Shown here one piece after another: positions 1 through 64,000 of a DNA stretch of 64,000 nucleotides; position 1 is the first letter of the stretch; each line of letters begins with the position of its first letter. Made by a program: the position numbers and the translations under genes. The notes under the pieces are model-generated. The model saw only the letters and a program-made list of their open reading frames with translations, ran no database searches and was not told the origin of the DNA. Origin of the DNA: Marsupella aquatica (Eukaryota; Plantae; Marchantiophyta); assembly GCA_973895155.1 (NCBI GenBank), contig OZ316898.1:18983292-19047291 (forward strand). Direction: 5' to 3'.

Positions 1-280
1 TTATGTTCTCTTGGTGTTCCTTTTTTAATAGTAAAAATGGTTTCTTAAATGTTATAGTAATTGAAGAGTTTCTTTCTACCCATGGTTATTCCAAAAATTG
101 CTAATTAAATAGAAAAATCATACAATCTATTGGAAAACACTGATATATCAATCACAACCCATCCAAAGATTATTTTCTTTTACACCCTTTCACCCCTTTC
201 TTTATTTATTTGAAATGTTATTTTTCAGTTTTCAATTGTTTTTACATTTACAAGGTCCAACTGTTTTTCTTTGACTTGTT

Positions 281-1724
281 TCAAACCAAGAAAAGACTTA
301 ACAAGACCCCTTTGGCATCTCCTGAAGGTAACAGTCCAGCAAGATGCCATGAAGACTTAACAAGACCCCTCTGACTGTCCACCGTCGCCAAGTTCTTGTT
401 GGAGTGCACACAGTAAGTCACACACTTATTGTTGAGTGTGTGTTTCACACTTGGTAAGAGCAGTATGTTTTAGCAAAGACTTTAGCAGGAGAGTTTAGGG
501 AGGGAGTCTTGAAGAGGCTGGGAGAGCCCAAAGTTCAACGCGGGAGGAAGTCAAAACTTTACTTTTTTGAATGAAAAACATTGGCAATCGATAGCTCCAG
601 TCTATTGAAGGAGGAAAACAGTGCCCCAAACCTCTATGGTCTTTGTTGGATCGTGGACATTGTTGGATCATGGACGCTACGCTTCATCGGATTGTGTTGG
701 ATGACTAAAATGCTGGCGACCTCCAAGGTACCACTACCTTATGGAATCATGATTTTGTTTTGAGATTTAAGGGTGCCTCCTCTATTCTGAAATCCAAAAG
801 AGTGGAAGCTGATTGCCTAGCTCTAAGGTACATTATAAGTTATTGAGATTCAATCGTCCACTTAGAAGTGTGGAAAATTTGGAGTTAACAGGCCAGGAAG
901 GGCTGTCATTCTTGTGAGGCGGCAGGCAAGCTTTGCCGTCGAATGTGAATCGCCAAAATTGAATACCAGGGGGCACCTAGCAGGGTCGCCCTTTGTATTT
1001 TATGGCGCCTTGAGTAATTGGTCAAAATTAAGAAGAAAATCAATGTAGCTTTCCCTCTGCTGGTCTGCCATCACCAACAATTGACATAATAGGTCAAAAT
1101 TTCAGTCAACATAATATACCCTATGTGCGATCATCTTCAATTCATGAGCAATAATTTCATGCCCCAAAAGTGCTAGCTGATATTTGATTTGAGACTGAAT
1201 GAGTGAGCCAGAATCAAGATTTCATTGGCACCTGCCAATGCTTTTGTTGAGAGGAATTTTGCTTTTGAGACTAGTTACTTTCCAGCTCAATGGAGATTTA
1301 GAAACTAGACGAGGACAATGGTCTTCCAAGACCGGTTTCAATCTACATTTCTTATCATGGCTTGTTTAGATTGGATCATGTCATCCCTGTGCATTGGTTA
1401 TGTTGAAACTCCCTTTCCTGGCTCCCTTCCCCAACATTTGCTGTTCTACTGTTTGAAACTGACCTCGCCACTTGCTGTTCATGCTTGCCCAAAAAGCTTC
1501 TTCAAGAGCCTCGGCTAAATCACCTCTACTCTGGTCCCAAGTCGACTAAATTGTGTACTGATGTGCTGTTCTTGTATGACAATGACTCATGCTCTGATAA
1601 CCACTCCATCAGAACCTGACAACGGTGTGCAGTCACAAGGATCTGGTTAAGTCTTGATGGCATTTTGTTGGACAGTTAGGTCCAAGAGATGCCAATGGGG
1701 TCTTGTTAAGTCTTTTCTTGGTTT
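281..1724. mobile_element. Decayed TIR DNA transposon, possibly hAT-like, with ~125-bp imperfect inverted repeats at 281-406 and 1602-1724
   Basis: aaaccaagaaaagacttaacaagacccc...ggcatctc (283-321) is the reverse complement of gagatgcc...ggggtcttgttaagtcttttcttggttt (1686-1724); pairing continues inward (381-406 vs 1602-1628). Internal 1207-1263 reads ARIKISLAPANAFVERNFA, resembling the hAT dimerisation motif PAxSAxxERxFS. No intact ORF. Confidence 0.5.
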
Positions 1725-1904
1725 CAAACACACATAGTCTTGTTTGGTGCTTTTTGCATAACTAACTGTTCTTGTTTGTGACCAATAGTATTGATGTGGC
1801 TGCACGTGTTTCCAAGGATTTTGGAAGGAACTTCTCACGGGGGTCCTTAACAAACATGCAAAAAAACATTGAAAATTTTGCAAAAACAACTAGGGCAAAA
1901 TCAC

Positions 1905-1986
1905 ATGTCCGTACCATACGGACACAGCCCATCTCAACTGGCCTCACCGACATGGGGTGTTCGTACGGTACAGACGCCCCGTAGTG
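1905..1986. mobile_element. Possible CACTA-type terminus with subterminal inverted motifs
   Basis: Ends in cgtagtg (reverse complement CACTACG), preceded by the inverted motifs gtccgtaccatacggac and gttcgtacggtacagac. Partner end not found. Confidence 0.25.
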
Positions 1987-2544
1987 AAAAAATTGGGAAA
2001 AACACAAAATTTTCCGTCACAACTTGGCTGTCCCTTTGAGATGATGTGACAACTCATATTAGATTCATTGATGGACTTGACTAATAACTGATGAGATTAA
2101 TTTACTCGTTTGATTCATTGCCTTGCTAGACTAATGTACTTCTGGCCACATTGGATTTTGCCTTTTCGTGTGTAAAGCAAAATAATGTGATGGTTGGGGT
2201 GGGGTTCAACTTAATCGCCTGCTAGGCGTCCACATCCCTTCAGTTCTTCTTTTCTTTCTTTTGTTTTCTCTCTTTTGTTTCTCTTTTTCTTGTCTCGTGG
2301 TTCCATGCCCTGGGCAGTTGTGCGGGCATCTAACTACATAATTGCAATGGGAACCTACTGTTCATCTAGAGTAAGCCTGCAGACCATGACATTGGGAGGT
2401 GTAAGTGAAGTTGACGGTGCAGGTGGAAAACGGGTTGGGGGCAAGGTGAGTCTCTAAAATGGGGTAGCGTGGTCACTAGAAATAAACTGAATTCAAAGTT
2501 GAATGGGGAAATGGGCTTGAATGTCCACACATCTATTTATGTTA

Positions 2545-3730
2545 GCAAAGGACCATGCTTGGATAATGTTTGAAATGGACCCATGTTGGATGACGTATCT
2601 TCAGTTACTTTTAGCAATAGACCCATGTTTGGCCGCTATGCTTTGAAAATTTGGGCATACGTCCATGCTCTCCTAATTTCAAAAACTAGTCCATGCCCTG
2701 GCCTGAAAATCAAATAGGGTAATGGCTCAACTTGTTCAAAGACTTATTTGATCTTCCTTTGGTTCTCATTGGCAGTCAAAGTCTATTGTTCGATCACAGA
2801 CCAGCTCTGAAGCGGGCTCTGTGGAGTGAAGCCTGGAGGGCATAATTTATCATGTAACAGAAAAAATTTGATATTTAGACTAGGCTTGCGAGTAGGGAAA
2901 GGGATTGACAGTTTGGGTGTAGTGAGCGCTGCCTATGCGAATGCAAGGGTATTTGGGCTAGTGAATAGTAAGGTAGTTGTTCCCTCCTACAAAAGAGCAG
3001 TCTCATGAATTAAGAAGTAAGTTAGACCCACCTAACATGTTGCATAGCATGGAACCTGTTGCAGCATCAGCACAAAATCTCCCATCCACAAAAAGGCTTG
3101 ATAGGGTGCTCAGATGGACAAATAGAACCTTGACAAACACAATCCATGCATTAAATTATACTCCAATAGCACTATTTACTTTGTTTACTACTCTTGGTTT
3201 TGTTACACTAGGGCTTTATCGTGTCCATGCGAGTGTCCATAACCAACCTTGTGGTCCATGGTGGCTCTTTGTTCCCCATTATATAACAACAAGCAGTTAT
3301 AGAGCATTTCACTGTCCACTTCTTAGATCTAGATTAAAATGATTAAAATTTGAAGGATAGCCTTAGGTGTTCTCAACAGCACTGCAGCCTGTACTCAATG
3401 ACCCATGCTAAGCTAATCTTAACACAGAGGAGCCCATGCCCAGGTAATTTCAGAAGTAGGCCAAAGCTTGACTAATTTGTGCATACCCAGGCCTAGCTAA
3501 TTTAAGCAACAGAACAATGTTTGGCTAATTCAGCAGAGGACCCATGTGGATGAAGTATGCTCAGCCAATTTTAGAAGTGGGCCCATGTTTGACCACTCAT
3601 GCTTGGAAATTTTTTGCATGGGTCAATGCTCAGCTAGGTTTGGAATTTGTCCATGCCGGGCTTGAAGATCAAAGAGGGTCATGGCTCAACTTGCTCAAGA
3701 CCTCATTGGTCTTCCTTTGGTCCTCCTTGA
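2545..3730 (+). repeat. Diverged ~150-bp direct repeat (2620-2770 vs 3580-3730) within ~30-bp cccatg...ctaattt minisatellite units
   Basis: atggctcaacttgttcaaagac...cttcctttggt vs atggctcaacttgctcaagac...cttcctttggt; repeated ccatg-containing units at 2545-2700 and 3400-3660. Confidence 0.6.
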
Positions 3731-6259
3731 AGCCACCAACTCACTAAAAGAAGCAAAACCGTACTGCGTCCATGCTGAAAACACCGGTTAGGAGCTAGTT
3801 TATTGAAGTTAATATGAAAACCTTTAAAGAAACATATGCCTGCTCGAGGGAGAGAAGGAGGAGCAAAGATAAACTACTCGGGGAAAGAAAACAAAGTAAA
3901 CCCATATGAAACCCACCCAATGCCCAAGAGCAAATGAAGGAAAAAAGGTCATGCTGAAACTTAGCAAGTTAGGGGTGATGAACAACATCAGTAAATAAGT
4001 GGAAGGCACATAGGCAAAGGAATTCATGGCAGTTTTCCAAGACTATTTAGAACTGCTTAAAGCAGGACGTGATGCTCTATTAGAAAACCTCCTAAAACTA
4101 AGAGACAATGCAATGAGGGTGGATATGTTTGAGCTTAACTTTAAAAATCAACTTGAGAAAACATGATGTTGATATGGACCCCATATGGACCTTCCCATGG
4201 CAGAGATAGTTTTTTTTAAGAAGAAATGGCGTTTCCACCTTTGAATTTGTGACATTTTCACTATACATGTACCAACATGGCCTACGGGCTATCCAGCTTG
4301 AGGGTCTCACTATGTGGAGACACGCCAATTGCTTGCGATCATTTGGAAAAAATTTCATACTCTAAGAAGTTTACAAATGAGGAAATCTAAACCAATCAGG
4401 GGATGACAATTGGCATTGATTGTTCAATTTTGAACCTTACTCAATATAAGTTTTATTAAGTTCTTCAAAATGTTTTTAAACAATTCTGTGTTGCACGTGA
4501 TGGTCTGCCAGTATAAAAAGGAAGCCCCCAAACTTATAATGATGCATAACACACTTTCTATTACATTTTACTAGTATGGCAGAAAACAAATAGAAAAATC
4601 CACAAAATCCATTGGAATGGAATGTTGTATTTCTTTTAAAGTGCAGTAACTACCCCAAAGCAAGAGCTTAACTGGGTTAATAACTTGTGTTGACAAGTAA
4701 GGAAACAATGATTTTTAGAAAAAAATTCAGGGAACTACGTCAAATAAGATGTTACCAAGAATGAAACAAACTATGTCCACTGAGCAAGACAAGGTGCTCA
4801 ATAGTGCTTGCCTATGCACTAGTAGCACTTCATCTTGCAAATGTCTGAGACTGTGGGTAGTAGTGCCTGGTTTTCCCTGGGCAAAGGTGAGGTGAAGGGC
4901 TCTACCTTGCGGTGAGAGATATATGACTCTACCTGGAAAATCTCTGTCCAACAATGGCCTTCCTAGTTGACCATATACATTGCCCCCTACAAGCATGTAG
5001 AACCACAGGGAAAAAATGGTTGCCAACAGGTGAGAGTGGTAGGGTACCCGCCCCCAAGTGGGAGTAATGGGATGTAATCCCAGACGTAGGTGATCCCCAG
5101 GGTGTTACAGTCCATTATTCCCAAGTGGGAAGTCAGGATAAGTAATTGAACATAAAACCCAAGTGCATTTTTGAACCATTCACTTCATTTATACATTGCA
5201 AAAGTTTCTCCTATTACTGTCTGTCACTTGCACCTTACCATATTTCTCATTCAAATTTTAGAATCCCGGTCAGGCTGGCATTGGGGAGGCATTGGGTTTC
5301 CCTAGCTTCACCCAAGTGTCTCATAACCATGTATTGACATAAAAGGAAAAAGTTAATGAGGGGTTTACAAACAGGTGTGAGGCCCAACACAACACTTCCT
5401 CCCTTCCAACCCTTAATTGATGCCGTGAAGTGTAATTTTTGAGGTTTTTTGGGGGGTCCTTAATCATGTGACCTTATGTCAAGGAGTAGATACTAAGAAT
5501 TATCCTTTCCCTATTTTTTCTAGTCTTATTTCTGATCACTATTCTCCCTAGATTTAAGGATAGCTATTAGATTATGGCTAATGGGATCTACTAGGTGTGA
5601 AATTGGCTAATGGAAGACAAAAAACTTAGCAAATTTTAGCCACTAAAAACAATTCGGCCCAAGGGCCAGACTACAGAGCATATACGATAAAATGTAGCAC
5701 TTTGAGGTGAATATCACTCTTAGCACATACGACACTCGAGCCTCAAAATTGACAGACGTTCACATGCGACAATTATAAACCTCAAAGTTCACACCCAGCG
5801 ATGCCCAGACTCATGATATCTTTGTGGCCAAAACCTTCTGTAATAACATTCTTGTCCTTTCCACTGTCATGTCTCGTCAAATCAGGTCGTGTTGGGTATG
5901 TTCTCTACTACAATTCCGATGCTCCTTCCAATCACAACCAGAACGGACAGGTGCGAGCCAACGTTTACAATCTGTGACTTCAACCCAAACCAAATTTCGA
6001 CTCGTGGGCACCTGATTCCAGCTCCGAGGACTTCCCACAGCGGCGACATCTGCAGAGTCTCCAGTACGTTTAGCAGTACCCAATTCTTCAAGCATTGGAG
6101 TCATCTCGTCCCTCCGAAGGGAACGACTTCCATGTTGAGGTTTGGAGCGGACAGCCGTCGTGGCCCTCAAGCACATGAACGATCTCTGGCTTTGAAGGGA
6201 TTGCAGCCACGAGTGTAATACTATGTAATCATTTTGCTCTGTGAAATAAGTTCCTTTCG

Positions 6260-6760
6260 TGTGTCGAATATACTCAATCATAGCAGAGAAGAGTTCCATT
6301 TGTGTCGAATATACTCGATCACAGGATAGAAGGAGGGATCGATCGAATATTTCAGTCCTTTTGTCTCGAATTTACTCAATCACAGCATAGAAGTCGGGTG
6401 AAACTATCTGGCGCTTTGAAGGCATTGCATTGCAGGCCCCCACCAGAATGGTCCCTCTGTAATTCGGTTGCTCTGTAAAGTTAGCGCTGGCGAATTTGGC
6501 TTCTGCCGCCTCGAATATTCCGGATCACAGAGTGAAAGAACGGTGCTTTGCGTAGTAAACACTGGGGAATCCTTGGTGCCTTGAAACATACTCAATTACA
6601 GCATAGGATTGCTCGGAAGGGAAGACTACGGGACGAGGCTATTGGGTTCTAATTGCTCTATGCTTTGTACTTCTAATACTCGATTACAGCATAGGATTGC
6701 TCGGAAGGGACGACTACGGGACGAGGCTATTGGGTTCTAATTGCCCTGTGCTTTGTACTT
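6260..6760 (+). repeat. Array of ~6 copies of a (tcga)atactcaatcacagcatag motif, including an ~87-bp tandem duplication at 6588-6760
   Basis: Copies near 6262, 6303, 6363, 6511, 6588 and 6676; the unit atactc(a/g)attacagcataggattgctcggaaggga...ctttgtacttc occurs twice in tandem. Confidence 0.8.
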
Positions 6761-7670
6761 CACGCGCTCCATAAATTTACTTTTAGTTGCTCTCTAACAA
6801 TCTTTTGCTTGTACAAATTTCGACTAAACCTTTGTAGGCCTGGAGAACTTCAAAACCCGTTCATTCATTGTTCATTCTAAACAAGCACTCTTTGTGACCA
6901 CATACCTTGGTTTCGCACATCTATAGTCTCTCTAAATCCTACAGCTGCGGCCACAATAGACCACATTTGTCTCTTGTCCAGGAAAAGTGAAGAACACGTG
7001 CAACCTCTGAGCAATCGAAGATTCTCCGCACATGATTCTCTCTAAAATGGAGGTGTCAATTCCAGAGCAACTGAAATCTCGATTCCGAATCTGCATGACA
7101 ATGCATGTACTCGTTAGCTCTCTTTACGAGAGAAAACTAGACTTCCAGAACAAATGACTGGACGCTGGGTTCCACTGTCCATGGAAAGTGGTAATTCCAC
7201 AAAATGGAAAGCTCAGTTCCAAATCTTCAATGCGAAATATGAAACAATTTGAACTAAAACTCTTTCCCAAAAGAAGTGAATGAAGAGCCGTGCAGTCCCG
7301 GAAGGAATGCCCTACCATTAGAAAGGACAGGATGATTCGGGAGCGAACGGAAGCGAGTCATCCGTGTGGTTCCAAAAAACTGCAACGCAGGCCCGTTGAG
7401 CCCACTTCAAAGCTTGAGATTATGCGAAGCTTTCATGCTTTATGTCAAGAGTAACCTATCCACAGATTGTTGAGTATAGCAATGGCTGAACTGAGGGAGC
7501 TGCCAACAACAATCTCCGGAAGATCGAACAGGCTACAAAGTTATCACAAACTCGATCCAACTAAAATTTCGTTCATCTATCACGAATTCGATCTCATTTC
7601 TCACCTTCTTTGGTAATCGATGACTTTATCACTAACTATGTCTTCCGAGACAAGACATTCTAACCTAAAC

Positions 7671-8522
7671 CTACACTAGGGACCGCAGACTATCCTCACA
7701 TGCCAGACTTCGAGCCACCATTTCCTTCAAATTCGCTATACTAAAGAAAGGCTGCTGCAAAACACTCGCATGAACTAATTGCCGGAGCCGCGACTTCGAG
7801 TGCTTGTCATACTTCTTCAGAATCTTCAGCAAGCCCACATAGTTGAGAGAGCTGTAGTTCATGAGCAACACCATCTCCCCATGAAGGGTAACTATTAGCC
7901 TTTGTACATCGATCAGCTCGTCGTGAGTGAAACGGTCAATGGCTCTGCCGCTTTGTACACGCTTATCCTTCAACTCGTCCACCTTCTCTTCCAAAAGGGA
8001 CAAACGGATGAGGAACTCCTCTTCTTTCTCAAGAAAGAAAGCATTGAACTTATGGAGTTCGATTTTCACCAGCTGAAGAAAAAACTCATCGTTCTCAGTG
8101 AGACGCTTGGCGCTTCGGTCCTGCTCTTCCCCACCACTAACACTAGCCTCCTGTGTCTGCGGAAAATCTCCAGTCTCCGAGAAATTGTCGGTGGGAGACC
8201 CCTCTCTATCGCCTTTCCTCTTCTTGTGCTGTTCGAAGAGAAAGACGTCATCTGACTTCCGTTTCAGCCCCTCCGCTCCCTCTTCTCCATCGCGCAACTC
8301 GTCGAAGGTCACGGGAATCAGAAAGGTGTGCCCGTCCTTGCTCGCGCGAGGCGCATCCATGATTGCGGCCGTCAGGAACGTCATGGGTGCGGGCGTTCCG
8401 AAGTGCGTCAGACGATTCTTCCCCTTCAGACGCTTCTTCAACTGCTTGTAGCATAGAAAATTCGGCCTCCACTCTGGAAATGCGTGGTCGAGCTGGTACT
8501 GGAGCTTCTTCCCAAACTTCAT
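7671..8522 (-). CDS. SPX: SPX-domain-only phosphate/inositol-pyrophosphate sensor, intronless, 283 aa
   Basis: Starts MKFGKKL (ATG at 8522); WRPNFLCYKQLKKRLK, ELHKFNAFFLEKEEEFLIRL, LHGEMVLLMNYSSLNYVGLLKILKKYDK and VLQQPFF are hallmark plant SPX1-4-class motifs. Confidence 0.95.
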   Translation of the reverse strand: MKFGKKLQYQLDHAFPEWRPNFLCYKQLKKRLKGKNRLTHFGTPAPMTFLTAAIMDAPRASKDGHTFLIPVTFDELRDGEEGAEGLKRKSDDVFLFEQHKKRKGDREGSPTDNFSETGDFPQTQEASVSGGEEQDRSAKRLTENDEFFLQLVKIELHKFNAFFLEKEEEFLIRLSLLEEKVDELKDKRVQSGRAIDRFTHDELIDVQRLIVTLHGEMVLLMNYSSLNYVGLLKILKKYDKHSKSRLRQLVHASVLQQPFFSIANLKEMVARSLACEDSLRSLV

Positions 8523-8594
8523 CTTTCCCTCCCCGCTCTGCCCGAGCTCTTCGAATGCTATTTCCAAACGTCCAAACGACGACCAAACCCTCAA

Positions 8595-8762
8595 CTACTC
8601 CCGAATATGACAATATGGAGATAAACCAGGTAAAAAGAGCGAACACGCCCAGCTAGAAAGCCACAACCACGTCGCCGCCTGAGACGCCACCAACGCTGGA
8701 AGCTGCCATCTCCTTTCTTCAGAATTTAGATACAGTCGCCTCGCAAAACGGAACCCCAGCAT
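8595..8762 (-). other. Putative uORF (55 aa, MLGFRFARRLYL...PYCHIRE) in the SPX leader; an overlapping 18-aa uORF lies at 8653-8709
   Basis: ATG at 8762 and TAG at 8595-8597, 72 nt before the SPX ATG; lies downstream of a strong acceptor cttttctttctgcag (~8896) that pairs with a donor gtgagc near 9517. Confidence 0.4.
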
Positions 8763-9666
8763 GAAATGCAATAAGCTTGTAGACAAGCCGAAACCTGCAA
8801 TCAAGCCGTGTAGCGAAAACTCAGAGGCACGGTGCCGCTTCCCGCTCGAAATGTTGTCCCCTCGCTGGCCGTGATGCCCCCGAGTAGCACGACAGCTGCA
8901 GAAAGAAAAGTCGAACCCGAACGCCGTGGGAGACCAATCAATCGAATAGCCCTCCACTGGCAAGAACCCTAAATAATGATAATTCTCAACCGAGAACCAG
9001 TAGACGATAACGCACCCTCAATCAAGATTTTCGCCAAAACACCTGCTGCCTCCACAGCGCACCTCCCCTTTCCTCCAAGTCCGAGGATAGCTGACGCCGA
9101 AAGGAAAAGCCACAAATTTCCGACGACACCCGGCACCCCAAACAAGAACTCCGGCACTCCCTCCCTACTTCACTAAAATCCGCTCGAAACAAACAACGCC
9201 ACGAACCTCTCCGTGGAAAGCGATTACGAGGACGCTAACACTCCAGAGCCCGCCGTGTGAAACACTACCCCGCCAGCCGAATCAGAAATTGACCCAGAAA
9301 CCCGAGGCGACTCCACTGAAGAGCGATGATCGAGAACCAAAGAAACTCGAATACTTTGCAACGATTCCAACGTAGAGCGATGGAAGAGAGCACCAAAGAA
9401 ACTGGAGGACGGACCAACGCATGAACAGCTAACGAGAGACAACGAGAGAGAGAGCGAGAGAGAGAAAGAGAGAACAAAAACACAGAAATGCCCAATCCAC
9501 AATCGGAGTGAGCTCACTCAGAAACAGAGGCGGGCGGACCGATTCATCTACAACAACATAACCATCGCTCCAAAGCTCAAGTGCCTTTTCGGCCCACGAG
9601 AAGTGATCGAAAGTAAGAGTAGAGTGGAGTGGAGACTGTCTCACGACATAGCCTCTCTGCCCCGTC

Positions 9667-10057
9667 TTATTATTAAGGACACCGTCTAACGCTCTCGACT
9701 CTCGGGGGGTGGTGGGACAGCCTAGCCAGTCTTCTGGCGGCGCTCGTCCCCCGAACCCCGTCTACTCAACGCCAACATTCAGCGGTCCCGCCGAAGAAGC
9801 GTCTCGCCCCCCGTCTAGCGACGGGTTTGGCAACGGTTTGTCGAAGGAGAAGAGTCGGGAAGATCCCTGCATCGGGGACAGGATGCTTTGGTTCTCGGGA
9901 TATTCGGGGAATGTTCGCTTATCCGCTGAGTCACGTACTGGGCATGACGTACGGTCGTCGGACACCGGATCTCGACAGCATATTCTTGTCTACGGTTAAT
10001 GGTCGCCCCTAACCGTACAAGTCCCCGGACCGGATATATTGACGGCTGCGTATATCC
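9667..10057 (-). promoter_or_regulatory. SPX promoter: TATA-like element plus three perfect P1BS (GNATATNC) PHR-binding sites
   Basis: GGATATTC 9898-9905, GCATATTC 9978-9985 and GTATATCC 10050-10057; TTAATAATAA on the minus strand at 9667-9676; CT-rich leader downstream. SPX genes are established PHR1 targets. Confidence 0.8.
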
Positions 10058-10329
10058 CCATTTACCTGAGGTACAAGTAGTGCAACAATAATAGAGTCGG
10101 GAGTACGGGCTATAGGTCCACTCAAAACTAAAGAATCATTGAAATTGTTGGGTCATGTTTTTGTTTTGGATATCAAAGATTATAATACAACGTTGTGCGT
10201 TTTGTTTCCCTGTTCGTCATTCAAATTTCACGTGCAATTTTGGGTAAATAAAATCAAAACAATAATAATATATGAAAATAATAAACAGGAAAAAGGATCA
10301 TGTGTGCCTGATGGAGGCCATGGCTTGCC

Positions 10330-10520
10330 TTGCCCTGTCTGCCTCGCAATTGATTCGGCAAACAAGGTTTGCCAAGGTTTGCCGCACCACTCGCCAGCCT
10401 CGCCCTGTGTGCCTTGCAATTGATCCGGCAAACCTTGCTTGCCGCACCACTCGCCAGCCTCGCCCTGTGTGCCTTGCAATTGATCCGGCAAACCTTGCTT
10501 GCCTCACCACTCGCCAGCCT
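10330..10520 (+). repeat. 60-bp GC-rich tandem repeat, ~3 copies
   Basis: gccgcaccactcgccagcctcgccctgtgtgccttgcaattgatccggcaaaccttgctt occurs identically at 10381-10440 and 10441-10500, with partial flanking copies. Confidence 0.95.
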
Positions 10521-11554
10521 CATCTCACCACTGCCTGCTGCCTTGACTTGCCACGGCCTGCCTGCAGGCGTCAACCGACGACCACCCAACACGCCTGGAC
10601 CCCGCCTGGACCTACAATGAGCTCCGGCCCGACCAGCACAAGGCCCGACGATGACTCTCCATTGCGACAAGCATGGACTGTGCCAGGCCTCCCCGCCAGA
10701 CCCCCCGCCAACAGCCCTGGCAACGAGCCTGGACTCGGCCGCCAGCCCTGACAGCCCGAGTCAACAGCCACAGCCCAATGACCAGAGCCGATGACCCCGC
10801 TCCGGCCCTAGCGCTGCCTGGCTTGCCCCGGAGTCGGTGGACTCCCCTCCCCTCCCGCTCCGCCACTCCCTCGCGCCTTTGCCTGGACTGGCCTGACTCA
10901 GCCCAGGAGTCGATCAACTCCCCTTCTCAGGGCCAGAGTCAGTCGACTCCCCTTGCACGGTAGCCGCTTCGATGGACAGCCGCTTCGATGGACCACTCAC
11001 TGAAGCTTCCACCCCCAACTCCGGCCAAGTGTCACGCCTTGCCTGACCCTCACAATCACGGCCAAAGTTACCCTACTCTGCCTCGCGCGGCTGTTGACCC
11101 TCATCTCCGAGGCCTGACCCTCACCTGACCCTCGCTTAACTCCTGTCCCTCCTCTTGGAGTGCGGCCGCGACCGGCTGGGGAGAAACCACCCTGGGTGTT
11201 GGGTCCAGGTGCATTGAAACACCCAGCGTCAGGTCAGTCGTGCACGGCCCTAACTGAACTCCTTTCCTTGGTTCCAATGGTTTGAACTTCCCAAAGTGCT
11301 CTCAACCTTGCTGTTATTTGTTGCCACCTGATTTCGAATTGAAAGACTCATGGGTTGGGGGGCCAAAATATGAGGACCAAACGTGGTGCGAGGGTGGCAG
11401 GTCCAAGAGTGAGGCTATATGAGGGGACCACCTCCTCTCAAACATCCAAGTTGGAAAGTGTTGCAAACCACACCACCCCCCAAGGGGGCATGGTGTTGGT
11501 GAGTAAGGAGCCGAGCAAACTTGGATGAGGTTATAAAGGGGTTCCATGCAAGGG

Positions 11555-11800
11555 GTAGGAAAAAGGTTTGTTGAAAAGTGGGTCACGCAGTGTCGTTGCC
11601 CCAAGGGATTTGGCATTTGGGCGGACAAAGCCAAGTAAATGGCCGTGACAACTTTAAGTTAGAAGCTGAAAGTAACAGAAAACCGGGGCTTACCAATGGG
11701 TTCCAGGATGGAAAACGTAGGAAAAGGGTTTGTTGAAAAGTCAGCCATGCCCTGCCGTTGCCCCAAGGGATCTCGGCATTGGGGCAGCCAAAGCCAAGTA
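11555..11800 (+). repeat. ~85-bp diverged direct repeat
   Basis: gtaggaaaa(a/g)ggtttgttgaaaagt...cgttgccccaagggat...aaagccaagta at ~11555-11638 and ~11717-11800. Confidence 0.8.
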
Positions 11801-12199
11801 GGCAAACATGGGTTTACATAGGACAAGATGCACAACTATTGGAAGCAAGAGGAACGTTGCCAAGGTTGGGTGGGTGGGAGACAGGGACCCTTATAAGATG
11901 TGTCATTGACAAATATTGGGCTCCTTCCTTGGCTCCTTCTAATATCTCATGTCTCTTGCGATGGTGTGGCCCAACCAGAATTCAACTTACTTAGGGTATG
12001 TTGCGCTTGGAATTGGGCATGTAAATTTGAATCACTAACAATACATGTGCGTTGGATGCAGACAACAGACTATGGACGAGACCATAAGTAATTAGGGGTT
12101 TCTTTTGCTGAGGGTACCATTGCCAACATACCTCCTCCCGGCTAGGTATTGGCAGTTTGGCGTGAGAGATATGCCAAAAATAAAGATGTCATTAATGAA

Positions 12200-13181
12200 A
12201 GGCGTCTGGAGAGGCGAGTGCAACTTCGACAACACCAGAATATTCATCAAGGAATATTGATGACAAGTTCCTAAGCAAGAGAACAATATTGGCACCAACA
12301 AACGAGGAGTTGAAGATCAACTGTTCAATATTGGAAGGGCTCGCAAGAGATGCCCACACCTTTTTAAGTATAGTCTGCCCAGATCAATTGGAAGGACGTG
12401 ACTTTCATCCTACTGAGTTCTTGAATACGTTCACACCCAACGGTTTACCTCTGCACAAGCTGGTACTTAAGGTTGGATGTTGTGCTATTCTTTTACCTAA
12501 TGTTGACTTCACTATAGGATTATGTAATGGGACACAGTTCTAGTATGTACAATCAATAGTCATGTCATAGAGACGTAGGTTCTTGTAGCCAAACATGCAA
12601 GGAGCATAACGTTCATACCACATATTCCATTAACGTAAGATGAGGGACTTCTGTTCATGTTGTGAAGAGTCCAATTCTCCGTTCGAGTGGCATAGGCAAT
12701 GACTATTATTTAATAAGGCACGAGGTCAAACTTTTGAACATGTAATATTGCAACTTTCTAAGTTGGTTTTTCAATCACGGTCAATTGTATGTTGCTTTTT
12801 CAAGAGCAACATGTCATACAAGGATAAAAATGTTACTTCCAGATATGAAGACCAAGAAAAAAAGTTGACCAAAAGTGTTGTAGACCTCATCATGTGTACT
12901 CTCTTCAAATACAAATTTCTAAGTGACTTGGTTTCTTCTTTCACTTAACAATATTTTTTCTCTTAATGACATCTTCGTTGACACAACATCTTTCTCTTAA
13001 CGACATCTTGGGGCGACCCAACATCTTTTCTCTTAGCGACATCTTGGGAGACACGACATCTTTTCTCTTCACTACATCTTGGGCGACATTACATCTTTTC
13101 TCTTAACGACATCTTGGGCAACCCGACATCTTTTTCCTTCACAACATCTTTAATTTGTGCAATGCACGGGTATTGAGCTAG
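12200..13181 (+). mobile_element. Helitron remnant: PIF1-like helicase C-terminal pseudogene, minisatellite and 3' hairpin + CTAG end
   Basis: LAPTN...PTEFLNTFTPNGLPLHKLVLKVG...GLCNGT, then disrupted QFSVRVA*AMTI, KARGQT and HGQLYVAFSR motifs; ~37-bp acatcttttctctt...gacatcttggg units at 12955-13150; gtgcaatgcac hairpin then CTAG at 13178-13181 followed by T. The 5' end was not located. Confidence 0.9.
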
Positions 13182-13897
13182 TATATATATCACTCTAATT
13201 AAGTGAAAAAGTTTTACAATGCGTGCATATCTTAGGAATCTTCCGTGACTAATTAGTTTGTGATCTATCTAGTTTAGTCTAGCCAAATAATAAAAACGGC
13301 CCAATAGAGATGACAAATTCCAGAGGCATGCAATAAAGGGGAAAAAGACAAAGAAAATTGGGACAATTTTGCAATTGATATTCATGGATTATTATTTCAG
13401 GTGATTTATTAATTATATCTTTCAATGCATATTTAACAATATACCATGACACATTTAGGTCATATTTTTGTGATTTGAGAAAAATCTTACAATGCCTATT
13501 TAAGGAACAGTCTGAGTATTTTGATGTAAGACATTGATTTTTCAAAGTATATAATTTTTTTACCGAATGAGATCTGGGTAGATTAGTTGTGAGATTAAAT
13601 TATAATTTGAAAGGTAAAATCTTAAGTTCTTGGAGAGAACACAATAAGGCTAGGATGACCGTTCTGGAAGTGCACCTCATATATGGACAACCCCTCGCTT
13701 AGTGTATTGGAGGAACTTCTTCCTGTCTTCCCCCACCTCACCCTCTCTCCATCATAGTGGGGGTGGCTAGGTCAAAACCCTAGGCTACTTTGGTGACCTT
13801 TTGAGCCAGGGTGTCGGCAAGGGTACCCTGGCAGCCTGGCTTAGATGTTGGGCACTTACCCCTATGCCCATAGGCAACAAAAAGAGGAGCTTTACTG

Positions 13898-14058
13898 CAC
13901 TTTTTACAAATACTATTCAGTACTCACGAACATATAGATTTTATAAGGGTGGCTATCCATGAGAGTGGCCCCAGCTTGATCGCACTTTTTACAAATACAA
14001 TCAGGGTTTACTGACAGGTAGATTTATAAGAATGGCTTTCCATCAGGATAGCCCCAGG
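13898..14058 (+). repeat. ~85-bp diverged tandem duplication
   Basis: gcactttttacaaatac...tagattt(t)ataag...ggct...ccat...gccccag occurs twice. Confidence 0.7.
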
Positions 14059-14819
14059 GTCATTTAGTTTTGTTATCGCAAAGATCAAATGTGAACCGTA
14101 GATTTCATTAGAAAGGACTAGTTTGACTGTTTGACTCTATATCAGAAAAGGTCATTTAATGGGGCCATTTTTGCCTTGAGAAACTAGTCCTACCTGGCAT
14201 CTGGTGGGCCCCTTTAAATACTACATGGCAGGGTTTTTTTGTCAGCTTTTAGAGACCACGTAGTTGTGACGTTTTTCAGATGGCAACCATGGTCATTTCT
14301 GTTAGCTAGGTCCTAGGTCTTACACTGAGAGCAATGTATGTGCATTATTTTGTACCATGTTAGGTGCGGGAAGATAGTGAATGTACTTGGGGCCGTCCTC
14401 ACCTCACATCACCCTAAGTGCATTTCACTCTATAAGTGAGGGTGAACTCTTGTCCATAAATATAGGATAACCATGCAAGGTGAGGTGGGGGGGTGTTACT
14501 AAACAGCAACCATGCCAGGGGAATTGAGAATAAGTTTGAACATTCTGATGGCATGGTTTCAGACTAGAACCCCCACAGGACATTGATTTTCTACTTAATT
14601 TTTGTCTACTAAAGAAATATCCAGATAGAAATTCTAGGCACATGATTATGAGAATAGCAGCATAGGTAGAGATGGTTACCCACGTGTAACCTTGTTCCAT
14701 GCAAGATTACATGTAAAGAAACTACCCTTGAATTTTCTCAGAAGTGTTTGGGTGGTTATAGACTAGAATCCCGGCCCAGACATTACTTTTCATGCATAAT
14801 TTTTCTCCAGACAAAGGGT

Positions 14820-14950
14820 CATGAGGTAATAATAAATCTCCCACACAAGATTATGAGAATAACAGCATGCATGAGGTAATAATAATCTCCTGCACAAGAT
14901 TATGAGAATAATAGCATGCATGAGATAATACTAAATCTCCTGCACAAGAT
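14820..14950 (+). repeat. ~49-bp tandem repeat, ~2.5 copies
   Basis: catgaggtaataataa(a)tctcc(ca/tg)cacaagattatgagaataa(c/t)agcatg repeated. Confidence 0.85.
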
Positions 14951-15369
14951 TTGTGTGGGGTAGAAATGTGTGCCTGCCTGTGTCCTTTTGTTCCATACAA
15001 GATTTTAGGAGAGAGATTCATGTTGGACCCCCAAAATGAAAATCCCTTTATAGACCTCAAATCAACGGTCCTAAAATCTCATGGGGCCTCATAGGGTTAA
15101 CACTTCTCAATTCAGGGGTCCATCTGCCGTTTGTGTTGTCAATTTGAAGGTGACATATACTACAGTGAATATCTAAGTGACCTGACTCTTTAGTCAAAAT
15201 CCATATTATTATTTTTCTTAATCCAATAATGTTGTTATTATAAGGAGGCCAAAGTTGCAAGGGCTGTTGGACAGGGTGGAAAAGTTATGAGTCAACCAAA
15301 GTCATTTTTAGAGTCATAATATAGGGGTATTTTTGTCCTATTCAACGACAAAAATCTGAAATTTGTATT

Positions 15370-15898
15370 GAAGGAGATAGTTTATTATTAACCTATCCCC
15401 CAAAATACCCAATATTATTAATGCGTCCCCAAATAAAATTAATTACAAACTTGGTCCCCATTTCATATTCAGGTCAGCATTAACTAGTATACAGGCCCCA
15501 TTGTCATGTGGCAAGTGACAACTCACCATTGGCTAGCCTTAACCTGCCGCCACCCCGCCCTCCCTGTTGTACTTTCCGGAGTAAAATCCCTGCTCTATTT
15601 TCCAGAGTAAAACTTTGGGCCAAAAGTGTTGGGTTTTTGTGAGGGGAGTGTGGAGCAAAACACAACATATATTTGTCCCTCCCAAACCTGCAAGTGTGCC
15701 CTGCAACGGGGAAGGGGAAGGGGGACGGACGGGGTGGTGGAGGTTAAAACTAGCCAATAGTGAGTTGCCACATGGCATCAGGAACCTGTATACAACTTGA
15801 TACTAACCCAAATCCAAAATGGAGGAGGGGATCATAATTAATTTTGTTTTGGGGGGCATGTTAGGAATATCATGTTAGAGAATGTTAGGATATCCTTC
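15370..15898. mobile_element. Foldback/MULE-like non-autonomous element with long imperfect TIRs
   Basis: ccccaaataaaattaatta...gtatacagg...caactcaccattggctag..ttaacct...ccaccccg (15427-15557) pairs with cggggtggtggaggttaaaactagccaatagtgagttg...cctgtatac...taattaattttgttttgggg (15730-15855). No clean TSD. Confidence 0.7.
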
Positions 15899-16729
15899 AG
15901 CAGATTTCTCTATCATTATTGTTGGGTTTTCATTCCTAACACTAAATTTTAAATAGGCAAAAAAAGTCCTATTCTAGTATAGTCAGCTGCCACTAATCTT
16001 TCCAAAAATGGTGGAGATGGCATCTGGAGAAGATATCCCACTGAGCTTGTCAAGTGCACAACTCCCGGTAATCGCACATTAAAAATCAACATAAAAAATC
16101 AGCACTCAGATACCTGTTGACAACAACACTCCGGGATTGAAACAAAACTGAATTTATCATGGTATGGAGTGACATGACACACACTATAGTGTTATATCAA
16201 TTACGGGGATGCCAAAGGCACTACTGTAGTCTGTTTTTGTCATTGTGTAACACAATCAAGAGAGGAGATCCAACTGAGATTGTCTGATTGAGATTGAATG
16301 CTTCTAACAAGCATTATCTTAGTGGCAAAAATTCAGTAAATCCTACCTCACCAAAATGTTTTGGCTAACTATGGGCAAAACTTTGACTATCTTTCTGTTT
16401 TAGATTAGCAAACTCTGCACCTAACCACATAGACCACCAGCCAAGGACTGACTGTCATCCTTAAATATTAAAAGATCTGCCTGCCAATAACTAATCTAAG
16501 AAAATTAAATAAGTAATATTAGCATATCCTCCTTCAGACGAGGTGATGTCACCTTGATGTAAAAATAACCTTTAAAATTACCTTGACCCTAAACTAACAG
16601 AAGTTTATCTAAAGGGAGACCGTTCCTTACGTCAACACCTACTTAAGGCTCCCAGCCTTAATCACACCACCAGTGTCTACCAGGTTTGGGGAGGGAAAAA
16701 TAGGACACTGTTTTACTGTTTGGAGCACA

Positions 16730-17150
16730 TTCTTTGTTTATTTAAAAATAATTCTGGTGGGTTTATTTTGCTTCCGGGACAGTGGCGCTTTAAGGGATGG
16801 GTGCGTCATGACTTCCAATACATCCTGCCCGTTTGAGCTTGTGAACTTCAGTTGCTCTTCTAGCACCATGAAGTAGAACCTGCCCTTGAGCCATTGGCTG
16901 ATGGCATAATTCATCCATTTTAAATTCCTCCACGCCCTTTGGTTATTGACCCCAATATCGGTTTTACTGCTCATTCTCAACTCCTCCCACTGTTATTTTC
17001 TTGCGCGCCACACTATAGTGTAAACATCGTCCAAAGCACTTCCAACATGCCCTGATATATTCAAGTGGACCTATTATTCTGTGCAAGCAATGGTTGAATG
17101 GTACTGCAATTGGAGAAGATATGCGAGCATTATCCAAGCATCTTAGTCAA
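16730..17150 (-). mobile_element. Probable LINE (L1-like) ORF2 3' remnant
   Basis: Minus strand reads SHIFSNC (zf-RVT-like HxFxxC) then VYTIVWRAR (like the yxiWxeRN motif), ending in an A-rich tract near 16730. Confidence 0.4.
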
Positions 17151-17194
17151 TAAAGCCTCTGATTTCCGAACAAAAAATCTGAGCATCTGACTGA

Positions 17195-17260
17195 GACTAA
17201 GGGATTCGAATCGGAGACTTAGGAAGCCCCTCTTAAGGGAGCGCTAACCAATGGCAAAGT
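17195..17260 (-). mobile_element. tRNA-derived SINE-like head or tRNA pseudogene fragment
   Basis: Minus strand ttgccattggttagcgc (A-box-like), ~28-nt spacer, gattcgaatccc (B-box GTTCGAATCC with one mismatch), T6 run ~25 nt later; no full cloverleaf. Confidence 0.4.
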
Positions 17261-17688
17261 GTGTCTAAAAGCACTCAAAGGTGGGGCCCTATCTGGGATA
17301 ACGCATGTGGTGGACTCGTTTGTCGTACCTGGTAATATACTCTTTTGGTGCTTCCTATCAGCGTTTTTTGTGGAGAAAATTAGCTACTGTAGACTTCATC
17401 CCTTACCAACTCTTGGCCACCTGTACCTAAAAGTAGTCAGGTTTTCTGCCTGCCATTGACCTGTTTTCTACCCAGCAAGATACCCACCAAACTTACTAAA
17501 ATCTAACCACCATCTTTAAATCTTTAGAGATCAATGGTCAGAAAATAATTGCAAAATAATTGGAAAAAAGTGGATAAAGAATATTCCTAACATCTTCTCA
17601 GTCACACCAGGTGACATTTGCACTTACTGCTGTAGTGGTAGGCCATGGTTTTGCTATTGAAGGAATATTGGGGAAAAATGCTTATGGC

Positions 17689-17712
17689 ATATATATATAT
17701 ATATATATATAT
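17689..17712. repeat. (AT)n microsatellite
   Basis: About 12 consecutive AT units. Confidence 0.95.
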
Positions 17713-18076
17713 CACATTGGCAAAAGACAGTAGCACCATGTGGGGATACATGATCCCAAAAGGCCAAACACCCCCTAAGGGAAGTAAAAGGAAAGATCCC
17801 AATGAGACCAGAGAGGCCCAATAAACCAAGGGGAACCCCACAAAAACAAAAAAATCTACTCAGAAGAAAACAACAAACTAAAGCCCTACTGGGCGGAAAA
17901 CTGAAAAGTCTCTTAGATCTTCAGAGTAAACCCCATAGGAAGAAGTCTATTGTGATACAAATGATGGGTTTTCCAAGACCTACTTCTTACAATTTTAAGT
18001 TTTGAAATGGTAAACTTTATTCTATCAAGACAAGATTGTGCAATATGATTGACTCTGATATGACGGCCTGGATCTG

Positions 18077-18099
18077 AACCCTAAACCCTAAACCCTAAA
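18077..18099. repeat. Short interstitial telomere-type repeat (CCCTAAA)3
   Basis: aaccctaaaccctaaaccctaaa. Confidence 0.85.
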
Positions 18100-18617
18100 T
18101 CTGAACGAGTCTAGATTTGCTCCTTTTGTATGTTGCAATCTTATTGGTCCATCTTAGAGTGTGATCTGTTGTTCAAGTAAAGATACTCTTGAGATCTAGA
18201 GATGGGTTTGACTTGAATTAAAAGATGAAAGGAAAACCTTATGAGAATTTATCTTCTACCACACCTCCCCAGCTGAATACTCAACCGTAATGTTTTATTA
18301 TTACGGGAAACGTCCAAAGATGCAAGAATAAGTAGAAGATATTCTGTTTTTTTACTGCATGAATCTGCCAATTCGTTCTGTGTTGATTTAATCATGTAGG
18401 TAGCTTGTAGTACTAGGTTTTCGTCGGTCCTTTCTGCACTCTTCACTTTCAATATTTTGTGCTATTACTACTCTCTCATGAGTTAAATATCTTTGAAAGT
18501 GGTTTAGAAATTTGAAGAATCTAAGAATGTGGTTTAGAAATTTGAAGTCCCACCGACCACTCTTTTTGGCATAATGTGTATCTTGCCACTGATTTTTTAT
18601 CACAATGTCACTGTTTT

Positions 18618-18930
18618 TGTTTATGGGTAAAAATTATCCTGGGTTAGGTCCTTCACATCTAATGGCTGTGATCGCAGGCAGTCCCACAATCGGACGGCTC
18701 CAGTCTCCCTCAAGGTAACTTTGACCATCCTAGCAGGGCAGAGGCACAAGTTGTGAGTAGAGAAAGGGTGGCCCTGGACAGAGGCCATGCAGAGGAATGG
18801 AGTGTGGGACCACATGATCCACTCCTCTTAGTACCTAACTCTTAGGCCGAGTTAGAACTAAGGTGCAGCGTAACCAGGGTTAGACTAGTGGAGAGAGGGA
18901 ATATACCCTTGTACTCATATCTAGATATCA

Positions 18931-18973
<43 letters not shown>

Positions 18974-19137
18974 AGCAAGGCTATGACGTATGCATTAGAA
19001 TTGTTCATAATTATTGAATCTTTGTTGGGCTGTGGATGTAGCCAAGAAGGGATGAACCATGTATCTATGTGTCATTATCAATTTTAAGTTGCTCCCTAGT
19101 TCTATGTGATGTTGTGATGTGGGTTATTTTCTCAACA
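18618..19137 (+). mobile_element. Probable solo LTR (Copia-like) containing an (AG)n microsatellite at ~18938-18971
   Basis: TGTT...AACA ends; U5-like gtggatgtagcc...gaaccatgta motif near 19032-19063. No matching TSD or PBS seen, and the left boundary is uncertain. Confidence 0.45.
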
Positions 19138-20187
19138 CTCTTGGGCAACTGATCCAAGGGTGGTCAAAGTCACCTTGAAGGAGACCTGGGCCATTTGATC
19201 ACAAATTTGGGTGCAATGATGCCAATTAATAGATCTGGCATTTAGAGTAATGGACCATGCAATATTAAGTGAATGTATTCTAATAGAGCTCTTTGTATTA
19301 GCATGGTTTTGAGAAGTCAGGTTGGATTGTCCATCTCTGAAACAATCCACCGATTCTGACTATAGGACTATAATTGGGGGCTTTGGCTTTTCAGCTTTCA
19401 TGGTTGAGCAATGGACCCTTCATAGACAACATGCACATTTGGGAAAAAAAAAATACAAAAAAAAAAAACAGAAAACAAAAAGCTACCTTGGACTTGTCTG
19501 TAACAACAAAGGTGCTATCTTAGGTCTCTTTAGTCTAAATCAAAGATGTGGTTTTCAAATGTAGTAGGAACAAACCAACACCAATGTGTTGCATCCTATC
19601 ATGACTGTGAGGTACTCACAAAATCATGCTATGTCCCTTTATTTAAAGAGTTCAGAATGCATATTAGTGTGGCCCACACGATATAGAAGGTGCGGATTTA
19701 AACTGTAGTAGGAGTTGCATGTTAAAATGTTAACTAGTATCAGGTGTGTAACACACGAAAGCTTGAAGGAAATCTCACTTTGGGTTACATTGATGAAAGA
19801 GACAAAAGGTGTGATGAACCTTTTTACTGTCACTATGTTCAAGACAATGTCCTCCAGGAAAAAATCGCCACTGCTTTTTCAGATTAATCTCATCTTTTTT
19901 CACTCAATGTCTTCATGTATATAAAGTTCTAAAGTATAGAGTTATTTTCATTTCAGATGCTTTGGAATGTTCTGAATTATAATGTTTAGCAATCTCTAGT
20001 ATATGTGTATTAGACAGGGTGTATTCCAGGTAACCCATCAAACCAATTGTTCACCTAATTATTTTCTAGGTTATATGATGTGACCCCCACACTTCTTGTG
20101 TGCAACCAAAATAAACATATTAAACTCAACCAAGGCAAATAAGAAAGGACACTCATCTGTTAATTTTGATGTTTATGTTCACCACAG

Positions 20188-20630
20188 ATGCCATGGAATA
20201 ACCCTCACATCCAAACATAATGCCTCTATTACATATGCTTTCCAGCCTTTGCCACATATGCTATAGAATAACCTCACACACAAGCATAATGCCTGTATCA
20301 CATATGCTTTGCGCCTTCACCACATATGCTATGGAATAACCCTCACATCTAAACATTATGCCTTGCCACATATGCTATGGAATAACCCTCACATCATTAT
20401 GCCTTGCCACATATGCTATGGAATAACCCTCACATCTAAACATTATGCCTTTATCACTCACATATGCATTGCACCTGATCCCATATGCTCTGTAGGCAAA
20501 CCTAAGTTTGTAGCCCCTTGTTGAACCACACACCCAAACATTATGCCTTGCTACATATACTATATCAGTCCCGGCAACCAAAAACATTATTACAATAACC
20601 ATGACACCCTCTGTTTCCTTGGGGTGACCT
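20188..20630 (+). repeat. Minisatellite of ccacatatgctatggaataaccctcacatc(t/c)aaacattatgcct units
   Basis: At least six variable copies; the same family occurs in reverse at 38280-38440. Confidence 0.9.
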
Positions 20631-21221
20631 GATATTTGTCTTTGGACAGAATGAAGGGAGTAACAATTGTTCTCCACAGCCCGCTAGATATGCGTGTAAC
20701 CCAAGGATTTGTTAACCCACTGATAAATCTATGCGTGTAACCCAAGGAAGTTCTGGTATGACAGTACAGGGTTCCTGATCACGTGAGGTTTCCCCCACAT
20801 AAAGTATGAAAAGCTTGGACCCAAGCACAGAGCATTATTCTGGTGAGATCCTGTATGATTGAACTTTCGAAAGACAACTCAAATTCACGAGGATTGGTTG
20901 ATCTTGACTGAACATATCAAACAAGAATAGATGATCACTATTTGAATCGTACTCATATTGACTGCAGATCCATATTGGAACAAAATTTTAACACTGAAGA
21001 ACCCATCAATGCTGAAAGAGCAGGTTGCTAAGCAGAATTAAACCGGGTAGAGAATCAACTGCTGCATTTGGTTGATTTGTGCACACGCGTGAAGGCCATC
21101 CAAATCAAAGACCAACTGCGGAGCCTGCTCGTAAGCCTAAGTGGGATGCCGAGCCTGAACTACATTAACAGCTCATCACAGGTTGACACAGTTGAGCAGG
21201 CTGCTAAAGCCAGAAACAAAA

Positions 21222-24200
21222 TTACTGCTGCTGTAATTCGAAAAGTGCTTGCTGAACATTTCGTGAAATGCGGTCATGAATAAGCTCCTGAATACATCCA
21301 TGAGAGAAATGGCATGTGAGTACTAATTTTTTTACCTGCTTGCAGATAGATGATCGTTACGCCCCATACTTCAACAGTTTCTGTGTACAGTATCAGATAT
21401 CTGTGTCACTCACCTTTCTGCTAGGGAGTTTGATCCGACTCCCCGTGATAGTCTCAAACAGCAGAATGTATCTGCATACCAACAAAGCTTAGGTTTCAGG
21501 TGATGAGCAAATGATATTCTGAACTTTATTGAGAAAGCTAAGATACGAGAGGCTCACACTTTTCGTACTGTTGGAGGACATGAGTACTTAGTTATGAGAT
21601 TTGCACAACGCTAACGGTAGGACATGGAAACACAACCAACTGCACACCTCCATGAAAGCTCCGAGACAAGCTCCACTGGGGCATCCGGTAGAACCTGCCA
21701 AAATAGTACCACATTATGGCATTCAGTTTCTCTAAAAAGGTCAATGCCACTGTCAAAAGCGTAATTTGGATGGGCATGACTCATACCTCATCTGCATAAG
21801 GATTGCAATTGCTCTTGAACCAAAGCCGCAAGAACTCCTGCACAGAAGCAGCAATTATTGTGGGTCACTTTTCAGAACACTCAGGGTCGGTAGAGGCACA
21901 TCCGCAAAAAACAGTTCCCTAATGAAGACCATTTCGATTTAACTAGAGTGTAATACAAACCTTATCTACGTTTTCAGGTTCCAATCCTGCTTTCTGCCGA
22001 TCTTCATATGATGCAGCAATCCAGTACCGGCTGGAATCAGGAGTGTGTACCTGCAAAGCAATTAAATAACCTGGAAATTGAGTTGACTCCTTACATTTTA
22101 AAAGCCCAACAAACAGCAGGCAGGCCAATTGGGTTAAACAAACCTGGACAAGTAAATTTGAAATAAACGTCTGAGAGTATCAGTGTACATCGTCGAAATG
22201 AACTACAGAGAAAACTAACTCCTACAAGAACGTGATCTTATCTGTCGACTATGTCTACCCAAGCCTCCTCAAACATACTTTAAGACTTTGTTTAAACATG
22301 TTTTACCCAAGCCTCCCTCAAACACACTAGAAAGAGGGCACAGCACTATAGCTCGTCCAGAATTTCTTGGCACACTCTTTCAGACCACTCCCAACATTGA
22401 ACGCTGTTCTTGTGCCAAACTTCCTACTTTTTGTCCACATTCCCATTTGCAGCATGTAAAGTTTCAATTTTTTTCACAATTACTAAGGAGTTAGTTCCAT
22501 ATCTAGTTCATGTCTTGCATATTTTGAGAGAACAGGATTGATAGTCTTCTCTTATTCCTAAAAGCCCTGAAAATGCCTAGAAACAATGACAACACTTTTG
22601 AGCATACCTCGTCCACCAAGACGATTGAACCATCAGCTGTTTTTCCAAACTCATATTTAGTGTCTACTAAAAGAAGACCGTGTTTTTTCACCTCTTCCTG
22701 CCCTTTTCACAAGAAAGTCCAGAAATTAGGACGAATATACCTTTCTTATCCAAAGCTATTCATGGTAAAACGAGGCGGTGACCTACAAACCGTGGGATCT
22801 CTGGAAAGAATGTGGGCTTGCACAAGACGCGTAGACTGGGGGTGTTTGCAACTTCAATGACGTTTGCATACATACACAACGGCCGAATTCAGAGTCATCA
22901 TCAACGGGCTGTACATCCACCGAAAATTTCCACTCATTCATGCACTCTCGAAATCTAAGCTGGTGTAAGCGCTTTCACCCTAGAAATACCAGGCGTGAAC
23001 AACCAGACATTGGAGACGCTTATGCTACCTGTCCAAATGAAAAAAGTGCAAGGGCCCTGCTTGCAACTTCTTCAAAATCTTCCTTAGACATCAGTCCTTG
23101 CTCCACAATCTACACCAATGTAGTGTAATCATTTCAGTAAAGGATATGACGAATACTGAAGATGTGAGTAAGAACTTGAAAACATGAGAACAAAACAGCA
23201 TCTCTGCGAGTAATCCCAACACACTGAGAAGTGGCTTATATAAAAACCTAATCTTCAACTTCAAGGTTAACAAACTTCAAAAGTTAATAAACTTCAGACA
23301 CCACACCTCTTGCCCAGAAATAGGAACATCGTGATCTGCAGCTTTGGTGGTAGGAGTGATAATGTTCTCATCTAAACGCTGATTCTTCACGAAGCCTGTA
23401 TACAGGCTGAAGTTATCACCGAAGCATTTGTTCAAAATGAACCCCAACATTTGTAAAAGAACAGACAGGCGAAGAACCATCAGTTTAAGACTGTTTCCCA
23501 GTCCAGATTGTGGATAAAAGCTGTCGTTGGCAGTTCTCTGTCGCAGGCCATATTTCCACCTATATATCAAAGAATGCGTACAGTAAAGCACCTTGAAGTT
23601 CGTGTTTAAAGACCCTTGCCTATTAGTGCGTGATGACTGAAAGATGAGGTAGGGAAGTTTACCGTCAGGAAGTACATTGCCACAATAATTCCGCACCCCT
23701 CTGTCATAGACTGTCCAAAGCGACGTGCTCGTACTACCTGTCACAAAACCCCTCACTGCCCTGCAATCCTCTCAGTAACCGGCTCCGTAGGCACTCCTCA
23801 CGAAGAACTGTGAGTGAAGGCTATTATAGCCACTTGGGCATTGGTTGAGATGTCTATAACCCATGTAAAGAATGAGACAGCCTTAGATCTCATGTCACTA
23901 GTTTCGACGAAGAACACTCACCTACAAACTCCACAGGGAACACGGAACACTTGCGGGCAATTGTAACATTGGGGTCAGGTATGGCCGCAACAGCATTTGC
24001 CGTAATATGCCTTGTCCTATCAAACCACCAACCGCTGGTCTCGTTCAAGACCTGCACCAAGACACGTGGTCTCAGACTCACAGTCAGAAGCTTCATGGTA
24101 GACATTTCTAGTTTCTGTCTAGCGAGTACAGTACCCGCTCTCTAGGACTCTCGGTAGTCATTCGTTCGTTGTCAACCCAACTGTGTACCCATGGATATTA

Positions 24201-25221
24201 AACTAAGTTATCCTACCTTAATGTTCGTAATTCTGCAGGCGACCCAACAAAGTATCCCAGCAATAGTAATTTTAATTAAAAGGCATCTTAAAGATTGTAA
24301 AGACTACTAATCCCCATGAAACTCCCCTCTCTTGGATAGACATGGATGTCAATTTGCTGCAGAGACTTAAAGCAAGACCCTAACAATAAAGGAGCCACGA
24401 GTCGTCCCAGTGTCTCACAATTTTAAGGCCCACATGCCAGCGCTAGTTACCTGTCCTTTGAAAGGCACAGAGGCCAGCACTCTGTCGAACGCACTCTGTC
24501 GATCAGTTGTAACGAGGACCACATGTTCACCAGCGTCGTACATGTCCCTAACCTGCACATTGCAATCGTTCAAAATAATTGAGGGGCCTCGCAGTTCCAC
24601 ATTGTCCCCGCTTGTTATTAGTGCATCTCCCTTTTGAATACCTTGGTCTGCTTGTTCTACTATCTCTCATCAACATCATAAACCCTAAACCCTATCACAC
24701 AACGAAAAAAGTCCAGGAAACCGTTCAGGAAAGCAGAAAATCATCAACGAAGGTTAGCGGTGGTGCACAATTTGAACATCATATCGCCCTTCATTGAACT
24801 AAAAGCAAAGTGAAAAATTCTACACGTTGTCAAAATTTCAGAAGGAAGGAGTGCTCACTTTGCCCCGCATTCTGGGTCCAAGGCCCTTCAAAGTCTCGTC
24901 TAGATGAGTTTCAGTGAGGCAGTTGGCAAGCGACAGTGCAATTGCATCAGAAACCTCCCCACGTCGGGACTCGAGCTGCACTTGTGGGAGGGCAGCAGAC
25001 GCTCTCACTGCCCAATTCATCTTTCTTCGCAAAGGATGAGTGACAGACAAAACCAGCCCCCTTCGAAGAAAATTTCCACCACCTCCTGTATCCTTGTCCA
25101 ACAATCCTCCTTTGGCCTTCGATACAATTCTGTTGGTTGATTCTGTTACCACCTCACCGGAATTAGCGGCCCCTCCCACGAGACAATTCTTCCACAATTC
25201 TGTAGCAGTAACAGCAGCCAT
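21222..25221 (-). CDS. PUR7: Phosphoribosylaminoimidazole-succinocarboxamide (SAICAR) synthetase, ~419 aa with an N-terminal transit-peptide-like extension
   Basis: Exons 25221-24859, 24552-24451, 24051-23922, 23755-23663, 23395-23307, 23109-23029, 22697-22608, 22050-21961, 21837-21787, 21694-21648, 21471-21414, 21287-21222; all GT-AG and phase-consistent (1260 nt). Motifs GKVRDMY, TTDRQSAFD, VDTKYEFG, DEVHTPDSSRYW, DKEFLRLW. Confidence 0.96.
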
Positions 25222-25354
25222 AGCTGGAGTTGCTCAAGTCCTTCTTCGCCTAAGAGAACGTCTCATGAATACTCAGGAAGAGGTATGCTGAGCTCAATGG
25301 CCTCTGTCTATTGTTGTTGAAGACTAGACTAATACAACTGATCGATTGAATCAA

Positions 25355-26927
25355 TCTGTGGGTGTCGGAGGAGTGCTGTGATTCAAACACACCCTTCCAA
25401 CGCTGGGAAAACTGTATCTCCAGCCTCCAGAGCTTCAGCCGTTTCTGTCTGGGAGTATATGGCTCGAATCTTGTGGGTTTGCTCGATCGTCGTGCTTCCA
25501 AAGCTGATGCGATTGCGTTCATGAAATCGACTGCGTTCGAGAAATCTTCAAGTGTTCCAGAGCACCAAAAGGGGTTTCACAGTAGGATAGAGAACTCTTC
25601 AGCGTGACGGATAAGATATCGAGAGCACATACAAAAAAGTTCATCGCCAGGAAAGATAGAGAGCCATTGGATTAGTTTGGCTGTTTTTCTTGACCATTGA
25701 TGGAGTAAATGGACACCCGTGGCACATATGTGCTTCCCCACACTGCCCCATAAATGCCCGGCCTTCCTATGGACTGGTACTCTTTGCGGCCAGTGCAAAG
25801 CATGGGCATAGGGCTTGTGGTTACATAATAACTCTAGACCTAAGAATAAATGCCGAATAACAGAAGGTGAAATAGTAGTATTGAAACTAAAATGAATGAA
25901 AGATATGTGATTTGACATAAAGGAGTGGCAATAGACCTATCCCTAAGGTCATTAAATTTCTTGTGCAATTTTAGCAAAAAATTCAGAATAAAACATTAAT
26001 ATCCCCAACCTGGTGCCTCTTTCCTTAGTAAAGTTGCATGAAAGGAAACACTTTGAACATGAAAAGAAAACTTTATGATAACTTTTTGGGCCACCAAATG
26101 AATACTTCAAAGTTTTTCAATTTTCTTCACATACCATATATGCATCCCTAGAGCACATTCCTGTCTGACTTGCTAACTTAGTTAAAACATTGGATGTGGC
26201 CCATTAGCTCTTGTCACATTGGAAAATGTGGAATAAGTTAGTTAAAATATTGGATGTGGCCCATTAGCTCTTGTCACATTGGAAAATGTGGACACTAGTC
26301 ATTGAGTTAGCACTCATGTAGTATTTGACATTTTCCCCATTATCTTCTTCCTTTTTATGGATTTCACTTGTTTTTCTTTTCCTGGTTTGGTGTTAGTCCT
26401 CTTTGAATCTCTTTTTCTTTACTTTCATTGTATTTTGATTTTGCCTGATTTATAAATTTTGCTGCAAGTTAGATTTCATATATGAACCTGTCAGAATTTA
26501 GGGATAGGTCGAATGTAGTAAATCTGAATATCAGAAAACGCTGTGCTGTGGAGAACTCTGCCCCCGAACGCTTCTCTCCATGAAACCCGCCCCTACAAAG
26601 ATCTTGGGGTGGCAGGCAAAATTCGTAAATACGAATCTCCCGCCATCTGTAGTGCTCTCGATATCTTATCCGTCACGCTGAAGAGTTCTCTATACTACCG
26701 TGAAATCCCTTTTGGTGCTCCGGAACACCTGAAGATTTCTCGAACGCAGTCGATTTCATGAACGCCATCGCATCAGCTTTGGAAGCACGACGATCGAGCA
26801 AACCCACAAGATTCGAGCCATTTTTCTCCCACACAGAAACGGCTGAAGCTCTGGAGGCTGGAGATACGGTTTTCCCAGCGTCGGAAGGAGTGTTTGAATC
26901 ACAGCACTCCTCCGGGACACCCACAGA
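25355..26927. repeat. Inverted duplication of ~275 bp (25355-25628 and 26652-26927) between the divergent PUR7 and FLIP genes
   Basis: gtgctctcgatatcttatccgtcacgctgaagagttctct...gacacccacaga is present on - at 25628-25355 and on + at 26652-26927, with about 15 differences by eye. Confidence 0.97.
26178..26292 (+). repeat. 60-bp tandem duplication in the spacer of the inverted repeat
   Basis: tagttaaaa(c/t)attggatgtggcccattagctcttgtcacattggaaaatgtgga occurs twice. Confidence 0.95.
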
Positions 26928-27175
26928 ATGCTCTCTCTTTCAATGGAAACGCTCGTTTGATTGGTCAAATCTTTCGCATCTACAGCAGGTTTGAATAATT
27001 TTGTTAGCTCTGTTCATTTAACACTCTGTCTCGTTTGTTCGAGTCGTTCGTAACTAGGTCGAAGCATTTTCTCAAGCTCCAGCAAAGAAGGCTGAGCTAT
27101 ACACGCTATGTTTCGTTTTCGTTCGCTTTTATATTTCGTTTGGGCATTTAGTCAAAGCTCAGCACAGAAATCTTA

Positions 27176-27339
27176 GCTTTACCAGCGCTGTCTGTGCACG
27201 GTGTTTTCGAGGATTTACTAATCTTTGAATTTGACGAACTAGAAATTCTGCAATGTTGCTTTACCAACGCTGTCTGTGCACGGTGTTTTCGAGGTTTCAC
27301 TAATCTTTGAATTCGACGAACTAAAAATTCTGCAATGTT
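27176..27339 (+). repeat. ~81-bp tandem duplication in the putative FLIP 5'UTR intron
   Basis: gctttacca(g/a)cgctgtctgtgcacggtgttttcgagg...gacgaacta(g/a)aaattctgcaatgtt occurs twice. Confidence 0.95.
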
Positions 27340-27509
27340 GGCTCCTGCAGTTCACTTGAACGTCTCTACGGCAATCGGGACTTCCGGTTATTATGATGTA
27401 ACAAGCAACTGAACAAAATTAAGAAACCACCCCGGTTTCTTTCCCTGTCCTACGCGATTTCTCCCTGCGGAGGGACGGACAACAATTTTGTTAGGGAGAG
27501 CCCTCGAGA

Positions 27510-30500
27510 ATGCCACCAGCAGCGACTAGGCAGGCTGCTGGGATGGAAACTTTGGTGGATCCCCCTTTTTCCAGCTCTGAATTGAAAGTCGCTGTTGTAA
27601 GACTGTCTACAGACAAGGTGAGGTTTCTTCTCTCGGGCCTCTTTTCTTTGCCTCGCTCCCGTCTGTGCCACCAACCAAAGTTCCATTCCTCACTTGACCG
27701 GGTTTTGTTTCATCGCCTTTTGCATCCGTCTATTTCGTTTGTTCTTTTGTAGTTTTGGGTTTGAGTCCCCCCTCGTCCTATTTGAAGTCGACGAATGGAT
27801 CGTCTGTTTGAATTTGATTCTCCAGCTCCCTATTCCAAGTCATCGAATTTGTTCTTCCGCAGCACTACATTATGGTGGTTATGTCGTCCTTTAGCGTTTC
27901 TCCTGTCGAGCTGTAGCTCTACCAGATCATTCCACTCTGTAAAGTTGTCACGTGGATTCAAGCTCAAGCTTAAGGAAAGTAGTTTTGTGTTGTGATTTTG
28001 GCGATCTCCTATTCAGCTGCTGTATCTCGTTTGTTTTCATGGTAAGCCCAAGGCTTTCGGTTAGACATGACCAAACCAGTCTGTGTCTGGTACCTTCAGG
28101 CTTTTAGCTCCATTCTGTGTGTGACAGTAAGTGGAACAACTGAACTGACGGCTCGTGGTGTAATCTCCAGGTCCTCTGTTCTCGAAAGAAGATCTTGGAG
28201 GAGATTTGTTGTAGAGCTCCGGTCAGCTCGGCCGCCTTACGTACCGTTTGGGAAGCCTTGACAGTATCCGATAAATAATCCATTTGCGGAATATTTAGTG
28301 AGTCATTTTAGCATTTGTTCAAAACACTAGACTGAGGCCAGGGCTAGATCAGAACTTAGCCAAAAAATCAAGGAATCACAGCAATTAGTTTCCTGATTTC
28401 TTTGCCAGTCAGATGGGAAATCTGTTAGCACTGCGTTAGACACGTAGTTCACTTGTTCAGATCAGGGAGTCTGCTCTTCTTGCTAGGTAGTCCCCTCATT
28501 GCTAACCTCCATCTTCCAACATTAGACCCTGGTAGTCTCGGTACAATACTGACCCGGGACTCATTTATCTATTGAAGTACTCTGTCCCGAAGAGTGAGTA
28601 AGAAGGTCATGGTTTTGCGGAGTCTATTTTGATTGCGATTCATTTGTCGGGAAATTCCCAGTTTCGTTGTGGACCTTGACTGCTTGGCGGGCTTCCTGGA
28701 AAGACCCACAGTACTCTGGATCAGAGCTTTCCGAATGGCGGACGTCTGTTATTGAAGCTGCCGATGGACCCACAAAAGAATCAAAGGGAATGCCCGAGAT
28801 CTTCATTTTATACGCTGAGCTTGCGGTCAAGGTAACTGCTCTCTTTCGTAAGGCTATTCCCTGTTTGAGAATTGTCCTTCGCTTAGACTTGGAGTTGTCT
28901 CAGCAGTCTGTTCCTCTTCAGGTGATCCCCTTCGCATTCGAATTGTGTCCACACTCGATTGTCGATAAGGCGTCTTTCTAAATATTGTCAGCCCATACAT
29001 TCGAGTGTAGGGAGGCAACTGGTGCATGAAGATTACTGCTGCATATGTCCAGGATTGCTTGTCCCAGCGCGATTCGCTAGCTGAAGTCACCAAGGTATGG
29101 AGGTCAGTTGATCGCGTCATGTGTCGTTGATGATTTGAATCATGTTGGCGGGTAACATTCTCTGGCAATATCATTTTCCAGCCGATTACAGTGATCAAGG
29201 ACGCAATCATGCCTAGTATATGTGGCCGGGTTTAAGTTTTATTCACTGAATGTCTATTCCTGGCTGGGAGGAACTTTGGGAGGAACTTTGGGAGGAACTT
29301 TGGGAGAAGCAAATTTCAAACGGGGTAGTCCTCGAATTCTCATCTGGGAAACATTTACTGCGGTTAAGATTGTTTTCTCTGGTGGTTTCAGATACAACAG
29401 GCGGTCATACGACTAACTTCCAGAGTCTTCGAAGCAGTGGCAGATGTCTATTTGGCAGGCCAAACCCTCCTGTTTGAGGAACCTTCCGCGTCAACTTTGG
29501 AGAGTTTGGCATCAAATGCGTTCGAGCTCGTGAGACTAATCTACGTTTCTATGATGGTGAGCTTATGGTCGTCGTTTCAGTGTCTGGGTTCGGCCAATCT
29601 TTGTCTTTCACACTATCCCGATGTGATAACAGGTAGCGTAGGCTTAGCGAGCCACCTCCACGGGTGTCAAATTGCATTGAATTGACTTCGGCTCATCAGG
29701 GGAAAAACTTTGCAAGTTTTAAATAGATAACTTGATGTGTTTGAGCAGAAAAAACCGTCGTCACAGCCTGCCGACGACGATGTGCTGAGGAAACGTTGTC
29801 AGGATCTTCTGAATGTGACCTACCGGCTTGTACACATTTTCCGCCGGCAGGTGGGCGGTAGGCTCCAAGAAACGAATCACAATTCCCAAGAGCAAAGCAG
29901 TCCTGGAAGTAGATGGTCTCATGTGCCGACAGCACTACGGGTAGTAGCCTCTTCTATTCAAAGTTTCGCAGAATTTGGTAAACTATCAACTTCCAGTGGG
30001 GAGAGACCTCTTGCCCTTCTGAGCATCTCCTGGAAGAGCATTTTGGCATTACTGCAGGTGGACGAAGGAAGAGACGCTGTGGCTTCCGTAGTTGACATAA
30101 CATCTATTTTAGTGACCCTGATCTCCAATGCTGTACAGGCGACGAAGCGAGCCATTGAGACCTGGATAGTAAAGTGCACAAATTTCGAACAGAAGGAAGC
30201 TCGGAAGCTGTGCATTCCAATCAAGTTCTTCTTGATTACAGCGCTGAAGATATCATCAGTTTATCCACAAAAGGCAGTAATGGCCAATAGGAACATGATC
30301 TCTTTCGCATCAAAAGTTTATGCGTGTTTGCTTCAAAAGGATCTCATACGTCACAAGGCAGCTACAGAGGAATTTTCTGAACTTGTCGTCCCCACAGCAT
30401 TCGCTCTTTTGCAGAATCTCCTGAATGACCGAAGTATAAATGAAGACCTGAAAATTCAGATTCTGCGAGACATCACGATCGATTCCGATGAATTGGAGAT

Positions 30501-32451
30501 TTCACAGGCGATCACCGATTTAGATGGATGTGCTGAGGGGAATGACATTGTGGACGAGCTGTTCTGCAACAAACCGGCGTTGTGTCCAGGTGCAGGGCTG
30601 GTGAGGACCGGTAAAGTGGTGCTGTTTCTCTCCGTTTTGCGCTCCTCTGGCAGCTACAGTAAGGCCCTGCTCTATGAACTTCTGGCAAAGCTGCGATGGC
30701 TCCTGGACGAAGTTCCTGAAGAAGGGATGTATGTGCTTATGACACAGACACTTTACTTACCTGTTGATCGTTCGGACGTGAGTGGAAAGTGGAAATGGCA
30801 GGTTATGGTTCTTTGGGTATCACATGCCATTGAAGTCTTTGCGGCAGTAACAACGAAGCAGGAGGCCATCTGGACTGAGTTCAAGTACTTTCTCTTTGAC
30901 GAAGTATTGCATCCCTCTGCTATCTGTGGAGAGTTGGTGCTGAATGTATGGAGCTTCATCATACGGCAAAGTGACCCTGAGATGGCTCTGGACCATGTTG
31001 GTTCTTTATTATCTATCCTTCGACAATCAAACGTTACCGAGGAGGAAGAATCTTTGCAACGGAGATTGGCCAGGACAATCTGCGTTCTTCTTCAAGCTGC
31101 TCCCAAAGCTGTCGCTTCACAAGTCTGTAACACTAATCCGTTTCATTCAGATGAAGATGCGACCATTATCACCCAGCTTCTACAGGAGGGGCTCCCTCTT
31201 AGTAAGCCTGGATCCAACAGTCTACTCTCCTGCTGCATTGCTTGTGGAAAGGGTTTGGTTGAATCCCTCAAGGTGGAAAGTCGAGCTCTTCACTCACAGT
31301 TTTATGTCCCAAAACGTGCGCTTGTGTGCTTGTCGCTGTTAATCTCGCAAAGGTGATAGTCCGTTCTAAACTCATCCACATTTCGGTTTATAGAGATGTT
31401 TGCTTAGGAGTTTGACGACAGTGACAAATCATTGTATTTTCGCGGATATCGCTCATGCTAAAGGTTGACTATTAGATTCATGACTAAAGACTCTCAGTGA
31501 ATTTAGTGCATTACCCTTGACGAAGACAATTGAAGCGTCTAAGATCTTTCCTCTCTCAACTGCAGTGCTTGTCGAGGCGAATTGATAGAGGAAAAATACC
31601 TGGAGGAGATTAAGCAAATCGTTCTTTGTTTGATTTCGATGTACACTTTCGATCATAACAAGTCCCGCATGTTTCATAGTCAAGGGATTATTGGTCCTAC
31701 ATTGGAGCTGATTCCATACGTGCAACATTTGCTAGATCCGACAAAATTGGAAGAATTACTTCCCAGGCTTCTAGAAATATGTCTTACCACTCCGGATACC
31801 TCTAATTACAGTAAAGAGCTGAAGCAGTCGATGCCCGAGTTCCTAGCAAATCTCAGTGATGTTGCTATACAGGAAGATGAGAGCAACCCAGCAATGAAGG
31901 CTCTGTGGGGTCTGTATCATCTAGTACTCAGAGAAAAGCCTTGGGCCCTAATTCATATGGGCTTACTATCTTTTGCACATTTCGCTGCTCACACCTCTTG
32001 CCAAGAGCTTTGGCGGTTTGTACCACCGGATGCAGCTGTAGTTTCTAATGGAAATGGAGATGATGATTTTATGACGGCCCTGAAAGGTTTCATCGAAAAG
32101 GAGTGCGCCCTTCTTTCCCTGGCTTCATCTGCGGAAGAGCTCCAATTGTTGAGAACCGAATCGAATTTACAGCAGCAGAAGCACAAGAGAGTTCTTGCTG
32201 CTCTCAGAAATTCTAAGGATGGAGAAGAGGGTGTAAAAATTCAGCAAAGTACAAAGCTTGGCACTAAACCGCCTTCAGGCAGTTCTGAAATCCAGGAAGC
32301 AGTTGCAATGCTATGCAAGGGGATGGGCGTGCTGAAGGATAGAGCCCCAGAGATGCTTAAGGGTGAAGCCTCTCAACAATGGGAAGCTTTAGGCGCTCGG
32401 CTGGAAGAAATGAACAAACAAGTTAAAGCTTTCCAGCGTCTGGACGGATGA
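27510..32451 (+). CDS. FLIP: FLIP/MEICA1/FIRRM(C1orf112)-like DUF4487 protein, partner of the FIGL1 anti-recombinase, ~1028 aa
   Basis: Exons 27510-27617, 28171-28240, 28662-28831, 29011-29094, 29392-29556, 29749-31352, 31566-32451 (3087 nt, phases consistent). C-terminal ALWGLYHLVLREKPWALIHMGLLSFAHFAAHTSCQELWRFVPPDAA and central LLSISWKSILALLQ / CIPIKFFLITALKI match plant FLIP motifs as I recall them. The small 5' exons are less certain. Confidence 0.8.
29266..29305 (+). repeat. 12-bp tandem repeat (gggaggaacttt) x3 in a FLIP intron
   Basis: Read directly from the sequence. Confidence 0.9.
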
Positions 32452-34616
32452 CTACATATCTGCTTAAGTCTTTCTCGCAAGTACGGGATAAGCTGACAGT
32501 GGAGACTCCAATGGCTGTTAGCGGAACCTCGCTATCCCAGCAGAGACCTTCAAACATCTCACTCTGTCGACTCAGCTGATTGGAGACAGAATTGTCGCAG
32601 CCGGCGAGGGCGGTGAAGAGCAAGAACGAGGATTTTCATCGCGTTCATATGTTCCGAATTCAGACTACCAAGTGGAGCCTGCTCCCACGTAAGTGAAACA
32701 TTTATGACGCTGATAGATGTGACATTATAATTAACCTCTGGAAAGTATTACTGCAGAGTTGCATCCCTGTGTAGCAGGCATGGTTTGCCAGTCGTGGGAA
32801 TTTAGGATTGTTCTAAATTTGATGTTGATGGGTCTTGGGTGTTCAGATCATTCTAGAGAAGCACTCGTTGGTAACACTGCGGAAACTCTTACGAGCTAAT
32901 GTTTGTAGGCGTTCATCAAGAACTCTGGGGGATTTCTCACCGTGGACCGGGAGATTTCCATGCTATGTGAAGGAGACAGTGTGAACCCTTAGTTCTACTC
33001 GACAGATTGTCGCACTGGGAGACATGTCCAGCCCTTGCAATGGCCAACTACTCAAGAGGAGGGGATAGGGACGGGTCGAGTCTTCTGGATCACCGTCATG
33101 GATTGGACAGTTCTGGAGTTTCACGATGAAATTGAGAAATAACGGTCCATGTCCTTCGGCTGGACGGATCTGGAATTCCAGCCAGCCTTCGTCTGTCTCA
33201 GATTCATGACCTCCGTCAGGATTAATTCATAGCTCCCCTTTCTAACCAACTTAGTTTCCCCTGTCTATAACTCCTCAGTCGACTCTTTGGACTACTCAAT
33301 GGACCACCTCTCGGGACGAAATGTGCAGGTCGGTCTTTCCCGTTTTGGGGAAGGCAAATCTGTCATAGCCCAGATCCTCGTCCACATTATTACGGTCAGC
33401 CGTCATCCTCCGTTGCTTAACAATCTCCAGCCGCAGTGGCTGCAGGAAGGTTCTACACTTTATCCTTGGGTGGCATGCCAGGTCTCTGACCTTGGAGGAT
33501 TCCGTGAAATCCCGATTCGCCGTTGGCGCTTTTTTACCTCTACCTTGGAGAAGTTCATTGCAAATACTGATGGTGGGGAGGAGCACATGGTCTTTCTTCG
33601 GGAGGCTCGTTAGGGCTGTTAGAGCCTCTAGTGACATTTTCTGGGATTATAAGAATGTTTGGAGACAACCGTAGGAATGCTTGGAGGCTGAGGGCTGTCC
33701 AATTTCTCCCGAGGTATTGAGATGTGCAAAGATAATGATCACGACACTGAGGAGATTTTCAAGGATTGAGTAGAAGAAAACATTTGTATCGTTGAGAAAT
33801 CATGGTTCATGTCCCGCTCATTTGGACTCCCGTAATCGAAAACGTTAAGTAAATTATGGTGCCTTTGTATAGTGGGTTGGTGACTGGCCGTCGGATCTCG
33901 ACGATCGGGAGTACCAATTCAAAGATTCCCTGCATATTCTCTACGTTTCACCACTTTACTAAAGTGCTCACCAATCTTGTAAGAAAATGCAATTTAGAAG
34001 ATGACAATTTAGTATACAAAGGCACCTTAATTTTGAAAAAACGTTTCTAGACAATTCTAAACGTTTTCGTTTGAGGGAATTTAGAAGATGACAATTCGAG
34101 ATACAAAGGCACCATAATTATGGACAAATAATGGTCTACAATTTTACTTCGTGTCCTTCTAAAGTTTTCGATTCAAGGAGTCCTATTGAGCTGCCGGGAT
34201 GACATGAACGATGATTTGTCGAGAGCTGCCTCTTGAACTCCTACCAACCTCTGCCTTCCCTTGAATCTCGTCTGTAGAAATGATGGCAAAGGATTCCTTC
34301 CTTTCCGGGGCACCTGATACAGACAGTACGGTTGTGAGTGACCGGCAGTTTCCTAGCCGAGTTTGGTTACTAAGAGTATCATATACGCAATGAGACTTGG
34401 CGATGGGTTTTGAAAGGTGAACAGAACGTGAGACTGAAGCTCCGGGCACTTTCCCCTGAAGGACAGAGTTCTCCCCGTATATAATCCACAGAGACGTGGA
34501 GGAGGAGGCAGTGCTCAGGCTAAAGCATGTGAATGTTTGTGGAAACTAGACAGAGATTCGGAACGTGCAGGTAACAGGATTTGTTCTTCTGCAGGTGGGG
34601 AGGGAATTCAAAGAAT

Positions 34617-36418
34617 ATGTATCGGTCCAGACAAAGACGGGTGGGTAGTGGGAATGGAATGCTGTACATGCTGGCCCTGCATGCGGCTACCAAATTCATG
34701 CAACTCCCACGCAAACCTCCCGTCACTGCCTCGTTGATCTTGGCGAACACGGTTGTTTATTTGAGGCCTGGCGTCCTTGATGCGATTCTTCCTTCTGTGG
34801 ACGAAGTCTGCCTTAGTCCCTATCGTGTTATAAGGGTATGTTCTCTGACTATGCATTCTCACCTCCCTGTAAACCTCTTCGATTGTAATCATTCAAACAC
34901 CTAGTTTAAATCATACTCAAGATTCATGGCGTCTGAACCCTAGGTACTACTTTGGTGATGGACAGGTGTAGATTGCCCTTTCGATGCATAAGAATTTGTT
35001 CCATTAGGTTTCGGTTAGAGTCAATCGCTCGAACAATGGGTTGCCATGGGACAAATATAGGGTTCCAAGAAGTTAGTTGTAGCAAGATGAAGAAAGGGGT
35101 TACCTTAGCGCATACCAGCAAAGCGCGACCTGAACGTGATTTGATGTGCGGCGAATTTAAGAGCGTCGGAGAAGTGAGGTTGTTGAATGGCTAAAATCAA
35201 TCAACTTGCTCTTAAAGTCGAAAGTCCGAGGAAGAAGCTCTGTCTAAGCCCCCCAGTTCTAGAGATAACTAGCCATGATCACTGAGTTACAGTTTCACGA
35301 ATTAGTGGCATCAAAGCTAGCATGATTGTCCCGTTGGTTTCGTTTCTTCCTGAAGAAAAAACTAGCCACTCTGCCCCTACCGATGTGGCCTGCGGATCAA
35401 TTTCAAGAGGATATTGGAAAGTGAGTACTCTTTTTTTCGTTAGCCGAGACTGATGTCGCGGTAAGAGTTGGTTCTACTCCATATTTTGGGAATGCTTTTC
35501 TTATCGTGGGTGGTTAGATTTGGAACTCTTGGGTATCCATTCGGCTGGAATATATCGAGGAAAAGAGGTCGCTGACAATGATATGATTCTTGGGGTTTGC
35601 AGGACCTGGATGCGAAGCGGCTATTGCTGTCGGCGTTTTATCATATGGATGACGCTCATTTGGTATATAACATGGTGTCGTTGTTGTGGAAAGGCGTCCA
35701 GCTGGAGAACACTATGGGCAGTGCAAGGTTTGCGGGCACGGTGACAGTGCTCTTGGGGATGTCACATGGGCTTGTGGTATTGTCCGCCAAGTTGTTGGCC
35801 ATGTATGCGGACACCCCTGGGCCTATGTACTCGGAATGTGCTGTGGGTTTCTCGGCTGTCCTCTTTGCCTTGAAGACGGTTTTGAATTGGGACTCACCTG
35901 ATTACACAAACATTTATGGCATGCTTGTTCCTTCAAAATACGCTGCCTGGGCAGAGCTTTTCCTGATTCAATTGTTCGTCCCGGGAACTTCTTTTCTGGG
36001 CCACCTGTGTGGTATACTTGCTGGCCTTATTTACGTGAATGCTGGACCGTTACTTAGCGGAAGTTACTCTCCTTTTGTGTGGGTGAAGAGATTGCTTCAA
36101 CGTCCCCTATCTGTGCTATTGCAGCCATTGACGTCCATTTTAGGATGGAGGCATCAAGGGCGGATCCATGGACGTGGCACAGCGGGCAATAGAAATAGTG
36201 TGTGGCGTTGCCAAGTCTGCACTTACGATAATGGTGGGTTGAGAGATGACTGTGAGATGTGTGGTTCCTCTCGAGGAACCTCACCTGAGAGTTCTTCAGA
36301 GGAACCTGACCCTACAGCCCCACCTTGGCCTGAAGAGGAGCAAGAATATTTGCCTCCGACTGTGGAGGAATTGCGCCGCGCCCGCTTGGCACGTTTTAAT
36401 AGAAGTACCGGTAGATAA
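34617..36418 (+). CDS. RBL14: Rhomboid protease, RBL14/RHBDL4-like, with a RanBP2-type zinc finger, 344 aa
   Basis: Exons 34617-34835 and 35603-36418. Motifs RKPPVTA, LLSAFYHMDDAHLVYNM, catalytic AVGFSAVLF and SFLGHLCGILAG, WRCQVCTYDN...CEMC, and C-terminal EELRRARLARF. Confidence 0.92.
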
Positions 36419-37459
36419 TGTGCAATTGAAGAATCAGCGTCCGGGCTTGATCGCAAGTTTTTGAGGTGTCCCCAGTTGTAAATAATTACATTTGTGATAA
36501 CGACATTCTTCCACAATAAGTCACTATATGGTTGTGGTTCAGCTGTAGCTTTGGCAAACACTATGCTTCATTGGGAATGTCTGATGGTCACTTGGGTTGG
36601 CAGCTTGGTCCTATGCTTTCTTCAAATTCCTAATCTGTTGGCATTCTCCGCTGTACTGTGGGTTTGTGGATGAAACCAGTAAAGGGACGATGACTAGCAT
36701 ACATTGTCAAAAGTCAAATTGCTCTCGTCCTTCACTTTCGCCTGACATCCTCCTGAGATTGGCGGATACTTGATCTTTCGTGCAGAATCAGCTTAATGTT
36801 CAGATTTCTCTCCCTGCTTTGTACTTTCATCTCGTTGGCATATTGAGCACAAGTTGACCAAGTTTTCTCGAGTTCCTCCATCCTTGCCGAGATGGCAAAG
36901 AGGCTGAATGATCTTTGAAGCTGGGCTGTCGTGTCATGAAGTGGTTGGTGTTGAGATCTTGGTTATTGTGCTCCCGAAAACATGTCCCTCTTATTTCCAA
37001 TTTTTTGTTACTTCCCTCTTAGCTTCTGTGCAAGGTTTGAGAACTGCGGCGCAGCAGAACTGGGCTATTGCCGAACATTCACGGTAGGTTTCCTTCAAAG
37101 ATGAGCCTCATCTTGTTGGCACTATCGGGAATTGGCCTGTTTGGTTTCTTCACGGCTCAGCAGTCATTTCTACGGCTACTGTATTTGACATAGATTCTGG
37201 AGCGAGTGACATTTGCGTTCGAAGATTCATCACAATGAGATGTATCAAGTCCATTGAAGAGTGTTGCTCTGTCTGATGAAGTCTGCTCTAGAGGACAATG
37301 TCATCCACAAGGACAACTCTAGTGACGTCTGCAAAGGTGAACTACGGTATTGCCAACAGAAGAAAGGCGACCTCTCCTTCCATTCTTCAATGACCTCTAC
37401 AACCACATGAGCATCCTCAGGAGGTGGCTCTCTCAACATCAAGGTTCAAACTTCATTCT

Positions 37460-37590
37460 CTAGATTTGCTTAGTGTAAGAACGGAATCATCGGGCTTCAA
37501 ACATTCATCCCATACATTTGCTTAGTGTATGAGTGGCTATCATCAAGCTTCAAGCGTTTGTCCTATAGATTTGCTTAGTGTATGAATGGG
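37460..37590 (+). repeat. ~53-bp tandem repeat, ~2.5 copies
   Basis: atttgcttagtgta recurs at ~37464, ~37516 and ~37569 with similar intervening sequence. Confidence 0.8.
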
Positions 37591-38279
37591 ACTATACTCT
37601 ACACATGAGTCCCTTCATTTAGAAAGAAAGGTGCAAACCTGGTGGGCAATAACAAATCTACCTCAAGGTGATGCCAGAGATGTCAAGATTGGTTGTTAGA
37701 TTCCCAGCAGTGTGAGCCAAAATACCCTGCCAAGTGAAAAAGGGTGGGTGTCTGGGGCAAGTCCTGCCTCAAGGGCAACCTCCACTGGTCCACTTGTTCA
37801 AAAGCAACGTATACATTTGAATTTGCATGCAACCCATCTGCAGCCATGGGATCGATGTGCTCATGTGCAATCTCAGATGTCCAGGTAGGTTTGTGGTCAG
37901 TTAAAGGGCCTCACCTGACCCGTTCGAAGAGTGTAGGAGTGCCGGGGCGGAGTAAGAAAAAGGAAGGGGCTGGCCTATGGTGTTGCGATACAGGGGATGA
38001 GAGGGAGGCTTGGCAGCTCTGTTTGGCAGCCTGGTGGTGTATCTGCCAGTCAATTAGTTCAGATGGGTTGATGTAAAGCTGGTGCAACAGGGTGTCGTTA
38101 ATTGCTCTATTGGACTCATGTTGTGGCAACTATTGTTACAGGCACTTACATAACTACTGTTGCATTTTCAAGCTAAAGTTTCCAAATGTAACCCAGCTGC
38201 AATTTGTGAGTTAGTACAATGGTTCTAGATGAACAATTGTTTTTTCTTTTGGCAGTCTGTCTGTCCACAAGGTCAATAA

Positions 38280-38440
38280 TTGGGTGACCTAGAGCAATAG
38301 AGGGTGCCATGGAGACAGAGCATATGTGACAAGGCATAATGTTTGGATGTGAAGGGTCAGACACGGGGTGACCTAGGGAAACAGGGGGTGCCATGGTGAT
38401 AGAGCATATGTGACAAGGCATAATGTTTAGATGTGAGCTT
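38280..38440 (-). repeat. Two copies of an ~85-bp unit related to the 20188-20630 minisatellite
   Basis: gggtgacctag...ggtgccatgg...agagcatatgtgacaaggcataatgttt(g/a)gatgtga occurs twice; the reverse complement matches cacatc(c/t)aaacattatgccttg(c/t)cacatatgct. Confidence 0.85.
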
Positions 38441-38559
38441 CACATAGCTTCACATAGGACTTTCCATAGTAGGCTTCTCTCCAGTTTTCTTAAGGCTGCC
38501 TAAGCTTTGATCTCGGAGACCCTGATTAGAAATTGTAGAACACAAATGTTCCAAGATTC

Positions 38560-39070
38560 TCCATAGTAAGTTTCTTTCCATTTGTCCTTACATTGCCTTC
38601 CAATCAAAGCAGACTTCCGCAGCAAAATCATGTCTAAGGATCCTCAATGGCTCCTGATGTCACACTCAGCAAGGCTATATGCAATGACAATCAAGTCATC
38701 TTCCAGATATTGTGAAGGTCCACAACATATTCTAAAGGACTTTAATTAGCACCTATCAAGCTAACCTGAGGTCTAGAAGAAAAAAATCTGACCTCAACTC
38801 AACAAATTTGTCACGGTCTACACTAGTTTCTGTAGGACTTTCTCACCTCTCAAGCTATCCTGAGTTACCAAGACTAGCCTCTGGACTCACTTCTTGGGAG
38901 GGGGTACTTCATCTGGCTCAGGTTTCTTTTTATTTTTCTTCAACTTTTTCTTTTCGGCTGCTTCTTTCTTCTTGTTGTCTTCATCTATTAGTTCTTGTCT
39001 ATATGCTCGATTCAACTCATGGACAATATAGTGTGATTCATTCTTTTTGAACATACTCTGCCAAATCACA
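38560..39070 (-). pseudogene. Decayed Myb/SANT-like (trihelix or Harbinger ORF1-like) fragment
   Basis: Minus strand near 38575-38605 reads IGRQCKDKWKE, downstream of a lysine-rich segment (38887-39069); stops lie between them. Confidence 0.3.
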
Positions 39071-39961
39071 AGTTTAGAAAGTTCAGTAAGGACTGACTCT
39101 TCATTCCACCATCTATCAAGTTGATTTCCAATTATGCAAGAGACCCCTAGATGTGGTATTAAGAACCCTTGTGACTTTTCAATGTCAAACCTTCTTTGTG
39201 GGAGGTGAATCTGCTATGCCCATTTCAAGACACATAAACCACAAACATGCTTCAAGAAAGTCTTGGAGTGATTTTGGTTTTTGTAGCTATGAAAACAAAC
39301 CAAGAAACTCAGGGCAGTAAAATCTCTCATGACACAATCTCCTTGCCCTACATTGGACACTAGTATATCTCCCTTGTGTAACTCATATTAAAAACTTTTC
39401 AAGCACTTGCACTTACGACGTGCTCCCTCTAGGGTTTAACTTAGTGTATAACCCACATGCGATCCGAGCCTCATGTAAATACTCCTATTTTATAAAGAGA
39501 AGATTCTAGAATTTTTTCATAATTTTCAATATTAATGACCTATTTTATTTCATCAAAGGTATATGTTAGAGACTATTTAATAAATTTCAATTTATAATAC
39601 CGCCTTTTGCCTCCTATGTTTTCATTTTTTCCTAGTTTCTATCAAGCATATATATTTTTGTTTGCATGTGTTTCCTACAGTTTTTGGTAGTCAACCTCCC
39701 TCCCCCCCAACACACATGAGCAAGCTCTATGCATTATGATGACTACCAAAATTGTGGGCATGTTGCCAACTAATGTAGAGTGACAACTTGAAGATTGCAT
39801 GTTTCAGAAGAGTACTCTCCAATTAGTATCCCTTGGAGCTCATATAATTACTTGTATCTTAAAAAAAATCATTAGCACATGTACCAACAACATTATTCAG
39901 AACAATGGAAGCAAAGCTTTTAATATTCTCTATGATTGAGGAAAATATCATGGGGAACAAT

Positions 39962-41226
39962 CTTACTTTAAAAGCATGAACAAAGTCTGCTCTTAAGGGC
40001 CTAGGGTCTAGAGTGAAGCCTCTAGACAGTAACCCTTAATACAGATAAATCTTACTATCTTACTACAAAGCGTGAACAAAGTCTACTCTTCAGGGCCTTG
40101 GGTCTAGAGAGAAGCCTCTAGACCGTAACCCTTAATACAGACAAAAGTGAAAAAAACATTAAATAAGAATAGACAAAACTGAAATGAGGGTGGACGAAAA
40201 ACAAGGATGGGACAAAAACTAGCTGAAATGACATGGAGATTTTATTATGCAAGATTATTTTTCTTCATATCTATTTACGTTCAAGGAACGAGTAATCGGG
40301 CTAGTTATATAGAACAGGAATCACTTAAAAAGCTACAACCTCAACAATGTTGCAGTTGTTTACCGATGCTTGAGAAAAACCCAACTAGGAGACACACTGA
40401 AATACAATTGATCACATAATTATTGAACAATACTATTTTCCCTTGTTTGCCTTCATTTGGTTCAAGCCTTGAATCAAGGAGACGAAGAATAAGTGTATTC
40501 CTTCAATATTGTAATGAGCATCAACTTATCTTTTGTATACATTCATGAACAAATAATTGATGACCACAGGTTACCTTGTTGTAGTCATTAACATCCCTCC
40601 ATATGTGATCGGAGTCAGCACACTTTGAATACCTGCGATGGTTGTGAGAGCCAAGTAAGCCTTGCGTGGTCTTTCTAATCCAACTTAACATCTCACTGCT
40701 GAAGTACTGGCAGATTAGGGCTCTGGTTGCAACAAATGATAACAAAACCTCACATCTTTTGTCAGTTTAGATGCTTTGATAACACTCAATTCCAAGTTAC
40801 TAGCTACCATGGAATGTACTTTAGGATGGGTTTATTATAACCATGGTAGTGCTTGTACCCCTTCAGATCTTTCTCTAGTGGTGCACGGAAACCCTCTTTG
40901 TATTCAACCCAAATCACTCCTGTGTCCATTTCACCATTCTTGAGATATCTGGCATGACCAGTCACACTAAATGTTGGATGGAGGAAAGGTACATATACTT
41001 ACACATCTCTACTTTAAACAGTGATTTCTTAGAAAATTACTTTCATTAAGTGACTTTCATTTAGTAATTATAGCTACTAGCCTGGCGCCTGTCATTTGGA
41101 CATCCATAATAAATTGGTGAGAACAAGGTGAAGCTCATCTCATTCTTCACCCCATCAATAGTACATTTCTGCCCCTGCCTGGCTAGAGTCACGGTCTAGA
41201 GGCTTCACTCCAGACCATTCCCCTTA
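39962..41226. mobile_element. Non-autonomous TIR element (Harbinger/Tourist-like?) whose left end is tandemly duplicated
   Basis: ggtctagag(t/a)gaagcctctagac at ~40005 and ~40101 within two ~95-bp tandem units, and its reverse complement at ~41193-41216; ends GGG(C)...CCC next to TAA/TTA. Confidence 0.5.
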
Positions 41227-44200
41227 TTCTAGCGTCTCTTTGTGATTACATAGTTAGCATGTGTTGTTAAGACCTTTGTCATTTACCCTTCTTCATTTAA
41301 TAGTTATGGCATTTGTGCTCGATCTCTTCCCTCGTGGAGTGTAAAGTAGACTTCAAAGCTGATAAAAACAAGACAGCTTTGACAATTATGTAGAAAACAA
41401 CCAAGGGTGATACCCACCTTACTCTTTGCCTTCAAATTTGTCAAATGTGCAGACGCATGACCTTACTAAAGGTCACTTGTTTGTTAGCAAAAGTGCTAAA
41501 TCTTGTTTCAATTGAAGAGTAGGAAAGAATTCAAAGGTTAATGTGAGGCTGGCTAGGGGATGGTCACTAATTTGGAACAAGAAAACATATGCAATGAGTG
41601 CCAGGGCATGAAACCTTGTGATCTGGGCTTTCAACCTATCCAAGATTAGTGTGTTGTATAATCCATGTAACATTGTAATACTGATATAAAGAAACAAGGC
41701 AATGAAGAATTTGAGCTTCATCCCTAAGCTAGTTGCCTAGCTATGTCTTGCAAAACACCAATAGGGAGTGAAAGATCATTACTTACTTCACACCCAATAC
41801 CGTCCCAACCAAACCAAGATTTGTGAAAATAAGATCCTTTGCCTGCATATCCAAGCATATCTGGCTCCTTAAATGATTAATTTATACTAATATAGTGTAG
41901 TGGTTCATATTTGGTCACTCCCAATTGTTTGTTCTAAAGTTTCCTCCAATGTTCTTTGAAATTCTTTAACTCCTGCTCATGTACATTGAGAAGGAGCACA
42001 TGATAATGAAACATCAAGCCATCTAATGTTTGCTCAATGTTTTTCTTGGAATTAAATGGATTTTATAAGTAGGCCTCATGACAAGTGTAGTTCCTTGGCC
42101 AATACATCTCCACACTGATCCTAGCTTCTTCACAAGTTTATTTTGGATTCCTCTTAACTAAGACAGGCCTCCTAAGGAATTGAGAAAACCAGTGGGTATC
42201 TATGCACTTTACATCATACCTTTATTCCAAGGCCAAAGGGCTTGAAGTCCGCTTCGCCAGTAAAAAACGCTGGGTCTTTGCTCTTTTTGGGCATCTTGCT
42301 TGATTAAAACCCCTATCAGTTACTCATAGGATCCCTTGAGCAAGTTTACACAACAATGGAATTTACTAGATATGGAATCCCTGATTATGATAGCACAAGA
42401 AAGATGGGTACTAGTTGTGAATTGAACATACTCCTATTCTTTGCATTCAGAGGAGTCAGATTTTGTGGTATTCCTCACGACTACATTTGCTCGAATTGGA
42501 TGCCCCTGATATTCCAAAATTGAAAATAGAGTTCACCATCGTAGGGATTGGAAATGAATCAGATCGGACATCTCATAGTATCAGGGATCAGGCCTATTTG
42601 CATCAGGAAGCCTTCATTTTCTCGTTCTTTCCTTCTCTTTCATTCTTTGTCTGAATCGATTGCTTTACTTGTCAGTGAAGTAAACTCCAGTACAAAGAGG
42701 GAAGGCATGCACAACCCACATGCTGTCCCATACAAATACAAATCACATCCAGACTTGTCCAAAAAAGGGAAATCAGGTATAGACTACCACCTATTAAAAG
42801 AACTGCCAATTCAAGAATTCCCTTGCTGCAAACAGAAGTAACATATTGGATCTGATGAGCTCAGCTCTCTCTTTGAAATATCAGTCTCATATCCATCCAC
42901 CTCTAATTTTATTAATTGATACCTTTAGAGCTTAGGTGTGAAGCAACCTCCAATGCAAACGGACTTACAGGGGACTTTACAAGAGCTAGTTAGAGGTCAC
43001 TTGGAAGATTTTGCCTACAGATGTCATCACAACCCTTCATATCAAGTAATTGATCCACTTGGACTTTATATGAAATTGAGATATCATTTGTACTAGACTT
43101 CTCCCAGTCCTACATGGACCAGAGTGGGTCCCCCAAAATGCTGATGTGTGCAGTATAGTTTGGCCAAAGTTTAAGTTTAAACCACCTATGGAGGTGGTAT
43201 TTTGAAGTGTCCTCTCAGTCAGCCCATTCTCATTCTGTCAGGCCAGTATTAAAAGCACTACCTGAAAACCTTGTTGGTAAGGAGACACTTTATTAATCAG
43301 GTATGGTAAGACACAAGATGTGACCTTGTTTTTTGTCCTCTACTTTAAGTTTAAAGCCCCCCTTGAGTCTTCTACACATCTTGTATATAAGTGATCTTTC
43401 CCGGACTTCCCATTATAACTCTTTGAGTGACAATCAGCCATTTTTGGTTGTCCTTAGAAATTTGTCAAGGTGATGACTAGCCTTAGAAGAGGGCACAAAC
43501 CCTACAGTATGAAAGGCATCTAGCCTCTTTAATTATGGGGTTTGGATAGTCAATTGTCCAGTACTTTCTGGCATATGTACACACTATTTTCTGGCAAATC
43601 CTTCCCCACTATGCATTTGATGGTGGCAAATGGCATGGATTTTCTCCAATTTTAGCCTGAGTATCATTTGCCACTCCTGTTAAAGATAAGTTCTTGGAGA
43701 GCCCACAGAACATAGTGACAAGTAAAATGGTCTCATGATTCTCCTTTGACTCATTGGATACATGACCACAGTGAGAGTAGATAACAATGATCCTAGGATT
43801 CTGTGTGCAGTTTGATCTAGAACTTGTAGATGTTGCGATTGTTTTGGTCTTTCAACAGAGTATTACATCTTAGCATAGTGTACCACAGGAAGACAGTTCA
43901 AGTTTGAGAATATTTTTGTAATGCAGTAGGTCCCCAAATCCCAAACGTTTTTGTGATCAAATTTGTTTGACTAGGATGTCCAGAAAGGTAATGTAAATAA
44001 TCCACAAGGCTATTTCCCCATGTATGCTGATACATATCACACTCAGGGGAATATTAAATTATGGATTCATGAAAATCACCCCACGATTGAATAACGTCCT
44101 TCAAGCATGATAGTCAGTTCCCACATTTAATTTACAGCATATTTTGGAACGCATCTGAGCACTAAGATATTTGTGGAGATTCCTTGGGAGAATGACATGA

Positions 44201-46886
44201 GGACATCGGTTCTAAGTATGTGTAGCGAGCCTTTTTCCTGGATTTGCACACTTGAATGAGCAAAGTGGCATTAAAAAATGAGATTCATGCATGCTATGTA
44301 TATTTAAATGATCTGAACCTTGGTTCTAATTTAAGGTTAGGATCACCTGGGCTAATTTCCTAGAATAGTATCGTGTGATGTTTTGGGTGTTTAGATTCCA
44401 CATGGCCCCATCTTATGGTGTTGGGCACAATTAACACTAAAGTATAATTAGGTGTCTTGAGTAATTCTCCCAAGAAATCCCTCCAATAACCTTTGGAATA
44501 ATATTTGGAAAAATGGGCCCTCAACTTATATTATCATTCTCAACAAAAGAGTGAATAGATACGGAGCCACATATAAAGGGCACATATTCAAAAGTGTCCA
44601 GCGCTTTAACCTTACATTCTTTTGGCCTGGATTCGTTTTATTGTTAAACTTTGTCACAAGCTTGGTCACAGGGCTGGCTTGATCTTTCTCCTAATTTCAA
44701 TAGAATTGTCTAAGATAATTAAATAAACCTCTACCAGGATCTAGGCTTAAACAACAAATTATGTCAAATGCAGACAATAATTGTGTGGTAATAGAAATGA
44801 TGGAGTGCACATTAATTAGCATTCACTCTCTGAGATGGGTCTCAAAGTAACTAAAGTGAAACAGGACTTGTGGCCAATCACAAAAGAATGATGGAAGATG
44901 TAGACTTTCCAAAAGGTATAAAATATTAGAACATTGTATTTTTCCTGTGAGAGGTGGTCAAGATGGATTTAGGGCATCCTACCCCCAAAAAATTGAAGCC
45001 CTTTGCCTCACAAAATTGATACTAGACTTTCTTTTTGGACATTGAACTACTTACAATAATAAGGACCAAAGTTAGAACAATTTGCCTGATTGGAACAGAA
45101 AAATTGGGTAAGATTTGCATAGAACCAAAACCCTTCTTCTACTCAAATTAGCTCTACGTATACCAAGGGTACATGATGGATCTTTGAGAATGGATGGCAA
45201 TACTACAGAAAGATTGTCAATTGTGAACTTCCACCGTTGCAATCTCCTTCTCAGTTACTCTTATCCATAACCGGCCATAACTTATCATTGTTTCATATCT
45301 CAAGTTTACAACAGAAGTATGTTGTATTGTTCTGATGTTGTGTCCATTAACAATATTAATATTTTGAACAATTCACCAAGATCCTTTGCATGAATGGTCC
45401 ACTGATCTAAGATTGTTGGTACAGCCTTCCAGGATAATTAGTCTTTTTGGTGGCACTCCTACTTTTCCTTGAGTGCCCTCTTTATCACATTGTTTGGCGA
45501 TCGGTCACATCCCTTCCCTTCATAATTTAACCATTCATCAATCTTTACCACAGATCTCTAAATGTCTTTTCACTTCACTAAAGTTTAGTTGCTCCAACTC
45601 CCTAATTAGCTGTGTGCGTGAAACCCCCAGATAAGGTTAAAAAAAAGCTTGAGGAGTTGTACTATACAATTTTCTTCAATATTTAGTCCATGATTCATGT
45701 CCATAAGCATAAGGACAATTGCATTCATGATGTAAGGTTCAACAGTTTTATGGAAGATGATATGATATGTTGTATATGATATGATGACATGAGTTGCAAA
45801 GCTTTTTTTCTCTTGCAATGATAGAAGTTTCCACTAAACTTAGATTTCCTTGGAATGAAGTTTAATTTGGTTTGAGTGTGCATGAACCCAAAGACTCACA
45901 ATAAGCCATGGTATCAAACTAGGTCACAATGTGGTAGTTATTACAAGACAAATGGGCCATGACTGGATACATTTCACTTGTTACATCAGTGACTGAATCC
46001 AAATCAATTACCTCCCATGAATGCCCAGTGCCCTCAAAGGTAATATAAAAAATATGTTTTCTCCTCATGCATGGAGGTGGGTGCCCTAAAAGCAAAGGGG
46101 AAACCATAGCTTGCACCCAGGAAAGGGAAATCAGGAATTTAAAAAAGAAATGCAAGCAATAACATTAATGAATCCAAACTCATGATTTGGCATCAATACA
46201 AACTGCTCATACACCCATCAATGTTTAGTGATAAAAAAATTGCTAGTACAGTAAGTTGACATCAAGATTAGAATATTGAATCTTATAGGAGAGCCAGACA
46301 GAGTATCTAGACCAATGGGCATGGAGCTTAATCCTTCAAAGCTTAAAACCCTGATCTAATCATAGTTTGTTGATGGCTGAAGATTTAATCTCTAACTAGG
46401 CTGTCTAATTTGTCGTCTTTGCTCTTTACACTTGTAATATGCCTCATTTAGCCCAGAATATATGTGGGAGAGTGGTTTGTCTTCTTTTCCTCAAAAGTGA
46501 TGATCATCATCAGTGGAATTTACTGAGCAAATTTCAAAGTGTGACAGGTGAACTTTGTATAGATCAATTGTCATAGGCATGAAATATCTCCCAAATTCAG
46601 AATGTCTATTACCAGATTGAGATTGGACATGTCCCCTTAGAGAATACTTGCATCATAACATGTTTTGAGAGTATCTCCATGGCGCCTCTTTTCATGCCTC
46701 TTTAGATCAGTATTGGCAGGCCATTAAGTTGGATGAGTTTGAGGAAATTGAAGCTCAGGACCCTGGATAGGTAAGGAGGTATAGTAAGGAGGCTCTCCCC
46801 TGAAAGTCTCCAGGTCGACATCTCAAAGCCACACACTCTGAAAGCCGCACCTACAGGCTCTTTATTGCCACGGTCCATCCACAGCC

Positions 46887-47726
46887 ATGAGTAGGAATGC
46901 TAAGCACGGTAAGGAGAAAAAACCTCCAAGTCATAGTCCTACAAGGTCCCCAAAGCAAAATCAAAGCCCTCCTCACAATTTTGAGGCAATGAGAAGTGTA
47001 GTGCCAAAGAGCTTATTTGGAATGTACCTCTCAGGGGATTCTGGTGACCCTACCAGGTTACATGTTGCCATAATGGAGGGTGATATCAAATCTGTAAAAG
47101 GCATTTTAAGGAAAGATAAAGATCTAATTTGTATTCGAGATAAGAATGGGCGCATTGCACTCCATTGGGCAGTGGTGTTAGGCACCCACAAAATCACAAA
47201 GTTCATCCTCAAAAACACATCATGGTGGTATTTGGACCGATGTGACTACAACGGATGCACCCCCCTCCATTATGCGGCACAAGCGGGAAGGAGTGATGCA
47301 ACCAGGATGTTGTTAAATAGAGGAGCTTATGCAAATGCACGGGACAATCGCAATAGGACCCCTTTGCACTATGCTGCTCTGGTGGGAAATGCCTTTATTA
47401 TTCAGAAAGTGGTTGAACACAAGGGAAACTTGTGGTTGGAGGATAAGGATGGTAATCTTCCAATCGACTTGACCGAGAATCCTGATGTGATTGCTCTTGT
47501 GCAAAGGCTCATGAAGCCCAAGTTTTCTTGCTTAAGACTGTGCTTTCCCAAACGAGTTGAAAAGAAGGGTACTAAGTTGAGTTACGATGATAAGTTCCCT
47601 TACATCCATAAGGCCAACAAAGTTAAGAGGTGCTTGCCCAAAGACATGTTGAAAGACATGATGGTTGCTGATGCAAAGAGGAATAAACACGGCCTTGAGC
47701 ATAAAGAAGTTTCACACCCAAAATAA
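46887..47726 (+). CDS. Intronless ankyrin-repeat protein, 279 aa, ~4 ANK repeats
   Basis: TRLHVAIMEG, GRIALHWAVVLG, GCTPLHYAAQAG...LLNRGA, NRTPLHYAALVG, DKDGNLPIDL; good start context gccATGA. Confidence 0.88.
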   Translation: MSRNAKHGKEKKPPSHSPTRSPKQNQSPPHNFEAMRSVVPKSLFGMYLSGDSGDPTRLHVAIMEGDIKSVKGILRKDKDLICIRDKNGRIALHWAVVLGTHKITKFILKNTSWWYLDRCDYNGCTPLHYAAQAGRSDATRMLLNRGAYANARDNRNRTPLHYAALVGNAFIIQKVVEHKGNLWLEDKDGNLPIDLTENPDVIALVQRLMKPKFSCLRLCFPKRVEKKGTKLSYDDKFPYIHKANKVKRCLPKDMLKDMMVADAKRNKHGLEHKEVSHPK

Positions 47727-48533
47727 TGTCACAGGTACCGAGATGACATTGGAAACTCTGTTAGTAGTGAAATGAAAAAAGACTATGAATTTGTTAAAGT
47801 GATACCCCTTTGGGTGATCAATTGAATAGTTGAATGCAGCTGAACATATACTAAGTTGATTTTATGTAACCTTATCAACTTTCAACTAAGCAGCTCTAAA
47901 TCAACCATGTGATAATGACTGTTCTAATTTTGAAACTCCTAACCCCATAAAATTGTCAGAAAGTCTCCTTGCAATAAATTAAAAACTATACTTTTTGCAT
48001 GTGGTGGTCCTCTAGCATGGAAGTGAGCCTCCTACCCTAAAAACCTTAGCTACATCACCTTCCAATCTTCTACCATCACTATCACCTTGAATATAATGAG
48101 AAATTATAGCTACATTACAACAGATGACTATATGGATTGGGACAAGTAAAGAAGGTGGACCCTGGGTATCCCAAGGGAGGTCGAGACCAGACATACATGT
48201 GAAGTGAGCTAAGAAAGAGATAAAAAAACTGGTAGTTCAGATCGATCTCATGTGAGTTCTTGACTTCTATTGGGCTAAAGAGCTTCATTCCATTTGCTCC
48301 CCACCCTGAACCCCTGGAATCTTATGATCTATGGATGGCTCCATTGAAGACCACTCATCACTAAGGGGTGCTGCAATGTTTTCAATGGTTAGGATGTGTT
48401 TGGAGATGTGCTCGGGGATGTGTACTGATGAGTTGGGCCACAAGCCTGCACATCTAATATGGCTCATGAAGTATATCCCCCCTCACTCATCAGAGAAAGA
48501 CATACAACATCTAAAGGTGAATGACTGCCTGAT

Positions 48534-48712
48534 AAGAGTTCAAGCCTGAAGCCAGAATATAAATTTCCACTACCAAATCCAAACAAATTCTCGCTCAGGT
48601 TCCCCTTGGAATATAGTTCCTCGGGCGTTGCTCCCCTTTACCCAAAAAAAAGAAAAGAAAAGAGTTCAAGCCTGAAGCCAGAATATAACATTCCAATACC
48701 AAATCTAAACAA
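48534..48712 (+). mobile_element. Short poly(A)-ended insert flanked by an ~52-bp direct duplication
   Basis: aagagttcaagcctgaagccagaatataa...taccaaatc(c/t)aaacaa at 48534-48586 and 48660-48712, around an insert ending cccctttacccaaaaaaaagaaaagaaa. Confidence 0.5.
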
Positions 48713-49659
48713 TCTGGTTCTTAGCTGGATTACTATCCAAGATGAGAAGATTGAAGTAAAAACCCCTGGATAGATTAATCACAACCTTTTGGTGCCACAA
48801 TAATTTTCCTGAGAATTTCATAAACTCTGCCTGGTTTCACCATCAGATGGTCACCCACATTTTCTACCCTAGCCACAACACGGTTGGGTCTCTTACTTTG
48901 CTCCCGCCCCAACTCGCTCTACCCACCTGGTTGGCTGCTCCACTCCCCCAATTCCCGGGTCAAGGGTGGACCAGAGTGTTGAGGTTAAGTTGAGGATGAC
49001 GACCACCCTCCGATGATGAAAACTGGGAGGATGTTGTCCGTTGGATCATTCCATCCTAAATAGAGTTACGTTACTTACCCAACAAACAAAGAAGGTGGCA
49101 ACCTGGCAGTCAAGCTAAAAATAGTGGCAATGGGAAAACGTGACAACCTAGTAATGAGACTGAAAACATTGAATATATATATAGAGGGGAACTCCAAACC
49201 ATGAGCGAAAATATTCATTCAAGAGGTCCATTTCCTTCTTCTTGGAGTTCCCTTTGGCAACGGTGGAATGGAGAGTGAGAAGAGAGTGAAGTCGAGATTA
49301 GTGAATCATCGTCCCTTTAATTGAGTCATCATCATCCGATCATCGAGAATGATCTGTCGAGGAAAGTGTGGAGAGAAGAAAGGAGGAGTTTGGATCGGAC
49401 TGGACGCAAGCACAGCAGCAGCAGGAGCAGCAGCGATTTCTGCATGATCGGCGGTGCTGGTGTTGTTATTATGCACTCTCTCTTCTTCTGTAGGGTAGGA
49501 GGAGGAGAAGGCCTGGCGCATCACCACCAGCAAAAAAGGAAGAAGCGGAGACGAAGCCAGGCTTGGCATCAACCACAACAGCAAGAAACTCCTTCCAGCA
49601 GCACCAGATCGAGGAAATTGAGCCCAACGGAAGATTAGGGAAGGCTCTGCACTAAGAAA

Positions 49660-49830
49660 GAACGAGAGGAGAGGAGAGGAGAGGAGAGGAGAGGAGAGGA
49701 GAGGAGGAGGAGAAGAGGGGAGAATTCTAGGGCTCCAGAGAAGAGAGGAGAAGAGAGAGGAGAGTGGAGAATTACAGCGCTCTACAGAAGAGAAGAGAAG
49801 AGAAGAGAAGAAAGGAGTAGGAAAAGAGAG
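49660..49830 (+). repeat. (GAGAG)n / GA-rich tract in the PUX leader
   Basis: gagaggagaggagagg... run; a tatatatata element lies upstream at ~49174. Confidence 0.9.
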
Positions 49831-50030
49831 GAGAATTCTAGAAGGGTTGTGACTTGGAGAACAAGTTTGGGACGGTTCTGGAAGGCGGCGTTGGGGGGTA
49901 GAGGAGAGATTCGGAAGCGGGAATCTGTCATAGTGCATTTGTTGCAGGCAGAGTGTTTCAGGAGAGGTCATTTGTGACCCCCGAAGTTCTGAATTTCTCT
50001 GAAGAAGGAGACGAATTGGAGGGGTGGGGA

Positions 50031-53000
50031 ATGGAGGGGACTTTCGACAGTGGAGCGTTGGATACGCTGATTGCCATAACTGGCGCAAGCGAAGAAGTGG
50101 GCACACGGTTGCTGCAGGTTAGTAGGACGACATAGCTTGCTTCAATTTTCATATTTCTTCTTCAATGTGGGAGTGATCTCAGCGGATCTGTGTGGATCTT
50201 TGCGGAAAAGGTAGAAGCCTGATGATGCTATTAGGTTCGACAACTGAGCAGCGAAATTGAGGGTGTACATATTTGGAACACTTGTGTACTCAAAGAATTA
50301 ATGCCCTCCGGGCATAATCGGTGACGTCTGTAGAGGGCCTGTTTCATGAAAAATTGACGATTAGGTTTCCCTTTCAATCGTTCCTTTCGTGTGCCCCATT
50401 TCTATTGTACTCCATCCTTTCCAATCTGTCGTAGAGGGTATATTGGTACTGTAAAGATTCGCTACAAATTTCTCTCAGGAGGGTCTTGCCTTCGAAGGTT
50501 GGGGTCTCATTGTGTCTCCTCGATATAGATACCAACACACAGATTTCTGAATGGATGCCGCAGACGGGGAATTTTCAGATTCATGTGTAATTTCTTCTGT
50601 CTCGAATAGTGTTTGTCGATCTGTACTGGGGCCATGCGTGTTTCAGAGGAACGGATTATGAGGGAAACCGTTTTGAACTCAGTACCCAACTATTGGCATG
50701 TCTTGTCAGATTTCGTTTCATTGAAGCTGCCAAGATAGTGAATCTTAGCTGCTGGGAATGATTCTGGACCACTTTCTGACCTCATTGTACGTGTACCTTA
50801 AAATGGAGTTGCAAGGAGTTGCGAGCTATTAGACCAAGATTTAGAGCTAGAGCGTTTGCTTGACAAGGGTCTTGTAATTCTATACTTATAGCTCGCGTGC
50901 CTGATGAGGGCACTTTAGGGTTTCTCTTTGCAACAAAAAGTCAAACCCTAAACCCGCAAAAGTTGTTTGCTTGTCGCAGTGTAGGTACTTATCATCCAAT
51001 GAAAATGCTAGGAACTTGAAGGGCGTTCTTCCTTCTAATCTTTAACCAATTGCTGAGTGCAGGTAAACGGCGGAGATCTGAATGCAGCCGTGAATTCATA
51101 TTATAATGAGGGCGATGAACCAGCGTATGTCTCAGCTCCTAAAACCGAGGCCACTGGCAGTGTCCCCCTTTCCTTACCAGGGCATTTTCACACTAGTTGG
51201 TCATGAGTGTTTGCCTTGTCTAATAATTCGCAGTATTCGTTGAGATAAAACATTCAGCTCTTGATTGTGGCGATTTTGTGAGATTTGACTGCATTTCTGC
51301 ATTCTGAATCTTTACAAGATGCTACTCAAAGTCGGATTACATGCAATAGCCTGCTTGCCTAGGCTACAGAGAAGGGGCTTGATGTTCCCTTGTTTGCAAT
51401 TGATTAGCCAGCCACAGTAGAGGAGGGCTTGTATGAATCGCAGTTCTGGAAAAAGACCACGCAAGTTTGCTGAATATCTCCGTTTTCTTAGATCCCTGTG
51501 CCTCTCTAACGTATGGTTCTCATACAAGTAAGACTACTGACGGTTGTGCTCTTTCATTCTTTCTATGATCAGACCACAACCTCAAAGAGATGATCTGGCA
51601 AGAAATGATTGGATGGAGGAAGACGAACCAGCGATTGGCATCCCTGTGCAGTCAGCGGCCCCTTTTGGGGTTCCTCCTTTGCCTCCTGCTCCTTGGAGTA
51701 ACAATGATTTAACTTTAAACAGGATGGGAGGACGAGGGGGCTTGTTGTTTGGCAGTAGTGGTCCAGCTCGAGTGGCACATCCTCGAGATGTAAGAAACAT
51801 ACCCATTGATTGGCAAGATGACGACGATGGACCGTCATATCATCCTCTCGGTCTCTCAAATCCAAGGATAGAAGAGATTCCGAGCAATGTTGATGGTGAA
51901 CAGTTACCTTTAAATCACCAACACGCAATGGTAGATGATGAGTTTCCCAGTACGGCGTCATCTGTGTTTAGATCTAGCGGCGAAGCAATAGGACCTCAAA
52001 GATTTGGCGGTCCTACCTATCCTGAGGAAGATTTGGACCCAGCTTTCAATCCAAACGCGCCACGCATTGCAGAAGTTCCAGTAATGGCCAATGATGAAGG
52101 CGTTGATATTGAGGAAGAAATGCTGCGTGCGGCAATCGAAGCGTCAAAACGGGAAGCTGCCGAAGCAAGCAGAAGAGGTTCTGCTGCTGATATCTCAGAG
52201 GTGGTTATGATATCTTTTGGTGTGCCCAGTACTTGGCTGTCTGTTGGATGATGGATCGGGAGTTCGGTGCCATATTGTAGAGACCAATGGTCCCGTGGAA
52301 TTAGGTACAGATGCATGCGTTGTCTATGATCAAACAGAGCTGATATGCGTGTGGATCATTACTCAGGAAGCCACAGGCGGAGGGAATCCAGCTGAAAGAT
52401 TCCCCACGGCGAGAGCACCGACAGAAGATGATGACCTTGCCCGTGCAGTCACATTGTCCATCAAGGTTGGTTTCAAGCTTAAAGCCTATTAGGAGAATTC
52501 TCTGCCAGTGACGGGATGAGCAAATATGGTGTCACGGGTCTCGATTTTCGTTGAGGTCTGTGGCAGGGAACAACTTAGCGTTGACATTTGGTCTGGGTGG
52601 CAGACTGCAGAGGAAGAAAAAGCCTTACGGGAGCGTGGGGGGCCATCATCCGAGCCAGTATCCGAGCCAGTATCCGAGCCTGTTTTTATGCAGGAGGATG
52701 AAGACTTCTCAGAGGACGTGAGAAAACTTGATCACATGAGGAGAAGGTTAGTCCACTTAATTTTCTTTCTAGATGAGGTATAATGATATCCCCAGTTGCG
52801 AGGGTATGATGAGTCCCGATAAAGCAAGATCCTAAGGAGCGGAAGGCTAACATAAGTTTTTATGTGTATTTCGCGTTGTTTATAGTGTTTTCTAATTCAG
52901 CTGTAAACGGGTGAAGCCTTAGAAGCTGATTACTGTCTGAATGATTGTTATCTCCCAAGTTTGCATTAAGCACAATTGGGAAGCTTAAACCTCTACAGTA

Positions 53001-56000
53001 CTTATAAAACTTAGAGACTGGAAAAAACACGATAGGATTTTGATCCAATTCAATTTACCATTATCTCTCCCCATCCTCCTGTCCCAAGATGGAAATGGGT
53101 TTGCAAAACACTTGGAAGAGTATTTGTTTGGTGAAGGTCTGTGGTCGTCCGGAGAGTTTCAAATTGCAAATTTGACAGTGAGAGGTAGGGAAGGTGAATG
53201 CCAGTCAGATGAGGAGCATATGGAGATCATGGTTAGGGAGGATGTTGAAGAAGACTCAAGGGATGAAGTCTTATGAGAGATTTTCATGCCTGCAGAGGTC
53301 TGCTCCCTCCTGGCAAGTGCTGTTTACAGCTCAAGTGCATCAGGGATACCTCTGTCTGGATTATTTTTTGCATTCCGCATGTAGGGAGACACTTTCATAC
53401 TTAGCTTATCACTAACATATTCACAAACGAACTGCCTAAGAACTGAATGCATCGAAACTTGCTGTAATTAAATGAGATTTTGATTCTGCTGACAGGTCCG
53501 TGCCAGCTTGGCTTAAGCTATAGCCATAAGCTTATAAAAACATGACATTTTCGATGTAAATTTGTGTGATTGTTCCACAGGGGAATTGCACGGGACAGGG
53601 CAGGTATGGCTCGGGGTGCCAGTGCTAGTACCAGAGATAAGGACAGGAAGAGTTCCGGGAGTAGGAGTTCTGGAAGTATCATTCCCATAGTCAACAGCCC
53701 TCCTGAGGAACCTGAGGAAGACGAAGAACAGCCTCTGCTCAGGCGCAGAACAAGCAGACGGTCCATTCCAAGCACAGCTGAGTCTGGGATAATGGGAGGT
53801 GAAAGGCAAGCTCGGAGTCAACTACCAAGAGGGATAATTGATTTAACTGAATCTCCATCTATGCCGAGTGTCAGTGCTTTTGCTTCTAGAGAAGACGGTG
53901 AAGGGCAAAGTAATCCTCATCGAAACGAGGAATTTCCATCTGAGGTGAGGTGATAACTATTTAATTGAAGGTTAAGGGTTATAAAGTCTTGTCCTCCAGG
54001 GCTGTTCTTATGGTAAGCCTACATTATAACTTGCTTTAATTGTTTGTCATTGGAGGCCATAGGACAGATCACAAGGGTCTGGGAGACCAATACATATTAT
54101 TAAACTAATAGTTTTCTAGATTAGTTAGATTGTTGTCTGCTTCTATTGTCGATACCCTCTAATCAGATTCTTTGCGCTCTGTAGTTCTACCTCATTTGTG
54201 CGAAGGTTCTAAACTTTCTGTCAGTCTTCCTTGTTTCTGAAACCATGTTAGAGTCTGCAGCATGTATATGACCCATGGTCTGTAACTTAGTTGTGGACAC
54301 TTTGTTTATTTCAGTGGGGAGGGTTATCATCAGAAGAACATGATGAGGCGGTGATGCTTGAAGCTGCCCTATTTGGGGGGCTCCCAGACAGGAGAGGCAG
54401 TGGTCTACCATATCAAGCTCGCAGAAGGATACCCCATGAAGTGATGGATGCCCTCGTCGGTGAACACGCACAATTTTTCGACCCCTTTAACCGCAGGGCG
54501 TTTCCTCAGCCACCTTCTCCTACCGTTGTAGAACAGCGGTTGATTCGTGAGCAGCAGGTGACAGGATGAGTTGGTTGACGTTACTATTTGCTTTATATTT
54601 GGAAATTTGTTCGAAATTATCCTTGTGTAGAGTTCTTTCTTTGTTAGGCACCGTTGTCTTCAGTTATTCTTTGCATTGTTGGGGTTTTGAAACCGAGCGA
54701 GGCCCATTAGCGAAAGATACTGAAAAGTCATTCCCCAGGTGTAACTATACAGAGAAGATCCACATTAACAGAAAGTATTGACAGCAAGGATTGCAATGAA
54801 TGAGAGTAACTGTAATTGATAAGAGGTTATGACGAGGCAAGCCGTTAATAATAATGGAATAAAGGAGGATGTGAATAGTACAATTTTCATCTTGCTTACT
54901 TTTTCTATAACCTGGGTAGCGCAAGTCACCATCATTCTGGGTCGGTTCAGTTGTTAATTGGGATCAACTTGTGTTTGATTTGCAGGATGATGAGTACCTG
55001 GCATCATTGGCGGCAGACAGAGAAAAAGAACTGAAAGCAAATGAAGAGGCAGAAGCACGTCGCCTCAAAGAACAGGAAGCTGCTGAAGCTGCCGCATCAG
55101 AGGAAAAACTTCGTCGTGAAGAAGAGCTAAAGCAACAGAAAGAAGCGGAGGTATAGTCGGAGAGACCCCCTAATTCTATCGGGGATCACGGGTGCTTGTA
55201 TGTGGATGACATTCAAAGTTGTCAAAAGTTTCCAGATATTCTTATAAGCCTTTACTAACCACTTCGTTTTTTGAAATCTCAGGATTTGGAGAGACTGCTT
55301 GCTCTCAAGAAAGATTCGCTTCCTCGTGAGCCTGCTGCAGATGAGCAAGGTGCTCTAACTTTGGTTGTAAGACTACCAGATGGTAGTCGACGCGGCAGAC
55401 GTTTTCTTAGGTCAAACAAATTACAGGTAATAATAGAATCATGCAAATTTTGCACCTTTTTGGAGCGTTTTTGATTAGTAGAAGTCTTTCAGACCGTGAT
55501 ATCTTAATCTCAGTATTGTAACGAGTGAGGGATGCTCACAGCTGGCATGTTTTTCTATTCTTGGATAGGCTAGTGTTACTAAAATATGTAAGACTTTCGC
55601 CTAATAGCAAAGAATGGGCGTTGAAATGCTCGGAAAACTAATGGTTACTTTTGTTTTGCAGTCTCTCTTTGACTTCATCGACGTTGGTGGAGGTGTAAAG
55701 CCAGGCACCTACAGACTGGTATTTCTTCGTACATCGTTGTGTTCCAATATCTTAAATAGTCCGTAGGCAGGATATGTACTCGAGTGATCAATGTCCGCAC
55801 TAGCTGCAGTCAGATGATTTGATGGTGAAGTACCGCTAACTCAATCGACTTGAATGCGGGCTAGTCCTTGGTGATTGATATGTACCCTGTTTGTATGACT
55901 TCTGGTTTCCAGGTTAGGCAGTATCCACGTGTTGCGTTCACGGAGGGAGAACTCGACTCTTCTTTAGAGGCTCTTGGTCTGACCAGTAAGCAGGAGGTTC

Positions 56001-56020
56001 TGTTTCTGGAGTTGATATAA
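50031..56020 (+). CDS. PUX: Plant UBX-domain protein (PUX8/9/13-like CDC48 adaptor with UBA-like, UIM-like and UBX domains), ~699 aa
   Basis: Exons 50031-50117, 51063-51124, 51573-52200, 52367-52465, 52604-52746, 53581-53944, 54315-54557, 54986-55150, 55283-55426, 55662-55718, 55913-56020 (2100 nt). Motifs HPRDVRNIPID, DIEEEMLRAAIEASKRE, WGGLSSEEHDEAVMLEAALFGG, QDDEYLASLAADREKE, VRLPDGSRRGRRF, KPGTYRLVRQYPR, LTSKQEVLFLELI. Confidence 0.94.
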
Positions 56021-57300
56021 TGGATGTTGAAAGGCAGTCTTGGCTCATTATTTGTGACAATTCTCATTGGTTGCCCATAACAATTCTGCTAATGCCAACA
56101 AGGACACCACCAGTTACTTGCTGGTGCCCTTGTGGAAGTTTTCCACCTGTCATCTATACGAGTGACGTATAAGAGATTTTATGGGATATAGATTATGTAG
56201 GTGCGCAACTGTCAAGAATCGGTAGCTGTCGGCTGCTCTATGAATAAAGCAGGGTGGGACATATTCTCATCGTTTTGTGGAAAGCCTGACAAACCTGGCA
56301 TTGTTACAATGGAGTTGGGAAGGTTGTGTTGAAGTTGTGTCTGTACTCGTCTGATTGAGCCACTCTGTTTGTATATTGTGTGTAATTTCTTTCTCAAAGT
56401 CCTTCTCTGCATGAATTTTCGTCCTCCTACTGAGGCAGAAATTCTTAGGACTCAGTGTCGTTATGAAGACCGCTAGTTGCTAGGTTCGAGTGACCTTCAG
56501 GAACATCCGTAGGGTAGATACTTGTATGCCTTGGGGGCGAACACTTTTTAAACCCGAGTTTTGTGGTATGGCAATGCACTCTCGTTTCTTAAACGACGAT
56601 CTTATTGGGATGTCAGCAAAGTTGTAAGGCATATAGTGAATGAGACTCTTCACGAGGGTACTTGTTTTGGGTGATATTGTAGCAGCTGTGGGTTACTTTT
56701 TCAAGTATTGAGCACCAATTTAGTTCTCTAGAGTAACGAACGAGGTCTTGCATGAAATCGAGGTTGTTTTCGTGGCGTACTATGGTAGCGAAAGTCGTTC
56801 ACTTCTTTCCGGTATTTCCATCAGTCAATTCAATGTAAGCAGAGCGAGTAGCAGACTCGTGTGCAGCTTGAAGGAAGATGGGTTGTTCAGGCCATAGAGG
56901 GATCTCTTGCAAAGAGTGGCCTGTGGGAAAGTTTCAAGAGTCAATATCTCCATGTTGGAACCTCATGCAGTGTACACCATAAGAACTGTGTACAAACCCA
57001 TACACAATTTGTTTTCCATTTGATACATCTTAGATGCCTGATGTGGATCACCTTTTCAAGTTTCCAGTCCATTTGATATATTTTAGAAACAATTCAGATT
57101 CACCTTCAACAATTTTCTGTCCATTTGATACAATATACAAGCGTGATTAAGATCACTTTCTGATCACCTGCAGCAGTTTCTGTCCATTAGATACAGTTTA
57201 CAAGGATGATCAAGATCACTTCTCTGATCACGTGTATCAGTTCAACCACACGATGCTTCCAATAGCTACCGAAGGGTAAACCGTCACAAAAGGCAGTCCA

Positions 57301-57362
57301 GGCCAATCTATCAAGCAAAGTGCCAGTTTTGGCCAATCTATCAAGCAAAGTGCCAGTTTTGC
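57301..57362. repeat. Perfect 30-bp tandem duplication downstream of the NPF stop
   Basis: ggccaatctatcaagcaaagtgccagtttt occurs twice. Confidence 0.95.
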
Positions 57363-57561
57363 CCAAAAACCCGTTATTACGAGAACATGGAAGCTCAATT
57401 AGACACCGACGACTGCAATCTGAATTTCTCCTGCACGGCGTCACTCCCTTGGTCAAAACTTATAATTGATAAGCCTCTGAAGCAGGAGGTCTCACCAGCC
57501 TATGGAAACGGATGTCTCATGGGACTTGGAGTTATCGGGTGGTATGCATAGCACCTGCCAG

Positions 57562-60500
57562 CTATTCATTCGTGAAGTCAGGAGAATGAATTTGTTCGAT
57601 CTGTATCTCTGCGTCCTTAACGTTTTCTTCTGCCGCACTTCCAACGACCTCGTTACTTTTGAGCTTTTGGCCCCCTTTCAAGTCTGTCCTGTTGTCCTTG
57701 TACTGATTTGCACAGATCACAAACGCCACCAGATTGACGAAGCTCAGGACTGTCAGTAGGGTGTAGAACAAATCTATTCGCCCGCGGTTGAGGTTGTCTG
57801 CAATCCAGCCTGACTTAGATCCACCTTTGGTACTCTTTGCAATACGGTTGACCACGGTGACCAGGCAGCTACTGAAGAAGTTGCCTAGAGCAACACCCAC
57901 CATCGAGAGAGCGCTTCCCACGCTTCGAATGGTAGGAGGTGCCTGGTCGTAGAAGAACTCCATCAATCCTATGTACGTGAACACCTGCGTCAAGCATCAG
58001 GCACTAATGTCATTTTGGAGCTCCACAATGCGATCAATCCACATGCTCTCCAAAGTACTGCACTTGCAAAGGTAGGGCACTGGTTGCCATTGTAACGTCA
58101 ATTTTTCCAAGGGCAGTGATGGGAACAATGCATCGATGTCCTTCAAACTGGAGTAGACACAGGACTTCGGAGATGGGAGTTTTGGCAGGATGTGAATGGT
58201 ACCATGATAGCTTGATCTTTCCATGGATATGGTCACAATACAATTCGGTTGCCAAGCCTTGGACTAATTTAGAAGTATCACTTGGAACAACCAAGAGGGA
58301 CCTATTATCGGAAGAGCAAAGGAGCCGCTAGATTACTTAACCTTTACTCGAACTTTTGGGTCTGAAAAATTAACAATTTTTCCAAGCTTTGTCAACGAGG
58401 TACCTATTAGCCCAGTCGCTGACATGGTTTTCTGTTCAAGTCATTGTCTATCGAGCGAATATTTCTGTCTTCTCTTTTTTGAAGGACACATTCTCACTAC
58501 AGAATGGGTTACAGCATAAAATTTGAATCTCAATGTTGAATGAGGCAATTCCGCAGAAACATTTTGATGAAATCAGTACCTCAGAGGCACCCATGAGAAT
58601 GTACTGTGGGATCTCCCAGAAGACCGTCATAGGAACGGGTGTGTGGGTGTTATCCAAAAGATTGTATTCTCGCACCAAGCGCAGCCGATGGACCTCCACA
58701 ATGGCCGCAACGATCATGGCCAGTACAGAGAGCGCCAGACCAATGCCAATGCGTTGCAGCCCAGAAATTCCTTGCCGGTTACCTATGCAAATTAAACACC
58801 TGAATAAATTGGAGTCAAGGGATGGGAAACCTTTCAATATACGCAACCTTTGGATACCAGAGTATAAATTACACATTACGTAGTGAGTCCTGGTTAAGTG
58901 GTTCTTCGTGTTGAACTGCAACTAGGTCATATTGAAATCGAAAAATTCACAGATTAGCATGCGGAAATCGCAAGTGTTTGTTTGGCTCGATTTTGTGTTT
59001 GATATGAATGCCTATCACTAACCTTCCTGGGTTCTAGGCACGAAGTTCTTATATCCTCCACACACAATGGGAGGCGAAATGAATGCTACCAGGAGCACTC
59101 CCAAGTCCCAACCGTTATTCAGAGTAGGAAACTACAGTACTGATTGACACAGTCAGGAAGAAATCTTATTCTCAATCCAGTTACGAGCCCTTCTGTAGAA
59201 GAAACAGGTAATAACTGACAGCTTATTCAATTCTACATTCCCCTTTCAACATTATGTTGTCTACTTAACACAATCCTCACAAGTATGTAAAGTATTCTCA
59301 GGTTTACAATCCTCACGCTCACATCAACCCTTCTTGCAACCTGGTTCCTAGAGAGTGAGTCAAACTCATGCTATAAGCCGGGTAGAAAAGATTGTCATCC
59401 TGGCAATTTTTTGTGATGGGCCAGCCCGGATGGTTTTGTCAGACAGACAAATTAGACTACTCTCCACAAAGGCGGCGGAGTAAGATTTGAAGCAAATTTA
59501 AGTAAAGTGAGCTGTCTGGGATTCTTCGCCCAAGGAAGCATCAGCAACCAGACTTGACTACTGGCACCCCCCCGGTCATCCCGGGATTTATTTGCTACCG
59601 ATCTTGTTCAAGAAGTGAAGGAGGAATCGGACCTGTGTGGCGCTTCAGTAAGGGCACGAGGAGGCGGTCGTAAATCACCACCCACAGTATCACACTGGAG
59701 CTCTCGAAGACAGAAAGGGAGGCCGGTGGAATTCGAATGGAGCCCATCTTCAAATTCATTGATGCTCCTTGCATGATGAACAGTGTGGCGATCTGGCTGT
59801 AGACTGTGGAGTACATGATGCTGCTGAGCCAGATAGGGAGGACGCGGATCACGAACTTCACCTCTTCCACTTGCGTCACCGTGCAGAGGTGCCACGGATT
59901 CTCAACAATCCCATTTTTTCCCTTGTCTTCATCTGTCACGGTTGCCGCCTTGTCCAGGAATCTGACAATTTCAAGAGATTCCGAATCATGAGTTTCATTC
60001 AATATTCGTCGACTGATTGACTGTAAACCTTTCATAAGATGGGAATTCGTGGAGTGCACTAGCTTTTTAATTCTTCGATATTCAATCTGTTGTTCATGCT
60101 TCGCTCATTTCATGACATCCGATTCTTTGTCACCGATGTACTTTGCTGTGGCCGGTGTATACTTTCTTCTTTACCCTAAGATTCTTCTTCGTCTGGATCG
60201 GCAAGATAGATTGACAGTCGTCACACCTTACCTTGAAGTCCATCGGTTTGGATCAACTTGTGATTTCGGTTGAAAACTATAAATAACGCAAGAAAGTTAC
60301 CCCAGGTCCGAGCCGGGCCGTGGTCGAGACAGGATCCAAACTATCTGAGGCTACCTCAACAGTAAGAATCTCAATCGAGTTGGACGTTTGCAGAGAGGTA
60401 CTGGTATAATTACATACGTGAACCTATCGCTGTGCTGAATTGTAGGCGTCTCCTTGTTCACAATGTCCGTCTGCTGCTCTTGATGCTGGGCATGGGCCTC

Positions 60501-62827
60501 CTCGTGCAGATTCTTGCTCTCCACCAATGCCACTCGCCGCTTCCTAAATGCTGCCACCAAGACCTGAGAGATCCGTGTCAAGGGGTTCCTCCTGGGCTTG
60601 TGGTAGCGGTACCAGGGCGCTCCCAGAATCAGGAACCCAGTGCCCACAAGGAGTGCCACGTTGGAGATGCCCCATCCCCATCCCCAACTCACATTGTCTT
60701 GAATGTACACCGAGAAAGTGCTGGCTATCAGCGATCCCGTGAAGATAGACTGGTAGAACCAATTGAAGAAGGAGCTCTTTTGTTTTCTCTCTTTCTCGTG
60801 TCCCTCGTCAAACTGGTCGCCTCCCAATGCTGTTATGGTCCCGTACACTCCTCCAGCTCCCAAATCCAGCATGTACAGCCCCACATAGAGAAACGAAACT
60901 TGCGCCACTGAGCTCTGCTCACATGTGACATCCTTGCTAGGGCATTGTAGAGGTCGGAGCAAGGGTATGCTGGCCGAGAGAGTAAGCAGCACTGTTCCCT
61001 GCAAAATTTCACACGGATCCACAATATCGACGTCATATGCTTGCGCCAAGTGCAATTAGTCATGCCTAACTTCCATAGCTTTAAATGGAATCCAACTCAC
61101 AAAGTTCATAACTAGTGGTTGTGTTAATTGTGCAAGTTCCTTGCGATGAATGGAGCCCAATCCATAGAATGTTCATACATCGATTCTCAAGCTGGGGAAA
61201 GTTGCTTTTGGTTCAACTGAACTGCAGCCCGATGAGTACTTGGCCGGTTGTCATACCTGACACTGCTGATATGGAGGCTGATACCGAAAACCGATTGAGC
61301 TTGCAATCGAGCTACTATGCTTAATTAAAGTGATATACATGTTACGAACTGGGGGATTGTAGCGACTTTCTTTAAATGCACCTTCAACACTGAAAACTGA
61401 AGGCTAAAACTACATTGCTCCTAAGCGCCTGAACCCCACCATGACTTGAAAATGAGTACTAGTGCGATTTGACATCAATGCAGCTTCAATGAATTTCGGA
61501 TATTTAAAAAATACACCACGTATACTGCAAATCGTGAATTGGCTTGTATTACCACAGTACAAGCTCTGGGCTGTTTCTACAAAGTTTTCTCTCAATGAGC
61601 ACGTTGAATTTCATCACAGACAGTCAGTAACATCATTAGTAGCACAAATGGAAATCTTCGTCAGAACAATAGCTCTGTCAAGTCGTGGATGCTTAATTTG
61701 TTTTCGATCAATCCCCCAAGTTCGTATGTCGGAAGAGATGCCAGGCCCCCTCTAGTTGGGCTTGCAATTGGTTTGCAACTTTGAAGGGTACAGATGTGAA
61801 ATTGCACCGAATTAGCAGGTCAGCTTAATCGTCGGTAGCTTGGGCGAATGCAAAAGACCGTGATAGAAAACGTCCCAGACCGTGTTCGAAGCAACTTACC
61901 AAAATGTAGACAAGGCAGGAGGCAACGGCAGTCCAGTAGCGGCCCCAGAAAGCGTCGGCGATGAAGGCAGCAATGAGAGGAGTGACGTACCCCGTCCCGT
62001 TCCAATTGCTCACGTTCTTGGCCGCCGATGCATTGCCCTCGTGCATCACTGTCGTCAGAAAGATCACCAAATTGTTCGCTATTCCATAGCAAGCTATATT
62101 CGTAAAAACCTGCAACACTGGACATCACGCTCACAAGTTAAAACAATCCGACTTACAGCTACGATCAACATAGTTGAAACTGAGGACATCCTCATACATA
62201 AGAATCATATATCCTATGACTGAGCTTCTGTCAATTTTGGAACTGGAAATGTTTATATACGAAGTGAGTTCATCATTCAGATTGGTCATTACATTTCAGT
62301 GTTCTTGATCATGATATGTGATCGGAGCTGGATATAGATCAAAATTAGACAGAACTCCACTCTGAGGGTCTTGCCGTGAATTTTCACGATTTCAAGAATG
62401 CCAGGATGAAGATTTTATTTAAATCTCTTAGGTCTTGCCAGCATTTAAAAATGAATGGCTTGGTTATTCAGTCATGCTGCGCTTCATGTTTCTGGACGCT
62501 GGCAGTAGCAGATGCAGAAACCGGGGAAATTTGTGGGGGAAATTTGAAGGAGACTCAGACCAGATATGCATGAAACAAGTATATAACTGTTGCCATGTGA
62601 TCCGGGCAGACAGATTGAGATCGAAAGGGACTACCTAAAATAAACCTGGCGGCTTTCCAGCCACCCGAATTCTTTCTCGAGGCTGGTTTTCCATGTCTGT
62701 CCACCGTCCCGTCGTGCGTCAGCTCCTCTTTCTCTTTCTCTTTCTCTTTCTCTTTCTCTTTCTCATCAGCATCAGCATCACGAGACTCGTTGCCTGTAAC
62801 AGAGCCGAGATCGGTATCTGATCCCAT
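57562..62827 (-). CDS. NPF: NRT1/PTR family (NPF) transporter, NPF7/NPF8-like, ~648 aa; alternative in-frame ATGs up to 62878
   Basis: Exons 62827-62635, 62117-61900 (218 nt), 60998-60418, 59961-59633, 58782-58580, 57984-57562. Motifs DGTVDRHGKP, AFIADAFWGRY, GGDQFDE, SSFFNWFY, FLDKAA, LCTVTQVEEVK, LQRIGIGL, EFFYDQAP. Confidence 0.95.
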
Positions 62828-64000
62828 CATTCTTCTCATGTTGGTCAGAATATATAGCGCCCACGTTGTCCTCTTCATTTTGCCATAGGTCAATCAGATT
62901 GCAAGGCAGCAAATTCTCCGAGAAGTGGACCGGGATCGGTCGAACCATGCAGAATGCCAATCCGGGCCAATCACGACAGCATCTGTCTGAAGACGATTGA
63001 GCCCACTCACACAAGTAACTGTCGTTCAAGCTGTTGTGCCTCGATTGATACTTTCACGGCTATCCTGGACGTCATGAAAATCGGGACTAACTCGCTTAAC
63101 TGGTTATCGTTTCGGACCGTTCCTTGAAGATGAAGACCCTGTGTGGTCGCCCGCGTGGTCGTTCATACCTTGAGATCAAGCCAACATGATGTGCGTTCTG
63201 CAGACTCAAATTTTCGACTCATGAGTGGTTTGTATACAAAACAGTGGATACCATCAATGTTGCAACAGCTGTAGGAGATGTACAAAATTTGTTGTTTCCA
63301 TTCGGTACACATATATGCCAAGTTGTGGACAGAGAGGTTCGAAACAAAACATGGGGCATTCGCATGGGCCTGGAGCTCCTGCTCATCACTCTTGTGACGA
63401 ATATGTGACGATCAAAACTTCATGAGGTAGGTGGGTACAGCAGGTAGGCAGGCAGGTAGGTGCCCTCCAGTATGTCTTCCAGGATCTCCCAGCGGAAGGT
63501 AAGAGGTCATAAAACTTTGAACGGTTTCATAATCTTTACTCCTTGACAGACTCGTTATGCGACTATATCTGCAAGAGCTTAACGAAATTCATTCACTCAT
63601 ACTCAGGCCAGGCCCTTGCAAAATACATTACAGATCATGGAAGTGAAGTACTTGACCACGTGGAACACCGTTTCTTTGCAGTAAACTAGAACTTTATCAC
63701 CCTACTGCACATGGATGATGATCCCTGTCCGGACCGACTGCCGCAGACAACTACCTTCCTTCCTTCCAAATTCTGTCCCTGCGATGAATCACAATGCCGG
63801 TACCTCCGCCGGGATATCTTTCCTCACTCATCTCGATGCCGTGCGACGAAGGCACATTAAGGATTTTCTAGTTCGGCCCGGAGAAAGATCATTTGTTTGT
63901 TCAGACGCGTAACAATTATCGTCTTTAATTTGCAGGTGCTTTGAGATTTGATGCAATCCAGTCTCTAGCCGGCCAAAATTTAGCACATCTTGGCCCACCT

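What the first reader, a model, noticed from the sequence alone, without database searches (positions are those of the whole stretch)
25250..27620. Two unrelated divergent genes (PUR7 and FLIP) start from mirror-image copies of one promoter/leader module
Seen: the same ~275 bp (about 15 differences by eye) lies just upstream of the PUR7 ATG on - and points toward FLIP on +. The + copy is followed by a donor (cag|gtttga, 26988/26989), a T-rich intron-like stretch and an acceptor (ctgcag, 27350) leading to the FLIP ATG, so it looks like FLIP's first untranslated exon. Both copies begin with gatatcttatccgtcacg (GATAAG/I-box-like and TGACG-like motifs) and face outward. Inference: an inverted duplication gave a purine-synthesis gene and a recombination regulator the same core promoter and leader, a symmetric alternative to an ordinary bidirectional promoter. 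It could also make the ~1-kb spacer invertible by recombination, or yield hairpin RNA on read-through.
Basis: partly seen in the sequence, partly recalled or inferred. Interest (0 to 1): 0.8.

Follow-up and report, generated by a model that had tools for sequence, protein, structure and literature searches.

The report
Inverted copy of FLIP leader beside PUR7
In this liverwort genome a 285-base piece lying just downstream of the recombination gene FLIP's conserved promoter was copied backwards about 1 kb away, next to the neighbouring purine-synthesis gene PUR7; it looks like a small repair or replication scar, not a transposon, and not a demonstrated shared promoter.

Summary
Arms at 25349-25633 and 26648-26933 form a ~285-bp inverted repeat, 94% identical, around a 1,014-bp AT-rich spacer. 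It lies between SAICAR synthetase (PUR7, minus strand, ATG 25221) and a DUF4487/FLIP gene (plus strand, ATG 27511).

- **Ancestral arm.** In both Calypogeia fissa homeologs, the FLIP upstream DNA aligns across the inner boundary of arm R and again inside the arm. Arm R is therefore ancestral FLIP 5' DNA, and arm L is a younger, lineage-specific copy.
- **Not a transposon.** There is no target-site duplication, and no further copies in the window or in the related loci.
- **The promoter was not copied.** A ~75-bp block sits immediately upstream of arm R and is conserved across species. It carries a TATA-like box and an E2F-type site (TCTCCCGCC, 26636-26644), which Riccia also has upstream of FLIP. 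It lies outside the repeat, so the two genes do not share this conserved promoter block. At most they share a leader-like segment.
- **Adjacency.** PUR7 is not within 10 kb of FLIP in C. fissa or Riccia.

The geometry fits fold-back, templated break repair. Transcription start sites, the proposed 5'UTR intron and any function remain untested.

The scan noted two similar inverted 5' duplications elsewhere in this genome. I could not check them.

The parts
26648..26933 (+). Arm R: the ancestral copy. It is promoter-proximal FLIP 5' DNA, probably the start of the FLIP leader (5'UTR exon 1).
   Evidence: It is 94% identical to arm L. Positions 26708-26846 align to C. fissa L004:9566-9716 and L006:9570-9716, upstream of FLIP and in the same orientation. 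The alignment L004:8623-8734 = window 26574-26682 crosses its inner boundary. CpG o/e is 1.06.
25349..25633 (-). Arm L: the derived inverted copy of arm R. It lies 130 bp upstream of the PUR7 ATG.
   Evidence: Its inner flank is unrelated to arm R's flank. C. fissa and Riccia have no inverted copy within 10 kb upstream of FLIP. At four CpG sites arm R keeps the CpG while arm L has TpG or CpA; C. fissa confirms arm R as ancestral at one of them. CpG o/e is 0.89.
25634..26647 (.). Single-copy spacer of 1,014 bp. Its core is AT-rich and almost free of CpG. Its right end is the FLIP promoter block.
   Evidence: GC is 0.31-0.38, and there are no CpGs at all across 25950-26399. It has no other copy in the window or in the fetched loci.
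26574..26647 (+). Conserved FLIP promoter block, not duplicated. It includes a TATA-like GTAAATAC at 26625-26632.
   Evidence: It aligns to C. fissa L004:8623-8697 and L006:8670-8744. A 24-nt pattern spanning the TATA-like box and the E2F-type site, with one R (A/G) position, matches L004:8671-8694 exactly. The block is 97% identical between the C. fissa homeologs, against 87% for their wider 2.8-kb upstream region.
26636..26644 (+). E2F-type site TCTCCCGCC (E2FAT consensus TYTCCCGCC). It ends 3 nt before the start of arm R.
   Evidence: It is the only match to the consensus in the 64 kb. It is identical in both C. fissa homeologs. Riccia has TTTCCCGCC followed by the same CTGTAGT, 615 bp upstream of its FLIP ATG; 12 of 1000 shuffles reach that local score. 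The consensus is taken from PMC5464667.
24841..25221 (-). PUR7 (SAICAR synthetase) coding exon 1, mostly a transit-peptide-like region.
   Evidence: The ORF is. It is homologous to P0002 and P0003. L002's gene start aligns to the same ATG. Downstream exons hit PF01259.
25222..25348 (-). Unique PUR7-proximal stretch between the ATG and arm L. It may hold PUR7's own 5'UTR or core promoter.
   Evidence: It has no homology to the outer flank of arm R and none to L002's upstream DNA.
27511..27617 (+). FLIP (DUF4487) first coding exon.
   Evidence: The C. fissa annotated CDS start (L004:10001) aligns to window 27509-27511. The large exons hit PF14868.
26934..27510 (+). CpG-rich, non-conserved stretch between arm R and the FLIP ATG.
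   Evidence: It does not align with C. fissa.

Best explanation
A lineage-specific, DNA-level inverted duplication. The first ~285 bp downstream of FLIP's conserved promoter block (TATA-like box plus E2F-type site) was copied once, in reverse. The copy was deposited about 1 kb upstream, where it now abuts the last 130 bp before the PUR7 start codon. The source was most likely the start of FLIP's untranslated leader. The layout is a single-copy spacer, with the inner end of the copy matching the inner end of the source. That is what fold-back (snap-back) priming gives: a resected break end at about 25634 primes on its own strand at about 26648, about 285 nt are synthesised, and the end is then joined to the PUR7 side. 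A replication template switch would give the same product. Shown: the repeat, its boundaries, that arm R is ancestral, that the conserved promoter block is not duplicated, and that no inverted copy lies within 10 kb upstream of FLIP in two other liverworts. Inferred: that arm R is transcribed leader, the repair mechanism, and that arm L is mainly a passenger. By position (-131 to -412 from the ATG, and still CpG-rich) arm L now lies inside PUR7's promoter or 5'UTR zone.
For: The repeat and its sharp boundaries are. Orthology of arm R together with its inner flank to both C. fissa homeologs comes from blastn (E 6e-11 and 2e-11), the alignment, and a 24-nt pattern with one R position that matches L004 exactly. 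The E2F-type site lies outside the arm. The arms are about 94% identical, while arm versus C. fissa is about 65%, so the copy is much younger than the species split. In well-aligned columns C. fissa agrees with arm R at 5 sites where the arms differ. At four CpG sites arm R keeps the CpG and arm L has TpG or CpA; C. fissa confirms arm R as ancestral at only one of these, the others resting on the usual direction of CpG decay. There is no TSD. There are no other copies in the window or in about 75 kb of related loci. PUR7 is absent within 10 kb of FLIP in C. fissa (both homeologs) and Riccia.
Against: No transcript data exist, so neither TSS is known. Genome-wide copy number could not be measured, because no plant genome collection was searchable. 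The one metagenome scan returned only a chance bacterial 24-mer. The PUR7 locus of C. fissa could not be fetched, so an older arm-like sequence at PUR7 is not excluded. The only comparison species are distant, with about 70-78% nucleotide identity within the gene. Outgroup polarisation is weak: 5 sites favour arm R as ancestral, but up to 3 sites in poorly aligned columns favour arm L. Junction microhomology cannot be judged without the pre-event sequence.
Confidence: 0.7

Rival explanations
1. One reading: the two arms are functional mirror-image promoter/leader modules, so PUR7 and FLIP initiate from equivalent sequences and are co-regulated.
For: Both arms face outward. Arm L lies at -131 to -412 from the PUR7 ATG, and both arms keep a CpG o/e of about 0.9-1.1 while the spacer core has almost no CpG. 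This fits an unmethylated promoter-proximal state. Two similar cases were noted by the scan in this genome (unchecked).
Against: The conserved FLIP promoter block with the E2F-type site is outside the repeat, and nothing similar flanks arm L. Each arm carries a long upstream ORF starting at an ATG (78 and 90 codons) that is not conserved in C. fissa, which reads ACG there.
Confidence: 0.18
2. The arms are the terminal inverted repeats of a non-autonomous DNA transposon (MULE-like or foldback-like) inserted between the genes, or two independent insertions of a dispersed repeat.
For: Long arms (~285 bp) around an AT-rich, CpG-poor 1-kb core resemble long-TIR elements. This genome is rich in DNA transposons according to earlier notes.
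Against: There is no TSD of 7 bp or more, even allowing one mismatch, at any boundary within the ranges scanned (25338-25361 on the left, 26920-26944 on the right). Arm R and its inner flank are collinear with the FLIP upstream region of C. fissa, so the 'TIR' boundary is not an insertion boundary. There are no other copies in 64 kb plus about 75 kb of related loci. The arms are not CpG-depleted.
Confidence: 0.03
3. The inverted repeat is a young hairpin-RNA (hp-siRNA or proto-miRNA) locus. Read-through across the spacer makes double-stranded RNA that targets the FLIP (and PUR7) leaders.
For: A read-through RNA of either strand is predicted to pair 263-270 positions between the arms. Cofold energy is -521 kcal/mol against -167 +/- 6 for shuffles. 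Inverted duplication of gene segments is the classical route to young plant MIRNA loci (my own knowledge: Allen et al. 2004).
Against: The conserved FLIP promoter block at the right end of the spacer points outward, and no promoter directing transcription across the spacer is evident. The arms retain CpG, so there is no sign of long-term RNA-directed methylation. There are no small-RNA data and no Rfam match.
Confidence: 0.07
4. Assembly artefact, that is a false palindrome.
For: None specific.
Against: The arms differ at 13 positions plus 4 indels and are separated by 1 kb of unique sequence. Artefactual palindromes are near-perfect and lack a spacer.
Confidence: 0.02

Closest known systems
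Fold-back / snap-back templated inverted duplications at DNA breaks (PMC3907307 for large human cases with single-copy spacers; PMC11724301 for short templated inverted insertions in yeast); 'filler DNA' at plant end-joining junctions
   Same: Two inverted copies are separated by a single-copy spacer. One copy sits in its original context. The inner end of the copy corresponds to the inner end of the source, as fold-back priming predicts.
   Different: The size class is intermediate: 285-bp arms and a 1-kb spacer, against kb-to-Mb arms in human cases and 5-34 bp in the yeast amplicons. The event is fixed in a germ line. Junction microhomology is not recoverable, and the mechanism is inferred from geometry only.
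Bidirectional promoters of head-to-head plant gene pairs (for example PMC3834115, PMC4885881)
   Same: Two divergent genes flank one intergenic region.
   Different: The ATG-to-ATG distance is 2,290 bp. The conserved FLIP promoter block is unidirectionally placed and unique. The symmetry comes from a duplicated downstream segment, not from a shared central element. No expression data exist.
Inverted-duplication origin of young plant MIRNA / hp-siRNA loci (Allen et al. 2004; recalled, not read here)
   Same: An inverted copy of part of a gene lies close to its source, giving a long near-perfect hairpin if it is transcribed through.
   Different: The arms come from a non-coding leader. They face outward from the spacer, and no transcription across them or small RNAs have been shown.
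E2F-regulated plant promoters (E2FAT element TYTCCCGCC; PMC5464667)
   Same: An exact TCTCCCGCC sits next to a TATA-like box upstream of a DNA-recombination gene, and is conserved in C. fissa and, as TTTCCCGCC, in Riccia.
   Different: Binding and cell-cycle regulation are untested in any liverwort. The element belongs to the unduplicated flank, not to the repeat itself.
Long-TIR non-autonomous DNA transposons (MULE-like, foldback)
   Same: The overall shape is arms plus an AT-rich core.
   Different: There is no TSD, an orthologous sequence crosses the arm boundary in another genus, and no further copies were seen.

Membership tests
DNA transposon with terminal inverted repeats | Target-site duplication directly flanking the two outer ends | tested here: not met
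   The scan covered element starts 25338-25361, element ends 26920-26944, and k from 3 to 12. The best result was 6 bp with one mismatch at inconsistent offsets.
DNA transposon with terminal inverted repeats | The arm boundary is an insertion boundary, with an empty site or unrelated flank in orthologous loci | tested here: not met
   C. fissa L004:8623-8734 and L006:8670-8781 align continuously across window 26574-26682, which is the spacer-arm R junction.
DNA transposon with terminal inverted repeats | Multiple dispersed copies in the genome | not testable with these tools
   There are two copies in 64 kb and none elsewhere in L002-L006. No plant genome collection is searchable. The metagenome 24-mer scan gave only a bacterial chance hit.
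Local inverted segmental duplication (fold-back / template-switch product) | Two inverted copies separated by a single-copy spacer, with sharp boundaries | tested here: met
Local inverted segmental duplication (fold-back / template-switch product) | One copy in its ancestral context and the second absent from outgroups | tested here: met
   Arm R is orthologous to C. fissa FLIP upstream DNA. No inverted copy lies within 10 kb upstream of FLIP in L004, L005 or L006. The PUR7 loci of the outgroups were not obtainable.
Local inverted segmental duplication (fold-back / template-switch product) | Microhomology at the priming junction | tested here: inconclusive
   A shared TGTA precedes the solid homology, with a 1-nt indel. 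The pre-event sequence is unknown.
Shared (bidirectional or mirrored) promoter | Both transcription start sites depend on the shared element | not testable with these tools
   There are no transcript or TSS data. Exact look-ups of the exon-1 ORF and the leader ORF found no independent contigs.
Shared (bidirectional or mirrored) promoter | The conserved promoter elements of the source gene are present in both copies | tested here: not met
   The conserved block at 26574-26647, with the TATA-like box and the E2F-type site, is outside the repeat. Arm L's inner flank is unrelated.
E2F-target promoter | A consensus E2F site (TYTCCCGCC / TTTSSCGSS) close to the start of the gene, conserved in orthologues | tested here: met
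   The consensus is from PMC5464667.
E2F-target promoter | E2F binding and cell-cycle-dependent expression | not testable with these tools
   This requires ChIP or expression data.
Hairpin small-RNA locus | Transcription through both arms and production of small RNAs | not testable with these tools
   Only the folding potential was shown. Rfam gave no match.

The most novel reading that the evidence does not exclude
This may be one instance of a recurrent process in this leafy-liverwort genome. In that process the promoter-proximal 5' segment of a gene is copied backwards toward its divergent neighbour, so the neighbour acquires a foreign leader or promoter-proximal sequence. The cases flagged so far are DNA-repair genes: FLIP here and NBS1 about 7 Mb away, plus a third unchecked pair. 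The tandem amplification of the same FLIP leader segment in Calypogeia suggests that this promoter-proximal DNA is a break- or template-switch-prone site in more than one lineage. An even bolder variant: recombination between the arms would flip the spacer and hand the E2F promoter block from FLIP to PUR7.
Probability: 0.12. Interest if true: 0.6.

Novelty: new member of a known kind. Interest (0 to 1): 0.3.

Why it matters
If arm L does influence PUR7, this would be a small natural example of a gene acquiring another gene's 5' leader through repair-mediated inverted duplication, and it would be cheap to test. A more solid by-product is a deeply conserved FLIP promoter block with an E2F-type site, found in leafy (Calypogeia and this species) and complex-thalloid (Riccia) liverworts. 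That points to cell-cycle control of this anti-crossover factor in early land plants. It also shows that this promoter-proximal segment has been duplicated independently in two lineages: tandemly in Calypogeia and inverted here. Otherwise the feature is an ordinary structural scar.

Tried and rejected
1. **Metagenome scan.** A 24-mer from the arm returned a single hit in a 57%-GC bacterial contig, with only the 24 nt identical.
2. **Rfam.** Nothing matched at E<=1 on 24800-28000.
3. **Pfam.** The open frames inside the arms and the spacer gave nothing. The arm ORFs differ by frameshifts between the arms, and the ATG is ACG in C. fissa, so they are not coding.
4. **Homology beyond the arm ends.** MAFFT suggested an outer extension, but it is not better than shuffles.
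5. **PUR7 exon-1 relatives.** These were L002 from a Logan run and a JGI contig with no DNA available. They are too distant (71% nucleotide identity in the exon) for the upstream DNA to align.
6. **Alignment of 26934-27510 to C. fissa.**
7. **Exact look-ups.** The exon-1 ORF and the leader ORF were searched in public assemblies, and none is on record.
8. **Staggered-break inversion model.** I considered inverted duplications at inversion breakpoints and rejected this model. Arm R keeps both of its ancestral flanks, whereas that model leaves each copy with only one.
9. **RNA-mediated (retrocopy) origin.** I considered it because the copy starts near the predicted TSS. I rejected it because no downstream FLIP exon sequence follows arm L.
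10. **Joined exon models.** I did not build them. Full-length PUR7 or FLIP models of this species were therefore never searched, and the C. fissa PUR7 locus could not be retrieved.
Full report
**1. What is there**

The region holds one clean inverted repeat.
- The arms are 25349/25352-25633 and 26648-26930/26933. They are about 282-286 bp long and 93.7-94% identical.
- The core has 13 mismatches and 4 small indels.
- The arms are separated by 1,014 bp of single-copy DNA.
- Only these two copies occur in the 64-kb window.
- Both ends of the homology are sharp. Local alignment of the outer and inner flanks is no better than shuffled sequence.
- The arms are too diverged, and too far apart, to be an assembly palindrome.

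**2. The genes**

- Minus-strand open frames at 24418-24666 and 22506-22706 hit SAICAR_synt (PF01259).
- Plus-strand frames at 29731-31353 and 31543-32448 hit DUF4487 (PF14868), the FLIP / FIGNL1-interacting family (FLIP is described in PMC5897033, listed).
- The PUR7 ATG at 25221 coincides with the start of a homologous gene call on a Logan contig (L002).
- The FLIP ATG at 27511 coincides with the annotated CDS start of Calypogeia fissa FLIP.
- Arm L ends 130 bp before the PUR7 ATG. Arm R ends about 580 bp before the FLIP ATG.
- I searched exons singly, by reference, and never joined them. Full-length spliced models of this species' PUR7 and FLIP were therefore not searched.

**3. The organism**

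- The closest protein to the large FLIP exon is from Calypogeia fissa, at 76% identity (P0004). A homeolog, P0070, is also present.
- Riccia sorocarpa is next among full-length proteins, at 43%.
- The window is therefore from a liverwort, most likely a leafy one.

**4. The key comparison**

I fetched the FLIP loci of both C. fissa homeologs (L004 and L006) and of Riccia (L005), each with 10 kb upstream. Two upstream stretches of C. fissa align to the window.
- L004:8623-8734 and L006:8670-8781 align to window 26574-26682. This alignment runs from the spacer straight across the inner boundary of arm R.
- L004:9566-9716 and L006:9570-9716 align to window 26708-26846, inside arm R and in the same orientation.

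Arm R, together with the 75 bp on its spacer side, is therefore ancestral FLIP upstream DNA.

The arms are 94% alike, whereas arm versus C. fissa is about 65%. The inverted copy (arm L) is thus far younger than the split of the two lineages.

No inverted copy exists in the 10 kb upstream of FLIP in C. fissa or Riccia. PUR7 is not within 10 kb of FLIP in any of the three loci (tblastn with three PUR7 exons plus one further minus-strand open frame).

This evidence disposes of the transposon reading.
- The 'TIR' boundary is not an insertion boundary.
- There is no target-site duplication.
- The arms are not CpG-depleted.

**5. The promoter block was not copied**

The 75 bp immediately upstream of arm R (26574-26647) is the best-conserved non-coding stretch of the whole intergenic region.
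- A 24-nt pattern with one R (A/G) position, spanning a TATA-like GTAAATAC and the sequence TCTCCCGCC, matches C. fissa exactly.
- The block is 97% identical between the two C. fissa homeologs, whereas their wider 2.8-kb upstream region is 87% identical.
- TCTCCCGCC (26636-26644) is an exact match to the plant E2FAT element TYTCCCGCC (consensus as given in PMC5464667). It is the only such match in the 64 kb.
- On its own, that single match is not statistically remarkable: 0.43 matches are expected by chance. Its weight comes from conservation.
- Riccia has its only TTTSSCGSS match in 24 kb at 615 bp upstream of its FLIP ATG. There TTTCCCGCCAT is followed by the same CTGTAGT as in the window. 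Twelve of 1000 shuffles reach that local score.

The arm homology begins at 26648, three bases after this site.

The duplicated unit thus starts exactly where the conserved promoter block ends. With a TATA-like box about 20-30 bp upstream, that is about where transcription would be expected to start. It also means that the conserved promoter block itself was not duplicated. Arm L is preceded by unrelated sequence with no E2F-type site.

**6. Direction and decay**

- In the well-aligned columns, C. fissa agrees with arm R at five sites where the arms differ. It agrees with arm L only in up to three poorly aligned columns. This is suggestive, not significant.
- At four sites arm R keeps a CpG and arm L has TpG or CpA. 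C. fissa confirms arm R as ancestral at only one of them (26721). The others rest on the usual direction of CpG decay.
- CpG observed/expected is 1.06 in arm R, 0.89 in arm L, about 1.0-1.6 from the promoter block to the FLIP ATG, 0.35 over the spacer, and zero across 25950-26399.
- This pattern fits an unmethylated FLIP 5' domain, a still largely unmethylated arm L, and a methylated or simply AT-rich spacer core.

**7. Mechanism (inferred)**

The inner end of arm L corresponds to the inner end of arm R, and a single-copy spacer lies between them. Fold-back priming gives exactly this product:
1. A break occurs near 25634.
2. Resection exposes the minus-strand 3' end.
3. That end anneals to its own strand near 26648 and copies about 285 nt.
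4. The end is then joined to the PUR7 side.

A replication template switch would give the same result. Fold-back inverted duplications with spacers are documented at larger scale (PMC3907307) and smaller scale (PMC11724301); both papers appear.

I rejected two alternatives.
- **Staggered-break inversion.** Arm R keeps both of its ancestral flanks, which that model does not predict.
- **Retrocopy.** No downstream FLIP exon sequence follows arm L.

**8. What stays open**

- No TSS or RNA data were reachable.
- The proposed donor at 26988/26989 and acceptor at 27350 are plausible strings. The stretch 26934-27510 does not align with C. fissa, so there is no comparative test.
- Each arm contains an ATG-initiated upstream ORF of 78 codons (arm R) or 90 codons (arm L). 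The ORF is not conserved, since C. fissa reads ACG at that position. If the arms are leaders, they would burden translation.
- A transcript reading through the spacer would form a stem of about 265 bp (-521 kcal/mol). Nothing shows that such a transcript exists.
- Genome-wide copy number could not be measured.

**9. Context from the scan**

Earlier notes on this same genome describe two other cases (unchecked by me, outside my window).
- An inverted copy of the NBS1 5' region lies directly in front of a divergent neighbour (s1-772930, followed up).
- A 1.2-kb inverted duplication is shared by another divergent pair (s1-775392).

The scan has therefore seen this kind of thing before, on other DNA of this genome.

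C. fissa also carries about four tandem ~140-bp copies of the arm-homologous segment upstream of FLIP. Taken together, this hints that promoter-proximal DNA is prone to duplication here. It is a lead, not a result.

**10. Verdict**

It is a young, local inverted duplication of FLIP's promoter-proximal leader-like segment, now lying next to PUR7. The claim of a shared core promoter is not supported. Function is unknown, and the copy is most likely incidental. It is a new instance of a known kind of rearrangement, of modest interest.

Noticed in passing
L004:9070-9625 and L006:9104-9626 (Calypogeia fissa, upstream of FLIP): The segment homologous to the middle of the arm (window ~26700-26775) is present as about four diverged tandem units of ~140 bp in both homeologs. 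A further collinear copy sits right after the promoter block. The same leader segment has therefore been amplified independently, in direct orientation, in another genus.
   Followed up: partly
   Followed up: no
window 26174-26292: A tandem duplication of a 59-60-bp unit (97% identical) lies in the AT-rich spacer core.
   Followed up: no
window 277-406 and 1602-1730: A second inverted repeat has similar geometry: 130-bp arms, 84% identical, with a spacer of about 1.2 kb. It sits at the edge of the window. A 235-bp direct repeat (75% identical) is nearby at 2539-2771 / 3500-3729.
   Followed up: no
window 25950-26399: This 450-bp stretch has no CpG at all (GC 0.31-0.38). It is flanked by CpG-rich arms, making a sharp compositional island boundary on both sides.
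   Followed up: partly
window 34648-36427 vs L005:20811-22356: The gene downstream of FLIP (Rhomboid plus RanBP-type zinc ribbon in Riccia's annotation) is syntenic between this genome and Riccia sorocarpa. It was not detected downstream of FLIP in either C. fissa homeolog. Upstream neighbours differ in all three species.
   Followed up: no
L004:20261-20423 vs L006:8945-9087: A ~160-bp stretch inside the C. fissa FLIP upstream region recurs, inverted, downstream of the FLIP gene on the other homeolog. It is probably a dispersed repeat inserted into the C. fissa leader region.
   Followed up: no
whole genome (earlier notes): Earlier notes on this genome name it variously as peat moss (Sphagnum), moss and liverwort. 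The FLIP protein comparison here (76% to Calypogeia fissa, 43% to Riccia) supports a liverwort.
   Followed up: partly
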